Source: Fimbriosthenelais zetlandica (Eukaryota). From it: DNA of 64,000 nucleotides. Positions 1 to 64,000 of the stretch are shown piece by piece (position 1 is the first letter of the stretch; the number at the start of each line of letters is the position of its first letter). The position numbers were made by a program, and so were the translations under genes. The stretch covers positions 19,406,001 through 19,470,000 of the forward strand of contig OZ365114.1 in NCBI GenBank assembly GCA_977030845.1. The letters are read 5' to 3'. A model generated the notes under the pieces. The model searched no databases, was not told the DNA's origin, and saw only the letters and a list, made by a program, of their open reading frames with translations.

Positions 1-291
1 TGTTGTCAAGAATGACTCACTTGTCTGCTAGGCCTAAAATTAAATTATTAATAATTTTTAGTACGGTAATATGTTACAGTAGGCCCCCCTAATAATTATG
101 AGTAGGACTACGGTAAGTCTCTGACCTGTAGTAGGCTGTACGATACCTGTAAATGTTTAATACTAAATAATAGACCTGGTTTGTCTTCATGATTATCAAA
201 ATGCCTTCATTACTTATAGGGCCATCCTAAAATAGGGGTTTAATATATTATACAGCGTATATATTAAATTTATTGCTTTTCTGTCTTTCAG

Positions 292-3200
292 TATTGGCTG
301 CATCATCCATCGCCAATATCGTTAAGAGCAGCCTTGGGCCTGTTGGTCTTGATAAAATGTTGGTTGATGACGTTGGGGTAAATACATTAATTCCTAGATC
401 AATAATGCTAGAGAAGTAAAGAGAGTGAGACATTCAGATTCTGTCGTTGACATGGTCATCGGCTACATTTAATATAATCAGTGACTGAACTAGAGTCTAA
501 TTCTAGAGTATTTTGATCTTCATTTTCACAGGAGGTCACAATAACAAACGATGGTGCCACTATCCTGCAATGTTTAGAAGTCGATCATCCAGCTGCAAAA
601 GTTTTAGTTGAACTTGCCCAACTCCAAGATCAGGAAGTAGGAGACGGAACCACATCAGTTGTAAGTGTTTATATTTAGAAGTACATGTAGACAGAATCGA
701 CAGTAGAATCGAAATAGTTTTCATTAATCTACTCCCATTCAACTTGCTCTCATTGCCTCCTATGTTTTGAAGAGTATATACAATGGGACAAAGAAAATAG
801 AATCAAGTACTTCAAAAGAAGGTCCATGTTAATTAACTGGGTCATTGATACTTAATTCAACAGACTACTGTACTTTAAATACTTAAGATATTTTAGTTCG
901 TCTCCCAATTTTTTGTATATCGCGAAATTGTTTAATTAATTGTTTACCAATTTAATTAATAGAAATGTAACTTTTAATAATATCTTTTTTTCAGGTGATC
1001 ATCGCAGCCGAACTGTTGAAGAATGCTGACGATCTTGTGAAATGCAGAATTCACCCCACCTCAATAATCAGTGGTTTCAGACTGGCCTGCAAGTAAGTTC
1101 AATACATGTAGTTAGCATCCACTTGTATTTAATAACTAATATAAGAGCTTGTTGCACTGTCTTTGAAGTCTCTAGCCTTGGTAAATTATCCAAATTACCA
1201 TCAGAATACGTTATTAAGAACTAAATGTCTAAATCTAATAGAAAATATAATGATGAAATTGCGTTTTTCAGGGAGGCGTGTAAATACATCCAGGAGCATA
1301 TGACCATCAACACTGATGAGCTTGGCCGGGAATGTATCATCAATGCTGCCAGAACCAGCATGGCCAGCAAAATTATTGGACCGTATTCTTTTAAACCAAT
1401 ATAATTTAAAACCCCCTGAAAATTAATATCCCATTCAACTTGCTCACACATACTTCTCATGTAGTGATGGGTATATAATTTGGGAAAAAGCAAAGGAATT
1501 AGTCTTTTTGATCCGTTGTCCTTGTGTCTTGGGTCTCTGCTACTGATATTCTACAGAAGAAATCCTCTAAATTCTTGAAATAGATATTCCCCTTCAACTT
1601 GCTCACACATACTTCTCCTGTAGTGAAGAGTATATAGAGTGGGAAAAAGCAAAGGTATTCCAGTCTCTTTGATCCGTTTTGTTTGCATATTGGGTCTCTG
1701 CTACTGATATTCTACAATTATATTTTTCATTTGGAAAATATGATTTCACGATGTGTTAATTTGTTTTATAAGCCTTAACTGAAGCTCAGAGATTCGGAGT
1801 TCTTCTCTAACATGGTGGTTGACGCTGCTATGGCCGTGAAAACTTCTGATGGGAAGGGAGGACATAAATACCCCATCAAGGCTGTCAATGTTCTCAAAGC
1901 TCATGGTCGCAGCTCCAAGGAGAGCGTCTTAGTCCAGGGTTATGCTCTCAACTGTACAGTGGCTTCACAATGTGAGTAACTTACTAAGCTCAGAATGCCA
2001 TTATTTTATTTGGGGTAATATTCAAGTGAATTACATCCTTTATAATATAGCTTTCAATGAATTTGACCTAAGTAAATGATTTCAAAAATTAAATGATACA
2101 ATTTTTGTTGAACAGTGATGGTGAAAAGCATCCAGAACCCCAAGATCGCCTGTCTCGACTTCTCCCTACAGAAAACCAAGATGAAGATGGGCGTGCAGCT
2201 TCTTATTGAGGACCCGACAAAGCTAGATAAAATGAGAGACCGGTAAGTTTATAAACTTAGGGATCGAATACACTTGTTCATATTGAACAGGATATATATG
2301 GAACTATCTTGCCTTTTTAATGCAAAATTTGCTGAAATTGATATTTTCCCTCCTTTATAATGCTTCTCTATATGTAAAGGAGAAGTGCATTGATATATCC
2401 CCAGGAACATGACCTGCCATGGTAATTAATTACATCTCTCTCTTTATCAGTGAATCTGACATTACCAAAGAGCGCATCCAGAAGATCCTGGCTACAGGAG
2501 CTAACGTTATCCTCACTACAGGAGGTATTGATGACTTGTGTCTCAAATACTTCATAGAGGCCGGAGCCATGGCTGTGAGAAGGTGCAAGAAACAAGATCT
2601 GAAACGCATCGCTAAGGCTACTGGAGGTAGGAAATTATTTTATTAATCATGTAAATTTATTCATTATGCATAGATTTTTGCAAAAGGTAAATTGCCCATA
2701 CTGTACTTGTTTTGTGTTTTAGTTAATTGTTTGTTTTCTCAACTTGCAGGTCAGTTAGTCGTATCTCTGGCTAACCTCGAGGGGGAAGAAACTTTTGAAG
2801 CATCCATGCTGGGATCCGCCGACGAAGTTGCCCAGGAGAGAATATGTGATGATGAACTCATTCTTGTCAAGGGGTGTGTAATTCTTTTATATTTCTGAAT
2901 ATTTTAGGCCTTGATATAATTATAGTTAAATGAATTAACGATGGTATTATAATTGGGATCATTTCACTCTATATAAATTGATTTTTTGTTTTAAATAAAT
3001 GTTTTAAAGTAAATATTTCGTTTGTTTTTTAGAACCAAGGCCCGCACTGCTGCTTCTATCATCCTGCGTGGAGCTAATGACTACATGGTGGATGAGATGG
3101 AACGCTCTGTGCATGACGCCCTCTGTGTTGTTAAACGTGTACTAGAGTCCAAGTCTGTGGTACCAGGCGGTGGAGCTGTGGAGGCAGCCCTCTCTATCTA

Positions 3201-4648
3201 CCTAGAGAACTTTGCTACATCTTTGGTGAGTTTCTAGAATAATAACTTAAACATAAAAATCCCCATGATTTTGCTGCACTCATTTTAACAGTAGTGAGGC
3301 CAGTTATACGCGTGGGGGACAACAAAACCATGGTGGGCAGAAAATTTCCAACAAAAATAAATTTGTTGTGAATTTTCTCCTGCTTGGGACATGGTCAAAC
3401 CTTTATTAAGGTGTCATATGGTCTTAAGGAATTATTTTCTAGTGATCTTGGATAGATTAGGGAATGTTTAAATTTATTAAAAAAGAAAAAGATTTTCTTT
3501 ATCCCCATGATTTTGCTGCACTCATTTTAACAGTAGTGAGGCCAGTTATACGCGTGGGGGACAACAAAACCATGGTAGGCAGAAAATTTCCAACAAAAAT
3601 AAATTTGTTGTTAATTTTCTCCTGCTTGGGACATATTAATAATCGTCCGACCTTTATTGAGGTGTAATATTGATGTATCATTTTCTAGTGATCTTGGATA
3701 GAGAATGGAATATTTAAATTTATTAAAAAAGACAAAAGATTCTCTTTTATCCCCATGATTTTGCTGCACTCATTTTAACAATAGTGAGGCCAGTTATACG
3801 CGTGGGGGACAATAAAATCATGATGGAAAAATTAACTCCCAACAAAATTTTTGTTGTGAAATCTTTCCAGCTTGGGACACGCAATCATCCAACTTTCAGT
3901 TTGTCTTTCCAGATTACCTGATAAGCTAACTATTTTATCTTTAGTATGAGAACTAATGTTACAATAATTGTCACGATATGTAACAATTATTTGGTTTTAC
4001 CAGAATGTATAATTTATAATAAATTTATTTTTTACCAGAGTTCTCGTGAGCAGCTGGCCATTGCAGAGTTTGCTAGATCTCTTCTAGTCATTCCTAAACA
4101 ACTGGCCGTGAACGCTGCCCAGGACTCGACCGACCTGGTGGCTAAACTCCGAGCTTACCACAACACATCACAGACCAAAGCTGAACACCGAGATCTCAAA
4201 TGGTACGTTTATAGTACTTTAAAATACTAAAATACTTTAAACTTTAGTACAGTAAGAAATGAACTCCTTATCACTCGACATGGAACAGAATGAATTATTT
4301 ATTACCTTCTAGCATGTATATTAGACTACTGTATATTATAATATGTATTTATTAATAGAGCTTAGTGAGCATTGAAGTCTTGTCTTATCAGTAACCTGGA
4401 TCAAAGGTGAAGATAAATGTTTTTTTTTTCCTTCCTCCGCCAGGGTGGGTCTGGACCTGTATGAAGGCGTGGTGAGAGACAATAAGAAAGCCGGCGTGTT
4501 TGAACCAGCTATATCAAAGATCAAGAGTCTCAAGTTCGCCACCGAGGCAGCCATTACTATCCTCCGTATTGACGATCTTATTAAACTTACACCTGAACAA
4601 AAAGAGGGCAGTGCATATGCTGAGGCCATGAGACGTGGCGAACTCTAG
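292..4648 (+). CDS. TCP1: T-complex protein 1 subunit alpha (CCT1), 5'-partial. Exons 292-377, 532-660, 995-1092, 1272-1382, 1790-1971, 2116-2242, 2451-2626, 2750-2873, 3033-3225, 4039-4202, 4444-4648; first coding exon lies upstream of the window
   Basis: Spliced translation gives [38 protein letters not shown]...[12 protein letters not shown]...[13 protein letters not shown]...[16 protein letters not shown], the CCT-alpha signatures. All junctions are GT-AG and the frame is continuous to TAG at 4646-4648. Confidence 0.98.
733..865 (+). ncRNA. Box H/ACA snoRNA candidate, family A copy 1 (TCP1 intron 661-994)
   Basis: Hairpin (cccattCAACTTgctc...gagtATATACaatggg), H box AAAGAA at 790-795 14 nt after the upper stem, second hairpin (gaatcaagta/tacttaattc), ACA at 860-862 plus 3 nt. 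The 5' hairpin is homologous to copies at 1429 and 1588. Confidence 0.8.
1429..1558 (+). ncRNA. Box H/ACA snoRNA candidate, family A copy 2 (TCP1 intron 1383-1789)
   Basis: Hairpin, H box AAAGCA at 1487-1492, hairpin, ACA at 1553-1555; tandem near-duplicate of 1588-1719. Confidence 0.82.
1588..1719 (+). ncRNA. Box H/ACA snoRNA candidate, family A copy 3
   Basis: Hairpin, H box AAAGCA at 1646-1651, hairpin, ACA at 1714-1716; same CAACTT/ATATA pocket. Confidence 0.82.
3260..3394 (+). ncRNA. SNORA20: Box H/ACA snoRNA, SNORA20-like, family B copy 1 (TCP1 intron 3226-4038)
   Basis: ccccat-GATTTT-gctg...cagt-TATACGC-gtgggg, H box ACAACA at 3319-3324 14 nt after the upper stem, second hairpin, ACA at 3389-3391. 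The pocket pairs with the conserved 18S segment GCGUAUA-UU-AAAGUU. Vertebrate SNORA20 is also hosted in TCP1. Confidence 0.85.
3502..3636 (+). ncRNA. SNORA20: SNORA20-like H/ACA snoRNA, family B copy 2
   Basis: Near-identical tandem copy of 3260-3394; ACA at 3631-3633. Confidence 0.85.
3750..3882 (+). ncRNA. SNORA20: SNORA20-like H/ACA snoRNA, family B copy 3 (3' hairpin diverged)
   Basis: 5' hairpin nearly identical with an unchanged pocket, H box ACAATA, diverged 3' hairpin, ACA at 3877-3879. Confidence 0.8.
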
Positions 4649-7600
4649 ATAGCTCTAATTTATATAAATCATTCAATGTGTCATGAGACGAGGGTTCTGG
4701 GGTATTATCTAATAGTATCTGCTCCTCTATAATTTATAATGGGGATATGCAGGTAAAGTGCGTGAATTCAGTGGTAAAGCCAAAAATTGTGTCTCCAGTA
4801 ATCTTTCCCTTACGAATGCATCCAATGGGAATATCTTTTTCCAAATTCTGTGTCAAATGTGGACAGATTTTGTACTTACATGTTCACAAGTAAATGGGGA
4901 ACTTTGTATGTGAAATTTACTTGATGGTATCGTATCTAATAAGGCGGAAATAAGATCTCGGAAACACATTTTTCATGGCATATTATGAGGGTGTGGATTA
5001 GTAGCAGCCTTCTCTAGCCAGGTAATCGCAACCTGCCTTACACAGGCCAGCGATGGAAGGCTATACTATGAAGAAAGACGAGCTGATGTTGCTTATATAC
5101 GTCCTGTTTGTTTCTGCTTTGTGTTACAAGAAAAATGGCAACAAAATCATTATCAATAAACATTTTCTACTCACCTATGAAGTCGTATTTAAAGAAAATT
5201 AATATGGAACATGATTTTAAATAGTAGAATGTCTTGGGCATCTCGAGGCGAGCACCCGTGAGCATCTACTGTTGCCGCAGCTGAGGCGATGTTTAATGCA
5301 CGCCCCAGTTGGGGTAACGGTAAATAACACTAGGTGGTCAGTACTTAGCTTTAAGCTAGTAGGACCGACGTAGCAGCTGGTCAGCGAGCTGGTCTTAACC
5401 GGAAAGACTGAAAAATAATTCATTCTTCCAATTCCTATGCTATTTGGGTGTTCAAAGTTGCACTTCTATTAATACGTCACTAACTTAGGTACTAGGCCTA
5501 TACAGAAACTCTTGAGTGTATTGATAGATCAGAGAAACAATGTATACCACTCCCTGGCTTCGTCAGCATTTCATTTGGCCTTCCTTGATCTTGATAGGAA
5601 GAAGCCATTTCCTTCCATTTAAATTGGGGATCTTCCCGTTCATAAAAAAAACTCCCCCGGCCACAGAGAAAATGAAACTAAATTTTGAAATAAGGTCGGT
5701 AGACATGTTCAGGCCTGAAAATTTGCAACGTCATTGAACAATGAGATTGGATTTTCATTTAATGTTCACTATATTTGGATACAGCCCTGTGAACAATTTT
5801 GCACGTTTATTCCTGTCTTGGTCTAACAGGGACACAATCTACTACCTGTAACATGTCGGGCGTCATTATAGGTGTTGCTTTTGAACCTCACAGGTTTTAC
5901 CGTTGATAGGCCTGGCCTCTTCTATAACTACAAGGACAGGTATACAACGGTAAGACCTGCACAGATTACTGCTTCCCGTCTCTGTTGATTATCTTCAACA
6001 ATCCTTCTATTAAGCAGACGCCTCATATCTCCTATAGTATTTAAACCGGCGTTAAAATAAATGTGCTTTTGTACAAATGTACATGACATTGATGAAGATA
6101 AAATGAATCAAACCGACTCATCGGTAAACTTATGTTCTGAGTAAAGAGATATCGTCCTATTCCACTGAGCATGTCCCATGGTTTTACCGAGGAACTCATT
6201 CTAGGGAAATTCCTACATCATCCTCCTTTTCCTGAACTTGAGTCCCTATAATAATCCATGATATATATAGAGAGCTATTGATTGCCAAAAACAGACGGTT
6301 CCGGGACCAGGAAGTCTGAAAATAACTTTTGAACAAATGTAACATTACTCAACAATTACAATTAGTTCGAGTTAGAGAAGATCCAAAAGGCAATATGTCG
6401 GTAATATGATAATCTATTTGAGGGTAAACGTTTCAGTTTACAATAGAAGATCGTTTAGAGATCATGTGCAATCTTAGTGTGGGGTGTGGGTGGGTTCGGA
6501 AGGGTGACAGAATTAAAAATGTTACTGATCTGGGTTCCCTCAATAGTGATGCATTCATAGCCAATCTTTAATCAGCTGATATTAACTATTAGTTTGACTG
6601 GTTTGTTGACATATAACTTCCCATGCGTGAAACTGTTTCACTTCCCCATTCACTGATGCTACACCTATTTCCGGAAAAGTTCACTCTATGATTTTCCCCA
6701 TAAATATCACACTGAAATAATAGACTTATAAATAGTTAAATCTATGCTAATGAATGAATACTACATTGTATTTCCAATTTAGCTTGAGGCCCACCTCCAA
6801 ATGGAATGCCTTCGCCCATTTTATCTTAGTCGCCTGCACTGTGTTATCTCCTGACCACTGACTCAGACACTTATACCGACTTTATAACGTTCATGTAATG
6901 TTACTTTCACTTTCCTTTCCAAACTTTTATATTTAGTGACATCTATTATACGAATCTACAATAGACAACTACATACAACTACATAGAGTACTTACTGTAC
7001 ACTGAAAACGTTTGCATTTTGTCCTCTTCTACATTTACATAAAAAGAAAAAAGTGACCTTTTAATTAAGCTGAAAAACCGTAGTCAGTGTACAGTAATCT
7101 ACCGATACCTAGACATTTTGATAAAACATACGTTTGATCTTAACCCACTTACCTTGCATATACAATGTACTTACTGTGTATTCCATATCTAGAGTGACCA
7201 TGGTTATTTAGAAAGCTTCATTCAAGATCTTTCTCTCTCCTACAACCGTTTACAACTCCCATTATACTTCATTCAGGCACACTCGTGGGGTAGAGATTGT
7301 TTCAATACAAACTGGGACTTTCCCCACACCCCCACAAACTGACTTGATAGAGGTGGGAGTTAGAAACTCGCCGGAATGAATGAACGATCCAACAGGAATG
7401 CTTCACGTAAGACGCGTCATTTACTTCTGACTCACATTCATATCGTAAAGGAAAGTTTGCGGTTGAGTGAACATTTTGCTGAATGGTCAATATTTAATGG
7501 CATTTTTCGCGTAGGCAATAATTTGTAGGCCAAAAAAGTGTTCATGCTCTGAATCTCAAGAACCCGGTAGCTATTTTTGTTAACGAAATATGGGATTTAT

Positions 7601-9774
7601 GTGGTCAAGACAATATAGAAATATCACTTGGTATATATTCACATGGATGCAAATACGTTGGCGGAAAGGTATTTTTTTTTTAACTTAGAAGTGCATTTTC
7701 TATCCATTAATTTTACCATTAAAATGTTTAATCATAGTGATTAAACTTATCCTGAGTCGTGATGTGTTATAAAATGATCTAAGCTAAAGATTTTAAAAAT
7801 CATTAACATCTTTTCATTGAATTATATACGAGACCCATGTGATGGCTCAGCTCAATAAATCAGTGTTTATACTCCTGACAATATATCACAAGTTACGGTA
7901 TACGAAAGATTATGGTTATATTTTATCCTTTAAGATTATTGATTTTTCCTAATGTACAATATTAATATAAGATAACAACCGTCTACCGCCAATTTAATTT
8001 GATCAATACATAGTTTTATTTTAAATAAATTAAATTTTAACATTTAAAAGCCATGAAAATGACTCATTCTAGATAGCTCATTTTTTCATAGAGATGGTCC
8101 CCAAAATTTTCCTGGATTATTTTATATTTAAAAAAATCCTAATGGATTATTTCAAATATAAACAGTACACGTTTAAACCAACTATGTAGCCTATATTTAT
8201 ATTCGAAGTCATAATATTCCTACCTAACCAGATGAAATAACTTAAATATTATGTACTTCGATATTATTATACCATGAAAGCATTATCTGGTACCTGCTCC
8301 TTTGATACGAACAGATAAGCAATTAATGTCGGAGGACTTGAGGTACGTGCCTGACCCCGATATACTGTGCCAGGTTGGATCATACATGTTTGCCTTAATG
8401 AAATTATTGAGAGAAAAAGGCCATATATGTAGTTTAAATTTCAGCAAGAGGAAAGTTTAAGGTTTATGGACGCCATACACGAAGGTGATATAGCCATCAA
8501 AATAATTACATGTATGTCTGGGAGACATTACGATGATCACAGAAACTATTTGTATGCCTACATAATTACAATAATTGTATGTAGAACTTTCTACATTTAG
8601 ATGACATGAGATATAGCCAACGAAACTGAATTTATAATATTTCACTCGCCTAAAACTAATTTGAAGTACCGATATTAATTTAGGATGATTTGTTTGAGAC
8701 AGAAGCTTAATCTACAAAAATTGTTTTAAGAATTCTTACCTTGACAAGTTGTTCCTTGTCTGGTGTCCTCTCTTCATGTGAACATACTGTGTCCTTGTAC
8801 CTCGCTTATACCACTGTGCTGATACAATCAATAATTAAAACTCTATACATCATCAATGTAGAAAGTAAAGATAAGTGCCCTGTGATATTTCTTTTAGACT
8901 TTTTTTCAATAGAATGTAGATAAGCACTAGTACGTTCCTAATGGACGACACCATATATTATGTATCCATTGATAGCCTGTAAAGTAGGATACATTATGGG
9001 CAATAGGTATAAGCCTAATTATCAAATAAATTGCATATAATATAGTCCTAGAATTAGGCCAATGTTGAGCTCTGTAAAAGTAAAGACAAATTTACTTTTA
9101 AAAAAAAATGTGAAAATCATTTTCACCAGATATATTGCTGACAATGGACTATCTAGACCTTATATGAAATCATGGGATTATTGACAAGTAAGCTTATGTT
9201 AGCATGCAGGCTTATCTTGTCTAATCTGGGATGATCTCAGACAGGTTCATTAATGATAATTAATAATATAGGCCTATCCTCCTAATTGACATTTGTTAAA
9301 ATAAAAAGGCCTATAGCCTACGTACTCTACACGTTTCGATGTACCGGTAGGCTATCGATCTAAATTCTTTTTTATTCCAAGTAATGAAATTTGAAATTTG
9401 GGCAAATTCATGATATATTTTTTTAATTAGATAGGCTATATATTAATCACAACAATACTCACCTGACATTCACTACATGGGCGGCTTTCGTTGCCCATAT
9501 GTATGGAGGCCCTATGTCTTTTCTCTTACAGGATCTTATGGTCTCTGACCAATACTGATTATGGGTATAAAATAGGCTACCAAGAGATAAGACCACCTCT
9601 GAACACCACTCCCCAACGCCCACACGTATGTGTAGGCTTTCTTTTTTAGCAGTCCCCCTTCTAGGCATAGCCTAGCAAGGCTATAATACTCGTCAGCTTT
9701 CTGTTTAGGCCTATAATTATAGTGTCGATCAAAGTCCGTAAAAAACGGTTGATATGTCATGTTGTCTGTTCATA

Positions 9775-10270
9775 GCTAAGGCCTATAGCAAAGATATATC
9801 TGGTGCTATAAATGCAACATAGGGCCTATAGCTAGTAGGCCTACGGTAGGCCTATAGGCCTACATACCGGTAGGGGCCTAGGCCCTACATAGCAATGGGT
9901 TTTAATGCGAACATAGGCCTAAATTAAAATGAATGGTAAAAAAATGTCATGCAATAGATGCGTAGACATAAATCAATTTATTCTATGTCTATGTTTATGA
10001 ATGGATGGGAAAATGGATTAGGCCTATGGGTCTAAATTGTTCTAAATTAGGCCCAACCTAGGCTATAGCCTAGGGCCTAGCATCGAGCCTATTAGCTATT
10101 GCTCGATGCCTATATGTCCTGTCCAGGGCCTAAGCAAATAGACACCAAACAGGCCTAGGCTATTCTTTTTTCAATTCAATGATTTTATTGTGGCAAAATA
10201 TGCATAAATAGGCCTGTAGGCTATAGGCCTATAGCCTACTAAATTTGACTTAGGGCCTACATAGGCCTTC
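9775..10270. repeat. Field of TA-flanked short palindromes and spacers (TAGGCCTA, TAGGCTA, TACCGGTA, TACGGTA)
   Basis: About ten AGGCCT hexamers in ~490 bp plus many variants; roughly 0.05 expected at ~35% GC. Confidence 0.85.
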
Positions 10271-10439
10271 AGCACTTTTTAATGATAGGGGTACGCATAA
10301 ATGGGGAACATTTTAATTAATGAATTAAATTCATTTAAATGTCTTATCTGGGTTCGAACCTGAACCCGCCTGGTTGATCAGTGCCATATATGGCCAGGCT
10401 AGCGGGCTGGCGCGCACCCTGAAACCTGATATGTGGAAG

Positions 10440-10499
10440 TCTCCATTGGGAGGCGAGAAAACGTATTCAATATGGCCGCCTCCTGTTGACTAAGAGAAG
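10440..10499 (+). promoter_or_regulatory. Putative UNC45 non-coding first exon 1a with YY1-type motif
   Basis: caatATGGCCGCC at ~10467-10480 in a CpG-richer patch, followed by the donor AAG|GTAAGT at 10499/10500. Confidence 0.6.
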
Positions 10500-10795
10500 G
10501 TAAGTAAAGCGTGGTCATGATTTTTCACGATCTACTCAGTAAATATCAGATCGGGAGAGTATATCTTGAGGAAGATTAGAAAGTGACCGACAGACATTAT
10601 TATGTGTCAATTTAAAAATATTCAAACATGTTTTTGTGATAGAATTTACTCATAAACTGTAAGGGGTGTTGGCCTATTTATAGTTTGCCCGGAGATCGTG
10701 GAGTCGAGGCCGGTAGCCGGGTTGGAGTGTCAGTGTGACGCCGAGCCCGAGCCTGGTATCGTTACTCAGGGTTAGCTTGGGGGGCTGCGAGATAA

Positions 10796-10974
10796 GAACT
10801 TTCTAGATTTTCCCGAAATTTCCAGGCATTAGAGATTTCTAGAAGCTTCGCTATAATTGTAGAATCAGTAGAGCCGAGAAAAGTGCTAGGGCATAGAATA
10901 CTCATAGTCATACTCATAAGTCATAGTCTTCATAGTGGACTGGAGTGGGGTGGCAGTCCCTGGGCCTGGAGTTG
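10796..10974 (+). promoter_or_regulatory. Heat-shock element cluster, TATA-like box and putative alternative first exon 1b of UNC45
   Basis: GAActTTCtaGA at 10796-10807, TTCccGAAatTTC at 10810-10822, TTCtaGAAgcTTC at 10837-10849, TATAA at 10852-10856, donor TTG|GTAAGT at 10974/10975. Confidence 0.7.
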
Positions 10975-11821
10975 GTAAGTCAGTAATACATATAAATGCA
11001 AAGTTTGTAGGTCTGGTGGTTGTATCCTTCTGTATAATCGTAATAAATGTTGTCTCTTTTCCTCATAGGTTTCACGTCAATCTTTGTTTGCGACACACAC
11101 CGCAATAATAGGCCTACAGAACCTAGGTTAAATTTGACTTAGGACTTAGGAAAAGCAGCCTTCATTATCTAAAAAGTTTTAATAGGACGGATAACTGACC
11201 AAGAAAATATGTCGGAGATTGTTCAGGATAGCCAGGTTCGACGATTAGCATGCGTGTGTATTGCAGTGTGTGGAATCCTTGCAATAAATCCATTATAAAC
11301 CATATAAAAAATAGTTATCCTCTTCGCAAGTTGCCCAATTTTCTTTAGGGGAAATTGAATTTTGCATTATGCAATGGATACCGTATGCTTACTTTTATGA
11401 TTAAAGCATGACTCTACTTCAACCCCATCAAACTTGTATTGGATGTTTTCGGCCTTTGTCTTCCATTGACTGAGAATCACCTCCATCTACTAAACATTTG
11501 AAGTCTTAGTTATTATTAATCAATACACTCCCCTAGGTCATCAGTATGTGTACGGTATAGAGTCCTACCCCTCACCACATTACAAGAAGCTTTGTCTGAT
11601 CTGTTTGCTCCATCTCCTCCGACCACATTGTCTAGTAAATTTCTAACCCTTACATCCCATTCTTCGCGATTCTTACTCTGGTAGATTTATAATACGGTAC
11701 GGTAATATAATAATACGGTACATGCTAACCTAGCAGTTAACTCTAAAGTGAATGGCCCTATTGATTTCAGCCATCTATGTCTATGATTATATCCTCATTC
11801 CGTTCCTCTCCTGATATCTAG

Positions 11822-14800
11822 ATGTCTGAAGCAACTCGGCTAAAGGAAGAAGGCAACGCAGCCTTCAAGGCTGGTAACTATGAGGATGCGCTGGCCAGTT
11901 ACACTAAAGCCATCAAGCTTAACCCAAGCAGTGGTGGTGAAACGGGCGTGTATTACAAGAACCGAGCAGCTGTATTCCTCAAACAAGGCAATCACCAGGC
12001 AGCGGCTGATGATGCCAGCAAAGGTGTGTGGATCTATTCATTCAATCTGTTCAAGTATTTACCATATATGAATATCCATCAAAGTTTAACGTAAATCGCT
12101 AAGTATCTTTGCGCAATTTTTTTTTTGTTAGGAAATCTTGAAATGACGGTATTTTTGTCTTTTAAACCCCTATCGCCTATTTGTGAAAGATATCCTAAAT
12201 AATAATATTGTACATCTTTGACTTGCAGCATTGGAGTTTTCTCCTAACGACCCAAAGGCATTATTCCGGCTATGCCAGGCCCACGAAGCGATGGAGAAGT
12301 ATGAGGAAGCCTACAAAGATGCCATGACGTTGATCAGAGTCGATCCCAAAAACTCAGCCGCCCAACAAATCCTTCACCGCCTTAATCCCATTGTTCAAGA
12401 AAGGGTAAGATGATTTCGAATTGAATATGCCTGTTCTTTTATTTTAGATACGCCTTATAAATTTGGAGGTTTGTAGATTTGTTGAGTGCATGGTCACGCC
12501 TGTGTGAGGTTGATTAATGAGCTGTAATACTGTCCATTTTCTTTAATTCCAGGTGAAGAAGTATTCCTCGACAGATCACAAAGTCCAGCAGATGTTTGAC
12601 TTGGCCTTTGGTTCTGAAAATAAAGATGAGGAGAAGAGGCAACAGGCCATGAACAACCTGGTGGTGCTATCCCGGGAGGAGGCAGGCTCCAACATGATCC
12701 TGGCCGGGGGAGGCGTGGCTAAACTTCTCAATCTATTAGAGAAAAGTCGTGATGCTGAAATACAGATAAACACACTCCGTGTCCTCGCCTGCCTGGCCAA
12801 TAACAGCAAAAAGAGGGTGAGTAGAAGCCTAGGCTTAGATTCATATCTAAATTGAGGCATTTTGTAAAAGGGGTTTTAAGAAGAATATTAGTAGAAATTT
12901 ACTGAAGTTATAAAAACCTATTCCATTCTTGAAGATGCCTCCAGTCTAATCCAAATTAAAAAAAATCTCTGTTTTAATCATATCATGTTTCCTCTTCCTC
13001 CTCCTAGGCCGAGCAAGTACTTGGAGAAATGAGTCTGAAGAAGATTATTGTCTACATGTCGGTGGACAATGAGCACATCTCTACGGCTTCTGCGCATCTC
13101 CTCCAGAACATACTCAACTCTATTACTGACATAGAGAATATTAAGAAGGCCCGTGACAAGTATGAGGAGAGGAGGAAGGCAGAGGTGGGATGTAAGGACA
13201 GACCCTGGGCCTGGGCCTCTGATAAAGTTGGTAAGTTCCTTAAACTAGAGCATTCTAGACTCCGATAAAGTTGGTAAGCTCTTCAATGTAGACTGATAAA
13301 GTTGGTATGCTCTTCAATATAGACTCTAATATATAGTATCTAATATATAAATTAAATTAAACTTGGAGTTCTATGAATAATTAAAAGAAAATAAATTAAG
13401 TTGATGTATTTGCTGTATGACAGAGGAGGATGTGATGCCGGTAGTAGATGAAGTGTTCATGGCGCTCATTGCCATGTTAAAGTTCGGCCGCGTATCTGCT
13501 CACGGACGAGACAATGCCATGGAACTCATCATCAAGTTTGTCACAAGAAGGAACGGACTGGGCTGGGAAAGAAAATTCATCCAAAGTGAAGGTAAATATA
13601 TCAGGTTTCTATAGAATATTCTTAATAATATTTAATCCTGTTTCTGAATGATCTGTAAATGACATTTGATGTCCTTGATTTGTATGGCATTATAAATGAA
13701 ATTGTAAAAGATTTTGATCTGAAATATCATTACGATGCAGTAGAATAATTGTATATTTTAATGTTATTTTTCAGGAATTCAGGCCTTGTTAGAAGTGGCT
13801 GGCACAGTGGCAGAACATGACACATTGAAGACGACCACTAACAGCCGTATGCATGCCTCACTAGCCTTGTCTAAGGTCTATGAGGAACTACCTACTGACA
13901 GCGATAGGGACAGATACAGAGATGGAGTTGATGCTTACTTTGTGTAAGTTTCAGTGAAAACATATTTTATATAATGAAATGAAATATATCTGTAATGGAA
14001 TAGGGTACAAGGAAATTAAATATGGATTAATAATATTAAAACGGAATCCTAAACCAAGTCTATAATTATATATTTGACTATGTACCGGTAACTTCAAGTA
14101 ATAATACATTGATATGCGGGCATTTTATGATCACATTGTTTAACTTTTTAGTGACATGTTAGGGGACAACATCATGGAATCTAAACTGGAAGCTATCATG
14201 GCACTATCCGCTTTATTACAAGTGAGTAATTATATGTAAAATACTTTATCTGGCTGTACATCTACAATTTCTGTGTGTTATTCTGTAATATAGTTTTTAA
14301 AAATCTCTATTTGTCGGTGATATTATATTCTGTGACTAATTTAAGATCTCCATCTTTTAGGGACCGTTTGAAGTAGGTAATGCTATTTTAGGTCGGCCTG
14401 GCATATTGGAGATGATGCTGGCTATGGTGGACTCAGGCAACGCAATGCATGTGGTAAAAGCCCTCCTATATCAAAGAACATTATGACCATTTTAACAAAC
14501 ATTATCTTCTATGAGGTCTTCAAATAGTGTCTTATTCCTAATTCTTCATGTAATGTATTCTGTTGAAACAAATCCCAAATTTTATTTTAAAGTTATTTGA
14601 AAATGTTTTATTTTATACCATGGTTTGATGTATTGCAGAAATACGCTGTAGAGGCTCTAGTACAGGCCATATCAAAGAAGGACCGAGCGTCTGGCTTGAT
14701 AAAACAGGCCACACCCATCCTCAAGCAGCTCTACCAATCACAAAATGACCAGGTCAAAGTGCGGGCCTTAGTGGTGAGTGTCTCCAGCCTTCAGTGTAAT

Positions 14801-17800
14801 ACTTGTACAAGTTGTTGATATTCAATGCATGTATATTTTTATGGTGTTATCATTTTTGGTGATTGTAACTAAAGATGTTTTTTGTTTTTCGTTGTCTAGG
14901 GTCTTTGCAAATTGGGATCATTTGGAGGAACAGATGCCAGTATGAAATCTTTTGCTGAAGGATCAACACAAACTTTGGCTAAAGCGTGCAGAAAGTAAGT
15001 ACCATTCTCTCTCTCGCTATATCTTAGTCTCGTTCCGGATTGTAATATTAAAGAAATTAATTAACTTAAACAATTAAAAGTCAATTATTAATTATATTTC
15101 ATGTCTGTGTGGTTGTATTTCAGGTTTTTGGTGAACCCATCTAAGGACGTGGACCTCCGTAAGTGGGCAGCAGAAGGTCTGGCCTTCCTCTCACTGGACG
15201 CCTCTGTGAAGGAGGATCTATGTGATGATAGCGATGCTTTACGATCCTTGATGGACCTGGCCAAGGTCGGTTAAACTATTCACACTCTAAGCCTGTGAAC
15301 ATTCTCAAATCATCTGTATAACCTTTTTTTCTTGTAAATTGTCTAAGCTAAATTTATTGATTTAATATGCTTGGGGAATATCATTGAGTCCTTCCTCTCT
15401 CATTTTTATGTAGGTGACAGATAAAGGAGTCCTGTATCCATGTGCCCAGATCTTCGTCAATGTTACTAACAGTTATGACAAGCAGAAAGCTGAACCCGAG
15501 CTCATAGAACTTGCCAAGTTTGCCCAACATCACGTTCCTGAGGAGCACGAAAAGGTGTGTGTGTGCCTGCCTTCTACAGGCTCCCTTTTCTTCTGTAGTA
15601 CAACATGTTGTATTATATGCATTTGATTTCTAATATACCTTAAAATTAATCGAATGATAGTGATTAGTACAAACTACAGTGAGAATGTTGATACATTTGA
15701 TTACTGTTGATTAATGTTGAACAGGACAAGGGAGACTCTGTGGATGTACGTGTGGAGAAGGTGGTACAGGCTGGAGTGGTGAATGCTCTGGTAGCTCTGA
15801 GTAAGACAGACAGTGAGAACTGTCGGGAGCTTATCTCCAGGGTCTTCCTGGCTATCTGTAAAGATGTCAATCATCGTGGTCTGGTCGTCCAGCAAGGAGG
15901 CGCTAAGGTATGAATATATATCATCTCATCATAGCTTCCTTATATGTTCCATTCAACCCATATCTATTCATTTTTCCTGAAGCAATAGAAACGCTTTCAT
16001 CTTTCTAAATTTCATCAGATATTCTATTCCCTTTGGATTTCGTCGTATATAAAAGTTCTTGATCATGCTCTTATTCTTTTTGTTCAGTCGCTAATCCCTC
16101 TGGCACGTGAAGGAACTACAATTGGGAAGGAACGAGCCTCCCAGGCCTTGGCTAAAATCGCCATCACAAACGACCCAAATATCGCATTCCCTGGACAAAG
16201 GGTAACTAGTCTAAAGCTTATACTTCTACCGTTTTATAGATGAACGTCCCATTAAATAATAAAGATAAAAATGTTAATAGCACTGCTCGTCAATGGCCCT
16301 GGCTATTTGCTATACATGTACTCAGTTTGATCTATTCTGTAGACAAGCAAACAAGACATGTTGTGTCCATATCAAGTAAGGTCTGACAGAGTTGATCCTT
16401 GTCACCCATAATGTGAGGTGCCACGCCAGTATCTGATATCTTATACTAGAACTGCTCACTTGTCATTTACTTTATTTTTCTACCTTGATATTCAGGCAGC
16501 AGAGACGATCAAACCCATCATGTCACTCTTGTCGTTAGAAGCTACATCCATACAGACATACGAGGCTCTACTAGCCCTCACTAACCTGGCCTCCATGAAT
16601 GATAGTATCAGGAAGAGAATGGTAAAGGAAGAGATTGTACCTAACGTAGAGAACTATCTGTATGATGACCACGAGGACCTGAGACGAGGCGCAATGGAGT
16701 GTATGTGTAATCTGGTTATGGAGGAAGAGGTAAGTAAAATCACACATAATTTGCCACATAATTTTATCAATAAATTCTTAATTTACATTGCTATCATCCG
16801 GTGATATTCTGTAACAGGGCCAATATTATTCTTCCACTATTATATAGGACAAAACTACTATAATCTTGAGGCCTTAGGTTTCATAGTGGCGCCTACTGTC
16901 TTCTGATTGAACAGAGCTCCAACGTCAGCCGAGCTCACAAAGAGAAAAAGAGTGACACGGGATTTGCATTAAAGCCTTTAATTTGTTTTACTTTCAGGTT
17001 GTGAAGTTGTTTGAGGGAGAGAATGACCGGGTTAAGATGCTGGTCTTGTTGTGTCATGAGGACGAGGAAGATGAGAGGGTAGTGAGGGGAGCTGCTGGAG
17101 CACTCGCCATGATGTCTTATGAGAAGGTCATCTGTGGTAAAATCACAACAGTAAGTATCTCTCTTCAAACTCAGAATTCTGGCTATTACAATGGTCATCG
17201 TGATAGATTATCAAGTGATATTTATAGTAATGCAAGTCATTGAAGGAAAATGAACATTAAACGAAAATATTTAGAGACTTTATTTTAAAGAACTGCCGTG
17301 TTAACTGCTGTGAAATTGTTACATTTGTTAAATATAAATGTTAATTTTTTGTTCCTATCTCTTGCAGTGCACCAAGCAGTGGTTTGACATCCTCTCTAAG
17401 CTAATGACTCATGCTCTGCCCGACCTCCAACACCGGGGAGTACACATCGTGATGAACCTGATCGCTGCTGATAAGGAGATAGCTACACGTATTGTGGAGT
17501 CCCCCATGATGGAGATTCTCATGGCCATTACTCTACTGGAGGAGCCGCATTATCAAGGCGCTAAAGGTAGGCTGGATATTGGAATCAGAGTGCGGTGTTT
17601 CCTCTGGGCCATGTTCTGTCAACACAAGCTCAGGGTAGAGCAACTTTGATGTATCCCTTATAGCCCAGGCCTCTATAGGCCTATCTCATAATTAGGCATG
17701 TAGGCTAGGCCTATATAGGCCCCATGTTATCCAATAAATTTATATCAATAAAATAGTATATGTGTATACATACATATTGTTTAAACATTTAAACAATATA

Positions 17801-18229
17801 GTTTTTGATTTACACAATAAAAATGTTAACACTAGTTTTTAGTCAATTTAAACAGATATATCGGTACTGTATTTAATTTTCAAATATGTATTGAAATATT
17901 ATATTTGATTGATATATTGATATTTTTCAGGTTGCGCGTTGAAGGCTCTTGAAGCAGCTGTAGAGTGGGGACTCATCAAAGCCAATCCACAGAAGTCTGG
18001 CGCCAGGTCGAAATCAAAGAAACAATCCCAAGAGAAAAAGAAAGAAGTCAAGACTGAGAGTGAGAAAGAGAGTGAGGATGCAGAAGCGAAAGTTACAGAA
18101 ACTAAACAGGAAACTGCTGAGGTTGGCGAGCCAGAAGGTGAAAAAACAGAGAATGACGTCACAGATGATCTAAAAGACGAGAAGGAGGAGAAAACAATCT
18201 CTGAGGAAAAAACCTCTGAAGGGGAATAG
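11822..18229 (+). CDS. UNC45: UNC-45 myosin chaperone (TPR + central + UCS domains), ~1019 aa. Exons 11822-12023, 12229-12404, 12553-12816, 13008-13230, 13424-13591, 13775-13943, 14152-14221, 14361-14453, 14639-14773, 14900-14994, 15124-15265, 15414-15554, 15725-15907, 16088-16201, 16496-16729, 16998-17150, 17368-17566, 17931-18229
   Basis: N-terminal TPR ([25 protein letters not shown]...YYKNRAA) and UCS motifs ([72 protein letters not shown]). Exon lengths sum to 3060 nt in frame. Confidence 0.97.
13221..13325 (+). repeat. Triplicated exon-end/5' splice site unit (GATAAAGTTG|GTA.G)
   Basis: GATAAAGTTGGTAAG at 13221 and 13264, GATAAAGTTGGTATG at 13295. Confidence 0.85.
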
Positions 18230-18894
18230 GAAAGTGGGAAAATTTAAGACATATTTAATCGGGAATCATTGAGTCGAAATTTGTATTTATTTATAATGAA
18301 AATGAAATGGAAACATAATCTGGGAGTTAGTGTTGAATGTGCGTCAGATCCTGGAATGGAATGAATGGAATTTAACTGGCCTGCAATACCAGCGTCTATT
18401 TTTGAGACTAAATGTATTATTTATAGAAATGTTGTTAAGAAAGCTGAATGTAAGTTGCAGATAGACTAGAATTAGCCTACATGGTACGACCATGTAAGAG
18501 ATGTCCGAAGATTATGTTTGTAGGACTGGTAACCTAAATATGCAACTATAGGCCTACTATTACTGGTAAGGTACCGTAAAGGCCTTATACAGTCTTTCAT
18601 GAACCACAATTAAGGAATAGGGACATAAACGATTGTATGGATGGTAGATAGGTTTCATCATAAAACGGACAACAAAAGTTTGCTATATAGGCTTGTGGGT
18701 TTCCACTATATCCTTAATGTCATTGAGAATCTCAAAGCCATCATCGAGATCGAGGTTCAATTTAATACATGGTGCTACATTTATTGATTGATTACCAGAA
18801 TTTTGTGTTAACATCAGTTAACATTGAGTACCGTACTTAAAAGTTTTTGTGGTGTGAATTTCAGTTTTCTCCTCTGAATAAAGTATTTTCAGTT

Positions 18895-19100
18895 ATCTGT
18901 ACCGGTACCGTAGGCCTATGCTATATCGACCTATATTAGGCCCTATAGGCCTACTGTAGATCTCCACCTTTCTTTAATATCTCCTATTAGGCCTATAGGT
19001 TATAACCTAGCCAAACTATGGGCCTCGGCCTATATAGGCCTACCCGTACTGATATTTGGAAAAGCACTCATCTTACGTAGGCCTATGGCGTACTGGTCTA
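18895..19100. repeat. Second field of TA-flanked spacers
   Basis: ccggTAccgTAggccTAtgcTATA...TAggcccTATAggccTActgTA at ~18900-18960, continuing to ~19090. Confidence 0.8.
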
Positions 19101-19736
19101 TGCCTTTCCCATTTTTGGAACTCATTCGGTGAAAGTGTAGGGCATAGACCTATTATACTATCATAAATTATAGCATACGATACCAGGTAGATCTTATTGT
19201 GTTTTCTTTCTATTTGCTTCTTAACTACTAGAAGCTACCACATCTATATCCCCTTTATATTTGTGTGTGTGTTTGTCTCTTGGTTAAAATTGTGAAAGTC
19301 TGTGGATTTTGAAGTAAATTCACCTGACGTTTGTTTATTCTAGGCCTAGGCCTACGCCTATTTTGTATTTTATAACAATGGATTTCTTTAATAAAAGGAA
19401 AGAAAGCATTTTTATTGGCTTTATAAATTACCCATTAAATGTTCTTTGTGTCGATTGAAAGAGAACAAAGTGCCTGAACTCTCATGAGGGCATCAGTCAT
19501 GCATTACATAAAAATCAATGATCCCTATCGGCCATATCACGGGATTAATCAAAGCTAGCCATTCACTGATGGCGAGAAAAATCACATCGCGCACCTGTCA
19601 CCCTTGGGGGCGCGTCCATTCATTTCACATCGCGCTACTGTGACGCGCGCAGCAGCGGAGCGCTCAGCGGCCGTGTTCTAAGAGACAGGTGCAAAAATTG
19701 AAGAAAATTGCGGGCCTGGAAGAGAAATAAAACGCC

Positions 19737-20591
19737 ATGGCGTCTTTCTACGCCGGTTCAAGAATCCTCACACCGGTGGGAGAGTTCTTCGGGCTACCCA
19801 TTGACCAGGTAAAGTGAAATTTAACAGAAATCTTTCCCTCCAACGCCGCCGAATTGGGGGAGTACTGTCAGCTGTCCGGGCAGCGGCGGCTGACGGGTCG
19901 GGGGCGGTGGGTGTTGTAACACGGTCTATACTCGCACAACGTAAGTATTTTGTTGACATTGCTGATGCCAACATGAATGTCTAGATTGTAGCCCTCCTGC
20001 CACTCTCTGTTTATCTACCCTCGTTATTGATGTCTGCCCTATGGCTCCTGTTGATTTGGGACTCAGAGATTCACGATTTGCTGCTACTGACTGTACCACA
20101 ACTAGTGCCAGGTCCCCAGGGCCCAGTGAAATGGTCCCCATTGTCATCCATACAAAGTCATAGACTGTATGATAAGAAATCAATGATTCAATCACAGCTG
20201 TTTTGTGTATATTCACTCTCCCCCAATGAATTCATACTCTAGCCTCTGCAAAAAATGATTTTCTGGCATATATGACTTGATCATTGAAAAGACCAAAAGG
20301 GTTGAACTTAAACTAAAGGAATGTGATGATATCATTATCAATCAAACCTTAGAGTAAAAGGATCAAACTTAGACTAAGATCAGCACCAGGCTGACCATTC
20401 ATTGTTTTTTTCATTTTCTTTACATCTTACAATCTTCCATTGTTTTCAGTAGTGCAATTTGTTGGTTCAGATCAAATGTTGTAGCTACCTTCTACCAACA
20501 TTTCTGATCCCATCTCCCATTGTCATTAATCCCATTTCCCCTTTATGGGGAAAATGGGGTTTTAGATTTTGTGCTCGTTGTTCTACACTAT

Positions 20592-20633
<42 letters not shown>

Positions 20634-23600
20634 GTTGTAGTTAGACTTTTGATGAAAAACGGGTTTATATTAGAGGTAGGAATCTGGTTTTCACACATAT
20701 TGTAGACCATAGTAAGGAGTGGTCAAATGTGATGAATGGATGTCATACGTCATCACATGACGTCATATGACGTCACCAAACCAGCCAAATTGGTAAAATT
20801 TGATTGTAATTTTTTTGGACCCATGCGGATCTAGAATAAGATGAATGGTATGTAGTGTAAAGATACATGATGGACTATAAGTTGACCTACATATTTGACC
20901 TTTGACCTAATTAGTTATGTGTAATTAGGTCAGGGGTATGAAATCTCTCAAATGCCATTTCTTCCCAATTAAAAAATGTTAGAAATTGATTACACTTGGT
21001 TAATAAGAATCCTTTGGGTGGGGCGTATCTGAAAAATAGTTTTTGGTGAAGACCCATGTGACGTAAATGACGTCACATTGATGTAAAATCTAATTAACCC
21101 AATATTTTCAGTTTATTTAATCCAGCAAGTTTATTTTTAAAGACAAAGCTTAAAATGAATTAGATGAATTAAAGTACATAAAAAGACCTGTTGATACCTA
21201 TATTGCATAATGTATTCCACTTGTAAGTTGATTTGTTATAATTTTTTTAATATTTTCCATTTTGGTCAATATTTTCATGCTTTTTTCACTCTGGCAAGTT
21301 TATTTTTAAAGATAGAGCTTAGTATGAATTACAAAAAATGATGCACATAAATAGACCTTTGCATACATCTATTGCATTATGCAGTACAGTAATTCTTTCT
21401 AATTATGCTTTTGAATACACAAAAATTTAAGACAAGTTCAAGGTAGCACCTGCAGCACCCCCCCCCCCCCCCCCCCCCCCACCCCCCAACCCTCCACTCT
21501 CGTGGTCACTTGGATTAGTGAAGAGAGACTTGCCTAAGTCTTTCTTTCTTTAAGCCTATTTTTTATTAGAACTGTTCAGAGAATAACTCTGCTGGTCAAT
21601 CATAACAATGGCATCTATTTTATGAGAAGATTGATTGCACAATGAAATGTTCAGCTTCTTTTTAATGAAAGCAATGACACATCTCTGGTAATTGAAGCAT
21701 TTGAGTCCACATGTAACAGTGAAACTTATATGCCTCATGGCACTGAGAGAATTAAATTAAGTATAAGATAGAGAATATCTAAATCTACAATTTGTAATAC
21801 CTATCAAGAGTTTAGTTTTGTTCTCTCATATTTAAAAACATTAGCCTGAAATTGATTACTTTGACACAATAAGTGATTATCCAACAGAATTATATATAGC
21901 CAAGGGGTTTGTGGTCAAGTCTAGGGGGAGACCCTGACTGGTGTGTATGCTTAGAGGTGTTGTGGTCAAGTCTAGGAGGAAACTCTGTTGTTGCCATGGC
22001 AGCAGGTCAGAATGGTGGGTGGGTGCAAGACTGGAGGATTAGAATAGAGGGCTAGGAGGCTGTGTTGTTATAGCAGTTAAGTACCAGTACTTTGCTTAGA
22101 GACAAGAGTCTAGACAGAAGTTTGAAAATGTTCACTTTACACATAGTGGAATAGGAATTACAAAAAGATGGATTTAGGTGTGTCTATGGGCCTAGAACTA
22201 AAGATTTTACTTTGTCTATGTTTGGAAAGCACTTAGTCCTTGCATGAGGAATTATGTCAAAATGTGAATTTTTGAACTATTTAAATTTCAAAGTGTATTT
22301 TACTATAGAGTAACAGGCATTAAGAAACGATGACTTATATATTAAGTTTTTATGTAAATATTAAGGTTTTAAGTATGTTTTTTTGGTACTCATCTATAAC
22401 TTTCAGTCTGCCTCTCAATACACATTTTTCTCTCAAAGAGGGTCTTTGTTGTGTACACAAGTTTTAGGCTGGTTGTAATTGGCGACCTGGACAGGAGATA
22501 GATAATTGCCTTCAGTCTATTCCTATAAATTAATTCTATAATTATGTTCTATATGAATCATCAGAATTCTTGGTAATGCAACTAAATAATTGATCTCTAA
22601 AGTTAAACGCTGCCTGATTTCACGAGGTTAATCATTGAGGTGTGAGGCTGCCTTGTAAAACTCTCCTGGATATGTCATGATGATATTATAATGGCTTAGT
22701 GTATTTTTAAAGCTTATTCTGGCAGGGGAAATGGGATTATTAATGATTACTAGTAATCGTGGTGGCTAGTTGACTTTGTCTTTTATTATAAGTTTTAACC
22801 ATATATTTCAATAATAATTATGTCCTCATATATAGAGGCTTATCCAATCCAGGGACGCTCCTACCCCCTCCCCCTACACCCAGACACTCACCCCTACCTA
22901 CCCCATTCAGGCTTCACCCTTGTTGCTTATCTGTGTATTCATTTATAAATGTGTGTCCTGGATTGTAACCCCTGATGATGAAAGTGTTCATGCACTGTAT
23001 AATAAACAATCTGACACTTCATTCAAGGACTCCTGCCCATTGTTGAGAGTTATTGAAGGTGCACACGAAACAACTGATAGTGGCAGTATTTATGAGGGCA
23101 TAGTTTTAGGGTCAGGGAAAGGCCACATAATCAGTCATAGAGATACCACAGTCAAAGTGAATACTCAATGCTATCTAAGGTCATACGATCTGATCTTGTA
23201 CTTCTTTTCTTGTATTTCCGCAATGCATGTAAACTTATGCAAAGTGGGACCTAGGCCCTATTACTACAAATAAAGATTTCAACAGTGTAACAAATTATTA
23301 TTCATGTTAAAAAGACGGCAGCCGCCGATTAAAATCTCTGGACGCTGATGGATTTTTGAAGTCGGTCAAGTTAAACCTCACATCTTTATTTGCCTAATTT
23401 ATGTACAAGTGTACACGGTATATTTGACATTGAGACAGACCAAAAAGCAGATAATAGCGGATAAGGCTATGGTTGGGCGGGTAAAAAACAGTTGGGCGAT
23501 TATCATTTGTAGGCTACTTGGGTCGGTAAATTTTTCAGCTTTAGCCTGTTGAAAAAATAGTTAATTTCTTAAAAGTGATGTTTAAATGTATTATACGATT

Positions 23601-26600
23601 CGGATTAGTGCCTTAATTTTTCTATATTTTAAGAAATAAATTCCCTGGGTAAATTTACTGGGGTGGACACAAACTGGTGTGGACAAAAACTGTTCTTATT
23701 CCCAACTTGTGTTTATATTTTTTGTTACAGGTGAATTTTCTGGCCTGTCAGTTCACAGCAGTAGGCCTGGCCTACCCATTCCGTGTTCACCTTAGTCCAC
23801 AGAAAGCCTCAGTGGAGGCACGACACATGTTTGAAATAGCTGTGGGAATCACTCTAATAATATTCTGCTTTGGACAGTAAGTTGGTTTGACCTTTTCATG
23901 TCTCCATCATACCATAGGCTAGGTAGAGATAAAAACGCCATGAATATACATGTACCGGTACAGTCATTTGATAAAAATAGGTTGACCTACAGTAAGAACA
24001 TTTTACCATCTGAATTTCTGTGTAGAACGTTAAAATTATTACCCATTTTCATTGGTTTTAATAAATAAATATAAATGCCTTAAAACAGTACTTTTGTACT
24101 CTGATTACCGGTACAGTGTAATCTAAAGTCTTATTGTATTTTTCTTTAATTGCAGTCAAATCGTTTACATATTTGGTCAGTCACTGGGATGTTTTCTTCT
24201 CATACAAACCATGCCCCGGGGTGTTATGCCCAAGGCCGTGTTTGCTGGGGCAATGCTTCAGCTCTGTGTCTGTCACATCTGGCGACAGATGTATGACTAT
24301 GGTGGCTACACCATGGATATCACAGGGTAAGTATGGGCCAACCCAGGCTTTTAAACTGGCTTTTGTCCCTCCTCCCAATCCCTCCTTCCTCCCTCTTCCT
24401 CTCCTCTCTACTCCATCTTCCTCTCCTCTGCTCCTCTCCCAATCCCTTCTTACTCTCTCTCATCTCCCTTTCCCTGTTGTCCCTCTCCCCATTTCCACCC
24501 TCTTGCTCTCTCCCTCCTCTCCCTTTCCCTACTGTCCCTCTCCCTCCTCTCCCTCACTCTCTCCCTCCCCTCCCTCCCTCTCTCCCTTTCTCTTCCACCA
24601 CCACTCCCTCCATCGATTCTTTCATTTTAGAGAATAGATGTACTTTCTATTCTATGAATTAATACCTCTCTTCCTTCCTACAGGCCATTGATGATCAATA
24701 CACAGCGAGTGACGTCATTAGCCTGGAGCTTGGCTGATGGGGAGGCTAAAGATGTAGACAAACTTACAGATGGTCAGAAGAAACTAGCTGTCAAGTAAGT
24801 ACATGCATTATCTATGTAGGCAATATACGCCACCCCTAAATTCTTTGACTTTCTAGAATTATTCTTTTCGCAGAATATCACTCGAATAGCATGATATTAG
24901 TTCCTGAACTATATATGCTAGGTCCGGAAATATCATTTGCATATTAATTTGATCAAGACATACTTACGGAATGATGTGTCGTATAGAATTTCCAGGTTTT
25001 ACCTGTAAGAGGTTAGAAATTATACCTGATAAAGAACGGACTGATTCTATCCAAGGTATAACCTGATAGTCAGGCTGGTTACTTACCGCATTAAATTTAG
25101 CGTGTCTTGGGATAAAGGGAAACTACTTGCTTTATTAACTTAAGTATCTCTATCCAAAGCGTATTCTATGGAAGTAGAAGTCGCTTTCCTTTTTTTCTAT
25201 TTATTAACTAACAGCACGTTCACTTCGGGTAGAATTACACTGTATTGATTTGAGGCATGACACGCAAGGGGCATATATATGGAATATAATTATGTCAATG
25301 AAAATGATCCTGTAATCAAAGGCCTGCCTCTATCTGCGCCTGCTGCTTTAATCTACTAAGAGCTCATATGTTTTATTGGGATGCAAGTCTTCATGTTATT
25401 TGACTATAGATCTACATTATGATTGTTCTTAGATATTCAGGAACGCCACCCAGTGACCCTAACCATGACATCGCCCCTTCCTTTACAATATTCTGATATA
25501 AAAACCAAACGTGCCTTATTTTTTAAGTTCCTTCTATCCATTGAATCTATTAATAATATATATATAAACTTGCATCCCAGAACATACAAAAACTTGACAT
25601 GGGAGGTTAAGGTTGGGATAATGTGGTGTGATAATTGCTGGTCTCTTTCAGGAAAGTACCCACGTTCCTAGAAATGATGAGTTATACGTTTAACTTTCAC
25701 GGAGCCATGGTGGGCCCTTTCTGCTTCTACATTGACTACATTAACTTTATTGAGGGCACAAACCTTGTTAACCCAGCTGTGATTAATGTAAGTACCACGC
25801 ATGTATACTAACACCCGTCTCAATCCTCACCTTCCCTGTAATCTCAGTGTATTTTTTATTGATGTTTTGTGCGTGTAAAGTGTTTGCAATACAAAATGTA
25901 TGTCCGCTTCTAAGTGTTGGAACTAATACTAATACTTAAATAATTAGTGTTCTAGCGGTTAGCAAATCGAATTGAAATTTTTGAAGTCTTTGTCTATTAA
26001 ACTGTTTTCCTTTCCTTTAGCTTAATGATAGGAAACATAATTTACCACTACTAGTTCTTTTTACAGTATAGCACTTTGCAGAAATCCTCCAATACATTTA
26101 CCTCTAAACCCTGGTCTGATAGAATAGTCATGATGGTATCCCGAATTCTCTAACTTCTGTCATGTTTATTAAACTAATTCAAAATAGGTTTCTTTTAAGA
26201 AAGAGAAGTTTTAGAGGTTTTCATTCTGCCTCCTTACCGGCATGTAACAATTAAGCCTGAGAAAAACACCTTATTGCAGCTATGACATTAAACTAAAAAA
26301 TATATTCAGAATTTTAATTTAAAAATGAACAGTGCTAATGACAGTGATAGTAAACACACTGAAAATCTCAAAAGATAAAGCTTCGTATCTCTTTTATTCC
26401 CAGGGCGCCAGCCATAGCTCCCCAGTAAAACCTCTCCCAGAATGTCCGTCCCCTAAGGTGGGTACAATATAGGGGATAATCTGTTTTTTCTAATAATAAA
26501 TATGAAATAATGAACGATTAATGCCAAATTTATTTCTCTATTATTTGTCCTGAAATAGTTGTGATTCATTTTTTCTTGCAGATACTAGTAGCAAAGAAAC

Positions 26601-28097
26601 TCCTATCGTTTGGTGTATGTGCTATTCTCGTAGTATTCGTCATTCCAATTTTCTCCATCAACTACTTATCAGGTAAGCTGGTGTATCCACGGTGTCGTAC
26701 CACTTGTCTTTCAGAATGATAAAAAAGAAGAAAGTATTAAAAGTTATTAATTTTGAATGCTCTGTTTCAGATCCTGCATTCCTCAATGCCAGTATGCCCA
26801 GTAAATTCGCCTATATAATTATCTGCACGACCGTGGTCAGACCCAAGTATTATCTCGCATGGAAGTTAGGTAGGAGATTCTTTCTATGTGACCGTGCAAA
26901 CAATCCCTATTGTCTTCTTAAAGTTAATAAAAAATATATTTAAATCTTTGATTTTCTTGCAGCTGAAGCATGTAACAACAATGCTGGCCTTGGTTTCTAC
27001 TACAATAAAAACGGTGAAGCCAAATGGGATCTGGTGGACAATGCCCGAATCAGGAATGTGGAGGTAAATTTGAAAAATCTTTCAAACATGAAAAAATTCT
27101 ATTCAATCTATCTATATTTCAGATTGAATTCCACATGGAAAATGTAAGATATAAAATGTTAATCATTGATGTTTTCTTGTAGTTCTCGACGAGTATAAAG
27201 ATGTTACTTGATAACTGGAACATTACCACCACCTTCTGGCTGCGTCACGTGGTTTATGAGAGAGTTCACTCGATGAACACCACGTGTGTGTTTGTAGTGA
27301 GCTCATTATGGCATGGCTTCTATCCTGGTTATTATCTTACCTTCCTCAGTGGCGCTATCTTCGTCCCTGTAGCAAGACTTGTAAGTCTCCAGTCTACTCT
27401 CTTATCTATAACATTTAATTAATTTAATGAGAATTTTTTTTTTAATTTAATTTTTGAAATTAATCTCTAGTCTTGGTTACAGAATGGTTACAGTCAATTT
27501 TAGCCTGTCACTCTGATTTTTAGCAGGAACAGTTTTATTTCCTCTAGCCCTTAGCATTATGAATGGTATGATTCAATATTCGTCGTTTTTTTTTTTAACA
27601 GATTCGGCGGAATTTCCGTGCCGGGTTTCAGACCAGTGATGAGAAGCGTATCATATATGAAATTATCACCTTCATTGCAACAAGAATCACCATCGCTTAC
27701 ATGACATTCCCTTTTGTCTATCTAGAGTTTGCGCCTTCCTGGGAGGTTTACCGGTCAGTTGATTCTTTTCTCGGAATAAAAATCTATTAATCCTCTAAAC
27801 ATATATACATACATTTTCCACTGATTTTAATAATGGTAATCGGTCATCCATTTTTTGTGGATATGTTCATTAAAGAGCGGATCTTGTCTTTCTATTAAAA
27901 TAAATTAGAAAAATTAATTTCTAGACCTAAAACTTTATCGTAGTTCATTACTTTCCATCTCTGACAGTATTTATGAACTTTTGCTCGGACTTTACAGGCG
28001 CTTGTATTGCTCTCTTCACATCATGGCGTTTGCTGTCATCGCTTTCTACTCCTTGCGACCGAAACCAACAAGGTCTGTGACAGTGAAGGCTTCTTAA
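19737..28097 (+). CDS. MBOAT2: Membrane-bound O-acyltransferase, MBOAT1/2 (oysgedart)-type lysophospholipid acyltransferase, ~476 aa. Exons 19737-19808, 23731-23876, 24156-24326, 24684-24794, 25652-25787, 26404-26457, 26582-26672, 26771-26869, 26963-27063, 27183-27380, 27602-27753, 27998-28097
   Basis: GLPIDQVNFLACQ N-terminus, YTMDITGPLMINTQRVTSLAW, GPFCFYIDY, KYYLAWKLAEA, DNWNITTTFWLRHVVYER and catalytic SSLWHGFYPGYY. Frame continuous (1431 nt). MBOAT1 versus MBOAT2 cannot be resolved. Confidence 0.95.
20530..21490 (-). mobile_element. Probable non-autonomous Helitron/Helentron-like (DINE/HINE-type) remnant in MBOAT intron 1
   Basis: End hairpin CCCATTTCCCC...GGGGAAAATGGG at ~20531-20558, T37 run at 20594-20630, TGACCTTTGACCT motif, ~100-bp internal direct repeat (21121 vs 21292), C23 run at 21458-21480. 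The 5' end and subTIRs were not identified. Confidence 0.4.
24364..24612 (+). repeat. CT-rich polypyrimidine low-complexity tract in MBOAT intron 3
   Basis: ~250 nt almost entirely C/T (CCCT/CTCT units). Confidence 0.95.
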
Positions 28098-31035
28098 CAC
28101 TCAGCGAATGACTACAGGCCAGGCCAAGCCCTGTACCAAGCTGCAAGCAACAACTCGTGGTGAAGATGGTTGTTGCCGTGGAGGCATTTGTTGTAGATAG
28201 GTGCTCTGTCTGTAGGTACTGCCCCCATGCTCTGTACTCCCTCTCAGCTTACATTCATATACAACATGGCAAACTTAGTGACTTGGAGCTCAAATATGTC
28301 ACAACAGCTTCAGGGGAATGGTGGTTGTGAACCATCCCTATATATTGGGATGCCACAGGTGCAGAACTTACAGCTTGACGAACTTAAACTTGCTGTTATT
28401 TTATTCAAGGGGAAGTCTATCCCAGAATAAAGGATGTATATTTTTATTATACTGGATATCTGAAAGAAAATGTTAAATTATATTTATAAAATGGATATGT
28501 CCCCGTCAATAACCTGTGCCATGGTGTATCGAATGCTAAGCTGGGGAGATATCGTCTGATCTATAGTACAGAGAGGGGCTTTATATGTAAAAACCAAACC
28601 ATGTGGGTTTCTTGGGGGAAGGAGAGACGGGTGTTAAAGTTAACAATAACTGTACATTCATCTGTATTATGGTGGGGGACATGATAGCATTTATTATCAA
28701 AGTTGTGTGTGTGATGAGAATAGTCAATGATTAGATTGTCTTTAGTAGTCATCATCGTCAGTCAGTCAGTGTATTTTTTGAGTTATCAGTATGAGTTTAG
28801 GCTGTGTGATTGTTGGGTCATTGATATATATAATTATAGATACAGGGAAGTCTTATTATGCATGGGTCAACATTGTAGAAAAATGTTTCAAGTATGGGGA
28901 AGGGAGGTCATAGGATAAGGAACAATGTTTAAAGCTCGGTCTGAGATGCACATATATATATATCAGGCTTCATAAATTATGCACCACAATTTCTTTTTTC
29001 ATAGTTTACACGATCTTGTTGATGCATATGTGTGTAAAGGTTCGGTTACGTGCATATGGTATGTGCATATATTGTGTAAGTTACCATTTGTTCAGCATTA
29101 GTTTTGTGATCAGAATTTTAACTATCATTATCTTTATTCATGATGTATTGTAGCTGCAACTTTAGGATGAACTTGAACTAAATTTACAGCTATTTGTTAA
29201 AACAATGAATGAGCTAACCAGACAAGGCAGGATGTATTTTACAAATCTGGTCTCGTTAGAGTGAGGTTATGGTACAGAATGAGGTATGGAAGTCTATACT
29301 AAGATACACTTAGTTACTCAGAAACTTGTTTTATACTATAACCCCATACATGTTAGTTATATTTCTGTTGTATCCTGTCAGAAACTGCTATTCTCCGGGG
29401 TTGGGAGTATCAGGTAAACTGTGGTATATCACTCATTATAGATGTTTAATTTACAAATCAGCTAGGGTGAGTGTCAGTCATTCCAGTAGCCATATTTTGC
29501 CTCTCTTTTATTGCTTGACTATATATTGAAAATATGGGATGATTTTTTTTTCAGTACGAACAAAAAATAGTTTCATTCTGGTGCTAAGACTATAGAAGTT
29601 CTGAGGCATTTTTGTTTTGTTTTTTATTCTCTCTAACTTTTGCTTTCCTTTTGTGTTGCTGGTACATCTTTGGTAATTCTCAGTTGTTCGTAAATAATCA
29701 CTCCAGAAGTTGCTAATATCCAAAATGAAATCGCAAAGCTCTTGAAATGGAGGCTTCAGATAGAACCTGTCCCGTGCGTCTGCTGCTGTTATTTCACTCC
29801 CGGTGTTTACAATATAGACTTAGGTTTTGATAACTCACTATATTAAATGCATGGATCTGATGAGACCTATTATGCTAAAGGATTAATGCTTCTAAGAAAT
29901 ATACGGCCTTTGAGCAATGCACGTTTTAGACAAGAACTAAATGTCTATCTTAGACGTAACGCATGGTATGGTGTCCAGACTATTTAAATATTTTTATTGT
30001 GGGCTAAATATTTATTAAGAATGGGTTTTATTGCGTATATAGAATGTAACCGTCAGTATCTTGAGTCTTTAAAACAGGTTGTGTAACATGCCAAATGTTT
30101 GTATGGATGTACATATGACTTGAAGTTTGTTTCCAAAGGTTTAATCGTTAAAATGTTTCAGATGCTGAATACATTTTTGCGTGATGAATACGCACTGTGT
30201 GAATGAGTGTATATAGGATTGTATCATAATAGAGTGGTGCATATATCCTTAATATTAAGGGTATAAATTTTAAGCGTAAACTTATAAGAAACATTTTGTC
30301 TGCTTGGAAATAATCCACCGAAATTGCAAATCTCACCGAAAGAATTAGGTTCATATAATTCACGCTTAAACATTCAGAAACGCGCCACTGTGTTAGTCAA
30401 TCAATGGGTTTTACATACTTTGTCTTTTTGACTGCATAATATGGAATTTTAGCTCTTGACATTGGGCTAAAATTATCCTCCTAGATATTCACTTTCAGTC
30501 AGACTCGTTTTATTCTTTTTATTTTGTTTTACTGATTAGAAATCTTTATAGATATGTTGTCTCGTTTTGTTTTTCTTGTGAGCCAAAAAGGGGGCAGATT
30601 TCATGAGATAAATCTTTCTATCTGCTGACGTAGTAGATTTAATTAAATGGAATATAACATGTTTATGATTTTCTCCCCTTGCTGTCGATGTATTAAATGA
30701 GTTGTGGGCCTAGTCCGTTAAGTGAATACCCATCGTGATCTCCTGCTTATCGACATGATATATACAGTTTGTTGCGGTTTTAAACGCAAGTATTCACTTA
30801 TTTTTAGTATCTTGTTCCAGCCTTGGTATTTCTATGGGATGGTATTTCTTTACTCTAATTAAACTCCCAGATATTCAGAGAACAAATAAAAACAAGCAGT
30901 GATAATTTAGAATTGTTGATCTTCTGATTTCTAATATATCCTAGAAATAGTACAAAAACATATATATTTATATCGATCTAGGTCTTTGTAGACATACATG
31001 TAGAGGATACCCCACCTAGGCCTACACTAGCCTCC

Positions 31036-31122
31036 CGTTTTCCGCACACTCCGCACAGTGGCGCTCCAGTCGTTCCTCCCTTCTACGACTGGAGCGCCAC
31101 TGTGCGGAGTGTGCGTTTTCCG
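31036..31122. mobile_element. Miniature perfect foldback flanked by 9-bp direct repeats
   Basis: 31-bp perfect inverted arms at 31043-31073 and 31085-31115 with an 11-nt loop; CGTTTTCCG at 31036-31044 and 31114-31122. Confidence 0.7.
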
Positions 31123-31492
31123 GCCAATAAACCATTAGAAGATATAATTCTTCGTGATTCCAAAGGTCGGGATAAAGCTTTAGTGTTTAATAGACTAGTT
31201 AAAAAATAACTGGGATGGGGATCATGTATGGTCTTTCCCTTTTCTTGAAAAGGTTATCTCAGAGCGCCTTTGGCGGCCATCTTGAGCCGTTGTAACCGGG
31301 TGGATCCTAGATCCTAGTTGTGTTTTACCGTTTTCGCTTCTAACTTCCGCCAACACACGTGAATCGAGCTCCAGACCAAAACAAATACTAAGAATGGCTT
31401 AATATGCTGGAGATCCTGACATCAGAGACTGGTAGAGGCTCCTTATTTGTTCAAAGATCCGTGCTTCGGATATCGTCGAAGTTACCGGTTAT

Positions 31493-33084
31493 ATGGCGCG
31501 TTTACTGAAGGTTTATCTGCGCCTCCTGGAGCGCTATCCATGGAGGACACAGGCCCTTTCCACAGGTAAACATGAAGTTGAACTTTATCCCCATATGCCA
31601 TGGTTCACATCTCCATACCAAGATTAGTCATAACATTTATTAGCTAGGATTTTGAAGTTATGAGGGCTTAATGCAAATTATGAACTGTCATTTATTTTAT
31701 GATGGTCCTATGGGCTATGGCTGCTACTATAAATTCAGAACCTGAGTAAACAGAAATGCTTAATAAATTTTCTTTTAATTTTAGGAGTTTTGATGGGAGC
31801 TGGTGATGTCATTGCTCAATTTGCTGTAGAAGATGCGACGATCAAAACCTACACACCGTCCAGAACGACTAGATTCTTTTTATTCGGTACATTAGCTGCG
31901 GTATGGAAATATATATTTATTTAACAGACAAATAAAATAAATGAAATGTTGTCGTGTTTAGGTTACATGTAATCCTGTCATTACCAGTCATTTAGTATTT
32001 TCCTCCCTTTATGGTGTATATTTTTGTGAAAAGATTACCACTGAATATAATCTATAATATATATTGTCATTCTAATTGAACAATCAGGGGCCAGCATTAC
32101 GAGGATGGTACATGACGCTTGAACGTTTCGTTAAATTCCCTGGAGGAAAGGGTGCCCTTGGTAAGATGGCAGCTGATCAGGTAAATAAAATATCTTTTGT
32201 TACACTTACAAATTATTGGTTATTCAGTATATAACCTGGTATTATATGGGATTCATTTCCAATGAGAATCATTTCATATACATATGTATCCTGTTGCTAG
32301 CTGTTAGCTTTTTCATTCATTGATAGTTGCTGTTCGCTCCAACATTCTGTGCCTTTTTCCTGACCACCATGGGCTACTGGCGGACAGGATCTGTGAAAGC
32401 AACTCGAGACATGGTGGAAGAGGTAATGCCACACTTAATGAATTATAAGTGAATTAACGAGTTTATTGCATAATGCCCTGTACGTCAAATTATGACCATC
32501 ACTATCGTAAGTACTGTCGAATGGAGATATTGAACCATTACGGTACGTCAATAATTCATTCAATTTCCAAATTGGCCTTCACAACGTATTTTAATGCTTT
32601 GTTTTCATCTTTCTCCTGTTTCAGTCGTATGTTGATATCATCATATCTAACTACAAGGTATGAATACATTGTGGTATCATGGTATTGAATATAAATTTAT
32701 TATATTAACTATCCAGACATAGCCAATATAAGCCATTTCAGATCTGTGTGTATATTACAATTATCATTTGCACTTTCAGTTATGGCCTGCAGCGCAGATC
32801 CTAAACTTTTACTTCGTCCCTCTTCAACACAGGTTGGTTCTTATGGAATATGGAGAGAACAAATTCCCATTCAACTTTATTTCTTGGTTTAATCGATATT
32901 GTTTCAACCCTTTGTGGACCTGGTTCTGGTCCAAATACGTTTAATTCAAATTTCTAAAGAATTGCTTTTCTCTTTATTTTGCAGAGTGATGTATGTTAAC
33001 TGTGTAGCTCTCATATGGAACACGTACCTTGCTTGGCGGGCTGAGAAGTCTCATCAGAGGAGTCAGGCTCAACCACAATTATAA
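31493..33084 (+). CDS. MPV17: Mpv17 mitochondrial inner membrane protein, ~187 aa. Exons 31493-31565, 31785-31900, 32088-32180, 32327-32422, 32625-32657, 32780-32832, 32985-33084
   Basis: YLRLLERYPWRTQALSTGVLMGAGDVIAQ...GPALRGWY...KMAADQLLFAP...[39 protein letters not shown]; includes the small 33- and 53-nt exons. Confidence 0.96.
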
Positions 33085-33845
33085 CACGACAAGAGGAAGC
33101 ATTCCATGCAGGCAAAACGTGGGGCTTTCACACAGGGCCAAAACTGTTGTAGACTAGTGGATTTAGGGGTGCTGTGTTAATTTATTTTGACTAAATCATC
33201 TCTCTAATCAATGGACCCCCCTTATAGGTACCTCATCTCGAGAACTCGTATATGGTGCACCACCAAGAATCTACCAAAACAAGAATCTACCAAAATGGGC
33301 TCCAATATATTGAGACCCTTAGATTGCGTTGGCCGTGCTCTTATAATCAAAATATATAGGCCTATATATATCTCTTTTTTTAAAATCAGTAATATAGCGT
33401 TCATACATCTATCCCGAATTAAGACGGGCCACCAGGCGTCCCATGCACTAGTGTATTGATTATTAAAATACTTCCTGGTAGTATTTGTGTAGTAATGTTG
33501 GTTGGTAGTTCACTGAAAAGTGGACTGGAGATTATAAATCCTAGGAAATTTATTTTTATGGTATGTATCCTGAAAAAATTGTTTTGACAACAGGTATATG
33601 CTAACATTGCTATGCTGTCCAATCCATTGATATTTCCATTTTATGTGACGTCAAACCTATATTTGGAATAAATAAAATTACGTTTCAGTATTTTGATATA
33701 ATTGATTTCTCCTCCTTCCTTTGATAGAGTGCTTTAATTGAGTTGACAGAATGTTGATATACATGTGCATAGACCTGAGAGCACTGTTTGACGCGGGAAG
33801 ACCCGTACGCTAGCGCCACGAAGTGAGTAAAACAGAAAATGATAA

Positions 33846-33890
33846 ACCGGAAGTGATTAATCCGGAAGTAGGTTAAAAACAAACATGGCG
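33846..33890 (+). promoter_or_regulatory. EXOC3 core promoter: tandem ETS/GABP motifs and YY1-like AACATGGCG
   Basis: CCGGAAGTG and CCGGAAGTA in tandem at ~33847-33870, then aaacATGGCG and a donor at 33901/33902. Confidence 0.6.
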
Positions 33891-36800
33891 GACATCGATG
33901 AGTAAGATCTAGATTTCACTGAACTATCATTCCCTTTTCGGTAAGATTACGGTTTATATTAATACATATTGCTTGGGAAATGATAGAGAAGTTGGGGAAC
34001 TTGTTAGAATATATGAAAATCATGACGCGACATGAATAATGCAGCGAAATCCCCCATGTCCCCACCCGCCGGAGTGCTATCGAGGGCGAGGCCAAGGGCC
34101 AGGCCAGGGGGGCAGGGCAAGGGGGAGGGTCCGCCCCTTCTACCTGCATGCTGAACTAAGGGTACTTTTCCTAGCCCTCACCCCCTCTATTTAATTTTTG
34201 TTGTTTCTTGTCCCTTTTATCTTGACAATATAATTTATGCCTACGATATCTGTTTAAAGATGCTAGTACTAGTAGGCCTATAGGGCAATAGAATAAGATT
34301 TGATAAACAATTTCTAATAATGTTTTTCCCTGATCTCAGTTTATTCGCAGTTAAAAAAGATACGGTAATGCCAGGCGCCACTGCTCCCATGGATCTCGCC
34401 TCTTTGGAGGCTGAGGCACGAGCGACCGCCAAGAAACAAGTGGCAAATCTGCTACAGGTAAGAATTATGACCATCCTGTTCTGAAATGAACTACATTATA
34501 TTATAATCCTTTTGTCATTGAGTTTACAGTATTTCATACCGGATCACCATTTTTCAGAGACCTGACCAGCTTGAAAAGGTGGAGCAGATTCGAAAACGAG
34601 TGTCAAGAAAGAAGGTAAAATATGTTTTGTATTAATAGTTGGCATAGTTCTACCTATCAAAGAGTTAGACTATATCATTTCATTTTTATCTTTCTTGCCA
34701 TTGATTTCCAGTCGTCAGTAGAGGCCATGCTAAAGACGGCTGTCCAGTCACAGTTAGACGGGGTGAGGACTGGACTCAATCAACTTCTCAACGCCTTACA
34801 AGACATTCACGAGATCAAAGATGGGTCAGTTTAAGCTTAAGTATATCAGCTTCACAATAATTAAATTCAATTTCAATTCAATGTCTTTATTCCGGACTTG
34901 TACATGATATAGATATTGTTACAAAGAGATTCAAAATGAGAAGAGAAAGGTGCAGAAAAATAATAATGAGTTACACAGATATAAATAATTAAATCTAGTG
35001 AATTTTATTATTTATTTTATTAACTATAATTAATAATGCATGGTACATATAAAGTTAGTCACCAATGAATTTAGAGAATCGTAATTATTATTTGTGTCAT
35101 TGTAATATTAATATCAAAGCTACATTTTCAGACTTAAAGAGGTGGATGGAACCTACTTATCCATCAAACATCTTGGGCAGAAACTTCAGCAAGTTCGTGA
35201 AGAAAATTCTCGTCATAGTCAGGTACGGTACTAGGCTACATAGTCATTTTAACAAGCTATTGTTGTTATATAAAAGAGAAAATGTTTGATTTATATTAAT
35301 GCATGTTGTCAAACCTGATGATTTTTAATTTTGACCATTCACAGCTTGCGGCGGCTGTGGAGAACCTGAAGCACATATTCACGGTCCCTGAAAGTGTGAA
35401 GAAAACGGAGGATCTTATAAGTGAAGGAAAACTGCTACATGCTCACAAATCGTAAGTAACTTTTTCTTGATTGATAAAATATTTACGTTTATTATAATAT
35501 AACATGAACATTATTTGAGTAGGCCCCTTTCTATTATTAGGTCTCGACTTCAGGTGATTAATTAGATATGAATTATATTTTTTTATGTTTGTCTTTAGGT
35601 TGACTGATCTGGAAATATCTCGTGATGACTTGCTCTTTGAACTCCACAAACAACCAAACCAAAGCCCAACCGACAATAATGTAAGTTGCTAAATGTAATA
35701 TATCAATCAAGTACTTACCCTTAGTAAAGCATAGGTCTTGTCACTCTTGTCTAAAATCACTCTTAATAGATGGGAACATATTATATTTCATGAAGAGGCT
35801 GAAGCATCAAATGTTGTTTGTTTTGTTGTTTGTAGACCGTCAAGCATTACTTTGCCGAGGTGGAACGCCTGTCAGAACTGTTGGGTAAACAGTTGTGGCT
35901 AGTATTACAGAGAACACTGATGACAGTTCGCCGTGAACCAACCATCATCGTCACTGTACTCCGTATTATAGAACGAGAGGAGAAGTGAGTCCTTTATTAC
36001 GCGTGCCACATAATGTTAATATCCAGACTTGGCTGGCTTGAAAAATCATAATTTACACATTATAATATAGCATGGGAAATAAAATAATACGTTGTGTTTA
36101 TTTGTCATTGTAGGATGGATTCCATTATGTTGAAGCGCTATGATCAGACTGGTTTCCTGCCTCCTGGCCGACCTAAACGCTGGCGACAGAAGGCATTCTC
36201 CAAGCTAGAGGAAGCTGTCACTGCCAGGTACGCATTTATTATGTTATCAATTTTAATTTTCTTTAATCCAATTAATTTCCTAAAAAAATCTGCTTTCTTT
36301 GTGACTTTATAAGCTATATATATGTGTATTTTCTTTAGGAACATAATTTTCATAATTGGATCACAAATTTTTGCATATTTTTTTCAGAATTGAAGGTAAC
36401 CAGATGGACGATCGAACCACAGACAAAATGTGGTTAGTCAAACATTTAGAAGTGACTAGACAACTCGTCATAGAGGACCTGAGAGTTATCAAGGTGAACA
36501 CGAGCAAAAAATGGCCCATTCATGAAAATAATCTCCAAATTTAACTTGAATCATTTCTTTAAACTTACCTATATCTTTGCTTTATTTTTCAGACTCTGGC
36601 GGAACCCTGCTTCCCTCCCCATTACGATATTGTGAACAAATATGTAGAGATGTATCATAATGCTATCGCATTACGGGTAGGTTACTGTACTCATATTCCA
36701 TTACATAACATTCAATGGATTCTAGTCCTTTGCTTTGAAGCTTTGATTGAAGAATTACATTTAAGCTAAATCTGTATTTTTCATGGATTTTAGAAGATTA

Positions 36801-39800
36801 TAATTTATAGCTTTGTTGTCTTTCCCTTCGAAATAGATGGATGAAATCGTTCAGCAAAATATAGAAGGGAATGAGATCGTGTCCCTGTTGAAGTGGGTCG
36901 GTTCATACAAGTAAGTAGATCAGTGAGATTCTTCTAGCTTTCACATTTTTGGTTGACTTGATAAGATGAACCTATTACAGTGATATTTCCATCAGTGTTA
37001 TCTATGGTTAAAACAAATCATTTTTTCACCATTTCGTTTAATAAGTTTTAATTTTCATGATATCTAGATCGGATGATTTAATGGGTCACCCTGATCTGAA
37101 GATAGATACTGACGAGTTGAGCCCACTCTTAGACGAGAAAACCATCAACGATCTGCAGACTAAATACCTCCAGACCATGAGAGCTAACTTCCAGGATTGG
37201 ATGGGCAAGAGCCTGGAGTCCGACTTCAGGGTAAGTTTTTAAGTATTATTCTTACACGTTTAGGAGTTTTTTGTTTATATATTTCAAGTACATGTAATAA
37301 TAATGATAATGAATATCCGAGGTGATCTTTCTTTGAATAAATTATTCCTAGTCTAATTTTATCCTATTTTTTTATACTTTTATTTCCAGGACTGGCAGCA
37401 AGACAAGGAACCTGAGGCAGATGATAAGGGATTCTTTAACACCTCCCTGCCAGTTATAGTCTTCAATATGGTGGAGGAAAACGTGAGTTAATCTCTACCG
37501 TTATCTAGTATTTGAACAGAACATTGCAATTACATAATTGTACCTGGGTGATGAAAAAAGGATAGCTTATCTTAATTCGTGTTTATACCTCTCAATGTTC
37601 GACGTTTTTTACAGTTAAACGTGGCAGCCTTCATCAATGACGATCTCAAAATGACGGTCCTCTCTCTGTGTGTCGATGAGCTTTCTTTCTTCGCCAAGAC
37701 ATATAAACGTAAATATTTTATCAATCAAATTAATCCTTCATATATACTCTTAAAATTTTGTGAATTACTTTTTTAACCAAATTTAATATAAGGATTTTAA
37801 AGTATTCTATAATATTTTATATCTTCTTTAGAAATGCTGGCTATTTACAAAGAAAAGCACTTCCAGGATCGAAGTCAGCCTCAGTACTTCCTACATTACA
37901 TGGTAGGTACAACATATAACCTCTGGCCTACATTCTCCCTATAAGAATTAATACATTGGTACTTGATTTATAGTCTAAATTCTTCATGTTAAGGATGGTG
38001 GCCAGAAGTATTATTCAATTCAATTCTTTATTCCGGACTAGTACATCCATATACATACAGTGAGGTAACGAAGGTAATAGATATGTTATGATATTTTAAC
38101 ATTCCATTTCAGATCGCCAATATTAACAACTGTGGAACCTTCGCCGATTACATCTTAAAGATATGTACCAAGTACATGAATGACTCGCCAGGCAAGGAGG
38201 ATCCTGACCCAGAGAAGACGGAGCGTTTTAGAACCGTGTCTAATGCATTCCATCAAAGTGCGGGAGCTGGGTGAGTAGGCCCACTACAGGGTTACCTATA
38301 GTAATATCGCCTCCCCCACCCTAAAATATCTGCGGCCACATGGATAAAAGTATTATTAAAGTTAAAATTATTTTCCATTCATCCATGGTGTTGTGCTTTT
38401 ACACATCTTTTAAACATGTGTAATTTCCTTCAGATGTGACTATTTGCTGGAGGAAGTTTTCATGGATCTGGACATCCACATCCTAGAAATTCTAACAAAA
38501 AAATGGTATGTACCCACTAATTAGCAACTGGCTTTATGCTTATAATATCTAATGGTAAATGTGTAAATGTGTCATAATGGATAACCTTTTAATTATATAT
38601 ATTTCCACATGTTTTTCGGTGTAATTTTAAGTAATTTATATATTTCTAAATTATAGTTAGAGGATTAGGTCTATAATCCGTGGTAGATATCAATGGTTTT
38701 TTGTATGACTTTGTAGGATAATGGGTAGTAACGCTGTGGACACGATATGTATCACTTTGGAGGATTATTGCCGGGACTTCGTCCACTTAAAAGATCGGTA
38801 CTACGAGGCCCTGCTTACTAAATCTCAGCAGAAAGTCTGGTTAGAATACACCAAGGCTCTTCTTGGCAGGTCAGTCACGGCTCTCACCATAGAATAAGTA
38901 AATCTTCTCACATCATTTAGAACTACATGCACTGCGCATGAATAGAGAAATAAATGTATATTTTATTGATTGCAGGAAGATAGTATTCAGGAGCTATGAA
39001 GAGAGACGAAATGCAGCCGAGAAAATCTGTACAGAGGCTGAGCAACTGAAGAGACTGTTTGACAAACTTTCACCCAAAGCTCAGGTAAAGAAGGCTAAAT
39101 ACATGTTCTCATTAATCTGATTCTAACGTACAATAATCTAGAAAACATTTATCGCAGTTAACTTTAAATATAGATATCAGTCATTTTGGATCACGATTAA
39201 ACAAAAGTTTAAATTATCGTACTGATAATTTTCGTGGTTTTTATGATTTATTTCAGGGTGGAGACTCGCCATTTGATATATTTGCTACTCTGGTTGAAGT
39301 CATCAGTATGCAGGACACATCCATGATGTCATTGGAGCTATCTGTAAGTCTAGAATCCTCATTATCAAGTTTCAAGTAAAATAATTAAAAAATACCTTTT
39401 AATGATTGTTTTAGAAATCATTAGGCCTATCAAAGGCCGCCTCAGGCAGGAGTATCTCCAATTTAGTAAAATATCCAGATTGGATTTTCATTTGACAACA
39501 AATAAAATCTTGGTTTCGAGACACTAGAATTTTAATTTATAATTCTGTATTTCAGGGAATCGTGAAGAAACATCCGGATATCAGGGCGGAACATTTGGTG
39601 AATTTACTCATGTCCAGAGGCGACGTGGGCAGGAATGAGGCCAGACAGGTCAGTTAATTGTTCAGTCAATTGTTAAATACTTGTGTATGACGATTTTTCT
39701 AGACTTATATTAGTAATTGGTCTCGAAACGTTATTAAATATGTTTCAACACTTTGCCATACTGCGGTTATTTAACCTCAATTTCTTTTTATTCAGATGGT

Positions 39801-39873
39801 TGATGAATGCATCACAGAAGATGAATCGAGGTCCAAAGCAAGCGGTCTCTTCTCCCAAATCCCTACCACTTAA
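33885..39873 (+). CDS. EXOC3: Exocyst complex component 3 (Sec6), ~760 aa, 23 coding exons: 33885-33901, 34340-34457, 34558-34614, 34712-34824, 35132-35222, 35345-35451, 35599-35680, 35836-35984, 36114-36227, 36388-36493, 36593-36676, 36837-36910, 37068-37230, 37390-37482, 37615-37708, 37832-37902, 38113-38270, 38434-38505, 38717-38869, 38976-39084, 39257-39343, 39556-39648, 39796-39873. The conserved start may be ATG 34389
   Basis: MDLASLEAEARATAKKQVANLLQRPDQLEKVEQ...SVEAMLKTAVQSQLDGVRTGLNQL...VTVLRIIEREE...GFLPPGRPKRW...CFPPHYDI; frame continuous over 2283 nt. Confidence 0.96.
34861..34905 (-). mobile_element. 3' tail remnant of a CR1/L2-type LINE (AATAAA + GAATT-type repeats)
   Basis: Minus strand reads tgtacaagtccggAATAAAgacattgaattgaaattgaatt; a second copy lies at 38011-38046. 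Confidence 0.55.
38011..38046 (-). mobile_element. Second LINE 3' tail remnant of the same family
   Basis: Shares ttcaattcaat..ctttattccggact.gtacat with 34861-34905. Confidence 0.55.
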
Positions 39874-40209
39874 GCTCTAGCTTTTGTTCCCTAGCTAAGA
39901 CCTTTTCACGCTTCATTTTAATGATGGGGCACGAAGTCAAGTGATGCTTGTGCAATTATTATGATTATACCTGTGTATTTATTCCTTCGGTTCTATATAC
40001 AATTAAATGAGTAATATTAAGTCATAACTCATTCATATTTTGATGGTTTAGCATTGTCCATTTATTCAGTTATATATCCTAAAATATTCTATACATCAAG
40101 GGGATTTGAGCCAGTGTAAAAAGTGAGAACTGTCGTGATAGGATGACTTGATTGGCCAGTGTGATAAAGATGAGGGTGAAGTAAATTGATGAGAGGTTTC
40201 CTGGACTTC

Positions 40210-41382
40210 CTATCGACCGTCAAAGACAACCACTGTATAAGGTTAAGGTTCAAATCTGACAAAATATTTGCTGGATTTAGGAACGTGTATGCCAATAGAA
40301 TTTTTTTAAAGGCCAATAGAAACATTAATGTCAGTGCAAGGGGTTCAATGGGCTTTCTTAGCGTTTAGGAGTTATAAGAATTATAAATGACCAGGTGCAA
40401 ATAGAGTATTGTCTTCATCCTATATGGTTTAAGGATTTTGAGATGATAGATTTCTGATAATGTATTTGAAAGTATTGAATGAATCTTGTTTGTAAGGATA
40501 CTCCTCTTGGTTCTCTTTTTGTACATGATTCTATAACCACACTCCCGACATCTGATTGGGTCTCGGGCCTTTATCTCATTTTCATGGTGGCAGTCTGCAA
40601 TGAAAAGAATGAAAGAAATTAATTATCCGAGTGCTGAATCCTAATGCAAACAGGACAAACAACGGGAAAACTTCCTGCTCATGGTTAACTGAAGCTTGAT
40701 AATAGAATTAGTGAGGACTTCTTCTCCCATGTAGGTCTCAGTATGGGTGCTGATTATGACTGGACAAGTCTCTATTAGTGCTAAATGTACTGTAGTTACC
40801 TATTGTCCCGGCATCATTAGCATCAATAAATCGCTGATTAATAATTGTATGTATGATGCTGAGCCACCAAAGTGAACGCATCGTCATATCTCAGCTGGTG
40901 GTCTTGACATTTGATGAAACAAGCCAAACAGTGAGCTTAGGGTACCTGTAGGGCGTCTTGCATGTGTTTTCATAATAATTAACTCCACCTAATGCATCAC
41001 CGGTCCCTAAAGGCGAGCCTTGTTTGCTACGGAAGCCTTTGATGAATCCAAGCTGATACAAAGCTGAATTGCCCCGATGGGTACAATTTCACAGTGTGAT
41101 CAGACCTGGTCTTCCCATGGAAAATTGCCCGCTTCATTGTGTACAGTTGGGAGCATTTATAGCAACCATATATGAACCCTGTAATTTTATTACAATAGAC
41201 TGGTTGATTGGTCTAGAATTACAAATCAACGGTTTCAATTACTAAAATGTAGCATGTAAATCAAAGTAATGTAAAAATGTGAGTAAAATATTATATACGC
41301 TGAGCAACTTACCACCGCATATGTAGATCATGATCTGCTGCTTTGGCACTACGCCGTCCTTTTCTCTTGATGGTGTGTCCAT
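40210..41382 (-). CDS. POLR2K: RNA polymerases I/II/III shared subunit RPABC4/RPB12, 61 aa. Exons (minus) 41313-41382, 40502-40594, 40210-40232; probable non-coding first exon ending at 42413
   Basis: [61 protein letters not shown], with the RPB12 zinc ribbon. Missing from the ORF track because the exons are short. Confidence 0.98.
40233..40501 (-). other. U12-type GT-AG intron of POLR2K
   Basis: Donor GTATCCTT (40501-40494), branch CCTTAAC (40248-40242), acceptor CAG about 9 nt later. Confidence 0.95.
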
Positions 41383-42412
41383 CTAAAAAAACAAAAAGGC
41401 GGGAATGAGTACCACCTAGACGTTATGTATTTCAGTCTAGTCAATAGTTAATGTCAGTTAGGTTTATGCTAGAATTATTGGCATTGTTCTTAGAATCCTA
41501 TTTAGCAGTTAGATGGGTGTCTAAAGCCTTTTTCGCCAATTTTCACCTGCCTCTAAGGCATCTGTTAATCCATGTATAATTTTCAATGTCGAGCATGTCT
41601 CTGTTGGAATTGCCTGCCAAGCTAAGCATAAGACATCACAACGAAGAAGACAATTGACGCGACACGAGTCACACCTGCAGCAGCTAAGCTGACGGAAAGT
41701 ATTTGACACTTGGAGATCTCATTTCAACCATCATTTGGTCTTCCCACCTAAAATGCCAGACCCCCCAATTTCGCTTCAATTTCAGCTAGCTGGTAATAGC
41801 AGAAAAGAGCGCGTGTCTATGACTAAGCTCTAAAATACTGAAAACCAATTCTCGGCTTCAACTACAGTACTTCAAGTTCAAACATCTTCTCATTATTATG
41901 TAACACTAGAAGTCGTCGATATATTTAGTTCACATTGAATATGATTGTTTTAAAAATATACCTATGTCTGATACTACAAAAAAAAAGACATTTTTAGATA
42001 ATATTTATCAGGAATGTAGGCTAAAATCCAAAATTATTTAGCCAGGCCTAGGCTAGCCCAGGTTAGGTGCATCTAGGCCCTACAGTATTTAGAAGTCTAC
42101 AATATACTCTAAATTTTGTAAAATTCAATAAGGAAAAAGCAGGTCAGTTGATTGCATAACTTAAATTTAAATTTCGTCATAGCCTATGGCGTATGTCATA
42201 GGCCGACCCCCTCCCGGGGTGATCACCGGCCTTGAGTAGCCCTAATCCCGGCAACTGACTCGACACTGGCTAGTGTCAATTTATCTCCCTATATTTTGGG
42301 AATACAATTACAAATTGGCGAATAAATTACAACTATACATGTGACCCAGATACTTACACATACAATGCTACACCTTAAGTTACAAAATGGCAGGGAAAAC
42401 CTCAGAATATAC

Positions 42413-42729
42413 CTTAAAATCTTGATAAATCGTGAACACGTCTGTGAGCGATGATAGAGGATTCAGTGAGACCGGAAGTGCGGGTAGTGAGTCTCGTACA
42501 GATCTCGCGGATCTTACGTCAGTCAGTTCTCGGCCTCTGATTGGCCAGTGCCTGTGAGTACGCCAATTTCGAACCAGAACCTCGCTCGCGGTATATGGTG
42601 GCAGGTTTACTTATCGCTACTTTATTCCAATTTTTCCTTGCACACGCACGGACTACTTGATAATCGGAAAAAATAATTACACACATCTCTAGAGGAGACG
42701 TTTGATGACAAATATCAATTGTTTTGAAG
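42413..42729. promoter_or_regulatory. Bidirectional promoter POLR2K(-)/Emi(+)
   Basis: CpG-rich; ETS ACCGGAAGTG at 42471-42480; CCAAT boxes at 42540-42544 and 42563-42567; CHR-like TTCGAA at 42568-42573; opposing donors at 42413 (minus) and 42729 (plus). Confidence 0.65.
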
Positions 42730-43194
42730 GTGAGCCAAGACTTATTTTGCCGTGTTCTGGAAAAAAAATCTGAAGGTATCGGATCGGGTGGTTTTAAATA
42801 GATCCTGGTTTACCAACCGATGCAGCTGACTGTGGAATGACTCACCTATGCACGCTGCTTGAACGCGCGATGCATTATTTTAAATCTAAATTTCGGGAAA
42901 ATAGACAATGTTTAAGGTAATATTGTTATATTTTGGGCTTAACATGTTTGCATTTCATTGGATTGCTGCATATTTCTGGAAAACAACATCGTTGCCGCGG
43001 GTGTCTCCCCATGACAAATGGGCGGGGACGCCTCCCCCTTCACTTCAGTAACATTTTCAACTTTTAGTTTTTATTCCACACACTCCTCTAATAAAAACGT
43101 ATAAAACCGCTGGATGGGTCGAATCTACGGTGCAAAGTTTGTTTTTGGCAACTTATAAAGGAAAATTAAGACATTTGTCATATTTGAATGATCG

Positions 43195-43420
43195 GCGAAT
43201 TTGAAGTTTGAAAGGTGGCGGAGTTCCCGCGGGCGGGCTGGGTTGAGCGTGGTTTGTGTGCCGGCCAATGGCAAGGCTAGGCGGCCAAACCCATGCCGGG
43301 CTGGCGGGATACACTGTTTACACCTCAAGCTCTCATCTTTGTGAGGCCTGCACCCATCAAATCTCAATATTTAAGGGCTATATTTGATTTTCATCACATA
43401 TTCAACATGCCTTGGTTCAG
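43195..43420 (+). promoter_or_regulatory. Second Emi promoter and first exon with CHR, E2F and NF-Y motifs
   Basis: TTTGAA at 43200-43205 and 43207-43212, TTCCCGCG at 43224-43231, CCAAT at 43265-43269, donor CAG|GTAAAG at 43420/43421. Confidence 0.6.
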
Positions 43421-44069
43421 GTAAAGCTATTGCTTGCTATTTGTCAAACTTTTCATGGTTTGATTGGGATATATGATAAGACTGGCTTATCATTTATAGG
43501 CCTAGTTAGGGCACAGACACTGGTTGCATTTTGATGGGTGGACATTGGAGTGCCTGGTTTGTGGTTGTGTAGGCCAATTGCCAACTATTGGAATGTTGAT
43601 TTTTTATCTATCTAGTCTCTAAATTGTTTTTTATCGGGTAGTTATCACTGTATCAAGAATAAGGCGTTTTTAGTCATTTTCACATTCATAAGGCCTATCT
43701 TATTTAAAAATCTTAAAATTTAGAGTACAGATTTTAAATAATATTTTGATTAGTAGGATGACACGACACCAAAGCTTTTAATTTGTTGGAGCAATTGAAT
43801 CTTTGGCTTTGCCAGTACTAGGCCTATTATAATTAAAGACCATCTCTTTTCTAATAGCAATTGATTAGTACACTGGATTAGTAGCATTTAGGCTTGTAGG
43901 CCTAAGTACTCTCCTAATGTTTTAACTTCAGTCTTAACTTTTATTTCCCATTACTAATATTTTGATTAACATTCTGTGCCCTAATTTCACTTAAGTTTAG
44001 CTATACATCATTTGATAGAACAAAGCTCTAACTTATTTTACTTCACTTTTCAGGAAAAAGAAGTACATC

Positions 44070-46073
44070 ATGACTGAGTATAAGTTACCCCCTTCTCTAC
44101 CCATGGATCTGGATGTGAGCCTGGACGAGGGAGACCTATTCCTCGACACAACCCAGTCTCATCCTCCCATCGCAAACACGGCCAACTACCTTGATGTGGA
44201 CTTCAAGGAACTCCACAACCGGTCAGAGAGTACCAGCACCCCGTTTGTTCCACGGTCTCTAGGCATGAAGAGATCCAGTGATTCCTCAGCTCTCATGCAC
44301 CATAGTGAAAACGACTCTGGCTATTGTGCTGAGACTAGTGTGTTCTCCTCCTGCCTTGGAAACAGCATCATGTCTTCTACAGTTCACACCCCAGCCACCA
44401 CTTCATTCATTCCCATCAAAAACAACAGAGACAGTGCCTTCATGATCCCCCGTCTCAATGTTGAAGCCCTCAGTGATTCTAGATCTGATATTGACTCTGC
44501 CTTTGATGAGGACTCTTCTATATGCTCCACAAACAGTAGTAACACCTTCTCAGACAGTCTGTCCACCACACCAGATTCCAATACCATGGATGTGGTCTTC
44601 CAGGCATTGGACCTTAATTCTTCTAGTGGGTTCTGCTCAGAGAACTCGTCCAGATACTCCTCCCATGACGACCTCAGTAATATAGACCTCCAAGACCAAC
44701 ACATGTCCTCAGAGTCTGAATCTTCCCGAGAATCTCAGGTGTCGGTAGTGGAAGTGAGCTGTGTAAAACTTGAGAAGATCCTTCCACATTTCTCACGGAC
44801 TTTAGTGGACAAGTTGATAGGGAGGAAGATGGGTGTAGAGCATGTAGACATCGTAGCTGAACTTTGTGAGAGGAATATGACATCCTGTCTCACACTGATT
44901 TTAGGATACCTCCCTTCTGAAGATCTTAACAGGTGTGTACCTTACTCTTGGGTGTACTTATTTTTAAAAAAAAAAATAAAAAAAAATATATATAACAGGG
45001 GTCGAAATAGCCGATGGCCCGGTGGCCAGAGGCCATACGATTTTAAGATTGGCCATTTGATTATGATATTTATCCGACCAAATGGCCCGGTTGCCATTTA
45101 AAAATTCGGATAATTATCATAGATCGCACTTTTTCGGCTTATTTGATTTTGACAATGGCCATTTGGTTTGGAGATCAAATGGCCCGATGGCCATGTGAAA
45201 ATTCTCTTATTTCGACCCCTGTATAAAATAAAAATAGCCTTTACAAAGCCCTAGAAAAATGATAATTTATAGATCAAAGAACGTGTGCTTTAATTAGATT
45301 GAAAAACATTGTGCGGTCAGACTATGTCCTTGTGTATATATTAAACCCTGTATTATTTGCCTTCCAGAATGAGCGCGGTTTCTCAAAGCTGGCGGTCTGC
45401 AGTGCTGGACGATCCCACTTCTCGATCCCGGAGACTGTCTTATTTAAAATCTTGTCATACGCCTGTACAAAAGGTAGGTTAAACATTAGATATTAAACAA
45501 CTATACATTGGATTTGTATCGATTTGTAGTCCTAATTTTAAATTAAATTTTTATTATTGTGACTGGTGACAAATTATCTTTCTCCAAGTTCTAAATGCTA
45601 ATAGTCGTCCCTCTCTGATGTTTTATTAATTTACTCATGACTTTTTCATTTTGTGTTTTTAGGAAAACCGATTGATTCCTGGCAAAAAAACCTGTGGTCG
45701 TCCTACGAGGGGCCTGGTAGATAGGAAGTCGGAGCCCTTATCCCGCATTCAGCGGTCCACACCCCCCATCCTCGTCACCCCAGAGTCATCCTGCAGTAAA
45801 TATCACCAGTTCCAGGAGGAAGCCTCCAAACTTCACAATGATGAGAGTCTGAGGAAGTGTCCACACTGTACTCACCCAGCCAAAGCTCATACTGTACAGG
45901 AGCGCGCTGTCTGCAGCAACACCCAATGTGCCTTCGACTTCTGCATCAAATGTCTAAGTCCCTACCACGGCTCCAAAGACTGTTGCTTCCATTCTCAAAC
46001 TTCCAACAAAAAACAAAAGACTGATGTCAAAATTGGCAGTAGAAAGAGCAAAAGGAACTTACGGAGACTATGA
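44070..46073 (+). CDS. FBXO43: Emi1/Emi2 (FBXO5/FBXO43, Rca1)-family APC/C inhibitor, ~459 aa. Exons 44070-44932, 45368-45473, 45663-46073
   Basis: Ser-rich N-terminus with DSGYC and DSAF motifs; F-box (VDIVAELCERNM...LILGYLPSEDLNRMSAVSQSW); ZBR (CPHC...C...CAFDFCIKCLSPYH); RL tail SKRNLRRL*. FBXO5 versus FBXO43 cannot be resolved. Confidence 0.93.
44996..45221. mobile_element. 226-bp MITE with 14-bp perfect TIRs (CAGGGGTCGAAATA) in an Emi intron
   Basis: TIRs at 44996-45009 and 45208-45221; several subterminal ATGGCC repeats; no clean TSD (AA before, TA after). Confidence 0.85.
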
Positions 46074-47309
46074 CAAAACACATGTTCTTTTATATGACTT
46101 TATCTCGTTGTGTTGCTGTCCCAAGTGCTGTGATGAACTCTTGACTAGGGTCGGGATGGGAATTTTAAAATTTATTTCTTAACTTGTTTTATGCCTTGGA
46201 TAAGGGATCAAATGAATGATGAAACCTAATCCAGAAGTTTGCTAACTCATCTAGGCAGGTCCTGGTGCTATTGCCCTTAAATGTGTTCACTTTAATTGTA
46301 AAATGCAAATGTCAGTATTAGCTATCCTGAAATAAATTATTCAGTCAGTCAGTTTTCAAATGTCGGTTTGAAGAGAAATATGAATTGATTTTATTACTGG
46401 TGAAGATGAATGCTACTTCTTATCGACTTGTCTTACTATAATATTTGTCTGAAGATATAAACGGAACCTACAAACATTAATCATTGAAGAAGAACAATCC
46501 TGCTATACCCATGCTGCATTTAATGACTAGATGTCCTTTGAAGCTGGGGAATGTCTGCATTCCTATGATCCATGAGTTTAAATTTGTTATTGGTAGAGGT
46601 GCAGGTATTCACCTGTTATATTTTGTAAGCCTGTTTTATATATTTCATCAATTATGTTCCCAAAATGTGTTCATAACTTTTGTGTATGAGGATGCTTGCC
46701 TGTGTTAGACTTTTAGTTCAGTGGGATAATCCAAAATATGCTGGTGCGGATACGATCACTGATTCGATATTTATTTCTCAGGAAGCAATAAAGTGAATAT
46801 AAAAAATGTGGAATTTATTGTGTTATCTATGATATTAAGACAAGGTAAATTTCGGAAATGCTAATAGGGGTAGGATTTCTGCAAGGAAACGGGAAAAAAA
46901 ACCCCAAAAGACGTGAGCCCTGCCCCATCCCCACACCACAAGCCTCGCCTCTATCGTCTACCTGCCTAGTAGTTCAAGTTTCCGCCGCTGCACGTCGGGG
47001 TCACCACATTCCCGCTTGACACCTATTTCCATTGACTCAGTGGTCAGAGGGCCTGAAGAGGCCATTGACGGGAGGTTTTATTTCCCATACTTATCTCGCT
47101 TAGATATATATCCAAGTTTAGATATTATATATCCTGCATTGGGGCTTCTCTGCCACACCCCTTCAGTGCCCCTCAATCTGGCTCTGCGAACCTCCCGCCC
47201 GTGGCCTCTTCAAGCCCTCTGACCACTGAAGCGTTGAAAATGTTGAGGCTATTTCTGGCCATTTTTCTTTCCAACTTTACCTCCTCCCATAATCCTTTGC
47301 AGCTCGATT

Positions 47310-48135
47310 TCTAGAAAGTCGAATATCTCCGCAATAAAGGGGGTTAAAAATACAAACTAAACGGATTATTCTTAGTTGGGAAGTATTCTAAACAGTGATC
47401 ACGTTTTTGAAGCGAGAAAGTTGATTTAAAATTTCGGATTTTGAAAATGGATTGAATTTCATCAAATAGCTTTGGAGTCAATGGAAGGAGGCGCCTGAGC
47501 GCCAGTGGCGACCCGAGATGTCCTAGCGGCGAAAACGTGAACTACTATGCGCCAGCCAGCATAGCCTGAATGAAAGTGAAGGAACGGCCAGCAAGGTATA
47601 TGCCTTGTGATATGTAGGCCTATGTGAAATAGTGAAGGAACGCCTAGCAAGGGTATATAGGCCTTGTGATATATTAAACAAACTGGGAACCATTGCCTAA
47701 ACTATTTACTGTAGATGCAATCCCATGAATGTTAATGTAGAGGCCTATGCTATGCGTTCCTTCACTATTTAGCACAAATTTTGACTGACATATCTCCTCC
47801 CTCCATCACCCGCTCAGCGTTGGCTAGATCTGTCCCAGTGAGGCGAGGCCTGGTTTGTCATACACTATCGGCTAGCTTGATCATAGTAGCGTAGTTCACC
47901 TTTAGGCCGCTGCATGTCTCGGGTCGCTTCAGTCGCGCTGGCATGCTCCCTCCATAGAATCCAATGCTAAGACCTGAAATTGAGAACATTTTGAAAAATC
48001 GAAATTTTAAATTAATTTTAGTTGCACAAAAACCACATAGATACCTGGAGGTGCTTCCAACTAAGAATAATCCGTTTGAATTGTAATTTTAGACCAATTA
48101 TTTACGGAGTTATTAAACTTTTTCGACTTTTAGTG
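47310..48135. mobile_element. Long-inverted-repeat (foldback-like) non-autonomous DNA element
   Basis: Collinear inverted anchors: 21-bp perfect 47359-47379/48057-48077 and GCGACCCGAGA 47508-47518/47917-47927. A related third copy lies at ~46965-47040. Confidence 0.7.
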
Positions 48136-48390
48136 AGAGGGCACTTTTAAGGTTTTGAAAAGGCCAAATTATAGGCCAGTATACACACGGCCGAATTGTC
48201 AACTTCGCAGAAATCGGGCTTTTCCTCCTTTTTTCTCTCCGCTCTTTTTGGGTTCATCAGTAGAGGTCATATTATGTTATGCATAACCGTGGAATTGAGT
48301 GAATATAATATGTATTAGGTAGACAAAAAGCCGATTGGAGTGGACTGACCAACCGGCTCAGTAGCACACATCCATGTAATCGTGAGTGAT

Positions 48391-48745
48391 TTTTAACATT
48401 GAGCCTATGGACGGGACACTTTTGCGGAATCCAGAGGATTTAAGCAGGATAGAACCGTCGAATCGGGCTGAAATTTTGGGAGGGGGTTGAGGTGGGTGCC
48501 GGGGGTAGACATGGTGGACGGGAAGGAGGTTGGGGGCTGGGGAGGGGTCCGGGGGGCTAAACAATTTTTAACATTGGAGCCTATGAGCTGTACCTCCACA
48601 ATGGGCTATTCCATTGAATTTTGACATGTTAACCGCTTCGAATCGGGCTGGTGTTTTGGTGGGAGTTGGTGGGAGTGCTGGGGGAAGACATGGGGGTGGG
48701 GGGTGGGGTTGAAGGCCGATGGGGGCAAAATAATTATAAACATTG
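48391..48745 (+). repeat. ~175-180-bp G-rich tandem direct repeat (2 copies plus the start of a third)
   Basis: TTTTAACATTG(G)AGCCTATG at 48391 and 48566; CGAATCGGGCTG at 48459 and 48639; G-tract-rich second halves. Confidence 0.75.
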
Positions 48746-48808
48746 TGGTTTAGCCTTGTCCTGGACGGTGCATGCTAAATATGAACGGATGTAGTGTATT
48801 GTACTGTG

Positions 48809-48872
48809 AGCTGGGTAGTCTAGTGGTAAGACACTGGCCTGAAACGTTAAAGGGCGGGATTCGATTCCCAGT
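48809..48872 (+). mobile_element. tRNA-derived SINE head remnant
   Basis: A-box-like TAGTCTAGTGG at 48816-48826 and B-box-like GGATTCGATTCC at 48857-48868 at tRNA-like spacing; no cloverleaf or CCA. Confidence 0.55.
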
Positions 48873-50380
48873 CTTGTAAACACTTTTGGCTGCTCCGCTG
48901 GATCGCTACACTAATACGGCTTAGCAGTGTTGATTGGGGCTTTGTTTTTTTGTTTGAGTTGCCGAGGGGAGTGGGGTGGGGGCTACCTGAATATTTTTTA
49001 TTCAACATTGGTTGGAAGGCAAATACGATACATTGAGACGAGTTAGTATTATTGATTGGTGTAGGGGGTTGGAGACGGGGTGGGGCGGGTGGGGGCCACT
49101 GCCCACCCCTTTAGAGAAATGATAAACGGAGTTTAAATGGACGTTTGACCCTTTGGATATCCAATCATATAGGTCCTTGCTATATGATTGAAATTATACA
49201 CATAGAACTGTTTTGCGAATTCACGTGCAACAGGTGTAAAAACCCTTGGGCATACAGATATATCGATTGACTTGGCTTTGGATTCCCCTGCTTCAATATT
49301 GAAGATTTACTTTATTCTGATTTATATGAAAATAATTGAGTATACGAGATGGTCTGACGAATAAATTGAATCAGTTGTTCGAATAACATTTTCGGTAACA
49401 GACTATAGATTACATGTACATGTACATGGGAACGGCCAATAGTCCGTCAATGCAGATTAGTTCCTCAAATATCCGTTTGAGGACTGGGCGCAAGTGAGCC
49501 ATAAGAAGCATGGATTCATGTCTCTCTATACTGTACCCGTATAGATCTGTTTCTTTGTGCTTTCTTCTCCTTTGGTATAAGGCCTCATCATCATGATTAA
49601 AATTGCATGTTGACTTTTACATGTTAATCAGAGATAAGTTAGCTGTGAATACAACCGATAAGGATAAGTGTACAGGCGATTGTGTCAAATTCCCCGATAA
49701 TGATTGAATTGAAGTGGGGACCTTGCTCTTTTTTGATGTTCATATTCATAATTTATGATTTTATTTACAATATATTAACTTTACTTTCCCATATCTACTA
49801 CATATAATACATTAAAATAATTAATTACATGTAGGCTACATTTAAAGTATCTAAAACTTAAAATATATAATATATCGCTATCTTTGTCTTATTTCAAAGG
49901 TGATGGATGGATCAGTAATATTTCCCCTATTTCTCCCCCTCCCCATTGGCAGGGCTCTTGGAACCTTTTTGCAATTCATTTTATGTTATTTCGTTTTTAC
50001 TTCAAACGGAGAACAGCGTATGGCCACCCATTTTTAGCAATTTATGGCCGACCCATTTTACTGATTCTTCTAGAGTTGGATGACAGTAAGTAATGAGCTT
50101 TCCCCTGCACTGTTACAGTTGTTTAACGTGTTCTGAGCACATCCAGCAGTTGGGTAGAAATAGCCGGATCTGTGTGAACTAAGCAATTGGCGAGGTCTGA
50201 GCAAGCAGTGAGTTTTAGTCGATCAGTGCCAGAACATCCCTCCCCCACCTCCCATATAACCTCTCCAGCTCGCTCCAGTGTACAGTATAGTGCCTTCCAA
50301 GTGGACGTCCATGCTGTACTCCATGTATAGGATCTAAACCACGACACAGCTACATACAATTTTAGTCTGATTTAATTGTC

Positions 50381-52349
50381 ATGGTGAACTACCTCATTGT
50401 TTTTGCTCATGAAGAGGAGACCTCACTAAATGCTGCCATTAAGCATGCCACAGTTTCAACCCTGGATGATCTGGGACACACAGTAGTGGTCTCTGATCTT
50501 TACAAGCTAAAATTCCACCCACTCCTTGGTAGGAATGATATATTAGGTAAGTCACTCTTGCCTCTGACTAGGCCGGCATTGTAGGCTATTCTAAGTGGTT
50601 AATTAATGAGGCAGTCGAAAACATTGAAATGGTCAAAATGTTAACAGAAAGACTACAGGAATCTGAGGAAATCAGAATATTAATTATTGAATGGGTAAAC
50701 TTCTGCCTGGTCATAGCATGTACATATTATTCCACATTTCACCTCGCAAAGCTGTGCCTAAAATATTGTTACAATGATCAGACTAACTTCATCTCTCTCA
50801 TCCATAATTTAAAATTAGATACCCTTTAATAGAAAGTGGTAACAACTTGATACTAGGTCCTTTCTCATTATTAGAAAAATAATAAAATTTAAAGGTAAAT
50901 CTCATTAATTAGGGATAACACTAAAACAACAATACTCAAATAATTGTGTAACTAGCGCATTTTGCCAGGTGGCCAATTGCATCCAGTTAGTTACGATTTT
51001 GTTTATCTAAAGGCTGGCCTTAAATTTACATTGTCCAATCAAGGCATGGTCATATTCAAAGGAAAATAAAAAGTGAAATGAACTACTTATAGCAAACAAT
51101 ATTAATTTTGTTTGATAGAATTTAAAATTAGTTTTCCAACTCCTCTTCGTATCTGTGAAAGATCAAGCCTCATCTTATTTCCTGCCAATACTGACCTTTT
51201 ACCATGGTAAACAAAATGACATGTTTTGAGGAGGACCAGTGAGTGGGAAATTCCACCATTAGACTTCTGATGACGGGCATCAGAGAGCGGTGAATAATCA
51301 ATAAACAACCTCCAGCACGTCCCTCTACACCAGCATGCCCAGCAGCTCTCCTCCAAACTCTCAGCATTAAAAAATCTCTTCATTATAGTAATAGATATAG
51401 TAAAGGAAATATACCACAAAATGTATCCATAAGTAATAAATATTGGGTCAGGATTTCATGTATATACCCTATATCAATGCACCCATATGATGTACCATTT
51501 GGCCGCAATTCCGCGCGTACTGTATCTATAGGGAACAGTGGAAGCCTGCATGGTTTAGCATGTCTCTCTATATGTAATCTGTGGACCACAGGAGGAGTGT
51601 CCTGTTCCTATATAGCTTTTGATGTGATTTAATGGCAATATGCATATTGCCTATTGGTCCATCTCAATAATGCTCATATCATAAAATGATACTAAACTTA
51701 ATTGCATTTGTACCAGGGCGTAATTATCTTTTCCTTATGTAGGGGAGCTACATAAACCAGAGCGGTTTAATTATGGTCGTGAGACGCTGGCAGCCACGAG
51801 GGAAGGGAGGATATGCGAGGACATCAAGGCTGAACATAAAAAACTGGCCAAGGCTGATATCATCATATTCCAGTTTCCCATGCAGTGGAGCAGTTTCCCC
51901 GCCATACTCAAAGGATGGTTCGACAGGATATTCACTCAGGGTTTCGCATTTGGTCCCGACATGATGTTTGACAAGGCTTTATTCAAGGTACAGATCAATA
52001 AAAATCCACCTTGTTGTATCAAAGATTATTCAATACGTGAACGACATATTCAAGTCTATCAAGAAATGAGATATACTCTGCATTACCATTTAATAAGTTT
52101 TATTGACATTATACTGGCTATATGTTAATTTATGATTTCTTTCTGCGCCAGGGAAAGAAGGCTATGTTGTCGTTTACTACAGGTGGACCAAGAGGCTGGT
52201 ATACACCTACCGGACCCATGGGAGACATAGAAATCACCTTGTGGCCTTTACAGGTAGTCTATTGTCAGAGAGAGAGAATGAGAGAGAGGAAGAAGGAGCG
52301 AGAGAGGGAGGGAGGGAGAAAAGGGGGAGAGGGAGTAAGAGAGAGAGAA

Positions 52350-52423
<74 letters not shown>

Positions 52424-53408
52424 GGAGTGAGATAGATGAGTGAGGGAGGGGGAGAGAAAAGGAAGATTACCAGCTGAATAAACAGAGAGAGAGAGGGAGT
52501 GGGGAGAAGGGAGAATAAATAGTGAGAGAGAGGGAGAGATCGATGAGGAGAGAGACAGAGAGTGATTAGAAGGGAGAGAGGGGAAGAGATTACTGGGTGA
52601 ATAAACAGAGAGACAGTGGGAGAGATATAAGTTTCACTGACAGCTAAATAGTAAAACAAAAAAGTAATAAAGACTTGCAAATTAATGACATCCTAATGGA
52701 TGGTGCACACAAACAAATCGTATCTAGGCCTACATGTATAACACTCAGTCATATAATTATTCTTTTTTTTTGCATCACTCAATGTTGACCTTCAGAATGG
52801 AATACTTCATTTTGTTGGATTTGACGTCATTTCCCCACACATTATGTTTGGGATTGACTTCGCCCAATATGACGAGTGTGCTAAACTCATAGAGGTAGGC
52901 CTATATATAACATCCTGGTTTGCCCTAGAAGAATATACTATCACTTAACATAACAAATATAAATCAAATCCAGGTCGAATAAGAATGGCTAAACAAATTG
53001 TCTTCTTTAACAATGCTTTCTTCATTTAGTTATAATTCGTTAAGTATCCATAGTATACCTACACCAAGAAAACAGTGAAAAGTAAATTAATATTTAAAAT
53101 ATTCATACGCCAACTTTTTATGAACCATGTAAGTTATCTTTTTTCAGGAATGGAAGGAACGACTAAAAACATTACATGAAGAGAAGACCTTATCTTTTTT
53201 ACGATTTGGTGACTACGACCCTATCGATCCAGAGAATCCTATGACTGGTTTCAATGTCAAACCTGCCCTCGTTGATTCCACGCCTGCCGACAGAGGGCTG
53301 ACCATTGGACAACACTTAGGGCGACCTCTACCTGTGGGAAATATGTACCTGCCCGCGGCAGAAGAAGACACCACTGGGAGAAAAAACAGGATTTTAAACC
53401 ATGTTTGA
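50381..53408 (+). CDS. NQO1: NAD(P)H:quinone oxidoreductase, NQO1/NQO2 family with NQO1-like C-terminal extension, ~290 aa. Exons 50381-50546, 51743-51987, 52152-52253, 52796-52894, 53148-53408
   Basis: YLIVFAHEEETSLNAAIK...VVSDLYKLKFHP; ADIIIFQFPMQWSSFPAILKGWFDRIF; KKAMLSFTTGG; LWPLQNGILHFVGF; tail GLTIGQHLGRPLP. Confidence 0.93.
52265..52620 (+). repeat. (GA)n microsatellite and purine-rich tract in NQO intron 3
   Basis: Pure (GA)n at 52352-52420 inside a ~350-nt purine tract. Confidence 0.97.
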
Positions 53409-55456
53409 ATGAATATTTTATCGCCATAATCGTACTCAGGACGACAAATATAAGACTGGACAGGGAATATATTGTGTATCACTATACAATATATATATTA
53501 TGTATACCCTTTACAATATATCAAAACCGTTTGTCAAACATGTGCCGTAAATTTCCAATTATGTAATATTCACTGCTAACAGAATTTAGTAACCTAAAAT
53601 TCAGTTCAATTATCTAGCCAAATGGCAATCGTTCAACTTCAATGGGAAATGTGAAGAGGGAAAATGTATGGCCACCTGGTATGAGATATGGTATGGATAA
53701 AATATACCAAAATACATAACGAAAGAGGGAATGATGCCCTTAACCTCCTGTGCCAATTGCTAGAGTAAGTGAGTGAAGCTTCTCTTACTGAGAATATTTC
53801 GCCTCAAAACAACACTGACTCATCCAGTATTTCCCAAAGTTTGGAAGATCCGGAAGTCAAGTTCTGAGGGAGTCCCCAAGTCCCACCCATATAATTTTGT
53901 ATACTGTGTACACATGCATGGCAGTGATGGAGAACTGTTTTCTGCAAGCCTTGCCATCATAATACATGTACGATATTTTCAAGTCTTTCCAGAATAAAAG
54001 CCAACAGACAACCAGATTTTGCACTTGATAAGTGAAGCATATACTTGAACTTGTAATCACTCAACCTAGCTATGGAGATCTATGTGAACTTACTAAAATC
54101 GAACCTCTATTTTTACCCTTTTAGGTAAAAACAGAATAATAAAGATAAATGATGATATGATCATGAAACAGGAAGAGATCTGCAGTGTAAATGTTAACTT
54201 GAAATGGATGTAGGACAGCCACCACATTGATCAGAACACATAAGTCGATATTTTAGGACCTAATAATATATCTGTTCATTAAATTTTACTTGTACAAGTA
54301 GGCCTACATTATAAACCAAAGGGTCGTGAACCAAAGCTTCTTCTACTTAATTATATAATTTGAAACCGTATTTATTCAAAACTGTAATACAATACCCAAG
54401 TATACACTTGTCCCGTGTTCTATAACTTCAAGAAGCCCGTGCACATTCAGGGTCACAGATTTAGGCTTGCATGTATATAATTGTATACATGTAGTTAGCA
54501 ACACTATAGCTATCTTCGATATATATAGATGTCATGTTAATTTCTATCAATTAATACTGCGGTATTATTCTCTACTTATTAGCTCTTCAGAAAGTCTCAC
54601 AACCATTTACATGGGGCTCTTTTTATATGTAAATGTAAATTTATACAAGGAAAAAAAGCCATTTTATGCAAAGATTCATACCGTTTTCGATATATCCTAA
54701 ACCGTCTCAAACTTGGCACACAGGGTGCAAACCGTGTACATGCATAGATACAACATGTCTAGATGGTTCAAGAATGTAAAGGTTCCTAATGACCCATTTA
54801 TGACATTCTCTTGTCAGTTTGACAATGTATTATTTCAGATACTATCTATATATCAACCCACTCTTTGGACCTAAATCTCTTAGATTTCAAAAATATATAA
54901 CAAGAGAACCATAACCGTCATTCATGTATCTTGAACTGCGTGTTAATATTTTTCGTTTTCTTGTTATTCAGAAATATAAAGCTAACAATCTGTAATGATT
55001 TTTAAAAGCTAATCACATTATTATATACACAAAAGTAAGTACGTAACGGTCAGAGATGATATCATACAATAGCTAAAACAATAGCTATAACCCAAAACTT
55101 GATATAAAATGCTGCATAGTAAGTTAAACATAATATCCAACAATATCAGTGGCTGGAAACATTGTTCTTTTGTCCCAATTTCGTGGTATGAAGTATGTCA
55201 TAATAAACCAGCCAGTTATGCTGATAACAATGTTATTCATTGGCGATAAAGAAGGTGGCTAAGTACACACCAAGGAAAATATGATTATAAGCAAAACATA
55301 TGGGACAATGAAGGACATATATTGTCGGTTAATAAAGCAGGAATATGAGGAATAAGTCACTCATGCACTTTCCTGATTGAACCAACACTCCATATAATCC
55401 AAGTCAATAATATGAACAGAACATAGCCTAAATGATAACCCATCGATTGTGTTGAT

Positions 55457-57855
55457 TCACAATAGTTCACATATGCGGTTGCCACTTCCTTTTCGTTTGC
55501 CAATGAGAGCAAGACGAGAAGCCTGCTTGAATACATCGGTCACACCCTCTCGATATTTAGCAGAACATTCAAGATAAGCCAATGCATCGATTTTATCTGC
55601 CAAATGTTTTCCCTCCTCTGGTGATATGACTTTCTTATATTCCAAGGTTTGGGGGTCTTTGCGCAAGTCCATTTTGGTACAGGTTAAAATGTAAGGTATT
55701 CTCGGACAGAAATGTCTTATTTCTGGGATCCAACGCTCGGTGACGTTTTTGTAGGCTCGTGGACTGTCTACCGAAAAGCAGACGACAATGACGTCTGTGT
55801 TGGGATAAGATAAAGGGCGCAGACGATCGTACTCCTCTTGCCCTGCTGTATCCCATAAAGCCAGCTCCACCTTCTGGTTTCCCACCTAAAAATATTAACA
55901 CAATTTTTTTTAGATTACTCTAAAATACCAGATTATTAAAGCAAGTTTTCAAAGAAAATCGTTTGATTCATACTGTGGATTATACTTATTTGTCTAAGAG
56001 ATAGTACACCGATTTTGTGGTTGTCGTTGATTATAGCTTGAAATTGCCGTGGATTATAATAGTGACCATAATTTACTGCAATGAAGTCTGACCAATCACA
56101 GCGTGCACTAGTGTGGATAGACCCCCTAAATAAGCCGAGGCGATACTCCTGGCTTGACTCGTAATATTCACCAAGTTTATGATAGAAAGTGGAAAATATG
56201 ACGACATAATCATTATATGAGAGATAACTAATTGCATCATAATATATGTACATCTATCAATAAATGCCGCAGTCTAAGCTAATTAAGGGTCAATCATATA
56301 CTCAAGATTACGTTTGAGCATGCAGCATATACATTTTATACATGGACTATAACAGGTCTTATTCTGCTCAAATTATCTATCCCATTATATCACGCCCCCG
56401 CCATATAGCAATTTCAACCACAAAAATGTTCCGATATAGAAGACAATATTACTATGGAGAGTGGGACTCAAGACCATTCTGATAAAGGTGTTGGATGGGG
56501 AATATAGTAAAATTTCATATATATTTTGGATCCATTTCTATAAGATGGCAGGGCGTGGATGCCACGGGCGTGTCCAGCTCTAGGTGCCAGATTCCTATAT
56601 ACAAGTATAATGGTAATTCCTGTATCTATAGGCGTGGGCAGGTCTATAATCATGTGTGCAGTGGTTATCCGTTTAATATCCGTGGTTGGATCAAATTCAC
56701 ATTAATAAATTGATATGATAGATAATAAATCCACTTTGACAAATACTTCAGTTTCCGAAGTCATATGAACAGGGGATCGTTTCCTAAGGAGAGGTCTGCA
56801 ATTAACCCATATTTATAGACATGTATACGATCACATAATTTTTATTTCACAAGCCCTTCGATGGGACGCTGTGAAACCATCACGAGGGGAATTTCCCACA
56901 TTCGGTATGGAGTGTGTAAGCTAATTTATTAAAATAATATGTACCATAAAGTTATATACGAAATATGTTAATTTAAATTGACAAGACCAGTATACTCTGA
57001 TAATTCTTAAATGAGGAATATGTATTAAATGGGAAATATCTTTTAATGTATTTCTATTATGATTAGAATAACATCTGGCCCAATAACCTTCATATATGCG
57101 GTTGCGTCATATAAGTTAATGGTTGACAAAAATATGTCATGAATTTTCCCGAAAAAAATCTTTTTCCGACTAAGTTACAAGTAAATGACCCACTTTGAAG
57201 TCTGTATGTATAGGCCTAGTGGTATGTAGAGCAAAATGCATAGCCAGAAGTGGTCGGGGTGGGAGTGTGGGTAGGTCACTCGTCGTGGGTCTTACATCCT
57301 ATAATAGTCTGCGAATGTACATAACATGGTCTTGTCAATCAACCGGGCTTGGGGGCTAATTTCTTACCGAGAAAATATGGATATTTCATACCAATAGTAA
57401 GTCAGAGGGCCGAAGAACGCTAAATGCCGCATATACCTCGAACCCACATACAGGTGCTTGGGGGTGGGGTGGCTAAAAATATGACACCCTGAACCATATA
57501 CCTGAGGAATTTCAAAGTGTCAAGTCGTGCAACCACTTATAACCTGTGGTATGTCTCATTTCTAACTGAAAAGAAAACGAAAATAAAAGAATAAAGAAAC
57601 CTATGTTTTGATTTTAGATGTGAAACACAAATTTACCATAATGTCTTTGACGTGTGCTTCAAACAAAGTTGGAATATGATCCTCAGGGAATTCATCTTTA
57701 GTAAAGACGGTCAGAAGAGAAGTTTTGCCACAGTTGGCGTCGCCAACGACCACTAGTTTCTTTCTGGCCACTCCAGGCAGTCCCTTTTTTCCTCCTACCA
57801 TAAGATTCCTGTCCATATTTGCAGCGCTTGATTTATTGTCAGATTTAATATACAT
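55457..57855 (-). CDS. Atypical RhoA-like small GTPase, 202-215 aa depending on start (ATG 57855 or 57816). Exons (minus) 57637-57855 and 55457-55885
   Basis: [18 protein letters not shown]...PTLFE...[27 protein letters not shown]...TKMD...YLECSAK...CELL* (CAAX); junction ATG|GTAAAT...TTTTAG|GTG is in frame. Confidence 0.95.
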
Positions 57856-60800
57856 TTTAGGCCGGTAAAATCCGTCTGGAGGGTTAGTTTGGTGGGAGCA
57901 TTAGAACATGGATGACTATGGTAGATTTTAAATAGGGTCACCAAATCTCATGAGCACTGGAAGGTGGGAGGATCGAACGCTTGGGTCTGCTCACCCAGTC
58001 AATTTAACCCTGCCAACAATTGCTCTACTTGGACGGTAATCCATTGCACTTCATCCAGCAGAATTATTTTTATATGAAAAGAAATAATAAATCCTTGAAA
58101 AGTATAGTCTCCTGGTTTGGTCGTTGCTGTGGGAGGCACCAAATGGGACGTGACACACTTAAGGGGTCGGTGGAGGGGAGAGAAATGTCGCTACTATTGA
58201 GAAGGCAAGCAAGTAATGGCCTCAATATATGTGTCGTTGGTATGTTTCTAAATTTGGTTTCTGGGATCCCCCGGCTTTACTGAGACAAGACAGGGAGTTT
58301 CTGGTACGGTGGTATTCGGAAAACCTGAATCTGACATAGGTTACAAAAATCATAAAGAGAAGTATAACGACCCTTCTAGTTTCTTTTTTACCTTATAACC
58401 TTTTACCTTAAAATTTTCGTTTAGTTCATATCATATGAACAATACTTGTTCATATGTTATTGGTATCAAATGTACAAACGCCAAATTTACATACACAAAT
58501 ACTTCATATTATGTAATTAGTGTAGAACAATCAACAAGCGTGAGGAATTTCCTGAACTCCGGTTGGCCTTTTATAGTAAAATTACATACTTTAATCAGAG
58601 AGATTACAACACCGTGGTGTAATCTCTCTACTTTAATGGAAGGAATGTGTATTATTAAGAATTCCACAAATAGATCACCTTGTCTTATGAAATACCCACA
58701 TGAAATGGGCTTACGTACCATACTGCCTGGGGTTATTTTGCTCGTAATAATTATGAGTATTATGAATGTATTAATATTAACATTTTCCCATGTTTTCGAA
58801 TGCTGTCATGACATGGTATGCTATGACACATCATGTCCTGGCGATGCGTTCGCGCACGCTCCGGTTCGCTTCTCTCTCCATGCCCCCACCCCTTCCCCTC
58901 CCACCTTACTCCCCTCCCAACATCTTTCCCTTTCCCTGTGACATACACTCCCTATACCTTCCTCCATTCGTCCACTAGCCATATGACAATGAATGTACCT
59001 GACCAGCATCCGTCTCTATTTAGTCTTTGATATTCCATTAGTAACATGGTTCAACATGTGAGGGGAACCACTCCTCTGCTCAGTGGTCGCCCCCTCCTTC
59101 CGTATACCCACATGTATAGTGTACACACAACATTGAAGGAGGACCAATGCAAAAATCGGAGCTCGTTTCCTTGGGTGCCATTTTACTCCTTTGTACATAT
59201 AAATTATGCAAAATATATACCACTGTCTTCTCCTGCTTGTTTGGCAAGAAAAAGTACTTATAACTCTATAATTGTCATCATTTCTTTCACGAGAAGTACT
59301 CAACATTTTGTCACAGGTACCCACTTTAGACGTGAGTGCCCGCCCCGGGCATGTTTCATGTTTGATTCCCAAGAGAGTGTCCATGTACAGTGTATGTGAG
59401 ATCTGAAAGCTCATGTTCACTACTGTGATCAAATACAAATTCGGTAAGAGGATAGCTTGTATTACAAACTAAAACGAAAAGTGGAAAATAAGAAGAGAGT
59501 TTCTTGGTGTAATGTTACAAGTTACCTCTTAACAATGCATGTATTTGTCTTGGAATTTCTCCACTCTTTACTTTGTTTTTTAAGATCCAAATTAATACTA
59601 TAGGCCTAGAGTTCAATAACATTACAAATTGAAAAATATTGCAAATCCTAAAAGTAAATGCTAAATAGTTAAATAAAATCACATTACCCAGAATATTTAA
59701 TAACGTTCTGAGCTGAGTTAGAAGGTTAGATTAAAATAGATGATAAAAACTTTGCCATATTTAGTCAGGAGATCTCGGCAGTTCCTGGCCTGGCACATGG
59801 TGACACCGCGTGGTAAGCAGACATAATGGAACAACCGCTATATATGGGGGAACTAAACAACCAAATTAATGCACAACTAAGCTTGATCTGGTGATTAATT
59901 GTAATGAAATGATGTATAAAAGTCATAACTGACATCATGGTATGAAGAGGAGCCTGAGCTCCCATTACTTAATAAAAATGTGAAGTTTAAAAAAATGATT
60001 GGGACTTGGGACGTCATTTGTCAATGAACGTAGGACAAATGACATATCTGCCAGATGTTTCATAAGGTAAAATAGTGGTGGACAGGTTCAAAAAATTGGT
60101 AAATATAATTATGAGGGCACAACACTGTAGAAACCACGGGGTACAGATATGATAATTCCAAGGCTCGTGAAGTACAAGTTAAAGGCCTTATCATGTTATT
60201 ATATATATGAACCTGAATCTGGCCCGCATCCCTGGAATAGCGTCTTTTTCACCAAGTACAGACCATATGGTATACATACATGCGGGAGTAACACATATAA
60301 TGAATGAGCCAAGAGCGCTCATGGTAATTAAGCGCCCAGGTGATGTGAATACCAATAGAGGGTATAGGAGAGGTCTGAGTATATACATGCACACATGAGT
60401 GTGTAATATCGCTAAATGACGCTAATACGTAAAGAACATCCTACAATCAGGTGTTAGTTAAGTCTCACATCCTGAAGAATAGTATTTTTTGTGATTCTTA
60501 ATATCACATACAAATTGTTAGGCCATGAAAAATAATTCCCATTAACCAATGGTAACTCAATTAAGGGACTAATGGAACGCAGCTGTTTTTTAAATCATGC
60601 TCCTGACTGGTTTCTGATCTAAAGGAACAATAAATGTTTCATTGATAATCATATATGAATCAATAAATGCTTATTAGAAAACAACATTGACATTCTACCC
60701 CTGAAGAATATTGCATGAGGCCACATCTAGCAAACAAATCACGAACGAACTCCATTTTTAGAAGATCGTGACATATATCATTAGGGCCTACCTGAAGGGC

Positions 60801-61725
60801 TGCAAATTTGAAAACCTGCACGACTAGACCAGTTAGTTATATGCATTGCTTTATATGTCGGGATAACCTCGAGGGATGCTGCCCAATAAAGGAACCGACA
60901 AACAAAAATGTTTGTGATGGAAAATATGTGAACATTTAATGAAAAAATATTCAATCTTAATAAAGAAAATTTGTTTTTTTGTGATTTTTGGAAACCGGTC
61001 TTTAATTAGTGGTAAAATCCATTTGGAAATTTATTAGATTTAATCCACAGTTCTAAAAACAATTCGGGTGCCAGCATAACCTCTAGGAACCTTGCTCTAC
61101 AGCTTTTCTGTGAGCTTTCTGGTACAAGGTGGAGGGGCAATTGAAATGTCACACATCTGGGAACAGGTATACTGAACGACACTCCCACATGTATAGCAAG
61201 GTCTTGAGTGTATTCAGTGAAAATATTCTTTTCACTTACTTGGACCACAAAGGCTTCATTTGACATGATGTCGAGAAGACATAAAATTAAAAAAAAAACC
61301 CTCAGCATTCAACATGGAATAGTTTGTGCACAGCTTCATCACGCTCCAGAGAACCACCATAATCATCATATTTCATACTCTACGTGTCCACAGAAGGTGA
61401 GTGCCAGGAATAATGTGCCGCCAAACAATGGGAAAGTGTAACAACTAAGACAAGAACAGCAAACACAGGGAATGGATCTCCACAACAGAATTCGAGGATG
61501 ATACTCCAGTACAGGTTCTGCTGGGGGAGATCAACTGTCATGTTTTAAATGTACTTCGATACTTATTTGGAAAAACCTTTTTAAAAGAAGATAACGGATC
61601 CTTTTCAAGGCAGAAAGGCAGCGCAGTGGAGGATGGATGAGTGATCCATTATAGAACTGTCTGAATGAGGAGGGAAAGTGGATTCTGGTTGTGGTTTAGT
61701 TACAGTGTGAGGGTGAGGCAGGGCC

Positions 61726-63906
61726 ATGTCCGCACTACTAGGGATATTCCTCTTACTTTTGTGTGAAATACATGGATATGGTGGACTTTCTGATGAAGAA
61801 ATAGGAGGCATAGCAGGTGAGGCAAAGAAAAATTACTTTTTTCGTTTAAAAAGAAGAAAGTCAAGAACATTGAGCGAAACCAGAATATTGAGTTGGTGAA
61901 TATTTTGAACTCGGCAACAAGTTTTTCTCCGGTACCATATCTTGCAAGGATTCACCTAGAGTTTTTTTACCCTCAAGTACATGTATAGGAGTTAGAAGAT
62001 AGACTTCTCCGTATTTATTATATCGTCTTCATTCATTACTTCGCATTTCATACGTTTAGCAAAATTGATTATGTGATATTTTATATAATACCAGTCAACG
62101 GGCTCATGAAATCGTGCCTTCATTAATGAGTGGTATAATCATTTGGGCGTATACATAACCTATACACCATTCCTCACATTATATAGTGGTTACTTCAATA
62201 TGACTGACATTCATGACTGACGACGACTATCAGATGTATGTTCAAATGGATGGATACACACTATAATTAATGCATTTTGATATTTAAATATTTGTTTTTC
62301 ACACTAGATGAATGTCCAAAAGGTAGACGCCACCAAGGCCGCTGTTTTGGGTTGAAGGTAACCCCGGCCACCTGGTGGCAAGCACAGAAAGCATGTGTCG
62401 CCGACGGTGGTCTTCTCGCCGAGGTAATTTCGCCCGAGGATCAAGCGTTCCTCGCTGAGCAAGGAAGAATAAGTGGACTATCTTTGTGGACCTCGGGACA
62501 CATGGAAGACCCGGACTGGACATGGATGGGACTCAGTTAGTATGACTCACCAGCTAATAATGCACTTGACAGCTTTAAGTTAAAATAAATGCCACCTAGG
62601 TGATTTTTTTCAGATTATCTATATATCAGTAATTCAATATATATATTCCACACAGGGCATCGTCACATTCGTTTCGTTGGATGTTACAGTGATAATGCTG
62701 GTGATCCAGACCTGCCGCACCTCATGAATTTACGCTCAGTCTTCATGAGACCCAGCGAGTGTGCCAGCAAATGTCAAGAGGGCAACTTTAAATATTCCAG
62801 TGTCCAGCTCACTGTTAATGTAGGCAACCTTTAACATAGAATACAAGTACATTCAATTGCATACCGGTACAACAACAAAAATAAAGTTTATATGCAATAC
62901 CATTTGCAAAACTGTTTTTAAAATCAGACCTTGTAATCAATTGATTTAGATGTTTTAACGCGAAAGAAATCCTATACAAAATCTTGAATATAATATTGAT
63001 CTCAATATATGATCACAGTAGCCTACATGCATTTGCCACATACGACTTTTTTCCTCTTTCAGAATGAGGTGTTATGTAGGTGTGGGGATAAGTATGGTAA
63101 GTATGGGAAGACTGATGTAGAGGCCTGTAACACTCTGTGTCCACACCTGGCTCTACAACCTCTCCCTACTGAAACATGGGAGGAGCAGGATCTACTCACA
63201 TTAGACAGTCACTGTGGTGCTATCAACATCCAGATTATCATCAGAGTCTGGGGTAATTATACTGAATACAATGACGTTATATATCTGAGTAATATATCAT
63301 GACTTCATTCATTGTCAACACATCAAAAAACACTATTTTAGGTTCTGAAATGCTACACCCATTTCAAATACTACTCATAGGCAATAACACCAATGTCCTC
63401 CCATTGATAAGTATCAAGATCTAATCTTTTATCTTAATCTGACGTATCATCTTTCCAACAGGCCTATCTTTCCACGCGGCTTATTCGCCAGCACTGTGGG
63501 ACCGTCAGGACTGTGTTGCCTTAGACCACATCAAAGGCTTTGCCTGGAACACTTATCACTGTACTGATACCCGACTCTTTTACATATGCGAATACCGTGA
63601 GTTTTCATTAATGCTGGAACTGAGACTCCAATAGAAAGATTCCAACTGGCCCCTTGAGGGAGCTTTTTTACATAACTATTTCAGAATAACTAAAATTAGT
63701 CAATAATTATTACTTCAGGAAAATATATCCATAAATTTATGATATATTTCATAGATAAGTGTTTGATAAATTTGTGTCAATAATTTTAGAGGCTACTGAA
63801 GAGACCTGCACTGCTCCTAGGATGTGGAAAAGCAGTCAGTGCATCACAATAGAGAAAGATTATCCAAGGAACTGGTGGGATGCCTACCTAGCTTGTCTTA
63901 AGAAAG
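61726..63906 (+). CDS. Secreted or membrane C-type lectin + WSC domain protein, 3'-partial. Exons 61726-61816, 62308-62535, 62656-62819, 63063-63252, 63462-63596, 63790-63906
   Basis: Signal peptide MSALLGIFLLLLCEIHG; CTLD N-half (CPKG...GRCF...WWQAQKACVADGGLLAEV...LWTSG); WSC (FVGCYSD...ECASKC...CRCG...CNTLC...CG); CTLD C-half (DCVAL...W...C...YICEY); a second CTLD begins in the last exon. Confidence 0.9.
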
Positions 63907-64000
63907 GTACAATCATACTATATTATAACCCATTCTTTCATAGTTATAGCTCTGTTTAATAATAAAAATATATTACTGTTATATATATATATCTGTTCTG

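What the first reader, a model, noticed from the sequence alone, without database searches (positions are those of the whole stretch)
733..1719. H/ACA snoRNA family whose guide pocket is shifted one base from SNORA20 (predicted new 18S pseudouridine site)
Seen: three copies (733, 1429, 1588) share cccattCAACTTgctc...g[ag]gtATATA, each with an ANANNA H box exactly 14 nt after the upper stem and a terminal ACA. The 5' hairpin resembles the SNORA20-like family in the same gene. Knowledge: the conserved 18S segment is GCGUAUAUUAAAGUUG, and SNORA20 guides Psi651 (human numbering). Inference: CAACUU pairs A654-G659 and AUAUA(C) pairs (G646)U647-U651, leaving U652-A653 unpaired, so the predicted target is U652 rather than U651. 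This looks like a duplicated guide retargeted to the adjacent uridine and then amplified. It might correspond to the other vertebrate TCP1-hosted snoRNA, SNORA29, usually listed as an orphan; that link is unverified.
Basis: partly seen in the sequence, partly recalled or inferred. Interest (0 to 1): 0.75.

Follow-up and report, generated by a model that had tools for sequence, protein, structure and literature searches.

The report
Conserved snoRNA aimed beside SNORA20's site
Three introns-encoded copies of a box H/ACA guide RNA in the TCP1 gene of this invertebrate are real, are kept with an unchanged guide in at least three other distant invertebrates, and should convert the 18S rRNA uridine next to the one served by SNORA20 into pseudouridine; the kind of molecule is ordinary, the predicted site is not on record.

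Summary
Copies A (732-865), B (1429-1558) and C (1588-1719) lie in sense inside introns 3 and 5 of TCP1. Each folds as hairpin, H box, hairpin, ACA. They are the only copies in the 447-Mb genome.

The 5' pocket (CAACUU / AUAUAC) pairs 6+6 (A) or 5+6 (B, C) with this species' own 18S. That leaves U623-A624 unpaired, which is human U652. It is the single outstanding match in 6 kb of rRNA. The SNORA20-like copies at 3259-3865 pair 7+6 one base upstream (U622, human 651).

New evidence: TCP1 contigs of three other invertebrates, with saturated synonymous sites, carry 2-8 copies each. In 17 distinct sequences CAACUU never varies and AUAUAC varies only in B and C. The upper stem covaries (8 of 11 pairs), and the H box is always 14 nt from it. 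One species' SNORA20-like RNA has arms CAACUUU / UAUACG, exactly one register away, which supports paralogy.

The SNORA29 idea fails: its Rfam model finds nothing, and SNORA29 guides 28S-45 and 18S-220. Expression and the pseudouridine itself could not be tested because no sequencing runs were listed. The scan had not noted this family on other DNA.

The parts
732..865 (+). Copy A, the best-formed copy, in TCP1 intron 3 (661-994). P1 733-739 / 782-788 (7 bp); 5' arm CAACUU 740-745; P2 746-775; 3' arm AUAUAC 776-781; H box AAAGAA 790-795; 3' hairpin 800-858; ACA 860-862.
   Evidence: 6+6 Watson-Crick pairs with 18S around U623. Covariance model R1 scores it 82 bits.
1429..1558 (+). Copy B, first of two in TCP1 intron 5 (1383-1789). 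5' arm CAACUU 1436-1441; 3' arm AUAUA(A) 1473-1478; H box AAAGCA 1487-1492; ACA 1553-1555. P1 is only 5 bp.
   Evidence: 5+6 pairs with 18S around U623.
1588..1719 (+). Copy C, 160 nt after B and 87% identical to it. It ends 70 nt before the 3' splice site. 5' arm CAACUU 1595-1600; 3' arm AUAUA(G) 1632-1637; H box AAAGCA 1646-1651; ACA 1714-1716.
   Evidence: 5+6 pairs with 18S around U623.
3259..3394 (+). SNORA20-like copy 1 in TCP1 intron 10 (3226-4039). Arms GAUUUU 3267-3272 and UAUACGC 3305-3311. Predicted target is 18S U622 (human 651). It serves as the comparison paralogue.
   Evidence: Rfam RF00401, 47.9 bits, below the gathering score of 60. 7+6 pairs at U622.
3501..3636 (+). SNORA20-like copy 2, tandem to copy 1.
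   Evidence: RF00401, 48.4 bits. One of only three SNORA20 matches in the genome.
3749..3865 (+). SNORA20-like copy 3, with a more diverged 3' hairpin.
   Evidence: RF00401, 40.4 bits.
292..4650 (+). Host gene: exons 2 to last of TCP1 (CCT alpha). Exon bounds checked: E3 532-660, E4 995-1092, E5 1272-1382, E6 1790-1971, E10 3033-3225.
   Evidence: The exon at 3034-3225 matches T-complex protein 1 subunit alpha, residues 367-430, E 1.5e-32. Splice sites read.

Best explanation
A, B and C are genes for a box H/ACA small nucleolar RNA of about 130 nt. They would be released from spliced TCP1 introns and packaged with the dyskerin complex.

The 5' pocket binds pre-18S rRNA. The 3' arm AUAUA(C) pairs with (G617)U618-U622. 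The 5' arm CAACUU pairs with A625-G630. That leaves U623-A624 at the base of the upper stem, 15 nt from the H box, so U623 (human U652) would be isomerised to pseudouridine.

The neighbouring U622 (human 651) is served by the SNORA20 orthologues in intron 10 of the same gene, so this ribosome would carry a pseudouridine doublet there. The family is an old paralogue of SNORA20 in which both guide arms moved by one register: one U fewer in the 5' arm and one A more in the 3' arm.

The 3' hairpin supplies the ACA domain needed for stability but has no conserved guide.

Shown here: the anatomy, uniqueness in the genome, complementarity to this species' own 18S, and conservation and covariation across species.

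Inferred: expression, RNP assembly and the modification itself.
For: Architecture and boxes:
-.

Host gene:
- Sense orientation inside TCP1 introns.

Target:
- Own 18S taken from the assembly.
- The pocket scan gives U623 a score of 27 (6+6 Watson-Crick). The next best site anywhere in 18S, 5.8S or 28S scores 12.
- 0 of 3000 shuffled arms and 3 of 3000 random arms reach that score.
- Register table: the new family gives 6+6 or 5+6 at U623 and 0+2 at U622. SNORA20-like gives 7+6 at U622 and 0+3 at U623.

Other species:
- TCP1 contigs of three other invertebrates carry 3, 2 and 6-8 copies.
- Third codon positions of the flanking exon are only 38-44% identical to the window, so the species are anciently diverged.
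- In 17 distinct sequences CAACUU agrees in 102 of 102 cells and AUAUAC in 100 of 102. Upper-stem columns agree in 192 of 260.
- The upper stem has 8 of 11 pairs changed on both sides and is 93.8% paired. 0 of 500 shuffles reach the covariation score. Slid controls collapse.
- The H box starts 14 nt after the upper stem in all four species.

Paralogy:
- The Rfam SNORA20 consensus and the window copies have the 3' arm UAUACGC after the same G-U closing pair.
- The SNORA20-like RNA in L016 reads CAACUUU|GCUG...CAGU|UAUACG.
- Chicken ACA20 in TCP1 intron 9 guides the 651 equivalent (PMC2653536).
Against: - No RNA evidence exists: no sequencing run could be listed.
- No pseudouridine map exists for this or any carrier species. 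I found no paper reporting pseudouridine at this position.
- The 3' arm is five or six A-U/U-A pairs and is weak on its own (-0.5 to -2.7 kcal/mol).
- In the free RNA the last U of the 5' arm can pair with the first A of the 3' arm, and this must open for the target.
- Copies B and C have lost the sixth pair and have a weaker lower stem.
- The cross-species copies were found with a model built from the window copies, which favours hits that keep the arms. Two weaker relatives with other arms exist in L020.
- Five other TCP1 contigs, including the one with the most similar exon, show no copy within 6-10 kb.
Confidence: 0.75

Rival explanations
1. The family is a redundant back-up guide for the SNORA20 site (U622, human 651). 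It would use a pocket in which the U-A pair at the base of the upper stem stays closed or three target bases stay unpaired.
For: The minimum-energy fold of copy A keeps that U-A pair. In that form the 3' arm UAUAC pairs 5 bp in the U622 register. The two binding sites overlap almost fully.
Against: In the U622 register the 5' arm makes only 1 pair. The canonical U623 register gives 11-12 pairs. Both arms are shifted in the same direction relative to the homologous G-U closing pair of SNORA20. A back-up guide would have no reason to keep a shifted register unchanged across four species.
Confidence: 0.07
2. The RNAs are made and bind this 18S segment, or another RNA, without modifying it. They would act as a folding chaperone or a competitor that times SNORA20 action, or they would guide a non-rRNA target that was not scanned.
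For: Conservation of the arms shows selection for pairing, not for catalysis. snRNAs and mRNAs were not scanned. The two guides cannot bind at the same time.
Against: The geometry is that of a modifying pocket: two unpaired target bases starting with U, and 14 nt to the H box in every species. A 12-of-12 match to a universally conserved rRNA segment is hard to better elsewhere. No CAB-type UGAG loop motif is visible in the apical loops (read).
Confidence: 0.1
3. The three window copies are decaying, non-functional duplicates of a snoRNA. Their complementarity to 18S would be left over from SNORA20 ancestry.
For: Folding z-scores are unremarkable. B and C have weakened lower stems and a mutated sixth guide base. 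The 3' pockets differ between A and B/C and have no convincing target.
Against: Relics would not keep 12 guide bases, both boxes and the 14-nt spacing across species with saturated synonymous sites while the stems change by compensatory pairs. Leftover SNORA20 complementarity would sit in the U622 register, not in a perfect U623 register.
Confidence: 0.05

Closest known systems
SNORA20 / ACA20 (Rfam RF00401), guide for human 18S pseudouridine 651, hosted in TCP1
   Same: Both are box H/ACA RNAs with the same host gene and a 5' hairpin that acts as the guide. The upper stem closes with the same G-U pair (GCU...AGU). The target segment GCGUAUAUUAAAGUUG overlaps. This genome also keeps true SNORA20-like copies in TCP1 intron 10. 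Chicken ACA20 is in TCP1 intron 9 (PMC2653536).
   Different: Both arms are one register off: CAACUU / AUAUAC against (C)AACUUU or GAUUUU / UAUACG(C). This puts U652 rather than U651 in the pocket. The Rfam model scores only 18 bits on copy A and nothing on B or C, against a gathering score of 60. The copies sit in different introns (3 and 5). The 3' hairpins are unrelated in detail.
Xenopus pug18S-137 and pug18S-324 (SNORA16-like and SNORA58-like guides; 'target switch by point mutations', Deryusheva, Talhouarne and Gall, PMC6984369)
   Same: The evolutionary process is the same. An extra copy of a conserved H/ACA snoRNA in the same host gene acquires a new rRNA target through small changes in the antisense elements.
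   Different: Those switches move to distant sites and are frog-restricted. Here the move is by one nucleotide, and both paralogues are retained in distantly related invertebrates.
SNORA29 / ACA29 (Rfam RF00429), the other vertebrate TCP1-hosted H/ACA snoRNA
   Same: It is hosted in an early TCP1 intron: intron 4 in human (PMC4824147) and intron 1 in the chicken annotation.
   Different: No similarity is detectable. There is no RF00429 match in the gene, and the best genome-wide hit is E 5 on another chromosome. Its guides are for 28S-45 and 18S-220, not for the 652 region.
SNORA46 / ACA46, guide for human 18S pseudouridine 649 (chicken 18S-610, host CNOT1; PMC2653536)
   Same: It targets the same short 18S segment, two bases further upstream.
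   Different: It has a different host gene. No Rfam match to that family was found here. The arms here give 0+0 pairs at the 649 equivalent, U620.

Membership tests
box H/ACA snoRNA (class) | Hairpin-hinge-hairpin-tail fold of about 120-140 nt | tested here: met
   All three copies fold this way, as do orthologues in L016, L020 and L022/23.
box H/ACA snoRNA (class) | H box ANANNA in the hinge and ACA directly after the 3' hairpin | tested here: met
   AAAGAA 790-795; AAAGCA 1487-1492 and 1646-1651; ACA 860-862, 1553-1555 and 1714-1716. That ACA lies 3 nt from the real 3' end cannot be checked without RNA data.
box H/ACA snoRNA (class) | Pocket base 14-16 nt upstream of the H or ACA box | tested here: met
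   5' hairpin: 14 nt between the upper stem and the H box in all copies and in all four species. 3' hairpin: 16 nt (A) and 17 nt (B, C), which is borderline.
box H/ACA snoRNA (class) | Bipartite antisense element of at least 8 bp flanking an unpaired U-N in rRNA or snRNA | tested here: met
   6+6 (A) and 5+6 (B, C) around 18S U623-A624 of this species. The 8-bp minimum is the working criterion quoted in PMC6984369.
box H/ACA snoRNA (class) | Stable RNA bound by dyskerin, Nop10, Nhp2 and Gar1 | not testable with these tools
   No sequencing run was listed for this organism.
SNORA20 (RF00401) | Covariance-model score at or above the gathering score of 60 bits | tested here: not met
   18.2 bits, E 5, for copy A. 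No match for B or C.
SNORA20 (RF00401) | 5' pocket places the human U651 equivalent in the pocket (3' arm UAUACGC) | tested here: not met
   0+2 pairs at U622 against 6+6 at U623.
SNORA20 (RF00401) | Hosted in a TCP1 intron | tested here: met
   The copies are in introns 3 and 5, whereas the SNORA20-like copies are in intron 10.
SNORA29 (RF00429) | Covariance-model match | tested here: not met
   No match in window 1-8000 at E up to 10. The best genome-wide match is 26 bits, E 5.2, on another contig.
SNORA29 (RF00429) | Pockets for 28S-45 (H domain) and 18S-220 (ACA domain) | tested here: inconclusive
   The 5' pocket's only strong site is 18S U623. The 3' pockets have no strong site. The only hit near that 18S region is a 4+4 chance-level one at U215. 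I did not map the exact equivalents of 28S-45 and 18S-220 in this species.

The most novel reading that the evidence does not exclude
A group of invertebrates carries an extra pseudouridine at the 18S position equivalent to human U652, directly next to the widely conserved pseudouridine 651. It would be installed by an old SNORA20 paralogue whose two guide arms each slid by one nucleotide. Both paralogues have been kept in the same host gene (TCP1) ever since, which would make this a clean natural example of guide retargeting by a register shift.
Probability: 0.65. Interest if true: 0.5.

Novelty: new member of a known kind. Interest (0 to 1): 0.45.

Why it matters
If the modification is confirmed, it adds a site to the map of eukaryotic rRNA pseudouridines. 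The site lies in a universally conserved 18S segment between the 530-loop helix and the central domain.

It would also show how a guide RNA gains a neighbouring target through a coordinated one-base shift of both antisense arms while the parent guide is retained. Carrier and non-carrier species exist, so there is a natural presence/absence test.

In practice it supplies a covariance model and a conserved signature for annotating a family that Rfam 15 lacks. Other agents have reported further lineage-specific snoRNAs in this same genome. This is therefore one more case of an under-annotated invertebrate snoRNA set, not an isolated oddity.

Tried and rejected
- Rfam at gathering thresholds on the whole window found nothing. 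Only permissive E-value scans revealed the SNORA20-like copies.
- Two searches for public sequencing runs listed none. Read laying was therefore never usable and expression is untested.
- A scan of metagenome contigs with an exact pattern for the 5' hairpin gave no match. The route that worked was an exon-level protein search followed by contig look-ups.
- 3' hairpin targets: no convincing site for A, B or C. Copy B gives 4+6 at 18S U637 (human U666), but only if the pocket is offset by one base. Copy C does not share it, so I rejected it as a conserved function.
- The 3' pockets also differ between species.
- Plain sequence similarity between the family and the window's SNORA20-like copies is weak. 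Shuffles reached the observed score in 33 of 2000 (C), 506 of 2000 (B) and 1274 of 2000 (A). The paralogy argument therefore rests on host gene, architecture and arm registers.
- Literature searches for Psi652 / 18S-652, for Drosophila Psi18S-640 and for SNORA20 with 651 found nothing usable.
- Supplements of PMC6984369 are not held.
- No copies were found in L015/L026, L019, L021, L024 or L025, even with filters off. L027 holds only a weak relative with a different 3' arm.
- snRNAs were not scanned as alternative targets.
- The organism was not identified.

Full report
**What is in the window**

Bases 292-4650 of the + strand hold exons 2 to last of a TCP1 (CCT alpha) gene. The exon at 3034-3225 matches T-complex protein 1 subunit alpha residues 367-430 with E 1.5e-32. 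The splice sites can be read directly.

The three elements of the finding lie in sense inside introns:
- Copy A (732-865) is in intron 3.
- Copies B (1429-1558) and C (1588-1719) are in intron 5, 160 nt apart and 87% identical.

**Checking the observation**

- a lower stem beginning CCCAUU or CCCCUU;
- a 5' arm CAACUU;
- an upper stem that opens GCUC and closes G[AG]GU;
- a 3' arm AUAUA followed by C (A), A (B) or G (C);
- an ANANNA box (AAAGAA or AAAGCA) that starts exactly 14 nt after the upper stem;
- a second hairpin;
- ACA directly after it.

All three fold as hairpin-hinge-hairpin-tail. The folding energies alone are unremarkable (z -0.7 to -1.3).

The three are the only copies in the 447-Mb assembly, by BLAST and by a covariance model of the 5' domain, R1. 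They are therefore not a dispersed repeat.

**Relation to Rfam families**

No Rfam family reaches its gathering score anywhere in the window. A permissive scan finds SNORA20 (RF00401) three times in tandem in intron 10, at 3259-3394, 3501-3636 and 3749-3865 (48, 48 and 40 bits). These are the only SNORA20 matches in the genome.

On the new copies the SNORA20 model gives only 18 bits (E 5) for A and nothing for B or C. The SNORA29 model gives nothing in the gene and a chance-level best hit elsewhere.

**The target**

I took this species' own rDNA from the assembly: 18S is L007:1698-3600, 5.8S is 4106-4259 and 28S is 4633-8591. The motif GCGUAUAUUAAAGUUG sits at 18S 615-630.

A scan of all rRNA uridines for bipartite pairing gave these results:
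- The pocket CAACUU / AUAUAC has one outstanding site, U623, with 6+6 Watson-Crick pairs (score 27).
- The runner-up anywhere scores 12.
- B and C give 5+6 at the same site.

None of 3000 shuffled-arm pockets and 3 of 3000 random pockets reach the observed score.

The same scan puts the SNORA20-like pocket (GAUUUU / UAUACGC) on U622 with 7+6 pairs. That is the human 651 equivalent, as expected for SNORA20. Chicken ACA20, in TCP1 intron 9, guides the equivalent chicken site 18S-612, and ACA46 guides the site two bases upstream (PMC2653536).

The register table is clean:

| Guide | At U622 | At U623 |
|---|---|---|
| New family | 0+2 | 6+6 or 5+6 |
| SNORA20-like | 7+6 | 0+3 |

The one structural caveat is that in the free RNA the last U of the 5' arm can pair with the first A of the 3' arm. 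In that closed form the 3' arm fits the U622 register, but the 5' arm then makes a single pair.

**Evidence from other species**

This is new here and is the strongest part of the case. No relatives of this genome are offered and no sequencing runs were listed. I therefore searched the protein collection with the 60-residue exon 6, which lies 70 nt downstream of copy C. It returned exon-sized open frames from long eukaryotic contigs in public metagenome assemblies, 73-90% identical. I fetched the DNA around ten of them.

Model R1 finds the element on the gene's strand in TCP1 introns of three further organisms:
- L016/L017 has three copies.
- L020 has two.
- L022 and L023, two contigs of one sample, have six to eight each.
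- A plain pattern search agrees.

Third codon positions of exon 6 are only 38-44% identical between the window and these loci, so the species are anciently separated.

Across 17 distinct sequences:
- CAACUU never varies (102 of 102 cells).
- AUAUAC varies only in the window's B and C (100 of 102).
- The paired columns of the upper stem agree with the majority in only 192 of 260 cells (Fisher p about 1e-16).

The upper stem keeps pairing through change. Eight of 11 pairs have changes on both sides, 93.8% of cells are paired, 0 of 500 shuffles reach the covariation score, and sliding the partners by one to three columns destroys the signal. The H box begins 14 nt after the upper stem in all four species.

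One bias must be stated. The model was built from the window copies, so copies with altered arms score lower. Two such weak relatives exist in L020 (2538 and 5063, arms UUAUUAU / AUAUGCG).

Five other TCP1 contigs (L015/L026, L019, L021, L024, L025) show no copy within 6-10 kb, even with filters off. L027 holds only a weak relative with a different 3' arm. The family is therefore not universal.

**Relation to SNORA20**

Plain similarity between the two families in the window is weak. However, L016 also carries a SNORA20-like RNA downstream in the same gene (35.5 bits). Its pocket reads CAACUUU|GCUG ... CAGU|UAUACG.

Against the same G-U closing pair, the new family reads CAACUU|GCU ... AGU|AUAUAC. 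That is one U fewer on the 5' side and one A more on the 3' side, which moves the unpaired dinucleotide from U651-U652 to U652-A653. Together with the shared host gene, this makes descent from a SNORA20 duplicate the most economical account. The duplication must predate the split of the four species.

**The 3' hairpin**

Its pocket differs between A and B/C and between species, and no rRNA site stands out. Copy B gives 4+6 at 18S U637, but only with an offset pocket, and C does not share it. I take the 3' domain to be structural, providing the ACA box and the second protein-binding hairpin, or else an orphan.

**SNORA29**

- No model match exists.
- SNORA29 is no longer an orphan. It guides 28S-45 and 18S-220 in amphibians, reptiles, birds and mouse, and is simply not processed in human (PMC6984369; PMC4824147).

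**Known or new**

The kind of molecule and the way it evolves are well known. Xenopus SNORA16-like and SNORA58-like guides arose the same way, by a 'target switch by point mutations' (PMC6984369).

What is not on record, as far as I could search, is a guide for this position or a pseudouridine at it. Rfam 15 has no matching family, and text searches for the site returned nothing. Those searches are limited, and databases such as snoDB could not be consulted.

Other agents of this scan reported further lineage-specific snoRNAs in this same genome. That fits an under-annotated invertebrate snoRNA set.

**Verdict**

This is a real, conserved H/ACA snoRNA family and a new member of a known kind. 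Its predicted target is well supported: 18S U623 (human U652), adjacent to the SNORA20 site. Expression and the modification remain to be shown.

Noticed in passing
window 3259-3394, 3501-3636, 3749-3865: Three tandem SNORA20-like H/ACA copies (period about 245 nt) in TCP1 intron 10, all below the Rfam gathering score (48, 48, 40 bits). Their 3' hairpins fold as almost closed stems with no open pocket.
   Followed up: partly
L007 9349-9467; L008 380-498 and 2521-2639 (G000 contig C41): Three 5S rRNA genes lie in the intergenic spacer of the 18S-5.8S-28S repeat (unit about 20.5 kb), on the same strand as the large rRNAs. The 5S and 45S arrays are therefore linked in this genome.
   Followed up: no
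L020 10200-12860: In another species' TCP1 locus, a tandem array of about 26 units of roughly 100 nt weakly resembles the 5' hairpin of the family (CAAACUGCUC...GGGCAUAUAAGAGGGGAUAUAG; R1 12-16 bits). It may be a satellite derived from a single snoRNA hairpin.
   Followed up: no
L020 2538-2601 and 5063-5126: Two relatives of the 5' hairpin have different arms (UUAUUAU / AUAUGCG). The 3' arm still fits the 18S segment in the U652 register, but the 5' arm does not. They may be degenerate or retargeted copies.
   Followed up: partly
L027 9446-9511: A weak relative (20 bits) just downstream of exon 6 in a further species has 5' arm CCAACUU but 3' arm ACUUAC, which does not fit the 18S site.
   Followed up: no
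window 1497-1552 (3' hairpin of copy B): The pocket CUUUUU / (U)CUGCU gives 4+6 pairs with 18S around U637 (human U666), 14 nt downstream of the 5' pocket's site. This works only with a one-base offset and is not shared by copy C.
   Followed up: yes
window 5890-5961: A 70-nt near-perfect inverted repeat downstream of TCP1 gives weak matches to miRNA precursor models on both strands (mir-5592, mir-2068; about 21 bits). It looks like a hairpin-forming repeat rather than a curated family.
   Followed up: no
L019 1081-1149, 7410-7478, 7908-7976, 8528-8596: Palindromic 68-nt repeats in another species' TCP1 introns match the mir-9457 model on both strands (37-50 bits, below the gathering score of 90). 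The pattern resembles a miniature inverted-repeat element.
   Followed up: no
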